Origin: a virus | Lineage: Duplodnaviria; Heunggongvirae; Uroviricota; Caudoviricetes | Virus record (IMG/VR): IMGVR_UViG_648276648_000006 | Length of the DNA stretch: 6,937 nt | Strand: one strand, 5' to 3' | In this document: piece after piece, positions 1 through 6,937 of the stretch | How the letters are laid out: each line of letters opens with the position of its first letter | Numbering within the stretch: the stretch's first letter is position 1 | The notes under the pieces: generated by a model | What the model saw: the letters and a program-made list of their open reading frames with translations, nothing else | Told to the model about the DNA's origin: nothing | Database searches by the model: none | Program-made: the position numbers and the translations under genes

Positions 1-1
1 A

Positions 2-259
2 GCCGGATTACTGGCATCAACAGGGAGCACAGGCGACTCGTATGACAACGCGATGGCTGAGAGCATCAATGGTCTTTACAAAGCGGAGGTAATACACCGT
101 AAGAGCTGGAAAAACCGTGCAGAAGTGGAACTGGCCACACTCACGTGGGTGGACTGGTATAACAATCGACGATTGCTGGGAAGGCTGGGCCATACTCCTC
201 CGGCAGAAGCAGAAAAAGCTCATTATGCTTCCATCGGAAACAATGATCTGGCAGCCTGA
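2..259 (+). CDS. IS3-family transposase OrfB (DDE integrase core), C-terminal fragment; 5' end outside window
   Basis: Frame from position 2 translates to AGLLASTGSTGDSYDNAMAESINGLYKAEVIHRKSWKNRAEVELATLTWVDWYNNRRLLGRLGHTPPAEAEKAHYASIGNNDLAA, stop TGA at 257-259. The SYDNAMAESINGLYKAE...WYNNRRLLGRLGHTPPAEAE stretch is the conserved C-terminus of IS3-family (IS629-like) OrfB. Confidence 0.9.
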   Translation, partial: AGLLASTGSTGDSYDNAMAESINGLYKAEVIHRKSWKNRAEVELATLTWVDWYNNRRLLGRLGHTPPAEAEKAHYASIGNNDLAA

Positions 260-276
260 GTTCACAGATAAAACAC

Positions 277-301
277 TCTCCAGGAAAATCGGGGCGGTTC
301 A
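277..301 (+). repeat. Right terminal inverted repeat of the IS3-family element (approximate extent)
   Basis: Lies between the transposase stop (259) and the element terminus ...GGTTCA (301). The exact IR length cannot be set without the left end. Confidence 0.45.
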
Positions 302-868
302 GACGGCGATATTACAGCGACCGTAACCTTTGCCGGACTGGACTGGGAATCAAAGGCCGATGATACGAATTTTATCAAAGGCGAACCTGTGGATAGTGCA
401 GGAAAGCTACGTTATTCGTTTAAGGAGGTTTCAGCAGTAAGCCTGAATGGTGTTGCCGGAGGTAACGGTTTTTGTATCGACAGTTTTGATATTCAGTTCG
501 ATAACAAACTCCAGACACAGCGTTGTATCGGGACTGGCTCGCCTTATGCAGGAGCAAATATTCCGACTACTTTTACACCGTCCGGTACGGTGACGCTTTC
601 ATGGTCTAAAGCCGCGTGGGAAATCTGGAGTAAAACACTGACTGGAGAAACAGTTCCGTTCAGCTTCACGCTTTCGAATGGAGAGGGGGCATACACTTTC
701 AGTTTCCCGAAGGTTCAGGTGTCAGGTGAATGGCCTGATGGGGGTAATAGCGACATTATCCAGGTTCAATTGAGCATTACCGCAGCAGATGAAGCACCTA
801 CGATAACCAGAAAAAAAAATTCCCCGGCTGCCGTGATCGCAAAAGCCAGTGCTGAGGCGATTAGTTGA
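302..868 (+). pseudogene. Phage major tail (tube) protein gene, 3' portion only; 5' part displaced by the IS insertion
   Basis: Frame is open from the IS junction to TGA at 866-868 (internal GTG at 389 is the ORF-track start). Translation DGDITATVTFAGLDWESKADDTNFIKGEPVDSAGKLRYSFKEVSAV...FSFPKVQVSGEWPDGGNSDIIQVQLSITAADEAPTITRKK... is protein-like. It sits directly upstream of the G/G-T chaperone pair, where lambda-like phages place gene V. No native start or RBS exists downstream of the IS. The functional name is inferred from position, not from recognised sequence identity. Confidence 0.6.
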
Positions 869-916
869 TTTTCCGTTATTCCTCCTGTGGTACTGCCCTA
901 CAGGGGGACGCATTGA

Positions 917-1378
917 ATGAGGTTATGGATGTTTATTCTTAATCAGAAAATTATCATTGGTGGAGAACGCTGGTTTACGCCAATGAAGGACTTAAAACCT
1001 GTAGACGGGTTAAAACTGTTGGTGGCAAGCAGCGATAACGATCAGTATCGCTCCCGTAATGCATTAATCCGTCGCCACATTGAGAAAATGGATGCCAGTT
1101 TGCACGTCGGAACGAAGGAGTTTGATATTTCAAAGGTTTCCGAGGTGGATTCTGTTGATGATTTACTCATTGATAATGCCGCTCGTTATCTGCTGAAAGA
1201 CTGGAAAGGGGTTGGTGAACTGGTTAATGGTGTTGAGGTTGCACTGGAATATACGGCAGAACGAGGGATCGCGCTGCTCAAGCAGAATCCAGAGTTGTAC
1301 TGGCAGATCCTTGCAGAAGCAGCCAGCATCGCCCAGGGTAAAGAGCAGCAGAAGCAGGATACGATAAAAAAGCCATAG
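917..1378 (+). CDS. Tail assembly chaperone, gpG-like
   Basis: 153-codon ORF between the tail tube gene and the tape measure gene. GGGGGA at 903-908 is a Shine-Dalgarno 8 nt upstream of ATG 917 (alternative ATG at 929). Ends in a slippery heptamer followed by an open -1 frame, the hallmark of G/G-T chaperone pairs. Confidence 0.65.
   Translation: MRLWMFILNQKIIIGGERWFTPMKDLKPVDGLKLLVASSDNDQYRSRNALIRRHIEKMDASLHVGTKEFDISKVSEVDSVDDLLIDNAARYLLKDWKGVGELVNGVEVALEYTAERGIALLKQNPELYWQILAEAASIAQGKEQQKQDTIKKP
1366..1372 (+). promoter_or_regulatory. Candidate programmed -1 ribosomal frameshift site (slippery heptamer A_AAA_AAG)
   Basis: A AAA AAG in the G zero frame (codons AAA 1367-1369, AAG 1370-1372), 2 codons before the G stop (TAG 1376-1378). 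The -1 frame is open from 1342 to 1686. Confidence 0.6.
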
Positions 1379-1686
1379 CTGCCCAGCGGTGGTTATCGGA
1401 GTTCGGGGGAGAAAGGGGGGAAAAGGCAAGATGGAAGCGAGAAAAACTCAGGTTGCCACCGATACCGGAACCAGAAATAGACCCGGTGCTTAAGGAGTTG
1501 TTGTACGCCTATTCGGTAATATCCCGTGCCCGACGTTATGCTGGAATGGCTGGGGTGCCTTTGCCTTTATCTCTGACAGAGATAAATGAATATTTAGCCA
1601 CTCATCCGGTATTGATTGAGCGCGATGAATTTGAAGCAGTGATCTTTGCACTGGATGACCAGTATTTTCAGGAGCAGTGTGTGTAG
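1369..1686 (+). CDS. T-like extension of the tail assembly chaperone, expressed as a G-T fusion by -1 frameshifting (not independently initiated)
   Basis: The -1 frame relative to G reads ...AIAAQRWLSEFGGERGEKARWKREKLRLPPIPEPEIDPVLKELLYAYSVISRARRYAGMAGVPLPLSLTEINEYLATHPVLIERDEFEAVIFALDDQYFQEQCV, stop TAG 1684-1686. No ATG start: the ORF-track start at 1453 is TTG. Position immediately upstream of the tape measure gene matches the conserved G/G-T arrangement. Confidence 0.6.
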   Translation, partial: KAIAAQRWLSEFGGERGEKARWKREKLRLPPIPEPEIDPVLKELLYAYSVISRARRYAGMAGVPLPLSLTEINEYLATHPVLIERDEFEAVIFALDDQYFQEQCV

Positions 1687-1806
1687 TTGTTAATTACGTA
1701 CACTCTGTTACAGAGATGTGATGGTGTCTTTAATTAAATCGATGATGCTCCTGGAGAAAAGCATTGCGTGGCCTCGTAATCGCTATATCTACTATTATGT
1801 CGCCTG

Positions 1807-1830
1807 AAACCCACTTCGGTGGGCTTTTTG
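1807..1830 (+). terminator. Candidate intrinsic terminator or stable RNA hairpin in the T-H spacer
   Basis: CCCAC (1810-1814), loop TTCG (1815-1818), GTGGG (1819-1823), then C and TTTTT (1825-1829). This is a 5-bp GC stem with a UUCG tetraloop followed by a U-tract, flanked by AAA/TTT that could extend the stem. Confidence 0.4.
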
Positions 1831-1849
1831 TTGTCTGGAGTTTTAATAA

Positions 1850-4800
1850 ATGGCAGAGCAAACCTCGCGTCTCGCAATAATTATTGATAGCACTGGAGCA
1901 AAAAATAATGCTGACAATCTGACCTCCTCATTAGTCAAAATGACGCAGGCCGGGGAAACTGCTGCAAATAGCGCAGGGAAAGTGACTAAGGCAACAGAAG
2001 ATGAGAAGAACGCGCTCGCAAAATTAAAAGCAGCTATTGATCCAGTTGGTGCCGCAATTGATACTGTCGGTCGACGCTATTCTGAATTAAAGAAATTTTT
2101 CGATAAAGGGCTTATTGATAAAGAAGAATATGAATTTCTTGTCCGTAAACTTAATGAAACCACAGAGGAATTGAGCGGGGTTGCGCAAGCGCAGAGAGAA
2201 GCCGAGAAGGCCGGAAAACTTGCTGCCGCCCAGCAGGAATCGCAGGCTCAGGCCTTTCAAAGAATGCTGGACAAGATCGACCCTCTGGTTGCGGCGCTAA
2301 GAAATCTTGAACAACAGCAGGATGAACTTAATGCTGCGTTTGCATCCGGGAAAATAAATGGTTCTCAGTTTGAGAATTATAGCCGAAAAATACAGGAAAC
2401 ACGGCGAGAGCTTACCGGAGAGGCTCAGGCAGAGCGAGAAGCAGCAAAAGCGCATGATGAACAGGTTGCTGCTTTGCAACGTCTGATTGCTCAACTTGAC
2501 CCTGTCGGAACTGCTTTTAATCGTCTGGTAGAACAACAGAAACAGCTCAATGAAGCAAAAGCTAAGGGGATGCTCTCTCCTGAAATGTATGAGGAACTTT
2601 CTGGAAAACTTCGTGCTATGCGGAGTGAGCTTGAGGTTACTCAATCTCAATTAAGCAAAACCGGAATGTCGGCAAAACAAACGGCTTTTGCTATGCGCAT
2701 GTTGCCTGCACAAATGACGGATATTGTTGTTGGGTTGTCCACTGGTCAGTCGCCTTTTATGGTGTTAATGCAGCAGGGCGGCCAGCTAAAAGATATGTTC
2801 GGTGGGATTGGCCCGGCGATCAAAGGTGTTGGTTCTTATGTGCTGGGATTAATTAATCCTTTTACCCTGGCCGCAGCAGCCGTTGGCGTCTTAGGGCTGG
2901 CTTACTATAAAGGCTCTCAGGAGCAGGACGAATTTAATAAATCTCTTATTCTTACCGGAAATCAGTTGGGGACAACCAGCGGGCAATTGGCCGATATAGC
3001 TCAACGTGCCGGGAATGCGGCTGATTCGACAACTGGCGCTGCGGCGGCAGTATTAAACCAGCTTGTGCGTTCGGGAAAGGTAGCGAGCAGTTCGCTGGAG
3101 CAAGTGACGACAGCGATAGTAAAAACGAGCGAAGTAACAGGAATATCAACCGAACAACTGGTTAATGACTTCAATGAAATTGCAAAGGATCCTGTCAGTG
3201 CCATATCAAAACTTAATGATCAGTACCATTTTCTGACAATTGCGACTTATAACCAGATTAAGGCGCTACAGGATGAAGGGAACCAGCAGGAGGCCGCCCG
3301 CATTGCGACAGAAGCATACTCATCCTCAATGATCCAGCGCACCAACCAGATTAAAGAAAATCTTGGTTATCTTGAGACTGCATGGAAAGCTGTCGCAGAC
3401 TCCGCAAAATGGGCATGGGATTCCATGCTGGATATTGGCCGTGAGGCCTCCCTTGATCAAAAAATCTCAGATGTTCTCCGTCAAATTGATGAAATAGAAA
3501 AAAATACCCGACCCGGAGTTTTCGGGTTAGGTGGCATTGGAGATGGCGGAGCTCAAAATAAAAGGCTGGCACGATTAAAGCAGCAATTGGGCGTACTTCA
3601 AGCAGAAAAAATTGCTCAGGACGTACTAAATTCATCAATAAACGATTACAACAAGCGACAACAGGAAGGAATTGAACTCAGACAGAGAGCAGATGCCTTT
3701 TCAAAACAATATCAGACCCGGGAGCAGCAGAGAGCTAGTGAACTTGCAAAACTGGAAAAACTAAAGAGTCAGTATTCAAAGGAAGAATATAATAATCTTA
3801 TCGCTCAAATAAATGAGCGTTATAAAGATCCAAAGCAACCAAAGGCGAAAGGTTATTCGGATGATGCTGCCCAACGAATGATTGATCATCTGAATCAACA
3901 GAATGCGTTACTAAGTTCACAAACTGAATTAACCGTTAAATTAAGTTCCTCTGAACAGGAACTGGTTAAGTGGCGTCAGCAGATTGCCGACCTGGAGTCA
4001 CGACCGTCATCGAAATTAACCAAGGATCAGAAATCGCTTCTCTTACACCGGGAAGAAATAACCGCGTTGATGGAGAAAAATGTTGCGATTGAAAAAAATA
4101 ACAGGCTAATCAAGGAATCCGCCGAAATAGCTGCATGGCGTGATTCATTGCAGGCTTCGATTGATAATCGTCAACAGGGGTATGATATTCAGATTGCTGG
4201 TTATGGGGTTGGCGATAAAAATCAGCAACGCCAGCAGGAATTACTGCGGATTGAACGTGAATATAACAATCAGCGTCTGCAACTTGAACGTGACTATGCA
4301 GATAAATCCCGTGGGATGTCAAATCATGTTTTTCAGGAGAAAATGCAGGCTCTGAATGATGCTCTGGAACGAGAAAAAGAAATTGTCAGACAGAAAAACG
4401 AGCAGCTCGATATTCAGGCAGGAGACTGGGTTAGTGGTGCCTCCCAGGGATTCAATAACTGGCTGGATGACACTAAGGATATCAGTGAGCAGATAAAATC
4501 AACCACGACTCAGATGTTTGATGGAATGACCGATGCGCTGGGTGATTTTGTCACGACAGGCAAGGCAAATTTTCGTTCTTTCGCTACTTCCGTGATTTCG
4601 GATCTTAGTCGAATAGCATTAAAGGCTTCAATTACTCGGATTTTCGACAGCATTAGTAACAGTTCTTCGGGGGGGATTTTAGGAACTATCGGGAGTGCTA
4701 TTAGTAAATTTATTCCGAATGCAAAGGGCGGTGTTTATGAGTCTCCGTCATTGAACACGTATTCGAACGGTATTTATGATTCCCCGCAATTTTTTGCTTT

Positions 4801-5083
4801 TGCAAAAGGGGCTGGTGTTTTTGGTGAGGCTGGTCCGGAAGCCATTATGCCATTAACACGAACTTCCGATGGTTCTCTTGGTGTCAGAGCTATTAATAGT
4901 AAAAGTGGTAATGGAGGCGGAGATATTACCTATGCCCCTGTATACCAAATCACTATTCAAAATGACGGCCAGAATGGAGAGATTGGCCCTCAGGCAATAA
5001 AAGCACTTATGGGGATGGTTGATCAGCGGGTGCAGGGCAATCTGTTAAATATGCGACGTGATGGGGGAATGTTAAGTGGCTAA
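1850..5083 (+). CDS. H: Tail length tape measure protein (lambda gpH family), 1077 aa
   Basis: GGAG at 1837-1840 upstream of ATG 1850. Translation contains ...[41 protein letters not shown]... and C-terminal ...[20 protein letters not shown]...[10 protein letters not shown], matching lambda gpH motifs (MRMLPAQFTD...GGQSPWLILLQQGGQVKDSFGG; ...NNDGTNGQIGPAALKAV...MRDGGLFSG). Long coiled-coil-like, Q/E/K-rich central region is typical of tape measure proteins. The stop overlaps the M start. Confidence 0.95.
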
Positions 5084-5408
5084 TACGGAAGAATTTCACT
5101 GGTTACCAGAGGATGGAATGAAAACAGAAAATAAACCATCGATAAAAACTGTAAGATTTGGCGATGGTTATGAGCAACGAAGTCCAAATGGACTTAATCA
5201 TTCTCTGCGCGTTTTCACCTGTGATTTCAAAGTTGAGGCGAATGAACGTGATTCATTTGAAAAATTTTTAGCCCGGCATGAAGGCTATAAATCTTTTTTT
5301 GGCGCCCGCCTGGTATTAACAGAAAAATCAGAGTGGTGTGTCGAACGTGGTCAGCGACAGAACATATCACCTATACCGATTTTTCGTGTCAGTTTGACGA
5401 AGTGGTGA
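5076..5408 (+). CDS. M: Minor tail protein M (lambda gpM family), reading frame disrupted near the 3' end by an apparent 1-nt deletion in a T7 run
   Basis: GTG 5076 follows an in-frame TAA and overlaps the H stop by 8 nt. N-terminal part ...[35 protein letters not shown]...[14 protein letters not shown] matches lambda gpM (FRWKVKPGM...VRKVRFGDGYSQRAPAGLN...FLEEHGGWKSF). After the T-run at 5294-5300 the gpM-like C-terminus ([39 protein letters not shown]) is in the other frame and stops at TGA 5411-5413. Confidence 0.85.
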
Positions 5409-5412
5409 TCTG

Positions 5413-6111
5413 ATGCAGGACATACAACAGGAAACGCTGAATGAATGCATTCGTGCGGAGCAGTCGGCCAGCGTGGTGCTCTGGGAAATCGACCTGACCG
5501 AGGTAGGCGGGGATCGCTACTTTTTCTGCAATGAGCAGAACGAGAAAGGAGAGTCTGTCACCTGGCAGAGTCGGCAGTATCAGGCCTATCCCATTCAGGG
5601 GAGTGGATTTGAGATGAACGGCAAAGGTGCCAGTGCAAGGCCAACGCTGAAAGTCTCTAATCTGCACGGCATGGTCACCGGGATGGCGGAAGACCTGCAG
5701 AGTCTGGTCGGCGGAACGGTGGTCAGGCGTAAGGTTTACGCCCGTTTTCTGGATGCGGTGAACTTCGTCAACGGAAACAGTGACGCCGATCCGGAGCAGG
5801 AGGTGATCAGCCGCTGGCGTATTGAGCAGTGCAGCGAACTGAGCGCGGTCAGTGCCTCCTTTGTACTGTCCACGCCGACGGAAACGGACGGCGCTGTTTT
5901 TCCGGGGCGCATCATGCTTGCTAATACCTGCACCTGGACCTATCGCGGTGATGAGTGCGGTTATCACGGTCCGGCGGTCGCGGATGAATATGACCAGCCG
6001 ACATCCGAAATCACGAAGGATAAATGCAGCAAATGCCTGAGTGGCTGTAAGTTCCGCAATAATGTCGGCAACTTTGGCGGCTTCCTTTCCATTAACAAAC
6101 TTTCGCAGTAA
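5413..6111 (+). CDS. L: Minor tail protein L (lambda gpL), 232 aa
   Basis: Translation MQDIQQETLNECIRAEQSASVVLWEIDLTEVGGDRYFFCNEQNEKGE...CSKCLSGCKFRNNVGNFGGFLSINKLSQ is near-identical to lambda gpL as I recall it, with the same length. ATG 5413 overlaps the inferred true M stop (TGATG). Confidence 0.96.
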   Translation: MQDIQQETLNECIRAEQSASVVLWEIDLTEVGGDRYFFCNEQNEKGESVTWQSRQYQAYPIQGSGFEMNGKGASARPTLKVSNLHGMVTGMAEDLQSLVGGTVVRRKVYARFLDAVNFVNGNSDADPEQEVISRWRIEQCSELSAVSASFVLSTPTETDGAVFPGRIMLANTCTWTYRGDECGYHGPAVADEYDQPTSEITKDKCSKCLSGCKFRNNVGNFGGFLSINKLSQ

Positions 6112-6116
6112 ATCCC

Positions 6117-6860
6117 ATGACAGAGACAGAATCAGCGATTCTGGCGCACGCCCGGCGATGTGCGCCAGCGGAGTCGTGCGGCTTCGTGGTGAGAACGCCG
6201 GAAGGGGAAAGATATTTTCCCTGCGTGAATATCTCCGGTGAGCCGGAGGCGTATTTCCGGATGGCTCCGGAGGACTGGCTGCGGGCAGAAATGCAGGGTG
6301 AGATTGTGGCGCTGGTCCACAGTCACCCCGGTGCTCTGCCCTGGCTGAGTGAGGCCGACCGGCGGCTGCAGGTGCAGAGTGATTTGCCGTGGTGGCTGGT
6401 CTGCCGGGGGGCGATTCACAAGTTCCGCTGTGTGCCACATCTTACCGGGCGGCGCTTTGAGCACGGGGTGACGGACTGTTACACGCTGTTCCGGGATGCT
6501 TACCATCTGGCGGGAATTGAGATGCCTGATTTTCATCGTGAGGATGACTGGTGGCGTCACGGTCAGAATCTCTATCTGGATAATATGGAGGCAACGGGGC
6601 TGTATCAGGTGCCGTTGTCAGCGGCGCAGCCGGGCGATGTGCTGCTGTGCTGTTTTGGTTCATCGGTGCCGAATCATGCCGCTATTTACTGCGGCGACGG
6701 CGAGCTGCTGCACCATATTCCTGAACAACTGAGCAAACGAGAGAGGTATACCGACAAATGGCAGCGACGCACACACTCCCTCTGGCGTCACCGGGCATGG
6801 CACGTATCTGCCTTTACGGGGATTTGCAACGATTTGGCCGCCGCATCGACCTTCGTGTGA
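6117..6860 (+). CDS. K: Tail assembly protein K (lambda gpK family), with JAMM/MPN metalloprotease-like and NlpC/P60 domains
   Basis: Translation MTETESAILAHARRCAPAESCGFVV...EIVALVHSHPGALPWLSEAD (JAMM motif HxHx7Sx2D, His codons at 6318-6326)...GVTDCYTLF (NlpC/P60 Cys, about 6477-6479)...VPNHAAIY. Near-identical to lambda gpK as I recall it. Starts 5 nt after the L stop. Confidence 0.95.
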   Translation: MTETESAILAHARRCAPAESCGFVVRTPEGERYFPCVNISGEPEAYFRMAPEDWLRAEMQGEIVALVHSHPGALPWLSEADRRLQVQSDLPWWLVCRGAIHKFRCVPHLTGRRFEHGVTDCYTLFRDAYHLAGIEMPDFHREDDWWRHGQNLYLDNMEATGLYQVPLSAAQPGDVLLCCFGSSVPNHAAIYCGDGELLHHIPEQLSKRERYTDKWQRRTHSLWRHRAWHVSAFTGICNDLAAASTFV

Positions 6861-6937
6861 AAACGGGGCCGAAGCCATCCGGGCGCTGGCCATGCAGATC
6901 CCGGCGTTTCGTCAGAAACTGAGCGATGGCTGGTATC
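6758..6937 (+). CDS. I: Tail assembly protein I (lambda gpI family), N-terminal part; frame disrupted at a G4 run; 3' end outside window
   Basis: ATG 6758 gives MAATHTLPLASPGMARICLYGDLQRFGRRIDLRVKTG, matching the lambda gpI N-terminus, and overlaps K by 103 nt. After GGGG at 6865-6868 the gpI-like sequence AEAIRALAMQIPAFRQKLSDGWY continues in the +1 frame, while the starting frame hits TGA at 6920-6922. Confidence 0.85.

Follow-up and report, generated by a model that had tools for sequence, protein, structure and literature searches.

Organization of the locus

The window, by which we mean the whole 6,937-nt stretch of DNA analyzed here, starts within an insertion sequence and runs on into the tail genes of an Escherichia coli M718 prophage. 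Its sequence is contained unchanged in scaffold GL884111.1 (GCA_000176575.2), at positions 4926-11862 of the source-scaffold stretch L014, with runs of N on both sides. The features that we assigned were the following:

1-301, plus strand: right end (301 nt) of an IS3-family element, an IS629 isoform, by identity to the annotated IS629 of AP000422.1
2-259, plus strand: C-terminus of the IS629 transposase OrfB, 85 codons, stop TGA at 257-259, from Pfam and the ORF listing
261-289, plus strand: promoter-like match TTCACA-17-GAAAAT (9/12), outward-facing, inside the IS end, from a consensus scan
277-301, plus strand: right terminal inverted repeat (IRR), ending in GGTTCA, matching the feature 'inverted repeat from right end of IS629' (25 nt) in AP000422.1
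302-304, plus strand: right copy of a 3-bp target-site duplication, GAC (tube gene codon 133), from the source scaffold compared with the intact gene
302-868, plus strand: 3' fragment of the tail tube gene, codons 133-320 and stop, by 100% identity to the intact 963-nt gene, PF18906 and phrog_290
389-868, plus strand: first possible re-initiation ORF, GTG start, 159 aa, with a weak AAGG about 8 nt upstream; a gene call in the public annotation
917-1686, plus strand: YdaY-type tail assembly chaperone (917-1378) with a -1 frame extension to 1686, from phrog_313 and frame analysis
1850-5083, plus strand: tape measure gene, intact, 1077 aa, from Pfam TMP_2, TMP_4 and Tape_meas_lam_C

The siphovirus gene order of tail terminator, tube, chaperone pair and tape measure was present.

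The right end of an IS629 isoform

An earlier note on this DNA, made from the sequence alone, had read positions 1-301 as the right end of an IS3-family element terminating in GGTTCA at 301. Both the family and the coordinate proved exact, and the element was an IS629 isoform. Compared with the IS629 annotated in VT2-Sakai (AP000422.1), 296 of 301 nt were identical (98.3%, E 3e-148), and the last base of the match was the last base of the reference element, ...GGGGCGGTTCA. Many E. coli plasmids carry copies 100% identical to window 1-301. When translated, 2-259 matched the integrase-core models rve_3 (47.4 bits) and rve_2 (30.2 bits) in Pfam. The IRR pairs with a left terminal inverted repeat (IRL) at L014 3840-3864, and terminal repeats were also detected de novo. 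The termini have the form 5'-TG...CA-3' and are imperfect, with TGAACCGCCCCGGAAATCCTGGAGA at L014 3840 and ...TCTCCAGGAAAATCGGGGCGGTTCA at window 277-301 being 83% complementary over 29 nt.

The left 383 nt of the element could be compared in the same way in the source scaffold, where 371 of 383 positions (96.9%) were identical to IS629 of AP000422.1, starting at its first base. This gives 17 differences from Sakai IS629 in the 684 nt compared. In ISfinder practice, an isoform has at least 95% nucleotide identity to its reference; both sequenced ends lie above this value, and the central ~626 nt of the element lie in an assembly gap. The M718 copy is the same element as the IS629 of VT2-Sakai and VT1-Sakai (AP000400.1), an element whose isoforms include IS1203 and IS3411. 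The copies share the termini TGAACCGCCCC...GGGGCGGTTCA, a 3-bp duplication, a lambdoid prophage as host and probably the orfA/orfB layout.

A tail tube gene interrupted at codon 133

Immediately to the right of the element, positions 302-868 were 100% identical to the 3' part of a 963-nt gene in two related stretches (L002 and L010), base 302 aligning with nucleotide 397 of this gene, which is annotated 'phage tail tube protein' in relatives. The fragment scored 45 bits against PF18906 (Phage_tube_2; cut-off 27), covering profile positions 123-266 of 266, and matched phrog_290 with E 2.7e-57. The intact 320-aa protein scored 111.1 bits against the same gathering cut-off of 27, and its residues 1-300 aligned with residues 1-296 of PDB 8xan_B, 'Major tail structural protein' (E 2.5e-12). 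The assignment of 302-868 to a major tail protein was thus borne out, the protein being a Phage_tube_2 family tube protein. PF18906 was the sole hit in the Pfam scan (E <= 0.01), and families of the lambda gpV type were not among its results.

Two stops, TGA at 257-259 and TAA at 269-271, lie between the transposase frame and the tube frame, which is open over 272-868. No ATG, GTG or TTG start was found in the tube frame upstream of GTG 389, where only the weak AAGG is present, in agreement with the earlier description of a frame open from the junction and lacking a start codon or ribosome-binding site. In the intact gene, AGGAGG precedes the native start, which falls outside the window. The 389-868 ORF probably does not give a functional product.

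The left flank and the target-site duplication

Since the window begins at an assembly gap inside the IS, it shows only the 3' portion of the tube gene. In the scaffold, the interior of the element is represented by 703 N, and ~626 nt are needed to complete a 1310-bp IS629. The sequence left of the gap is ...CAGATCCCTAACGAC|TGAACCGCCCCGGAAATCC..., and then comes orfA (HTH_Tnp_1, 48 bits), the stop codon of which adjoins the gap; the sequence on the right is ...CGGGGCGGTTCA|GACGGCGAT. The C-terminus of orfB (rve_3, 47 bits) is sequenced, and most of orfB, with its catalytic core, lies inside the gap. In a close IS copy in E. coli BR1220 (L001), a programmed frameshift is annotated.

The other IS end, a target-site duplication and the 5' half of the gene had been predicted to lie leftwards, and we found the IRL, GAC and 133 tube codons there in direct succession. 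The two junctions together read ...CCTAACGAC|TGAACC...GGTTCA|GACGGCGAT. The 5' fragment runs for 133 codons and is ended by the TGA with which the IS opens. At this site GAC stands once in the intact gene (CCTAACGACGGCGAT) and on both sides of the IS in the M718 scaffold. IS629 is known to make 3-4 bp duplications and to prefer prophages; in O157:H7, 62% of IS629 copies are located in prophages or prophage-like elements (PMC3271280). Because the 5' part adjoins the IRL and GAC is doubled in M718 and single in the intact allele, the data point to a simple transposition that split the gene, not to a deletion. Of the two outcomes previously considered for this gene, split or truncated, the first therefore applies, and truncation is true of the window only.

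We conclude that, with high probability, a single IS629 of ~1.3 kb entered the tube gene (320 codons) by transposition at codon 133, the host being a Rac-like lambdoid prophage of E. coli M718. The 3-bp target GAC was duplicated, and the 3' fragment (302-868) was separated from the promoter-proximal half, the AGGAGG ribosome-binding site and the start codon.

An IS-mediated loss of the 5' part of the tube gene together with upstream genes would also leave only a 3' part in the window, and an event of this kind is seen in strain DLI.6n (L003), in which an IS adjoins truncated recE-like and tail terminator genes and the intervening genes are missing. In M718, however, the head and tail genes upstream are all present directly left of the IRL, together with the 133 5' codons, and the duplication matches. 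This left flank refutes a deletion, to which we assign a vanishingly small probability.

We also considered that scaffolding had wrongly placed contig ends in a multi-copy IS beside the two halves of an intact gene. The IS interior is replaced by 703 N, the junction contigs were joined only by scaffolding, and the assembly contains several single-base indels compared with close relatives, most of them in short base runs. Apart from GL884111.1, the junction occurs in a single record, OU349840.1, which is listed as 'E. coli M718 genome assembly' (PMC9233328) and was built from the same contigs with 100-N gaps; it is therefore not an independent confirmation of the insertion and was dropped as such, its contigs being identical to the source of GL884111.1. 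Nevertheless, each junction is read through within a contig, and the two flanks, which meet without a gap in the intact gene, both carry GAC. Such a pattern is the signature of IS629 transposition, not a product of misassembly, which makes an artefact extremely unlikely.

An insert larger than one IS629, with two copies or extra DNA in the gap, would fit the unsequenced interior and a gap estimate (703) somewhat above the 626 nt needed for a 1310-bp element. The estimate is, however, within ~80 nt of the one-copy expectation, and the left and right parts are co-oriented, end at IRL and IRR and are flanked by one duplication. A larger insert is accordingly very unlikely compared with the insertion of a single IS629.

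Distribution of the interrupted and intact alleles

The IS-tube junction was found in 0 of 5,426 complete E. coli genomes. The intact gene was present in many of these, some being 100% identical over window 302-1400. IS and phage sequence occurred close together in only two of the 5,426 genomes, with the IS positioned elsewhere in both. An exact 38-nt junction pattern gave 0 matches in species-representative genomes and 0 in JGI metagenome contigs. Several other E. coli have Rac-like prophage tail modules that match the phage part of the window (302-6937) at 99.97% identity, with no mismatches and two 1-bp gaps. Relatives retrieved by the tape measure protein were only those with an intact tube gene; this protein is too common, its exact product being present in 1456 collection blocks. 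The source scaffold came up only with the frameshifted M-like product and the 159-aa fragment. The insertion seems to be recent and specific to this strain.

As relatives of the M718 prophage carry intR, xisR, ralR, recT and ydaY, genes of the Rac family, the prophage belongs to this family. In this it differs from the hosts of Sakai IS629: the M718 prophage is Rac-like and non-Stx, and its insertion site is the one absent from the complete genomes searched.

An IS629-like copy in BR1220 (NZ_CP093068.1; L001 6732-8041), 97.3% identical over the right end, is comparable in that it is co-oriented, lies in the same tail module and is flanked by a 3-bp duplication (CAG in BR1220). It differs in being an independent event in ydaY, 731 bp downstream (after window base 1032), with the tube gene intact.

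In E. coli K-12 Rac, an IS5 interrupts lomR, and both ydaY and what is left of the tape measure gene are pseudogenes. The K-12 Rac cryptic prophage and the M718 prophage are of the same family, and in both the tail modules are decaying by IS elements and point lesions; K-12 Rac is without most structural genes, whereas the M718 prophage keeps an essentially complete head-tail module.

Consequences for tail assembly and for transcription

Neither fragment of the interrupted gene holds the whole tube fold, and no functional tube protein is therefore expected from the locus. An intact tube gene elsewhere in the prophage would have spoken against the earlier reading; the head-tail stretches retrieved, from the source prophage and from relatives, showed only one PF18906 gene and no second tube gene. 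Together, these results suggest that no full-length tube protein is made and that the prophage would by itself be unable to build tails unless another prophage complements it. Of the proposal that the prophage cannot build tails unless complemented, the split gene and the lack of a second one in the retrieved stretches were thus observed, and the tail loss would follow from them. Another prophage in the M718 genome could supply tube protein.

IS629 and the phage late genes are oriented alike. In lambdoid late transcription, antiterminated read-through could express genes beyond a co-oriented IS, and the downstream tail genes could thus still be transcribed from the late promoter in M718.

It had also been suggested that the IS end drives transcription outward into the tail operon. 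We found only the one 9/12 match at 261-289, and promoter-like sites in the region (2) were not above chance (2.6 +/- 1.7 in shuffles), which does not favor this suggestion. At window position 289, the C of Sakai IS629 is replaced by T in the M718 isoform, so that GAAAAC becomes GAAAAT, a better -10-like hexamer. This substitution, together with the outward match, would be in line with a regulatory role in which the IS is a mobile promoter for the downstream tail genes or for the 159-aa fragment. A 9/12 match is, however, as frequent in shuffled sequence, no function is known for half a tube protein, and the insertion occurs in one strain only among the genomes searched. Being unique in this way, it shows no sign of selection, and a promoter function of the IS seems to us highly doubtful.

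A reversible switch can also be pictured, in which precise loss of the IS and one GAC would restore the tube gene. Excision of IS629 can be aided by the IS-excision enhancer described for Shiga-toxin-producing E. coli (PMC9397093). As an alternative, GAAAAT might give Q-independent transcription of the tail genes. We hold both readings to be exceedingly improbable for M718.

Interruption of the tube gene by a single IS629 is, in these terms, ordinary: a known element and a known kind of gene knock-out. An annotation of the M718 prophage should give the tube gene as a pseudogene, with IS629 as the interrupting element, and treat the 159-aa 'gene' at 389-868 as a fragment. The locus adds one further example of prophage genes inactivated by IS629, which has been documented at scale in O157:H7 (PMC3271280), and another step in the decay of Rac-like prophages.

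Neighboring phage genes

Downstream of the tube fragment, ydaY ends in ATA AAA AAG CCA TAG, with A_AAA_AAG in the correct phase at 1366-1372 and the -1 frame open to 1686. A conceptual 256-aa fusion covered positions 13-246 of 258 of phrog_313, 'Tail assembly chaperone', and YdaY alone covered 13-149. This arrangement looks like a lambda G/GT-type programmed frameshift. The chaperone ORF and the start of the tape measure gene are 163 nt apart, and a terminator-like hairpin lies between them at 1810-1823, CCCACTTCGGTGGG followed by CTTTTTGTTG; the number of such hairpins in the region was close to chance. An Rfam scan of the window found nothing.

Two short base runs downstream of the tape measure gene differ from close relatives. 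At 5294-5300 there are 7 T compared with 8, which shifts the frame of an M-like minor tail gene (5076-5408) and gives a product of 110 aa with a changed C-terminus compared with 112 aa. The 7-T form also occurs in nine other short public contigs, most of which have further indels, and is ambiguous between a real allele and a homopolymer sequencing error. At 6865-6868, just past the stop of a K-like gene and at the start of an I-like tail assembly gene, there are 4 G compared with 5 in relatives; the source scaffold has no called I gene, and this run is likewise ambiguous between a real frameshift and a sequencing error.

Upstream of the window, further 1-bp indels were seen in the source scaffold at L025 1245 and 6355. 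Because of one of these, the large terminase is in two pieces, of 283 and 164 aa, and another lies near the end of the major capsid gene, called as 402 aa compared with 379 aa. The single-base indels of this assembly could be sequencing errors or real decay; if the upstream ones are real, the prophage is defective in several ways.

Lesions of the tube gene and tail module in other strains

The tube gene was also broken in other E. coli samples, with C385T (Q129*) in L024, L029 and L032, 1-bp deletions in L028 and L033, and a 10-bp deletion in L030; some of these lesions may be assembly errors. A lesion hotspot at tube codons 129-157 was rejected as an ascertainment effect: the lesions cluster because the search used the 159-aa ORF, which is called only with a lesion just upstream of GTG 389.

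In L031 (run DRR386267), the contig start ...TCTGGAAATATAGGGGCAAATCCA (1-28) joins the tube gene at window base 313, 11 bp past the IS629 site. The 24-mer TCTGGAAATATAGGGGCAAATCCA, which we take to be an IS2 terminus, is the end of an annotated IS3-family element inside the tape measure gene of L003, and this junction would be an independent IS hit in the tube gene. The DLI.6n stretch itself contains two IS3-family insertions (L003 4046-5302 and 9414-10653), the second of which splits the tape measure gene.

What the first reader, a model, noticed from the sequence alone, without database searches (positions are those of the whole stretch)
1342..1686. G/G-T tail chaperone recoding site using A_AAA_AAG rather than the lambda heptamer
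The heptamer A AAA AAG (1366-1372) lies 2 codons before the G stop, and the -1 frame stays open for 105 further codons to 1686 with no ATG of its own. This fits the conserved programmed -1 frameshift that produces a G-T fusion at low ratio in long-tailed phages. The heptamer is the same highly slippery motif used in E. coli dnaX, whereas lambda uses G GGA AAG as I recall.
Basis: partly seen in the sequence, partly recalled or inferred. Interest (0 to 1): 0.45.

Follow-up and report, generated by a model that had tools for sequence, protein, structure and literature searches.

The report
Unannotated tail-chaperone frameshift site, Rac-type prophage
This is the usual "G / G-T" programmed -1 ribosomal frameshift that long-tailed phages use to make two tail-assembly chaperones from one message, here in the Rac-type prophage carried by about a fifth of complete E. 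coli genomes; the site looks real but is ordinary, and public annotation misses it.

Summary
A_AAA_AAG (1366-1372) is in X_XXY_YYZ phase in the ORF ending at TAG 1376-1378. The -1 frame is open from 1342 to 1686. One detail is wrong: the -1 frame has an ATG at 1546, although its first start-type codon of any kind is TTG 1453.

The ORFs lie between the tail-tube and tape-measure genes of a Rac-type lambdoid prophage. RefSeq calls the upstream ORF "YdaY".

Comparative evidence for recoding is strong:
- 79 of 80 IMG/VR relatives, plus Klebsiella, Citrobacter, Dryocola and Entomohabitans relatives, keep the heptamer at the same codon.
- A Raoultella relative and Acinetobacter phages have G_GGA_AAG at the homologous position.
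- Third-position variation switches from the zero frame to the -1 frame at the heptamer, across 27 codons that contain no start codon in any relative compared.
- The zero-frame stop moves between relatives while the heptamer stays.
- The conceptual fusion matches PHROG 313 "tail assembly chaperone" end to end.

No conserved stimulatory RNA structure was found.

The proteins show no detectable homology to lambda G or T. A_AAA_AAG at a tail-chaperone shift site is already published for another E. coli prophage family (ECs1801) and for Paenibacillus phages. This is a new, unannotated member of a known kind, of low interest.

The parts
929..1378 (+). G-like tail assembly chaperone ORF (zero frame). 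It is 149 aa from ATG 929, or 153 aa from ATG 917. RefSeq annotates only 1019-1378 as 'YdaY'.
   Evidence: PHROG 313 'tail assembly chaperone', E=4e-46, profile positions 13-149 of 258. It lies between the tail tube and tape measure genes. The Met at 929 is conserved in relatives, and GAGG 919-922 lies 6 nt upstream.
1356..1359 (+). [quoted passage not shown] It is a possible weak upstream stimulator, unproven.
   Evidence: Invariant in 8 diverged relatives and absent in the Erwinia phage. It falls in the 6-17 nt window used for SD-like stimulators in PMC4066793. It also encodes conserved Gln-Glu/Asp, so its conservation cannot be attributed to an SD role.
1366..1372 (+). Slippery heptamer A_AAA_AAG, the -1 shift site.
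   Evidence: Phased in the G frame. Conserved at the same codon in Klebsiella, Citrobacter, Dryocola, Entomohabitans, Shigella and E. ruysiae relatives and in 79 of 80 IMG/VR loci. Replaced by G_GGA_AAG at the same position in Raoultella and at the aligned column in Acinetobacter phages.
1372..1686 (+). T-like segment in the -1 frame (104 codons plus TAG). It can be translated only as the C-terminal extension of G, giving a G-T fusion of 252 or 256 aa with junction ...DTIKK|AIAAQRW...
   Evidence: PHROG 1189, E=1e-36. The fusion matches PHROG 313 over positions 13-246 at E=6e-51. Across 1372-1452 the -1 frame shows 72% aa identity at 65% nt identity, with 75 synonymous and 52 non-synonymous codon differences, against 21/120 and 7/125 in the other two frames. 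No start-type codon occurs for 81-174 nt in any relative compared.
1373..1399 (+). Local hairpin (-11.3 kcal/mol) starting 1 nt after the heptamer. It is probably incidental.
   Evidence: Predicted. The 68-nt region is no more stable than shuffles (z = +1.5). The hairpin is not conserved and shows no covariation in relatives, and it sits too close to the motif for the 4-10 nt spacing rule of PMC4066793.
1850..5083 (+). Tape measure protein gene (context). By analogy with lambda it is the presumed binding partner of the G domain.
   Evidence: Pfam TMP_2 at 1e-81, Tape_meas_lam_C at 1e-25 and TMP_4.
389..868 (+). 3' part of the tail tube gene (context). By analogy with lambda it is the presumed partner of the T domain.
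   Evidence: Pfam Phage_tube_2 at 1e-11. RefSeq annotates 'phage tail tube protein' ending at this position.

Best explanation
The G-like ORF and the -1 ORF form the tail assembly chaperone pair of a Rac-type lambdoid siphovirus prophage. Most ribosomes translate G (YdaY family) and stop at TAG 1376. A small fraction slip while tRNA-Lys occupies AAA (P site) and AAG (A site): both tRNAs re-pair one base back on A_AAA_AAG. Those ribosomes then read GCC at 1372 and continue for 104 codons in the -1 frame. The product is a G-T fusion with junction ...T-I-K-K-A-I-A-A-Q.... By analogy with lambda, the shared G part coats the tape measure protein and the rarer T extension recruits the tail tube protein. 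Shown here: the site, its phase, its conservation, and protein-level selection on the -1 frame directly from the site. Inferred: that slippage happens, its efficiency (probably from under 1% up to several per cent, since no conserved stimulator was found), and the chaperone roles.
For: The conceptual fusion aligns with PHROG 313 'tail assembly chaperone' over positions 13-246 of 258 at E=6e-51. The heptamer is phased and conserved, while the neighbouring codons vary (ATA/GTA before it, CCA/CCT/CCC after it) across at least six genera and in 79 of 80 IMG/VR loci. The heptamer is swapped for G_GGA_AAG at the same codon in Raoultella and in one IMG/VR locus. G_GGA_AAG also sits at the aligned Lys column in the Acinetobacter phages TRS1 and TCUAN1, and the TRS1 RefSeq record annotates a two-piece joined CDS spanning G and the -1 ORF (join coordinates not shown). 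Third-position variation switches from the zero frame to the -1 frame at the heptamer. The synonymous to non-synonymous codon counts are 75/52 in the -1 frame against 21/120 and 7/125 in the other frames, over the 27 codons that precede any start codon. The zero-frame stop moves (CCA TAG, CCA TCG..., CCA TTG..., or TAA directly) while the heptamer stays. Gene callers assign at least 9 different 'starts' to T homologues. From the literature: A_AAA_AAG, G_GGA_AAG and C_CCA_AAG are the best -1 heptamers in E. coli (PMC4066793; PMC5009743). G-T frameshifting is widely conserved in long-tailed phages despite low sequence similarity (PMC5009743).
Against: There is no direct evidence of the trans-frame protein: no proteomics, ribosome profiling or reporter assay. 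No conserved downstream structure was found and there was no Rfam match. On the motif alone, efficiency could therefore be as low as about 0.3% in some contexts (PMC4066793). There is no detectable sequence similarity to lambda G or T. The AlphaFold models were too poor to test fold similarity. Two distant relatives lack a canonical heptamer at the aligned site: Erwinia phage Gungnir39 has GCA AAG TAA, and the Pseudomonas phiPSA1 group has G_GAA_AAG.
Confidence: 0.9

Rival explanations
1. T is an independent small gene started at an internal TTG or GTG (TTG 1453, or GTG 1486 as PGAP sometimes calls it). On this view the heptamer is coincidental.
For: RefSeq annotates a 66-aa 'hypothetical protein' at about window 1486-1686 in some genomes. 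Databases hold many stand-alone T-like ORFs.
Against: The 27-38 codons upstream of those starts carry a clear protein-coding signature in the -1 frame, beginning right at the heptamer. The putative starts are not conserved: the first start-type codon lies 81 to 174 nt after the slip site depending on the relative, and called N-termini differ at 9 or more positions. I see no SD before TTG 1453 or GTG 1486 in the sequence. The fusion is collinear with PHROG 313.
Confidence: 0.05
2. The frame change is made at the RNA level. RNA polymerase slips on the A6 run and inserts one A, so a subset of mRNAs encode G-T in a single frame.
For: Poly-A tracts can cause transcriptional realignment, and the products would be indistinguishable at the protein level (PMC3711429; PMC5009743).
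Against: The run has only 6 A. The literature quoted puts productive slippage at runs of more than 7 A. Relatives replace the run with G_GGA_AAG at the same codon. That motif is a classic ribosomal slip site, not a homopolymer.
Confidence: 0.03
3. The layout is decay: a once continuous chaperone gene broken by a frameshift mutation in a defective prophage.
For: The identical stretch sits in the 5'-truncated, defective Rac remnant of K-12. Some assemblies show indels in or near the A run (P0002, P0027).
Against: The same two-frame layout and the same site recur in about 1074 of 5426 complete E. coli genomes. They also recur in sequenced phage genomes and across genera at 55-70% identity, with purifying selection in both frames.
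Confidence: 0.02

Closest known systems
Phage lambda G / G-T (slip site G_GGA_AAG)
   Same: Two overlapping ORFs lie between the major tail gene and the tape measure gene. A phased -1 heptamer ending in A_AAG sits near the 3' end of G. The downstream ORF has no start of its own. In lambda the shift is low-level, at a 30:1 ratio (PMC5009743; lambda sequence).
   Different: The heptamer is A_AAA_AAG, and one sense codon rather than five separates it from the stop. There is no detectable homology: lambda G hits PF06894 and lambda T hits PF06223, this pair hits neither, and hhalign probability is 0.1-0.2%. Here a 163-nt gap with a terminator-like hairpin separates T from the tape measure gene, whereas lambda T and H overlap.
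E. coli O157:H7 Sakai prophage Sp9 ECs1801/ECs1802 (cluster A_AAA_AAG_25 of Sharma et al. 2014, PMC4066793)
   Same: It is an E. coli lambdoid prophage tail assembly chaperone with a phased A_AAA_AAG at the very end of the gene. The -1 product is longer, and the authors judged -1 frameshifting 'safely inferred' (sequence AGA AAA AAG TAG).
   Different: It is a different protein family: PF06222 Phage_TAC_1, with BLASTP E=1 against the window's G. There the stop follows the heptamer directly.
Acinetobacter phage vB_AbaS_TRS1 genes TRS1_18/19 (RefSeq annotates a two-piece joined CDS)
   Same: It shares sequence similarity with this G-T pair and was the annotators' reference for the Pseudomonas homologues. 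Its T part is 39% identical. Its candidate slip-site Lys aligns with K152 of the window's G, and a two-piece joined CDS spans G and the -1 ORF.
   Different: It uses G_GGA_AAG, and the zero frame runs 26 codons past the site.
E. coli dnaX gamma/tau frameshift
   Same: It has the identical heptamer and the same tRNA-Lys double slip (PMC3711429).
   Different: dnaX has an SD 10 nt upstream (my recollection) and a strong downstream stem-loop. It shifts at about 50% and gives a shorter product. Here there is no conserved hairpin, only an AGGA at 7 nt, no Rfam hit, and the product is longer.
Paenibacillus larvae phage tail assembly proteins (PMC6003738)
   Same: AAAAAAG was tentatively identified as the G/G-T-like slip site.
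   Different: They are Gram-positive phages. Their proteins were not compared here.

Membership tests
G/G-T type programmed -1 frameshift of long-tailed phage tail assembly chaperones (Levin 1993; Xu, Hendrix and Duda 2004) | Two ORFs located between the major tail (tube) gene and the tape measure gene | tested here: met
   The tail tube gene ends at 868, G spans 929-1378, the -1 ORF runs to 1686 and the tape measure gene starts at 1850.
G/G-T type programmed -1 frameshift of long-tailed phage tail assembly chaperones (Levin 1993; Xu, Hendrix and Duda 2004) | [quoted passage not shown] | tested here: met
   A_AAA_AAG at 1366-1372 is the only phased heptamer in the 37-nt overlap.
G/G-T type programmed -1 frameshift of long-tailed phage tail assembly chaperones (Levin 1993; Xu, Hendrix and Duda 2004) | The downstream ORF is in the -1 frame, lacks its own initiation signals, and is under protein-coding selection from the slip site onward | tested here: met
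G/G-T type programmed -1 frameshift of long-tailed phage tail assembly chaperones (Levin 1993; Xu, Hendrix and Duda 2004) | The architecture and a slip site are conserved in diverged relatives | tested here: met
   including swaps from A_AAA_AAG to G_GGA_AAG at the same position.
G/G-T type programmed -1 frameshift of long-tailed phage tail assembly chaperones (Levin 1993; Xu, Hendrix and Duda 2004) | Both G and a minor trans-frame G-T product are made, both are needed for tail assembly, and both are absent from virions | not testable with these tools
   This needs reporter assays, proteomics and phage genetics.
Lambda gpG (Pfam PF06894) and gpT (Pfam PF06223) sequence families | A significant match to the family profiles | tested here: not met
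   There is no hit at E<=0.1. In the positive control, lambda G and T hit these profiles at 9e-62 and 2e-14. hhalign probability is 0.1-0.2%.
PHROG 313 'tail assembly chaperone' | A significant match, collinear over the G and T parts of the profile | tested here: met
   G alone scores 4e-46 over positions 13-149. The fusion scores 6e-51 over positions 13-246 of 258.
Pfam PF23812 Phage_TAC_18 | A score above the gathering cut-off of 27 bits | tested here: inconclusive
   The T part scores 20.7 bits at E=4.7e-4, covering profile positions 12-78 of 79, which is below the cut-off. No other family member tested scored higher.
dnaX-type frameshift cassette | A_AAA_AAG together with an upstream SD and a stable stem-loop 5-6 nt downstream | tested here: not met
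   The heptamer is present and AGGA lies at 7 nt. There is no qualifying or conserved hairpin and no Rfam match at E<=1.

The most novel reading that the evidence does not exclude
This one chaperone family carries a natural series of shift sites at a single homologous codon. The series runs from A_AAA_AAG (most enterobacterial members) and G_GGA_AAG (Raoultella, Acinetobacter phages) to non-canonical sites: a bare A_AAG tetramer abutting a stop (Erwinia phage Gungnir39) and G_GAA_AAG (Pseudomonas phiPSA1 group). The position of the zero-frame stop also varies. If all of these are functional, the family would show how little sequence a low-level programmed shift needs. It would also mean the K-12 Rac remnant still carries a working recoding signal that has gone unannotated.
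Probability: 0.3. Interest if true: 0.35.

Novelty: new member of a known kind. Interest (0 to 1): 0.2.

Why it matters
The main value is for annotation. The element is present in about 1074 of 5426 complete E. coli genomes, including K-12. In every RefSeq and phage record I inspected (a sample, not all records) the chaperone is called 'YdaY' with a start inherited from a truncated remnant. In those records the T part is either missing or called as a short hypothetical protein with an arbitrary start, and the fusion product is absent. Correcting this would give the YdaY family a function, tail assembly chaperone G/G-T, and add a well-supported case to frameshift training sets. It changes nothing about how such frameshifts are understood.

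Tried and rejected
- Structure prediction. AlphaFold2 models of G (mean pLDDT 52.7) and T (61.5), built from 23- and 18-sequence alignments, were too poor to use. Foldseek against BFVD found nothing at E<0.1. Fold similarity to known chaperones therefore remains untested.
- Solved structures. A sequence-profile search of the PDB gave only noise, best E=0.15.
- Lambda homology. hhalign against lambda G and T gave no signal.
- NCBIfam. No hit.
- Downstream stimulatory RNA. I tried single-sequence folds, an RNAalifold consensus over 8 diverged relatives, and a scan using the hairpin rules of PMC4066793. None gave a conserved or unusually stable structure. Rfam gave no match at E<=1.
- Broad genome scan. 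The first genome-contig scan, with a 6-sequence alignment, failed for lack of conserved stretches. A narrower alignment returned 11 loci.
- Literature. Two searches linking ydaY or Rac to frameshifting found nothing relevant. Xu et al. 2004 is not held in the library, so I could not check whether it lists this family.
- Termination-reinitiation. Rejected, because there is no conserved start near the stop and the stop itself moves between relatives.

Full report
**What is in the sequence**

The ORF 917..1378 ends ...ACG ATA AAA AAG CCA TAG. A1366 is the third base of ATA, so A_AAA_AAG (1366-1372) is in the X_XXY_YYZ phase needed for a tandem -1 slip. One sense codon (CCA) separates it from TAG 1376-78.

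The -1 frame is closed by TAA 1339-41 and then open to TAG 1684-86. That is 104 sense codons from the re-read G at 1372. The overlap is 37 nt, and this is the only phased heptamer in it.

There is an ATG at 1546, codon 59 after the slip site. The first start-type codon of any kind in that frame is TTG 1453, 81 nt after the site.

The bare heptamer is not rare: 2 are observed and 2.44 expected in the window. What is improbable is its phase and its position in a 37-nt overlap, roughly 0.002 expected occurrences by my arithmetic. What is decisive is its conservation.

**Context**

The window is the tail module of a Rac-type lambdoid prophage of E. coli. It is 100% identical to part of strain Z247. 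The gene order is:
- tail tube gene, ending at 868
- the G-like ORF
- the -1 ORF
- a 163-nt gap
- tape measure gene, 1850-5083
- M, L and K homologues

RefSeq calls only 1019-1378 "YdaY", starting from a TTG. That start is a legacy of the 5'-truncated Rac remnant of K-12, whose deletion joint lies near window 1027. Relatives and a GAGG at 919-922 point to ATG 929 as the real start.

The stretch 1300-1700 is 100% identical in K-12 strains and occurs in 1074 of 5426 complete E. coli genomes. No RefSeq or phage record that I inspected annotates a joined product. The T part is either missing or called as a 66-aa hypothetical protein from GTG 1486.

**Family assignment**

- G matches PHROG 313 "tail assembly chaperone" at 4e-46 over profile positions 13-149 of 258.
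- The T part matches PHROG 1189 at 1e-36.
- The conceptual fusion made by a -1 slip at 1372 matches PHROG 313 over positions 13-246 at 6e-51. It is therefore collinear with a profile that includes fused products.
- Pfam gives only a sub-threshold hit of T to PF23812 Phage_TAC_18: 20.7 bits against a cut-off of 27.
- The precomputed Pfam label for all G homologues is PF27119. That family is not in the local library, and the tools do not give its name.
- There is no similarity to lambda G (PF06894) or lambda T (PF06223). The positive control works, and hhalign probabilities are 0.1-0.2%.

The pair works like lambda G/G-T but is not a member of those sequence families.

**Comparative evidence for recoding**

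- *Site conservation.* Relatives at 55-70% protein identity keep A_AAA_AAG at the same codon, while the codons around it vary (ATA/GTA before it, CCA/CCT/CCC after it). These relatives are Klebsiella phages, four Citrobacter species, Dryocola and Entomohabitans. In 80 IMG/VR loci the count is 79 AAAAAAG and 1 GGGAAAG.
- *Motif swaps.* A Raoultella prophage has G_GGA_AAG at exactly this codon, changing VKK to VGK. The Acinetobacter phages TRS1 and TCUAN1 are distant members. Their T parts are 31-39% identical to the window's, and their G_GGA_AAG aligns to the same invariant Lys column. The TRS1 RefSeq record annotates a two-piece joined CDS spanning G and the -1 ORF. One good E. coli slip motif replacing another at a fixed position is what selection for slipperiness predicts. 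It also argues against transcriptional slippage on an A run.
- *Frame switch.* Across eight diverged sequences, variability peaks at zero-frame third positions upstream of the heptamer (0.36-0.60, against 0.03-0.26 at positions 1 and 2). It peaks at -1-frame third positions directly downstream (0.52-0.68).
- *Selection before any start codon.* I compared the 27 codons 1372-1452 between the window and seven relatives. None of the eight sequences has a start codon there.

| Frame | Mean aa identity to relatives | Synonymous / non-synonymous codon differences | Stops |
|---|---|---|---|
| -1 | 72% (nt identity 65%) | 75 / 52 | none |
| 0 | 33% | 21 / 120 | 1-3 in every sequence |
| +1 | 30% | 7 / 125 | present in 6 of the 8 sequences |

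- *Moving stop.* The zero-frame stop is not fixed. It appears as CCA TAG, as CCA TCG... or CCA TTG... with the stop further on, or as TAA directly after the heptamer. The heptamer stays in place. This is unexpected if termination-reinitiation were the mechanism.
- *No conserved start.* The first start-type codon in the -1 frame lies 81 to 174 nt after the site, depending on the relative. Gene callers give T homologues at least nine different N-termini.

**Stimulators**

The 68 nt after the site fold no better than shuffles (z = +1.5). A local hairpin at 1373-1399 (-11.3 kcal/mol) begins 1 nt after the motif, is specific to the E. coli sequence, and shows no covariation. By the hairpin rules of PMC4066793 the window has no qualifying structure, and relatives have unrelated ones or none. 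Rfam gives nothing at E<=1.

[quoted passage not shown] That is inside the 6-17 nt window the same paper uses for SD-like stimulators. It is invariant in the eight relatives but also encodes conserved Gln-Glu/Asp, so a stimulatory role remains open.

On the motif alone the literature gives about 0.3% to 3.7%, depending on context (PMC4066793). Two tested tail-chaperone genes similar to HK97's gave 6% and 7% (PMC3711429). Lambda makes G and G-T at 30:1 (PMC5009743). I infer an efficiency from under 1% up to several per cent here.

**Mechanism (inferred)**

With tRNA-Lys on AAA in the P site and on AAG in the A site, both tRNAs re-pair one base upstream on A_AAA_AAG. Decoding resumes at GCC 1372 and gives ...DTIKK|AIAAQRWLSEF.... 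The fusion is 252 aa if G starts at ATG 929, or 256 aa if it starts at ATG 917. By analogy with lambda (PMC5009743), G and the G part of G-T bind the tape measure protein, and the T part recruits the tail tube protein. Neither is expected in the virion.

**Comparison with what is known, and novelty**

The G/G-T frameshift is a textbook feature of long-tailed phages and is "widely conserved... despite low sequence similarity" (PMC5009743). A heptamer different from lambda's is not new:
- Sharma et al. 2014 list a 53-gene cluster of prophage tail assembly chaperones in Enterobacteriaceae genomes with A_AAA_AAG (representative ECs1801) as "safely inferred".
- I confirmed AGA AAA AAG TAG in Sakai prophage Sp9. 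I also showed that it belongs to a different protein family: PF06222, with BLASTP E=1 against the window's G.
- AAAAAAG has also been proposed for Paenibacillus larvae phages.

I found no paper linking ydaY or Rac to frameshifting, and none of the inspected records annotates the fusion. This is a new, unannotated member of a known kind. Its value is annotational.

**Verdict**

- Novelty is low, and interest is about 0.2.
- The most novel reading still open is the natural series of canonical and non-canonical shift sites at one homologous codon: Erwinia GCA_AAG_TAA and Pseudomonas G_GAA_AAG. Their function is untested.

Noticed in passing
window 1810-1833 (+): A terminator-like element, CCCAC-UUCG-GUGGG followed by CTTTTTGTTG, lies in the 163-nt gap between the T stop (1686) and the tape measure start (1850). 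It sits inside what should be one late operon. In lambda, by contrast, T and H overlap.
   Followed up: partly
window 917-1027: RefSeq's 'YdaY' CDS (window 1019-1378, TTG start) appears to be a legacy of the truncated K-12 Rac remnant. Intact prophages have about 30 more N-terminal codons, starting at ATG 929 (GAGG 919-922 upstream, Met conserved in relatives) or ATG 917.
   Followed up: partly
window 1313-1357; protein P0009 (E. coli NB16F79_39920): One E. coli record has a 240-aa in-frame G-T fusion. Its sequence is explained by a 35-nt deletion between 10-bp direct repeats GCAGAAGCAG (1313-1322 and 1348-1357), inferred from the protein rather than from its DNA. The result is an obligate fusion with no free G, presumably tail-defective.
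   Followed up: partly
L004:1680-1700 (Erwinia phage Gungnir39); L005:425-445 (Pseudomonas phage phiPSA1); L006 (phage Aurca01): Distant relatives lack a canonical heptamer at the aligned site. The Erwinia phage has GTC GCA AAG TAA, an A_AAG tetramer next to the stop. The Pseudomonas phages have CTG GAA AAG CCA (G_GAA_AAG), with the zero frame running 24 codons further, plus a C_AAA_AAA upstream. Which site is used is unknown.
   Followed up: partly
L014, L018, protein P0005, and IMG/VR loci L023-L102 at locus position about 1201: The zero-frame stop after the heptamer is not fixed. CCA TAG occurs in 62 of 80 loci, CCA TCG... in 9, CCA TTG... in 7, and TAA directly in 1. G therefore gains between 1 and about 35 extra C-terminal residues in different relatives, while the shift site stays put.
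   Followed up: yes
protein P0043 (E. coli, 246 aa): Some Rac remnants carry an in-frame fusion of a ParB N-terminal domain to the C-terminal 110 or so residues of YdaY. This is another deletion product of the decaying prophage.
   Followed up: no
proteins P0002 and P0027 (Logan assemblies): Some assemblies read through in the +1 frame after ...DTIK, which is consistent with a one-base difference in the A run. This could be assembly error or real indel polymorphism at the slippery run; it was not resolved.
   Followed up: no
window 6117-6860 (+): The K-like protein carries both a JAB/MPN domain (PF14464) and an NlpC/P60 domain (PF00877). It is 247 aa.
   Followed up: no

Follow-up and report, generated by a model that had tools for sequence, protein, structure and literature searches.

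The length of a phage tail is set by the length of its tape measure protein (TMP), and proportional changes in tail length upon deletion or duplication within the TMP were reportedly established for lambda by Katsura and Hendrix in 1984. [quoted passage not shown] A homologous TMP is gp38 of phage T1 (957 aa; PDB 9l9p), the tail of which contains about 34 rings of 42 Å (PMC11945409). Deletion or duplication of a TMP segment changes tail length proportionally in TP901-1 as well (PMC5099701). Repeats inside a helical ruler have also been described: the TMPs of TP901-1, the lactococcal phage p2 and mycobacteriophages contain tandem repeats of 11 or 18 amino acids marked by Trp or Phe, and it was proposed that such repeats make changes in length easier in nature (PMC5099701, PMC3271669). 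For the isolated Klebsiella phage Kpn_R1 (TMP in PQ800145, 1141 aa), a tail length of 178.3 nm was determined by TEM, which is a single value from a preprint figure legend that probably includes the tail tip and belongs to a genome record flagged as UNVERIFIED.

We analysed 6,937 nucleotides of a Caudoviricetes virus (IMG/VR record IMGVR_UViG_648276648_000006; hereafter the window), which encode a TMP of 1077 amino acids that is identical to WP_000840627.1 of Escherichia coli FDAARGOS_1058. The protein belongs to a Rac-type lambdoid E. coli prophage, the head of which is P22-like and the tail tip lambda-like. Its identity as a tape measure protein, originally predicted from the sequence alone, was borne out by matches to TMP_2 (274 bits compared to a cut-off of 30.2, with the whole profile covered), TMP_4, Tape_meas_lam_C and TIGR01541 (218.9 bits compared to a cut-off of 104.75, spanning residues 705–1040) and by its collinearity with gpH. 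The genes are arranged in the order tube fragment, G-like ORF, T frame, TMP, Phage_min_tail, Phage_tail_L and JAB+NlpC/P60. The TMP gene is hence positioned as expected for the lambda type, after the tube gene and a −1 frameshift chaperone pair and before M, L and K. The T part of the chaperone is entered at the slippery sequence A AAA AAG (1366–1372), and its frame stays open to position 1686; the chaperone pair is inherited together with the N-terminal part of the TMP. According to the annotation, an IS3-family element occupies positions 1–301 and breaks the tube gene at position 302, which corresponds to position 10453 of locus L001 and lies there within the tube CDS (10057–11019). With its tube gene disrupted in this way, the prophage that harbours the present TMP copy is damaged. 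The coordinates of all features are compiled in Table 1.

Table 1 Features of the tail gene region in the window. Positions refer to the first nucleotide of the window; aa numbers refer to the TMP.
Feature	Position	Strand	Basis
Tail tube gene, 3' two-thirds	302..868	+	Phage_tube_2, only profile positions 161–266 covered
Tail assembly chaperone pair	917..1686	+	PHROG 313 and 1189; Phage_TAC_18; sequence read directly
G-like chaperone ORF (YdaY type)	917–1378	+	
Tail tape measure protein (TMP) gene, 1077 aa	1850..5083	+	ORF; Pfam; PHROG 24; TIGR01541; 100% DNA match
Conserved N-terminal head, aa 1–52	1850..2005	+	Alignment; low AlphaFold confidence
Repeat unit 1 (u1 type), aa 53–132, 80 aa with linker	2006..2245	+	Shuffle-tested alignment, HMMs
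Repeat unit 2 (u2 type), aa 133–205, 73 aa	2246..2464	+	Shuffle-tested alignment, HMMs
Repeat unit 3 (u3 type), aa 206–281	2465..2692	+	Shuffle-tested alignment, HMMs, lambda alignment
TMP_2 domain, aa 267–471, including MRMLPAQ at residue 282	2648..3262	+	Pfam PF06791, 274 bits
TMP_4 domain, aa 671–748	3860..4093	+	Pfam PF24622, 86 bits
Tape_meas_lam_C domain, aa 858–932, tip-proximal protein part	4421..4645	+	Pfam PF09718, 89.6 bits

Lambda gpH has the same TMP_2 and Tape_meas_lam_C architecture, is 28% identical to the window TMP (E 1e-78 in BLASTP; E 3e-70 against PDB 8iyk) and is likewise encoded between the G/T chaperones and M/L, whereas the lambda G, T and V genes show no relationship to their window counterparts. 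However, gpH is 224 amino acids shorter and lacks both the N-terminal head and the repeat unit, of which only a weak core-motif match was found at residues 410–441. Residues 57–850 of gpH align to residues 270–1077 of the window protein. Since the alignment begins only at residue 270, the N-terminal extension supplies 213 of the 224 extra residues, which corroborates the proposal that an expansion at this end explains the difference between 1077 and 853 amino acids. The MRMLPAQ motif starts at residue 282 (nt 2693) compared to residue 69 in gpH, close to the positions of about 280 and 65 given beforehand.

The extension consists of three tandem units of 80, 73 and 76 amino acids in residues 53–281, which are 27–37% identical to each other. 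The 10-residue motifs on which the original prediction was based are found at residues 56 (nt 2015), 136 and 209 as quoted, and the repeats lie where they had been placed, while the proposed extent of 2015–2690 was slightly too narrow compared to the span of nt 2006–2692 obtained with HMMs. These delimit the units at residues 53–124 (plus a linker to 132), 133–205 and 206–279, so that the units abut at 132/133 and 205/206; the linker of unit 1 is 7 amino acids longer than that of unit 2. The tail of unit 3, a stretch of 12 residues, leads into the TMP_2 domain, and it is here that the alignment with gpH begins (residue 57 onward). Local BLOSUM62 scores between units were 118 (u1–u2), 85 (u1–u3) and 97 (u2–u3), compared to 26–29 ± 5 for 2000 composition-preserving shuffles (z = 16.8, 11.6 and 14.6, respectively), and none of the shuffles matched an observed score. 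The alignments are collinear across 54–69 residues with at most one gap. Moreover, HMMs of a single unit type, which were built from orthologues of other genera without the window sequence and hence constitute a non-circular test, picked up the two remaining units of the window TMP with i-E values of 8e-8 to 4e-16. The three tandem N-terminal repeats are confirmed by both approaches.

The suggested coiled-coil character was supported and refined to an interrupted array of helices. Hydrophobic residues within positions 53–281 show a periodicity peak at exactly 3.50 residues (z = 11). The AlphaFold model, a monomer of low confidence (mean pLDDT 62, pTM 0.31), is all-helical, with helix assigned by DSSP throughout residues 50–271 except for short breaks at 64, 144 and 217 (Asp-Pro) and at 86–90, 167–170 and 239–243 (Gly turn). 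The D, P and G residues are invariant across 15 units. The array is therefore not one smooth coiled coil; these conserved breaks argue against an uninterrupted coil, and as modelled the units would form an array of helix-turn-helix units. Each module comprises a short helix starting from the invariant Asp-Pro, the Gly turn, a long helix and a linker rich in Ala, Glu and Gln (G-x-AQA-x-REA-x-KA), with heptad spacing along its entire length. That Asp-Pro and Gly are so strictly conserved hints at a unit with a defined fold or a binding partner and not at a free spacer. The model is too uncertain for a fold assignment; a Foldseek search of it against the PDB returned nothing at E ≤ 0.001 and only generic helical bundles. 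A PDB profile search with the unit gave T1 gp38 as the only relevant match, and the unit region is unresolved in that structure.

Pfam and NCBIfam scans of the units revealed only sub-threshold matches to SHOCT, TMP_3 and SMC/Rad50, and the 73–80-aa unit appears to be uncurated, as it is captured by no model of either collection. The SHOCT profile (PF09851) matched unit 1 with 21 bits (cut-off 27; profile positions 5–27 of 28) and the whole 281-residue N-terminal region with 21.9 bits, which is likewise below threshold, and units 2 and 3 were not matched by SHOCT in the Pfam scan. Only in multi-unit relatives (P0051, P0063, P0120) did the summed score pass the threshold. The SHOCT-like part is a stretch of 23 residues in the core of unit 1, and the pattern L..L....G.I...E[FY]...K..L is common to the unit, SHOCT and DUF1707 (PF08044). 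Unlike in these families, the motif of the TMP is not C-terminal and sits inside a much longer unit. The array also differs from the short repeats of TP901-1, p2 and mycobacteriophages in its unit length of 73–80 amino acids with heptad sub-structure and in its N-terminal location before the hydrophobic TMP_2 domain. Periodicity of aromatic residues at 11 and 18 residues was absent from the units, the central region and the whole protein (z = −0.7 to 0.6).

We then compared the number of units among related TMPs. A first search for homologous proteins yielded only truncated proteins of up to 494 amino acids, and full-length TMPs were taken from their loci. Relatives that share the N-terminal head contain 1, 2, 3 or 4 units, with distances from the start to the PAQ motif of 132, 205, 285 or 365 amino acids, and up to five units occur across the TMP_2-type family. 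This supports the idea that repeats are gained or lost. The head is 49–75% identical across loci of every copy-number class and has no match in lambda gpH or T1 gp38. Units are 59–81% identical to their positional orthologues in other genera and 20–35% identical to other units. In the 2-unit relatives, a chimeric unit consists of a u1-type head fused to a u2 tail, only the linker tail of u2 being left, and the additional unit of the 4-unit relatives is of the u2 type.

In a library of 1.84 billion representatives, 589 clusters contained the unit. Among the matches listed, at least one stringent copy was present in 108 of 110 proteins of at least 800 amino acids; these carried one (65 proteins), two (20), three (14), four (5), five (2), six (1) or ten copies (1). 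Across 74 cluster representatives, TMP length followed 838 + 0.97 × N-terminal length (r = 0.78) and the lengths of the N-part and the C-part were uncorrelated (rho = −0.02); like the copy numbers, these statistics rest on cluster representatives that are phylogenetically non-independent. Compensation by a C-part that shrinks as units are added was hinted at by close relatives and is unsupported in the 74 representatives. A protein of 3481 amino acids with 24 matched stretches (P0087) was excluded, as it is a Gram-positive surface protein of GA-like domains that resembles the core motif and is not a TMP. The best 80 matches of a viral-contig scan were all 3-unit forms and are thus uninformative on copy variation.

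Within the TMP gene, Tandem Repeats Finder detected nothing, a direct-repeat search found no in-register direct repeats among the units, and an alignment of the three unit DNAs likewise revealed none; in-register DNA identity between units is 42–51%. Slippage or a contingency locus was ruled out as a source of the variation, since a repeat at the DNA level is absent by all three measures. About one fifth of complete E. coli genomes contain the unit, and in K-12 it is found in the remnant ynaA. This part of the Rac prophage shares 98.7% identity with the first 935 nt of the TMP gene and encodes the N-terminal head and all three units, but it is truncated at about 312 codons and no longer a living gene. 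The unit segment is matched at full length in 1063 of the 1072 E. coli genomes that contain it, the sampled rows show no indel, and the copy number looks fixed at three in this species. As judged from these sequences, the change in unit number is old and slow.

What the sequences show directly is that the repeats exist, that they are helical with heptad spacing, and that relatives form a copy-number series which affects the length of the protein. We propose, with a probability of roughly 0.75, that the gene encodes the tail-length ruler of the prophage and that the three-unit array at its head-proximal end is a modular extension, the units of which were gained and lost in register over evolution. 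Such a ruler would consist of the 52-residue head, three ancient, diverged helical modules of 73–80 amino acids and the lambda-type TMP_2 domain. Each unit would lengthen it at the head-proximal end by 73–80 residues, corresponding to an estimated 11–12 nm or 2.6–3 tail-tube rings, and whole units gained and lost in register over evolutionary time would give rise to relatives with 1, 2, 3, 4 or 5 units. For the 1077-aa protein, the predicted tail would measure approximately 160–172 nm (38–40 rings) compared to the 32 rings of lambda.

Kpn_R1 offers a point of calibration for this prediction. The TMP of this phage contains the head and three units matching those of the window TMP at the same positions (53–124, 134–205 and 207–279, PAQ at 285) and is 63% identical to it over residues 1–737, while its C-part is longer (857 compared to 793 amino acids) and the C-terminal, tip-proximal region is different. 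Its tail corresponds to about 1.56 Å per residue, which is in line with T1 and lambda; T1 and Kpn_R1 together span 1.49–1.56 Å per residue. By analogy, the 178.3-nm tail of a phage with the same three units lends indirect support to the prediction of a longer tail, of about 160–172 nm. T1 gp38 (E 1.3e-56 to the window TMP) carries one diverged unit at residues 68–136 (weak, 16 bits) upstream of PAQ at 212, and differs in its N-terminus as well as in its chaperone and tube genes. Against such a ruler stands that T1 gp38 is 104 residues longer than gpH, yet the tail has only about two more rings, and that the conserved Asp-Pro and Gly point away from a free spacer. Moreover, the gain per residue would fall below 1.5 Å if the units were folded back into hairpins within the tube.

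It may further be speculated, and we put this forward only tentatively, that the unit is a discrete, uncurated module of a SHOCT-like helix-turn-helix core plus linker, which is co-inherited with the tube and chaperone genes as a specific docking or oligomerisation element. Tail length would then be determined by the number of copies, in quanta of about 2.6–3 rings. Lying head-proximal and adjacent to the end of the DNA, the unit would also be open to host factors or TMP-sensing defences during injection.

A different function of the array appears unlikely, namely that the units are mainly docking sites for chaperones (G/GT, YdaY type) or for tube or terminator proteins, with copy number reflecting the chaperones to be loaded at the head-proximal end and length being a by-product. 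It would fit the co-conservation of tube, G, T and the TMP head (47–79% identity) in loci of every copy-number class, in which the C-part of the TMP and the M/L genes are swapped. Lambda and T1, the G/T and tube genes of which are unrelated, are without the head and the u1–u3 array, and the invariance of Asp-Pro and Gly points to a particular fold or interface. An interaction between chaperones and TMP repeats has moreover been proposed for lactococcal phages (PMC5099701). However, simple linkage of adjacent genes could explain the co-conservation, and the lengths of the G and T proteins are unchanged between 1-unit and 4-unit TMPs. Docking would in any case be compatible with a ruler and does not exclude it.

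Still less probable is a role of the array after ejection, as a SHOCT-like oligomerising or host-interacting segment that aids the passage of DNA across the envelope; host factors, or defence systems recognising the TMP, would then be the cause of its variation. The SHOCT/DUF1707-like core of the unit would be consistent with such a role, given the 21 bits of unit 1 and the summed scores of the three multi-unit relatives, but the match is sub-threshold in the window TMP, units 2 and 3 are unmatched and the array region has no hydrophobic or membrane segment. In favour of this role, mutants of the T1-like phage Bas14 that escape SNIPE defence map to TMP residues 100–150 (bioRxiv 10.1101/2025.11.03.685801), and the unit of T1 itself is located at residues 68–136. 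That the similarity of the units is a mere by-product of coiled-coil or low-complexity composition has a negligible probability and is already refuted: A, E, K, L and Q are abundant in the region, which weakly matches SMC/Rad50 coiled coils and many unrelated helical Pfam families, but composition-preserving shuffles never attain the observed scores, the positions of Asp-Pro and Gly are constant in the collinear alignments, each unit type is recognised by HMMs built independently from another, the start-to-PAQ distances of relatives are exactly one unit apart and a chimeric unit exists.

Returning to the modular ruler, the module would be a natural means of lengthening and shortening phage tails and as such a genuine, if rather ordinary, example of a principle that is already known. 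New are the long, well-delimited N-terminal unit outside the Pfam and NCBIfam models and a clean natural series of one to five units among tails that are otherwise related, in which no other part of the protein changes to compensate. Together with the measured three-unit phage, this series provides a system to ask whether residues are counted uniformly or in structural quanta, and whether the ruler serves a further purpose at its head-proximal end, such as chaperone docking or exposure to host defence. The practical value is modest and lies in improved TMP annotation and in the prediction of tail length from sequence.

Apart from the tail genes, an antisense ORF of 117 amino acids is located at 2297–2650 on the strand opposite to the TMP gene, for which no family match was found, and an Rfam scan of the window returned nothing. 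Records under vB_EcoS phage names contain an identical TMP gene; these are computationally extracted prophages.

The window covers a tail module from a lambdoid E. coli prophage, and its 1077-aa open reading frame encodes a tape measure protein (TMP), matching TIGR01541 (218.9 bits) and PHROG 24; thousands of records already annotate the protein as such. The gene is 100% identical to WP_000840627.1 of E. coli FDAARGOS_1058, where it lies inside a prophage whose head genes are P22-like and whose tail is lambda-like. It occurs at full length in 693 of 5426 complete E. coli genomes, and ynaA of the K-12 Rac remnant corresponds to its first 935 nt.

Features of the tail module (window nucleotides) and of the tape measure protein (TMP residues)
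Feature	Position	Details
IS-element end	1-301	IS3-family; transposase C-terminal fragment, rve_3/rve_2, ORF 53-259
Tail tube gene, 3' part	302-868	
G-like chaperone ORF	917-1378	
T partner of G-like ORF	end 1686	T ORF 1453-1686
TMP ORF	1850-5083	1077 aa
Genes M, L, K	downstream of TMP ORF	
Repeat unit 1	TMP residues 53-132	
Repeat unit 2	TMP residues 133-205	
Repeat unit 3	TMP residues 206-281	
TMP_2	TMP residues 267-471	Pfam, 274 bits
TMP_4	TMP residues 671-748	Pfam
Tape_meas_lam_C	TMP residues 858-932	Pfam

The original prediction placed three tandem coiled-coil repeats of about 70 aa at the N-terminus of this protein and proposed a longer tail and length variation through repeat gain or loss. 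Our results support this reading, refined on three points: breaks interrupt the coil, the variation is of ancient origin, and the prophage that holds this copy is damaged. The repeated motifs start at residues 56, 136 and 209 and MRMLPAQ at 282, as had been claimed, and the three-unit array spans nt 2006-2692. Local alignments among the three segments scored 118, 85 and 97, compared with 26-29 ± 5 for composition-preserving shuffles (z = 11.6-16.8; 0 of 2000 shuffles as high), and were collinear across 54-69 residues with at most one gap, the units being 27-37% identical at the protein level. To guard against circularity, each HMM was built from orthologues of a single unit type from other genera only; every one detected the other two units of the window protein (i-E 8e-8 to 4e-16). 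Together with the shuffle scores, this cross-detection establishes the internal repeats.

An Asp-Pro near the unit start and a mid-unit Gly are invariant in 15 units from diverse relatives. The AlphaFold model of residues 1-300, which is of low confidence (overall pLDDT 62, though stretches of units 2 and 3 reach 80-89), is helical all along and breaks exactly at Asp-Pro 64, 144 and 217 and also at the Gly turns 86-90, 167-170 and 239-243. The unit is thus modelled as a short helix followed by a turn, then a long helix and a linker rich in Ala, Glu and Gln, and the array not as an unbroken rod. Hydrophobic periodicity is sharp at 3.50 residues over residues 53-281 (z = 11) and was not seen in the central part of the TMP. 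Because of this periodicity and the helical model, coiled-coil is a fair word for the character of the region, but the coil is interrupted at Asp-Pro and Gly. Judged by sequence, the unit core around the Gly resembles SHOCT without belonging to it: unit 1 is the only matching unit (21 bits against a Pfam cut-off of 27), and multi-unit relatives exceed the cut-off on summed score. Aromatic residues in the window TMP lack the 11- or 18-residue periodicity that characterises TMP repeats of the TP901-1 type.

The size excess over lambda gpH (853 aa) had been attributed to N-terminal expansion. Residue 57 of gpH aligns to residue 270 of the window TMP and the two are collinear through the C-terminus (28% identity, E 1e-78), so that the N-terminal extension explains 213 of the 224 extra residues, in agreement with that attribution. 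MRMLPAQ lies much earlier in gpH, at residue 69 (about 65 had been estimated). An N-terminal unit is lacking in gpH, which has only a weak core-motif match at residues 410-441 (i-E 1.4e-4 with the three-unit and 1.4e-3 with the 15-unit HMM). The unit core (Q.ELN.A...G.I....Y) also matches weakly at residues 627-657 of the window TMP (0.025 and 0.3, respectively), and both matches lie in the central part of their protein. An internal TMP segment may be the origin of the N-terminal units or may have a motif in common with them.

Repeat number varies in related TMPs, as anticipated. Proteins sharing the N-terminal head (the 52 residues ahead of the array) contain 1, 2, 3 or 4 units, and full-length genes taken from GTDB genomes and viral contigs place the PAQ motif at discrete distances from the start: 132, 205, 285 or 365 aa. 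Total length is 951-997 aa with one unit, 1073 with two, 1069-1141 with three and 1127 with four (locus L020); a second four-unit protein (locus L010, 1237 aa) has an unmatched PAQ motif and hence falls outside the distance series. The unit types u1, u2 and u3 are positional orthologues across Citrobacter, Rosenbergiella and Raoultella, with cross-genus identities of 59-81% for same-position units versus 20-35% for different units. The additional unit of four-unit forms is of the u2 type. Two-unit forms carry a chimera of u1 head and u2 linker tail followed directly by u3, which is the mark left by deletion of one unit in register, or by the reverse event.

When 1.84 billion cluster representatives were searched exhaustively with a profile, the unit turned up in 589 clusters. 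Of the 110 proteins listed with a length of 800 aa or more, 108 had at least one stringent copy (one copy in 65, two in 20, three in 14, four in 5, five in 2, six in 1 and ten in 1). P0057, with five copies, is a TMP_2-type TMP, and P0056, with ten, a TMP of another type (PhageMin_Tail). The SHOCT-like core of the profile also catches non-TMP proteins, namely P0087 (3481 aa), a Gram-positive LPXTG surface protein with 26 GA-like domains, and P0120 (1368 aa), which has many SHOCT motifs. For 74 TMP_2-type representatives, which are phylogenetically non-independent, total length followed 838 + 0.97 x N-terminal length (r = 0.78), and the lengths of N-part and C-part were uncorrelated (rho = -0.02). 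This indicates that added units lengthen the TMP without compensation.

Katsura and Hendrix reportedly showed in 1984 that TMP length determines tail length. The ruler principle itself is known; what the present case adds is the long N-terminal unit with its whole-unit copy series. No paper on this 73-80-aa unit was found within the literature searched, and the unit and its clean one-to-five copy series in TMP_2-type rulers seem neither curated nor described before. Published work covers the control of tail length by TMP length, TMPs with tandem repeats and the idea that repeats may ease length change (PMC5099701; PMC3271669; PMC13585406).

The proposal that repeat gain and loss vary the length stands insofar as copy number differs among relatives, but the variation is slow and ancient. 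Tandem Repeats Finder detected nothing in the TMP gene, there are no in-register direct repeats among the unit DNAs, and hence no DNA-level repeat, and in-register DNA identity between units is 42-51%. The segment was matched at full length in 1063 of the 1072 E. coli genomes carrying it, with no indel in the sampled rows of these matches. Unit gain and loss thus belong to long-term phage evolution and do not act as a switch. One E. coli genome (NZ_LS992185.1, 2327486-2327977, match H142) carries a divergent TMP N-terminus with 76% identity, 32% of the query being matched over a 492-nt span; this version may be a single-unit form within E. coli.

In lambda, gpH goes with 32 tube rings and is trimeric, its C-terminus sitting in the tip (PMC10721106). 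The T1 TMP (957 aa, PDB 9l9p) is homologous to the window TMP and has one diverged unit at 68-136; the T1 tail has ~34 rings of 42 Å (PMC11945409). The TMP of the isolated Klebsiella phage Kpn_R1 (1141 aa) shares the head and all three units with the window TMP, position for position, and the tail of this phage measured 178.3 nm by TEM, a single measurement that probably includes the tip (bioRxiv 10.1101/2025.03.05.641587). Tail length per TMP residue is 1.56 Å in Kpn_R1 and 1.49 Å in T1; were the 213-residue extension without effect on length, Kpn_R1 should have a tail of ~143 nm. On a scale of 1.49-1.6 Å per residue (26.7-28.1 aa per ring), the window TMP is predicted to specify a tail of ~160-172 nm, or 38-40 rings, to which each unit would add ~11-12 nm. 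T1 gains only ~2 rings over lambda with 104 more residues, which leaves room for units counting below the full helical rise.

In the window prophage, the IS3-family element is inserted in the tail tube gene: position 302 corresponds to nt 397 of the 963-nt coding sequence, and the first 396 nt are displaced. Compared to an otherwise 100% identical E. coli reference locus (L001), single bases are deleted at 5294, in a T-run, where the frameshift gives gene M a different final 36 residues, and at 6865, within tail assembly gene I. Given the interrupted tube gene and the single-base deletions, tails from this prophage are unlikely and it is probably tail-defective; alternatively to genuine decay, the two single-base differences may be assembly mistakes in homopolymer runs.

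The main rival or complement to the ruler role is that the array serves as a docking site for chaperones, tube or terminator. This would fit the co-conservation (47-79% identity) of tube, G, T and TMP head in loci of every copy-number class, but simple linkage of genes could explain that pattern as well. Compared with the window, loci L005-L022 show these genes and the head travelling together across genera. The TMP C-part and the M/L genes, in contrast, are swapped between loci, so that the TMP gene bridges the head-proximal and tip modules, with the units in the former. Lambda and T1 differ in that their tube and chaperone genes are unrelated to those of the window and the head and u1-u3 array are missing. 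A further lead on mechanism comes from the T1-like phage Bas14, in which SNIPE defence-escape mutations map to TMP residues 100-150 (bioRxiv 10.1101/2025.11.03.685801).

A canonical -1 slippery heptamer (A AAA AAG, 1366-1372) lies 4 nt ahead of the stop of the G-like ORF, and the -1 frame is open from there into the T ORF, which predicts a fused G-T chaperone like that of lambda. An 11-nt tandem repeat (GGGGGAGAAAG x2, 1405-1426) falls inside the fusion linker. A terminator-like hairpin (CCCAC-TTCG-GTGGG plus T-run, 1810-1832) separates the chaperone genes from the start codon of the TMP. Lying upstream of the ruler gene, it is a possible conserved site of attenuation; in T1 a terminator is annotated at the corresponding place (L108, 19508-19527). 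Around the boundary of M and L (about 5250-5410), G+C goes up from 0.43-0.45 to 0.57-0.59, and gene L is 94% identical to lambda L, as against 28% for the TMP and gpH. This has the look of a mosaic joint at which recombination brought a Rac-type and a lambda-type tail tip together.

Follow-up and report, generated by a model that had tools for sequence, protein, structure and literature searches.

A mosaic joint at the M/L tail gene boundary of a decaying Rac-family prophage of Escherichia coli

We analyzed a window of 6,937 nt (IMG/VR record IMGVR_UViG_648276648_000006), all features of which lie on the strand given (+), and found that it represents the tail region of an E. coli lambdoid prophage, a common Rac-family element that is decaying. 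Within this region, the structural genes change character in the interval 5391-5435, which straddles the stop codon of the tail tip gene M and the start of gene L at 5413. The breaks in identity to phage lambda, in GC and GC3, and in synonymous divergence (dS) coincide within ~45 nt of the M stop/L start, and the genes on either side of it have different relatives. These observations uphold the modular recombination at the M/L gene boundary that was proposed in the first-pass annotation. We therefore consider it very probable that the structural arm of the Rac family is a chimera, in which a non-lambda shaft block has been joined to a lambda-type tip cassette by recombination in 5391-5435.

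Composition and ancestry on the two sides of the M/L boundary

To the left of the joint, H and M are only distantly related to their lambda counterparts. The tape measure gene H (1850-5083), which belongs to a non-lambda (Rac-type) module, encodes 1077 aa with the Pfam domains TMP_2, TMP_4, and Tape_meas_lam_C. Gene M (5076-5408) closes the AT-richer module and is frameshifted in the window; when repaired, it gives an end-to-end match to Pfam Phage_min_tail (E = 1e-31, 109.8 bits) and is 41.9% identical to lambda M over 105 aa. It had been suggested that H and M are diverged from lambda and similar to it only at the level of motifs. The divergence is evident, but the second part slightly understates the relationship, as both are full-length homologues at the protein level, with no detectable similarity at the nucleotide level.

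To the right lie L (5413-6111; 232 aa), the first gene of the lambda-type module, K (6117-6860; 247 aa, with JAB/MPN and NlpC/P60 domains, Pfam Prok-JAB and NLPC_P60), and the 5' part of I (6758-6937). L matches Pfam Phage_tail_L with an E-value of 4.5e-98 (327 bits), and the matches of repaired M, L, and K to their Pfam families are all full-length and above the gathering score. As anticipated in the first-pass annotation, these proteins are nearly identical to those of lambda (93.5% for L, 95% for K, and 94.9% for the first 39 aa of I). The lambda tail tip shares with the window the gene order M-L-K-I, the one-base M/L overlap, and the 103-nt K/I overlap, and its L, K, and I proteins are 93-95% identical to those of the window, whereas its M protein is only 42% and its H protein 28% identical (the latter over 855 aa). 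RefSeq lambda K lacks one base that the window K has, which shortens it to 199 aa; in resequenced lambda, K is also 247 aa long. A long antisense open reading frame (5389-6438) was not taken as a gene and was treated as a by-product of the high GC3 of L and K.

The first-pass annotation had described H and M as AT-richer and L, K, and I as GC-richer, and the composition bears this out. GC content is 0.450 in H, 0.384 in M (5076-5291), 0.554 in L, and 0.594 in K, and GC3 is 0.389 in H, 0.26-0.35 in M (0.264 over 5076-5291), 0.665 in L, and 0.661 in K. The maximum-likelihood position of a single GC change point is 5451 (2-log-likelihood interval, 5395-5467), with a GC content of 0.452 to its left and 0.581 to its right; the log-likelihood ratio is 38.5, compared with a maximum of 7.9 in 200 permutations. 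GC3 in lambda itself is uniform, at 0.65-0.69 across H, M, L, and K.

Similarity to lambda breaks at the same place. By blastn with a word size of 7, nucleotide similarity to lambda is confined to 5391-6937 (92.8%), and none is detectable to the left of 5391. It begins 22 nt upstream of the ATG of L, so that the switch is tighter than the ~100 nt around the M/L overlap within which it had been placed by eye. In a sliding window, identity to lambda rises at ~5400 from 0.5-0.65 to 0.85-0.98. At synonymous sites, divergence from lambda has reached saturation in the C-terminal part of H and in M (pS, 0.80-0.81), whereas the dS values of L and K are only 0.38 and 0.15. This pattern reflects different ancestry rather than different constraint.

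The expectation that the two halves would have different best relatives also held. Outside the prophage family, the nearest nucleotide relatives of H-M are Klebsiella prophages (~70%) and Stx phages (~68%), and those of L-K-I are lambda and lambda-type phages derived from ECOR strains (93-96%). Within the family, M proteins are 97-99% identical; beyond it, no relative exceeds 49% (among 50,697 phage records and 185,579 genomes). An HK97-like origin of either module was considered and rejected, as the HK97 match covers only 167 nt of H at 73%; HK97 has the same gene order, H-M-L-K-I, with M, L, and K proteins that are 32-37% identical on both sides of the joint.

The prophage that carries the joint

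Identification of the window as Rac-family is based upon its near-identity to the structural remnants of the Rac prophage of E. coli K-12. Positions 1027-2784 are 99.0% identical to K-12 Rac over 1760 nt, a match that covers ydaY and the 5' part of the tape measure gene, the first ~935 nt of H being 99% identical to ynaA/tmpR. K-12 Rac, which retains ydaY, ynaA/tmpR, lomR, and stfR, is deleted from the middle of the tape measure gene to lom, and consequently lacks M, L, K, I, J, and the joint; the window copy has kept M, L, K, and I, but its tube gene is interrupted by an insertion sequence (IS) and its M and I genes are frameshifted. Although the window stops short of the ends of the prophage, a 100% identical copy in FDAARGOS_1058 adjoins trkG and a ParB/ynaK-like gene, and an intact relative, L001, adjoins trkG and a ynaK-like ParB gene, just as K-12 Rac does. 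Judged by its sequence, the element in the window thus appears to be the full-length form of K-12 Rac.

The first 301 nt of the window (1-301) are the right end of an IS3-family element (IS1203/IS629-like, and annotated as IS3/IS1203 in matching genomes), with the C-terminus of its transposase at 53-259 (Pfam rve_3/rve_2). The terminal repeat of the IS ends at 301, with the terminal sequence GGGGCGGTTCA at 291-301, and the match to the reference prophage begins exactly at 302. The IS truncates the tail tube gene, whose 3' part is found at 302-868 (Pfam Phage_tube_2) and which is intact in L001 (963 nt, 11605-12567). Downstream is ydaY (917-1686; so annotated in relatives, and 99% identical to K-12 Rac ydaY), which comprises a G-like tail assembly chaperone (917-1378) and a T-like extension in the -1 frame that is open from 1342 to 1686. 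A slippery site, A_AAA_AAG, is located at 1366-1372, and we checked both the phase of the heptamer and the open frame. The tail assembly chaperone family PF23812 scores on 1453-1686 with an E-value of 3e-4, which is below the Pfam cut-off.

From 302 to 6937, the window is 100% identical to the FDAARGOS_1058 reference prophage except for two single-base differences, one in each of the homopolymer runs at which M and I are shifted. The frameshift that had been noticed just upstream of the joint is real: a run of seven T residues at 5294-5300, ~90 nt upstream, replaces a run of eight in intact relatives (L001, L002, and L011). As a result, M ends at 5408 in the wrong frame, whilst an unshifted M would reach 5413, where its stop overlaps the L start (TGATG). 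In gene I, a run of four G residues at 6865-6868 (five in L001, L002, L010, lambda, PhiR49_2, and PhiR55_1) shifts the frame to a stop at 6920-6922. One might suppose that the M frameshift has some functional connection with the joint, or that it is programmed or phase-variable, given that it sits in a slip-prone T run so close to the joint and that strain 789 also has T7, with its M annotated as frameshifted. We consider this very improbable. Prophages that share the joint carry T8 and an intact M, and the shorter T7 length occurs in 1 of the 60 joint matches listed from a spread sample of E. coli genomes. Furthermore, the shifted frame stops at 5408 and loses the conserved C-terminus of M; a programmed ribosomal frameshift does not fit relatives that have T8 and a single intact open reading frame, and a T7 allele that lacks that C-terminus. 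The second slip in I and the IS in the tube gene complete a pattern that fits decay or read errors. We conclude that M was shifted by a homopolymer slip that is independent of the joint and has no causal link to it, and that may be a sequencing error. The IS insertion is decay that came later and is unrelated to the joint, and so are the two frameshifts, unless these are homopolymer sequencing errors.

The joint is not private to the window: it is old, and fixed in a Rac-family prophage that is widespread. It was found in 712 of 5426 complete E. coli genomes (~13%), as well as in Shigella flexneri and E. ruysiae, and the 723 genomes that contain the left probe include all 712. When these 723 genomes were searched for a Rac-type H-M with some other right-hand partner, the exceptions seen were GPEC1405, in which a deletion fuses an M remnant to J, and partial matches. 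In L001, the lambda-like block begins with L and reaches into J (17091-21662; 4.6 kb, 92% identical), and nothing from terminase to M matches lambda. In Fels-1, a lom-like gene is inserted exactly between M and L. The first-pass annotation had named uniform identity to one reference phage, with no GC step, as the observation that would speak against a junction. Single records do match 302-6937 uniformly at 98-100%, but these are copies of the same prophage family, the whole of which inherited the joint, and the GC step and the lambda break persist. The phage records with matches across the whole window (vB_EcoS-...) are prophages predicted by PHASTER from Illumina assemblies, rather than isolated virions, and are therefore no evidence that the element is active.

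Origin of the joint

In the account we favor, the left block (tube, ydaY, tape measure, and M; ~45% GC) is of non-lambda origin, extending in the intact copy upstream through the head genes to terminase, and the right block is a lambda-type tail-tip cassette, L-K-I-J (~57% GC). Recombination joined them at, or within ~20 nt of, the overlap of the M stop and the L start. The position at a gene boundary follows from the fact that a working tail results only from an in-register exchange between the isofunctional M-L regions of two phages. A short block conserved for its function, which runs from the end of M through the translational-coupling overlap (TGATG) into the first codons of L, probably assisted the exchange. 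The GC-rich cassette would be the imported piece, because lambda is uniform across H-M-L-K and the prophage is not, and because the terminase-to-M region of L001 has no match to lambda. An unrecombined AT-rich parent (Rac-type H-M followed by an AT-rich L-K-I) did not turn up when M was compared by tblastn with 50,697 phage records, nor in a scan of 185,579 species-representative genomes, so the direction of transfer is read from composition alone. The mechanism may have been relaxed homologous recombination, of the kind catalyzed by Rad52-type phage recombinases, between co-resident lambdoid elements. No Chi site, which could act as a RecBCD hotspot near the joint, is present in the window, and a scan for promoters and terminators, which would mark a moron or the edge of a transcription unit, found nothing at 5391-5435, with counts close to the shuffled expectation.

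The conserved block at the boundary (5391-5427) takes in seven codons at the end of M, the overlap of the M stop and the L start, and five codons at the beginning of L. These 37 nt are 68-84% identical between lineages (78% to lambda), compared with 33-57% for M just upstream. The comparison that informs most about the crossover is with PhiR63_1, whose H and M are of the lambda type. Its sequence remains lambda-type as far as 5427, after which it is identical to the window over 5428-5780 (353 nt), where lambda differs at 41 sites. PhiR63_1 records a second, independent crossover, at 5428-5435, within the same 45 nt. The block may be a crossover substrate, but constraint on the M C-terminus, on the L translation signals, and on the L N-terminus explains it equally well.

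We weighed three other explanations of the joint. That it is an assembly chimera or some other artefact of the window sequence is practically inconceivable: the window does have two single-base homopolymer deletions that resemble sequencing errors, but the identical joint recurs in two other species and in 712 complete E. coli genomes, each assembled independently. Vertical descent in one genome, with fast evolution of H and M and strong purifying selection on L, K, and I, would be in keeping with the rapid divergence of tape measure genes and the wide conservation of L and K tail-tip proteins among lambdoid phages. It is nonetheless scarcely credible, as constraint at the protein level cannot yield saturated synonymous sites on the left against a dS of 0.15-0.38 on the right, a GC3 step from 0.35 to 0.67, or a transition that takes less than 50 nt.

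A stronger competitor is illegitimate recombination at a random position, with selection against broken M or L genes placing the survivor at the gene boundary and the 37-nt block being a by-product of function. Illegitimate recombination is one of the two standard models (PMC3233612), traces of flanking homology are found in only ~30% of recent mosaics (PMC3945230), and the boundary block is both short and only 78% identical to lambda. Against this, M, a 42% homologue of lambda M, and the C-terminus of H are homologous in register on both sides, so that diverged homology was available for recombination, and a second crossover inside the same 45 nt, as in PhiR63_1, would be rare if breakpoints were random. 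We regard this explanation as possible but unlikely.

An extension of the homologous-exchange account is that the 37-nt block is a recurrently used recombination linker, through which shaft (V to M) and tip (L to J) cassettes are swapped between E. coli lambdoid phages and resident Rac-type prophages, with a tip pool that is shared and homogenized among co-resident prophages and a shaft that is private. The PhiR63_1 crossover at 5428-5435 fits this idea, as does the lower within-family identity to the right of the joint (94-95%) than to its left (98.6-98.8%). So does the median of five matching places per genome for the whole window versus one for an H-M-centered probe, the extra matches coming mostly from L-K-I and the IS element. 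We put this proposal forward tentatively, and on balance doubt it.

Lambdoid mosaicism and what the joint means

Susskind and Botstein are said to have set out the modular theory of lambdoid phages, and Juhala, Hendrix and colleagues reportedly described mosaic module joints in comparisons of HK97 and HK022.

A recent mosaic has been described as a segment of >90% nucleotide identity to another phage or prophage beside DNA without such identity (De Paepe et al., 2014; PMC3945230). The lambda-type segment of the window, at 92.8% over 5391-6937 with nothing upstream, and its 4.6-kb counterpart in L001 at 92%, are of this kind; the boundary falls at a gene boundary, and dS, GC3, and the nearest relatives indicate different histories on its two sides. 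Like other lambdoid mosaic joints, this one has a >90% segment abutting unmatched DNA, a site at a gene boundary, diverged homologues in the same order, and a defective prophage as partner. Nothing essential differs; its own details are that a shaft of Rac type is paired with a tip of lambda type and that the crossover interval is mapped to within 45 nt, neither of which we found in the papers searched. The joint is real but textbook, an instance of ordinary lambdoid module shuffling.

Beyond annotation, the joint is of little importance, save as a clean, well-resolved case of lambdoid mosaicism at a translationally coupled gene boundary. For the annotator, the GC step is genuine and explained, and homopolymer slips (decay or read errors), rather than biology linked to the joint, account for the frameshifts in M and I. 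For the Rac family, the window would show K-12 Rac as it was before the loss of its tail genes. The 353 nt of PhiR63_1 that are identical to the window indicate ongoing exchange of tail-tip DNA between defective prophages and active phages of the lambda type.

Gene content and identity of the element

The switch at the M/L boundary, where AT-richer, Rac-type H and M give way to GC-richer, lambda-type L, K and I, is a mosaic joint of modules from lambdoid elements, a type of feature better known than any other in phage genomes. A listing of ORFs, scans against Pfam and BLAST searches showed that the plus strand of the window carries a row of siphovirus tail genes. This row is preceded by the end of an IS3-family element (IS1203/IS629-like; 1-301), whose transposase C-terminus lies at 53-259 and which terminates at 301 with GGGGCGGTTCA. 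This element cuts the tail tube gene, the 3′ part of which remains (302-868), and is followed by ydaY, a G-like tail chaperone gene (917-1378), the tape measure gene H (1850-5083), M (5076-5408), L (5413-6111), K (6117-6860) and the start of I (6758 onward). Since the insertion breaks the tube gene, the window's prophage copy is defective; an IS at this position was found in none of the complete E. coli genomes examined.

From 302 to 6937, the window is identical, but for two missing bases, to a prophage of E. coli FDAARGOS_1058 that adjoins trkG and a ParB/ynaK-like gene, and in which the gene order is terminase, portal, P22-family capsid, tail tube, ydaY, tape measure, M, L, K, I, J, lom and stf. 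At 99.0% identity, window 1027-2784 also matches Rac, the cryptic prophage of K-12, across ydaY and the 5′ portion of ynaA, the remnant of the tape measure gene. Together, these two matches indicate that the window derives from a full-length relative of Rac. Within ydaY, a slippery heptamer of the canonical -1 type (A_AAA_AAG, 1366-1372) lies in the correct phase, and the -1 frame is open from 1342 to 1686, with a weak match (E 3e-4) to PF23812, a family of tail assembly chaperones; region 917-1686 is predicted to be a programmed frameshift arrangement of the G/GT type. A 349-aa antisense ORF on the minus strand (5389-6438) crosses L and K, and is most likely a by-product of the high GC3 of the coding strand rather than a gene.

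Different ancestry of the two sides

In a 300-nt sliding window, GC is 0.38-0.53 up to ~5300 and 0.55-0.62 from ~5400. GC and GC3 are 0.450 and 0.389 in H, and 0.384 and 0.264 in M (5076-5291), as against 0.554 and 0.665 in L, and 0.594 and 0.661 in K. A single-change-point likelihood scan of 302-6937 placed the break at 5451 (2-log-likelihood support 5395-5467), with GC of 0.452 to its left and 0.581 to its right, and a log-likelihood ratio of 38.5 compared with at most 7.9 across 200 permutations. The compositional difference noticed in the first-pass annotation is therefore real. The sole match to lambda (blastn, word size down to 7) is window 5391-6937, at 92.8%, and identity to lambda climbs at ~5400 from 0.5-0.65 to 0.85-0.98 in a sliding plot. 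At the protein level, H is 28% identical to its lambda counterpart (855 aa aligned) and M, with its reading frame repaired, 41.9% (105 aa), whereas L, K and the first part of I are 93.5% (232 aa), 95% (199 aa) and 94.9% (39 aa) identical. This bears out the proposal that only L, K and I are near-identical to lambda, and the actual switch is even nearer to the M/L overlap than the ~100 nt that had been estimated.

The K gene of RefSeq lambda (NC_001416) is annotated as 199 aa because one base is missing relative to the window and PhiR63_1 (GGAGGC[G]TATTTCC), at ~14258-14276 (~5765 in L003, our lambda locus) and opposite window ~6250; in that record, the first 45 residues of the JAB domain of K are in a different frame. 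In resequenced lambda (PV340536.1), K is annotated as 744 nt, as is the K of the window.

Unequal constraint on the proteins, without recombination, could be considered as the source of this pattern. However, by Nei-Gojobori estimates, synonymous divergence from lambda is saturated in the final 300 codons of H (pS 0.80) and in M (pS 0.81), and falls to a dS of 0.38 in L and 0.15 in K. Protein-level constraint can neither lower synonymous divergence in such a manner nor move GC3 from 0.35 to 0.67, and the sequences left and right of the joint therefore differ in ancestry. With dS, GC3 and identity all breaking at M/L, modular recombination at a gene boundary was the right interpretation. In the intact FDAARGOS_1058 prophage, the 14 kb from terminase to M have 43-51% GC and lack any lambda match, while a 4.6-kb block from L into J (17091-21662 of that copy, L001) is 92% identical to lambda, with 55-61% GC. 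In lambda itself, GC3 is uniform, at 0.65-0.69 in M, L, K and the C-terminal part of H, which, together with the contrast inside the intact prophage, suggests that the imported piece is the tail-tip cassette, L into J.

The relatives of the two halves, listed with the same prophage family set aside, also belong to different lineages. The left part (1850-5390) matches Klebsiella prophages at ~70% along the initial 1.5 kb of H, and long-tailed Stx phages at ~68% along the closing ~290 nt of the gene; for the middle of H, no nucleotide relatives were found beyond the Rac-type family. The tape measure gene is patchy in its nucleotide relatives. The nearest M protein beyond the family is 49% identical, and in a scan of species-representative genomes, Shigella flexneri and Escherichia ruysiae are the only ones with Rac-type M (97-99%), no other match exceeding 44%. 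The right part has matches in several hundred records of lambdoid phages, most of them at 80-99%, with PhiR63_1 (95.9%) the best beyond the family. HK97 matches neither side.

The M/L seam

We aligned the L-start region of the window with those of lambda, PhiR49_2, PhiR55_1 and Stx1_2499. Unrelated sequence ends, and a conserved block begins, at 5391 (AGTTTGACGAAGTGGTGATCTGATGCAGGACATACAA). This block, which comprises the final seven codons of M, the TGATG stop/start overlap and the opening five codons of L, is 68-84% identical across lineages, as compared with 33-57% for the preceding 40 nt of M; compared with Stx sequences, it stands as an island between two less similar stretches. PhiR63_1, an inducible ECOR13 phage of the lambda type, was the comparison that told us most. 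Its H and M are lambda-type, and up to 5427 it differs from the window in the same way as lambda, but over 5428-5780 (353 nt of L), where lambda differs at 41 sites, it is 100% identical to the window. Its crossover is therefore located between 5427 and 5436, and the 353-nt stretch is a recent exchange patch with its left end at the seam. Based on these alignments, we place the joint within 5391-5435, a 45-nt interval that contains the exchange points of two lineage pairs. The boundary is variable in other lambdoid phages too: in Fels-1, M and L are parted by a lom-like gene inserted exactly there (2954-3472 of its locus, L008), and in PhiR55_1 the M stop and the L start are uncoupled by a 10-nt insert (2839-2849 of its locus, L007). 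The M/L boundary is evidently a tolerated, reused seam.

Over 6.6 kb, the sole differences between the window and FDAARGOS_1058 are two one-base homopolymer deletions, with zero substitutions. In M, the window has T7 at 5294-5300, where the FDAARGOS_1058 prophage has T8; the T8 allele continues to the conserved C-terminus and overlaps the L start, whereas the T7 allele stops at 5408 in a different frame. In I, G4 at 6865-6868 replaces the G5 of the reference prophage, lambda, PhiR49_2 and PhiR55_1, and the shifted frame reaches a stop at 6920-6922. The M frameshift does lie near the joint, as first described, ~90 nt upstream and inside the AT-rich module. However, the same joint occurs with intact M in other prophages, so the frameshift is not causally tied to it; among 60 spread rows of joint-probe matches, only strain 789 has the shorter run, together with an adjacent C-to-A change and an M annotated as frameshifted. 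Two indels with zero substitutions suggest long-read homopolymer errors, although recent decay is likewise plausible, given that the insertion in the tube gene marks this copy as defective.

Age and origin of the joint

A joint probe (window 4800-5470) matched 723 of 5426 complete E. coli genomes, mostly with one copy per genome, and at least 80% of it was covered in 712 of the 723; the exceptions seen included an M remnant fused to J by deletion. It follows that the joint is long established in the prophage family, rather than an event of the window's own sequence. The first-pass annotation held that uniform identity to one reference, with no GC discontinuity, would speak against a junction. 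Single database records do match 302-6937 uniformly, because the joint is inherited family-wide, but the GC step and the break in lambda identity stand. Relative to the window, the Shigella flexneri and Escherichia ruysiae copies have 98.6-98.8% identity on the H-M side of the joint but only 94-95% on the L-K-I side, and the whole window has a median of 5 matching places per genome; we suggest that the tip genes may keep exchanging with other resident lambdoid prophages.

Gene-boundary joints have been attributed either to homologous recombination at short conserved boundary sequences or to illegitimate recombination, after which selection retains recombinants with intact genes (PMC3233612). 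De Paepe et al. showed that lambda gains DNA from defective prophages, including Rac, via relaxed homologous recombination by Rad52-type recombinases, with recent mosaics being segments of >90% identity, ~30% of which have flanking homology (PMC3945230). The joint in the window falls within that definition of a recent mosaic; in-register, diverged homology lies to its left, and the seam itself holds a conserved block, features that favor homology-assisted exchange. Conservation of the block is equally open to a functional explanation alone, which leaves room for illegitimate recombination as the origin of the joint, but we regard that route as the less likely one and homology-assisted exchange as the probable one. 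Neither a Chi site nor a promoter or terminator signal was found at the joint. We propose that the Rac-type and lambda-type modules may have been exchanged with the help of homology at the M/L seam.

The host prophage family has already been sequenced and annotated hundreds of times, and the joint is nothing new in kind. The detail added here concerns the interval 5391-5435, the Rac-family identity of the element, the extent of the probably imported block (L into J), the population frequency of the joint and its independence from the frameshift. The sole mildly novel angle is the conserved M/L seam as a possible recurrent crossover site.

Follow-up and report, generated by a model that had tools for sequence, protein, structure and literature searches.

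Does the interrupted reading frame of the tail gene M in this phage DNA reflect a genuine lesion, a site at which the frame is shifted during expression, or an error in the recorded sequence? The window analyzed here, that is, the entire stretch of 6,937 nucleotides, encompasses a lambda-type tail gene module with all features on the plus strand, in the order tape measure, M, L, K and I. The H-like tape measure gene (1850..5083; 1077 amino acids; matches to PF06791, PF24622 and PF09718) overlaps the start of M by 8 nt. M is followed by the tail tip gene L (5413..6111; 232 amino acids; PF05100), named minor tail protein L in the annotations of the relatives, then by K (6117-6860) and by the 5' part of the tail assembly gene I (6758..6937). 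Accordingly located between the tape measure gene and L, M occupies the same position as its lambda counterpart.

Gene M is broken at a run of seven thymines

As recorded, M begins with the GTG at 5076 and ends with the TGA at 5406-5408, encoding 110 amino acids in frame 0; the corresponding product of the source genome is EGI22786.1, “phage minor tail protein [Escherichia coli M718]”. The open reading frame passes through a run of exactly seven T (T7) at 5294-5300 (aatcTTTTTTTgg), where the frame-0 codons are UCU UUU UUU GGC, with UUU UUU at 5295-5300. Up to and including this run (5076..5300, codons 1-75, GTG start, ending in ...HEGYKSFF), M is the same as in the relatives that carry eight T (T8), from which it is separated by a single alignment gap at the run, and this part covers positions 1-83 of the PF05939 (Phage_min_tail) model. 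Beyond the run (5301..5408), the recorded frame continues through 35 codons (GARLVL...SLTKW and the stop) that show no homology, and the Pfam match ends at residue 87.

The missing part of the gene is found in the -1 frame (5300..5413). From the T-run on, lambda M (J02459; ...KSFLWTPPYEWRQIKVTCAKWSSRVSMLRVEFSAEFEQVVN) aligns with this frame column for column, the -1 frame completes the PF05939 match to 108/108, and it stops at the TGA at 5411-5413, which overlaps the ATG of L at 5413-5415 (TGATG at 5411-5415). The lambda genes are joined by a one-base overlap as well, with M at 13100-13429 and L at 13429-14127. The -1 frame from the T-run is the real frame of M. The preliminary description had placed the break at this run, citing the lambda gpM C-terminus and a lambda-like stop/start overlap with L; run length, reading frame and overlap are all borne out, and the lambda C-terminus that it gave is correct.

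Addition of one T yields an M gene of 112 codons, as had been anticipated, and the resulting 112-residue protein is identical to WP_000024051.1, the M protein of the closest relative, E. coli FDAARGOS_1058, and is present on at least 1000 public contigs. The restored protein matches PF05939 over positions 1-108 of 108 with 109.8 bits (cut-off 39), compared to only 1-83 of 108 and 76 bits for the reading frame as recorded. It also matches the solved structure of the lambda Tail tip protein M (8iyk_M) with E=2e-25, residues 6-111 of the query aligning with residues 3-108 of the chain. This locus belongs to the lambda gpM family (PF05939); its product as recorded is a truncated or garbled version that results from a frame error.

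The source assembly and its differences from the closest relative

The window is one whole contig of scaffold GL884111.1 from the draft genome of E. coli M718 (GCA_000176575.2), being 100% identical to positions 2926-9862 of the M718 locus that we extracted. This scaffold was identified through an exact match to the recorded 110-residue product; our searches recovered no literature on GCA_000176575 or on strain M718. Gaps bound the contig on both sides: the left one (703 N) falls within an IS3-family element, and the right one (676 N), which begins immediately after 6937, within genes I/J. The right end of the IS element (1..301; IS1203/IS629-like, annotated as IS1203 in cS100a and matching rve_3/rve_2) is inserted in the tail tube gene, of which the 3' fragment (302..868) is thereby separated from the 5' part; PF18906 is detected on both fragments. 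Both junctions of this insertion are seen in M718, with a 3-bp overlap between the flanks that resembles a target duplication. None of the E. coli complete genomes in our collection shares the junction between the IS and the tail tube gene. Because the IS splits the tail tube gene, the M718 prophage is defective regardless of whether M is intact.

The 3' part of the tail tube gene also contains the longest homopolymer in the window, A9 at 811-819 (...ITRKKNSP...), the only run longer than the eight T that form the longest homopolymer in the restored M. In the nearest relative, this run is A9 as well. Length changes of an A-run of matching size, perhaps this one, occur in two error-rich assemblies, an insertion giving A10 in one (L074) and a deletion from A9 in the other (L075).

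Aligned with E. coli FDAARGOS_1058 over 6636 nt (302-6937), the window shows no substitutions and exactly two 1-nt deletions, both in homopolymers: T8 to T7 at 5294, in M, and G5 to G4 at 6865, in I. Each of these breaks a tail gene. The G4 run (6865..6868), an alignment gap relative to the G5 of the relatives, lies 70 nt from the contig end in a gene that runs off the contig and of which the N-terminus matches PF06805. As recorded, gene I reads ...RVKTGPKPSGRW...N* and is broken at about codon 37, and with G5, the lambda-like reading ...RVKTGAEAIRALAMQIPAFRQKLSDGWY is restored. The exact 71-mer with the G4 state is present in 0 of 4034 E. coli records, and a look-up of the 54-residue product of the broken I gene returned no record.

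The 10 kb of the M718 prophage upstream of the window contain another N-gap and another two changes in homopolymer length. The first of these, GG to GGG (position 1245 of the upstream locus, L084), splits the large terminase of M718 into 283 and 164 amino acids, compared to 433 amino acids in the relatives; the second, T5 to T6 (position 6355 of the same locus), is located in the intergenic spacer that follows the capsid gene. Neither of the corresponding 71-mers has an exact match among the matching E. coli records (763 for the terminase GGG and 726 for the intergenic T6). Altogether, about 19 kb of the M718 assembly show four single-base changes in homopolymer length (two losses and two gains of a base), of which three are private and three break essential phage genes; in addition, there are three N-gaps in ~20 kb. 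Thus, two hallmarks of homopolymer error are present, namely, differences confined to run length, without substitutions, and further run-length discrepancies together with poor contiguity in the same assembly.

An entry of another name, OU349840.1 (GCA_910664795.1; a 5.4-Mb ‘chromosome’ record, loci L078/L085), contains the M718 prophage with the IS-split tail tube gene, T7, G4, the split terminase and N-gaps in matching positions, and has zero substitutions relative to FDAARGOS_1058 over the stretch corresponding to the window. Given that it repeats the layout and the gaps of M718, we rejected this entry as independent support for T7 and G4; it appears to be a re-scaffolded or re-issued copy of the M718 assembly.

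The state of the prophage bears directly on the possibility that the deletion in M is real, that is, a T8 to T7 deletion by replication slippage that turned M into a true pseudogene during neutral decay of an IS-disabled prophage. The IS insertion is itself real, as its two junctions and overlapping flanks (3 bp) indicate, and an insertion in the tail tube gene would relax selection on M, so that a true frameshift in M would cost this prophage nothing. The pattern of differences from FDAARGOS_1058 nevertheless fits such a history poorly. In E. coli mutation-accumulation spectra, substitutions outnumber indels about tenfold, and therefore, two indels accompanied by zero substitutions over 6.6 kb are unlikely to represent a real history. 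The three further private homopolymer changes and the three N-gaps within 20 kb are likewise more compatible with assembly noise than with decay.

Length of the T-run among relatives and in other loci

Eight T is by far the prevalent state of the run. Ten phage records, Salmonella phage SPF_0923 and nine vB_EcoS phages, match at 98-99.8% identity; T8 is seen in all three of those that were aligned, all nine vB_EcoS matches span 502 nt for a 501-nt query, and T8 is indicated in 10 of the 10 phage records covering the query. Among the 50 IMG/VR contigs with the motif, 47 have T8, two have T7 (L025 and L034, which, at 97.5-98.2% identity to the window, are not its source) and one has T9. Only two species representatives in GTDB contain the motif, Shigella flexneri SFBU0723 and Escherichia ruysiae, both with T8. 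In E. coli complete genomes that carry the gene, T7 was found in at least 8 of about 707 (~1%), in unrelated strains from human, turkey, mouse, dog, wastewater and chicken sources. This count is pooled from two queries of the 71-mer type, of which the first gave 1/667 and the second added seven. The frequency of 1/667 was rejected because a T/G polymorphism at 5311 had hidden T7 alleles of the other subtype: with the first query, T7 alleles of the CCGGGT subtype fall in the same identity band as T8. In addition, a T7-type protein with a different neighboring codon (P0003) is encoded on 363 contigs.

The comparison with orthologous prophages that the preliminary description had recommended thus shows near-identical prophages and phages with T8 and an intact 112-codon gene. 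Its framing of the problem, a real inactivating indel or a homopolymer error, holds, given the T8 state of these near-identical relatives and the label ‘frameshifted’ that PGAP assigned to the T7 gene of E. coli Z142-7. The sister isolates Z142-2 and Z142-4 have T8 and zero mismatches to Z142-7 over 10.5 kb. The distribution of run lengths does not resemble that of a phase-variable switch, for which both lengths would be common in close populations: T7 accounts for ~1%, T9 was encountered once in 50 contigs, and the T7 off state is scattered, mostly, in error-rich assemblies.

Other deletions have been recorded next to the run. In the protein variants P0005/P0013 and P0006/P0012 (homologous to 5294-5312), T8 is kept and one base is lost just downstream, leading into the same wrong frame; the products of these downstream-loss variants read FFWRRRVL where CCC has become CC, and FFCARRVL where GG has become G. 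Several of the respective accessions look like routine surveillance assemblies.

We compared 21 other T7-bearing loci with a panel of T8 references. In 14 of the 21, nearby runs also contain isolated 1-nt indels, the most common being G7 to G6 at window position 4669 and A7 to A6 at 3498 or 4092, and some of the long T7 contigs contain 8 to more than 30 such indels, with the tape measure, L and J genes in pieces. In the remaining 7 of the 21, T7 is the sole clean indel over 1-12 kb: L004 (Z142-7), L025, L070, L076 (E. coli M056), L079, L081 and L082, of which L070 and L081 are metagenome scaffolds. Judging from these comparisons, the change from T8 to T7 is evidently a frequent artefact. Because it is the sole indel in seven loci, including the two metagenome scaffolds, real T8 to T7 mutants probably exist, too.

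Several of these observations are compatible with a real deletion in M718 as well: T7 recurs in ~1% of complete genomes of unrelated strains and as a lone indel in the seven loci, and the 1-nt deletions adjoining the run in public proteins suggest a mutable spot. Genes of E. coli show a deficit of UUUUUUU in every frame, for which transcriptional slippage or high indel rates have been suggested as the cause (Sharma et al. 2014, PMC4066793); the latter possibility, a high rate of indel mutation, would be in line with a replication-slippage origin of T7. Furthermore, a Logan assembly of run SRR024329 (L065) has zero substitutions relative to the window and also shows T7, along with an A7 to A6 change; if SRR024329 is the sequencing run of M718 itself, T7 would be at least the majority call in the reads. 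Set against this, most of the other T7 contigs are visibly error-rich. On the whole, we regard a genuine slippage deletion, with M as a true pseudogene, as a tentative and rather unlikely explanation for M718.

The explanation that we favor, and consider fairly probable, is that T7 in M718 is a homopolymer error of sequencing or assembly. It is preferred because the window shows only two differences from FDAARGOS_1058, both of them run-length deletions; because additional private run-length changes, in both directions, adjoin it in the M718 prophage; and because the contig is flanked by gaps, T8 is the longest run in M, and T7 elsewhere travels with obvious homopolymer errors. Under this explanation, the true sequence of this lambdoid prophage of M718 would have T8 and an intact M of 112 codons, with the stop overlapping the start of L; T7 would be an under-call of homopolymer length that entered the consensus of an old, gap-ridden draft; and EGI22786.1, with its 110 residues and novel 35-residue tail, would be an annotation artefact. 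The occurrence of T7 as a lone indel in seven loci, the presence of P0003 on hundreds of contigs and the prior inactivation of the M718 prophage by the IS count against an error. The source of the window, the second homopolymer deletion and the frequency of T7 elsewhere tilt the choice towards a sequencing error without settling it, and it is on the pattern of differences that we infer sequencing, rather than mutation, to be the cause.

In either case, there is nothing new in biological terms: the break is an artefact of assembly or else makes M an ordinary pseudogene of a prophage that is defective anyway. Should the T7 of M718 prove real, it would simply add a lesion to a prophage that the IS had already inactivated. 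The main import is one of data hygiene: EGI22786.1 and about 44 similar database proteins that end in GAR(L/R)VLTEKSEW...TKW derive from a common gene through frame errors and should not be taken for a variant gpM family. The approach also lends itself to read-free triage of similar cases, by comparing a sequence with its nearest relative, asking whether all the differences are in run length, and asking whether other assemblies with the same state have run-length errors nearby.

Frameshifting at the run and comparison with known systems

A T7 run in an otherwise intact gene also brings to mind programmed or compensatory recoding, in which a -1 slip of the ribosome, or one U added by RNA polymerase, would yield the T8 protein. 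In the zero frame, T7 forms a formally perfect X_XXY_YYZ heptamer, U_UUU_UUU at 5294-5300, and the predicted product of the -1 slip is identical to the T8 product. Herpesvirus thymidine kinase is one of the documented cases in which a homopolymer indel is compensated by frameshifting at a low level (PMC5009743). However, the two-frame state is not conserved, as ~99% of the relatives have T8, with M in one frame, and lambda lacks a run at the position of the T-run in M. The downstream segment (5301-5380) has a predicted minimum free energy of -20.6 kcal/mol (z = -1.23), with 22 of 200 shuffled sequences at least as stable, so that no unusual stimulatory structure is apparent there. Efficient slippage of RNA polymerase has been described for runs of 9 A or T (Atkins et al. 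2016, PMC5009743), compared to 7 in M. With the arrangement not conserved and the downstream structure unremarkable, we rejected programmed frameshifting at T7, and consider recoding of any kind an extremely improbable account of this locus; a real T7 allele would be slightly leaky at most.

A broader scenario, in which the T8 tract is a true mutational hot spot that repeatedly disables tail tip assembly in resident prophages, with T7 alleles slightly leaky through -1 slippage of the ribosome or RNA polymerase at U_UUU_UUU and the ~1% frequency of T7 reflecting biology, appears to us highly unlikely.

Elsewhere in the window, a slippery heptamer is present at a more familiar place. The YdaY-like chaperone ORF (917-1378) has the classic heptamer A_AAA_AAG at its end (1366-1372), in the zero frame, and the -1 frame, open over 1342-1686, holds a 77-residue ORF (1453-1686). 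This arrangement looks like a programmed -1 frameshift of the tail assembly chaperone of the lambda G/GT type.

Four known systems provide the frame of reference for the M locus. Lambda gpM (PF05939; 8iyk chain M) occupies the same slot in the H-M-L-K-I-J tail module, and is 109 amino acids long compared to 112 for the restored M, with 41-44% identity along the length; the stop/start overlap of M and L in lambda is the same as that of the restored M and L. Unlike lambda gpM, the recorded M has its last 37 codons in the -1 frame, on account of T7, and the called product swaps in 35 unrelated residues. In the lambda G/GT type of frameshifting, to which the chaperone site in the window conforms, a slippery heptamer at the end of the ORF is combined with an overlapping -1 ORF that is open past it, whereas T7 in M is a rare departure from an in-frame T8. 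The intact M genes of nearly identical prophages of E. coli and of phages (WP_000024051.1; Salmonella phage SPF_0923; Escherichia phages vB_EcoS-606R9 and others) have T8 where the window has T7; apart from run length, the DNA of the window is the same as that of FDAARGOS_1058, and its identity to the phage records is 98-99.8%. Finally, the locus resembles homopolymer miscalls in draft and long-read assemblies: here, too, run lengths alone change, several times within a short stretch, in both directions and with zero substitutions, and elsewhere T7 is found together with G7 to G6 and A7 to A6. By these signs, we infer that T7 of M718 belongs to this class of miscalls.

Follow-up and report, generated by a model that had tools for sequence, protein, structure and literature searches.

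Gene I and the G run at the end of the contig

The stretch of DNA analysed here, called the window, is 6,937 nt long. It makes up an entire contig of the draft genome of Escherichia coli M718 and is an exact substring of scaffold GL884111.1 (GCA_000176575.2). The element in which it lies is a Rac-type lambdoid prophage with trkG/TrkH, a P22-like capsid, a ydaY-type chaperone, a tape measure gene, the tail genes M-L-K-I-J, Lom, and an S74 tail fibre. All features of the window described below are on the plus strand. Gene K (6117 to 6860) is intact, and its 247-aa product is a JAB/MPN plus NlpC/P60 peptidase, as judged from Pfam and from comparison with lambda. Gene I, for a homologue of the lambda tail assembly protein gpI, is positioned as expected between K and J. 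Its 5' end is inside K, and J comes after a gap in the scaffold.

As deposited, gene I is broken (6758 to 6922), an assignment that rests on identity to lambda and on PF06805. Translated over 6758 to 6937, the frame of the ATG at 6758 reads MAATHTLPLASPGMARICLYGDLQRFGRRIDLRVKTGPKPSGRWPCRSRRFVRN*, with a TGA stop at 6920 to 6922. It begins with 37 correct residues (MAATHTLPLASPGMARICLYGDLQRFGRRIDLRVKTG) and continues with 17 out-of-frame residues (PKPSGRWPCRSRRFVRN) up to that stop. A full-length gene I frame has about 215 to 223 codons, whereas this one has 54. A run of four Gs lies at 6865 to 6868 (GGGG), 5 nt past the TGA of gene K (6858 to 6860). From 6868, the +1 frame translates as AEAIRALAMQIPAFRQKLSDGWY. 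This is the continuation of gene I, codons 38 to 60 (6868 to 6937), and it ends with the contig, a 676-N scaffold gap beginning at the next base.

The initial annotation, made from the sequence of the window, had proposed that the ATG at 6758 opens the N terminus of lambda gpI and that its frame then meets the TGA at 6920 to 6922. It had also proposed that the +1 frame at 6868 is the gpI continuation and that one extra G in the run would repair the frame. All of this was borne out. Residues 1 to 37 of the broken ORF are a 100% match to lambda gpI (NC_001416, in which I is 14773 to 15444), and the continuation is read where it was placed. Adding one G yields 60 residues that match the intact gene I of E. 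coli FDAARGOS_1058 throughout and lambda gpI at 97% identity. In a DNA alignment, the run is GGGGG in lambda, FDAARGOS_1058, and CFSAN004176, but it is GGGG in the window. The run is the site of a one-base deficit.

The broken 54-aa ORF still matched the family profile PF06805 (Lambda_tail_I), with 24.1 bits against a cutoff of 23.8. The score rose to 50.9 bits for the repaired 60 aa, and the intact protein of a relative scored 85.4 bits over profile positions 2 to 83 of 83. The 54-aa product, looked up as an exact sequence, is not on record, but this is a weak test because an ORF nested in K is unlikely to be called.

The likeness to lambda extends to gene K and to the arrangement of the genes. 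The prophage of the window has the same M-L-K-I-J order, its K has the JAB plus NlpC/P60 architecture, and I and K overlap by 103 nt in both (in lambda, K is 14276 to 14875 and I is 14773 to 15444). The differences are that the deposited frame is broken at codon 38, that a scaffold gap takes the place of everything past codon 60, and that the rest of the prophage is Rac-type, with a P22-like capsid, a DUF4055 portal, and ydaY and trkG as neighbours. Both gene I and its host element are ordinary, the former as an ortholog of lambda gpI and the latter as a defective prophage of the Rac type.

The start of gene I is annotated in three ways in public records. The 215-aa form starts at the ATG that gives the 103-nt overlap with K. 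A 182-aa form starts at a GTG, which in the window is at 6857 to 6859; it is codon 34 of I, overlaps the K stop as GTGA, and is used by PGAP as an alternative start in several genomes. A 170-aa form starts at an internal ATG (6892 to 6894 in the window), which is Met46 of intact I and the sole +1-frame start downstream of the run in the window.

Inactivating lesions elsewhere in the prophage

The window begins with the right end of an IS3-family element of the IS1203/IS629 type (1 to 301). Its inverted repeat CGGGGCGGTTCA is at 290 to 301 and is followed by the target duplicate GAC at 302 to 304. The left junction is at 3837 to 3840 on a fragment of the M718 scaffold (L004), and the ends of the element are the inverted repeats TGAACCGCCCCGG... 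and ...CGGGGCGGTTCA, flanked by the 3-bp GAC duplication. The insertion splits the tail tube gene, of which a 3' remnant is left in the window as a 159-aa ORF (389 to 868). The target site is intact in FDAARGOS_1058 and other relatives, and among all of the sequences that we retrieved the insertion is private to M718. Downstream, the tape measure gene (1850 to 5083, 1077 aa) is intact, and its protein is identical in many E. coli prophages.

A second lesion, in the large terminase gene, lies upstream of the G run on the M718 scaffold, at a distance of about 15 kb. There, an added G (GG to GGG, at position 1245 of L025) splits the gene into 283/280-aa and 164-aa pieces. We considered whether this frameshift might be an error of the M718 assembly, and we rejected that explanation, as the same pieces are common to more than 20 contigs of other projects that were assembled independently. 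The +G allele was found in none of 5,426 complete E. coli genomes, of which 694 had the intact 40-mer. The allele marks a prophage lineage that is represented only in drafts.

The genes for the ydaY-type chaperone, TrkH/trkG, the tape measure, Lom, and the S74 fibre occur in the order seen in prophages annotated as Rac-like in hundreds of E. coli genomes. What sets the M718 copy apart is its own set of lesions: the IS1203/IS629-type insertion, the inherited terminase +G, and two homopolymer calls, T7 in gene M (described below) and G4 in gene I. Because of the insertion in the tube gene, with its target duplication, and the inherited terminase frameshift, the prophage is truly defective, independently of the G4 call. 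The initial annotation had suggested a decaying cryptic prophage. That description fits the element as a whole, but it is not the likelier cause of the G4 itself.

Gene M (5076 to 5408) is frameshifted at a run of seven Ts (5294 to 5300) that has eight Ts in an intact relative, as found by alignment and with Pfam. With T7, the Pfam match falls from 108/108 profile positions to 83/108. The frameshifted protein of the window is on record as EGI22786.1, "phage minor tail protein [Escherichia coli M718]." A 41-mer over the T run was uninformative, because the low-complexity filter of BLAST masks the Ts and a T8 control also gave 0 matches, and we used a 211-nt query instead. Of 720 complete genomes, this query showed T7 in 1, that of strain Z142-7, which has a haplotype about 1% away and in which M is annotated as frameshifted. 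On the tail haplotype of M718, T7 was otherwise present only in error-laden contigs, where the G7 and A7 runs were undercalled too. The clean T7 carriers have a haplotype about 1% away, and all of them have an intact gene I, including contigs with the exact T7 M allele of M718.

Hundreds of contigs encode frameshifted M products. The T8 run is therefore a hot spot, whether of real slippage, of miscalls, or of both. These hundreds of contigs, together with the clean T7 carriers about 1% away, weaken the case for the M frameshift as an error of the M718 assembly. The break in gene I had been presented initially as a second homopolymer-associated disruption in the same operon. The other one, in M, is there, T7 against T8, but as an argument about the G run it is weaker than it appears, because T7 carriers are either error-laden or of another haplotype with an intact I.

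The ydaY-type chaperone ORF (917 to 1378) ends at a canonical slippery heptamer, A_AAA_AAG (1366 to 1372). In the -1 frame, there is no stop between 1342 and a 77-aa ORF (1453 to 1686), and RefSeq annotates two ORFs here, ydaY and a hypothetical protein. The arrangement is the usual G/GT-type programmed -1 frameshift of tail assembly chaperones.

Run lengths of the G tract in other genomes

We searched for the four-G allele with a 41-mer centred on the run, a design that forces every 28-base BLAST seed across the run. The G4 41-mer had 0 matches in the 5,426 complete E. coli genomes, whereas the G5 control matched at 1,961 places in 1,602 of them. G4 was also absent from 50,697 phage records, its exact string was not found in metagenome contigs, and species-representative genomes gave no homologous match.

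A scan of IMG/VR with a G4 22-mer (GTGTGAAAACGGGGCCGAAGCC) gave six matches, of which only one (L019) was homologous. The other five (L014 to L018) were rejected as chance matches. They belong to an unrelated phage group and fall in a terminator-like hairpin, AAAACGGGGCCGAAGCCCCGTTTT. Scans with short exact patterns need a check of context, as this case illustrates. The homologous match, IMGVR_UViG_2728369393_000013, has a finished twin in CFSAN004176 (L020). The two differ at four positions in 6.35 kb, all of them in G runs (three one-G deletions and one G-to-T change). A deletion and an IS600 insertion close by also truncate the gene I of this prophage. G4 occurs in L033 as well, in which 3.5 kb of sequence contain six one-base deletions.

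The 170-aa form of I, starting at the ATG equivalent to 6892, is the product expected to be annotated on a G4 template. It was found on 31 contigs, and the DNA of these was then read. The 170-aa form was only partly diagnostic of G4, because several carriers have G5 and owe the short form to the annotator's choice of start. Others did have a different run length. L046 (GCA_052593075.1, with six similar places) has G4, and it differs from FDAARGOS_1058 at 2 of 11,067 positions, namely, the G4 itself and one substitution. It keeps intact T8, G7, and A7 runs and intact genes for the tube, the tape measure, M, L, and K. L039 (GCA_053380185.1) differs from FDAARGOS_1058 by G4 only, with 0 substitutions, and L044 (GCA_965255075.1) has G6 at the run. 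Thus, where the tail haplotype is the same at each of the 6,636 compared positions, the run is commonly G5 but is G4 in L046 and its six similar places and in L039, and G6 in L044. Length variants amount to about 10 of some 1,600 contigs with this I allele. In other lineages, the run has in-frame variants, AGGGG or GGGGT.

Judging from these assemblies, the G5-to-G4 deletion evidently occurs as a genuine allele of this tail haplotype, because L046, which is otherwise clean, is hard to explain as an error. The same could hold for M718. The G4 of the window would then be a real one-base slippage deletion that makes gene I a pseudogene, a neutral lesion in an already inactivated Rac-type prophage. 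The clean assemblies in which G4 is the only indel argue for this, as does the G6 of L044, which shows that the run mutates in nature. However, descent does not obviously connect M718 to the clean carriers. In the head region, L046 is the same as FDAARGOS_1058 (L002), whereas M718 is about 11 substitutions from FDAARGOS_1058. Because these head haplotypes differ, the G4 of L046 and that of M718 are not obviously shared by descent. The rarity of the allele, as part of the roughly 10 in 1,600, also counts against a real deletion in M718, and so does the finding that relatives with M718's exact T7 allele of M all keep an intact I.

The presence of G4, G5, and G6 on one identical haplotype, in a run at the very start of I and just after the K stop, is also what might be seen if the run were a functional switch. 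It could act through a programmed ribosomal frameshift that rescues I from a G4 template or as a phase-variable tract controlling tail assembly. However, it is the in-frame G5 that is conserved, at its 1,961 places in complete genomes, with G4 in none, and the length variants are rare. Known contingency tracts are far longer than 4 to 6 Gs, and the run is too short by that standard. In addition, the operon has its actual programmed frameshift elsewhere, at the A_AAA_AAG of the chaperone. The conservation of the in-frame G5 and the rarity of the variants effectively refute a functional switch. We also consider it very improbable that the G5 tract is a genuine recurrent slippage hot spot at which G4 and G6 null alleles form a low-frequency on/off lesion of Rac-type tail assembly, with M718 as one instance.

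The four-G call in the M718 draft

The contig ends of the M718 draft are close to the run. N gaps flank the window on both sides, with about 700 N before base 1 and 676 N right after 6937, and the G run is 69 bases from the 3' end of the contig and its gap, a location where confidence in a base call is low. The rest of gene I and the first ~120 codons of J are missing because the window ends at this gap. Within the 20-kb prophage stretch there are three gaps, one of which, 4.7 kb upstream, lacks about 85 nt of a single-copy head gene. Three gaps, with one in a single-copy gene, suggest thin coverage.

A second record, OU349840.1 (GCA_910664795.1), is presented as a 5.44-Mb "chromosome" and might be taken for an independent sequence of this lineage. 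We rejected it as such. Its contigs are identical to those of M718 and were re-scaffolded, with N gaps at the same places but resized. It is a duplicate that is easily mistaken for independent confirmation.

One paper describes M718 as an Australian animal isolate with a genome from the Broad Institute collection. A literature search found no paper citing the M718 assembly accessions. Some of the longer runs in this contig are called correctly, including A9 at 811 to 819, A7 at 3498 and 4092, and G7 at 4669. Therefore, the assembly is not grossly error-prone, which favors a real deletion. The Broad E. coli drafts of 2009 to 2010, M718 among them, were presumably 454/Newbler assemblies. The A9 run at 811 to 819, in the tube remnant, is one or two As short in L051, L058, L060, and L063, and M718 agrees there with the finished genome. 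This is another variable or miscall-prone run.

Comparison with the nearest sequences showed the kind of change that separates M718 from its relatives. From 302 to 6937, the window has 0 substitutions over 6,636 nt relative to the finished FDAARGOS_1058 and two one-base homopolymer deletions, T8 to T7 and G5 to G4. The latter is thus a change in the length of a mononucleotide run in otherwise identical sequence, as expected of an artefact. For the 17 kb upstream, we used L051, L053, and L054, which have the same terminase frameshift and agree with M718 at every substitution site over 16 to 20 kb. Here again there were 0 substitutions, and the private changes of M718 were the IS and a T5-to-T6 change in the loop of an intergenic hairpin. 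Over the total of 23,852 nt, which has 140 runs of at least 5, we counted 0 substitutions but 3 homopolymer indels, an indel rate of about 2% per run.

Natural divergence in E. coli has about ten substitutions per indel, as known from mutation-accumulation spectra. Three homopolymer indels with no substitutions do not resemble this ratio. Such a spectrum is more suggestive of errors in the consensus than of evolution, and it counts against a real deletion. The excess of private homopolymer indels over substitutions (3 versus 0) depends on the T and G states of the nearest relatives, which were arrived at indirectly. These relatives include GCA_902843945.1 (contig CADGTO010000037.1) and GCA_902846375.1 (contig CADHDB010000026.1). 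Neither the 170-aa I nor a frameshifted M product was found on the 59-kb and 103-kb contigs of the nearest relatives, which is indirect evidence for G5 and T8 in them. If so, the nearest relatives are without the G4, a further point against a real deletion. A look-up of the tape measure for these relatives returned only lineages with an intact terminase, and in a search with the exact J allele of M718 the representatives were at least 11 residues away.

Taken with the contig-end site in a gapped draft and the absence of G4 from complete genomes, this spectrum tips the balance. In our estimate, there is about a two-in-three chance that the G4 of M718 is a G5 homopolymer called one base short in a poor-quality part of the draft and not a property of the organism, and the true sequence at the run is probably GGGGG, as in relatives. 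Reads prone to homopolymer error, thin or mixed coverage at the contig edge, or both could have left the consensus one G short. The edge in question is inside the multi-copy lambdoid K-I-J region. A miscall is also favored because G4 arises in other error-laden assemblies, L019 and L033. The one-base change near a contig end, accompanied by other private homopolymer indels and no substitutions, resembles the errors of flow-based or long-read draft assemblies, and L019, L033, and Logan contigs behave in the same way. It differs from such errors in that the longer runs of the M718 contig are correct and in that apparently clean assemblies have G4 too.

Systematic homopolymer miscalls in the assembly were the other explanation offered in the initial annotation. 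The contig edge, the indel spectrum, and the rarity of the allele make a miscall the likelier reading of the G4, although the same G4 in the clean L046 and L039 and the correct A9, A7, and G7 runs stand against it. A real deletion in M718 keeps some support from elsewhere in the element. The IS insertion is real, given its GAC duplication, the terminase +G is inherited, being present in more than 20 contigs, and a frameshift in I would be costless because the prophage is already dead. Even so, with the spectrum of private changes and a position 69 nt from the contig end against it, we regard a real deletion in M718 as possible but doubtful. The framing in terms of decay or miscall was right, in that decay is true of the element and a miscall is likelier for the G4.

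A frameshift in a well-known phage gene, in a gap-ridden draft and 69 bases from a contig end, should not be taken as biology without the reads. The analysis had three by-products: the source scaffold of the window, GL884111.1 of M718; the status of OU349840.1 as a duplicate; and the low-frequency G4 and G6 alleles in otherwise identical prophages. The lesion, whether a homopolymer consensus error or a frameshift pseudogene, is of an ordinary kind, and there is nothing novel at this site. If the G4 of M718 is real, the product of I would end after 37 correct residues, inside the N-terminal PF06805 domain (profile positions 2 to 83), and a restart at Met46 (6892) would lose over half of that domain. 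Such an allele would be null for I, in a prophage already unable to make tails or to package DNA. It would be one more neutral lesion of a Rac-type prophage, adding nothing to what is known of gpI or of prophage decay.
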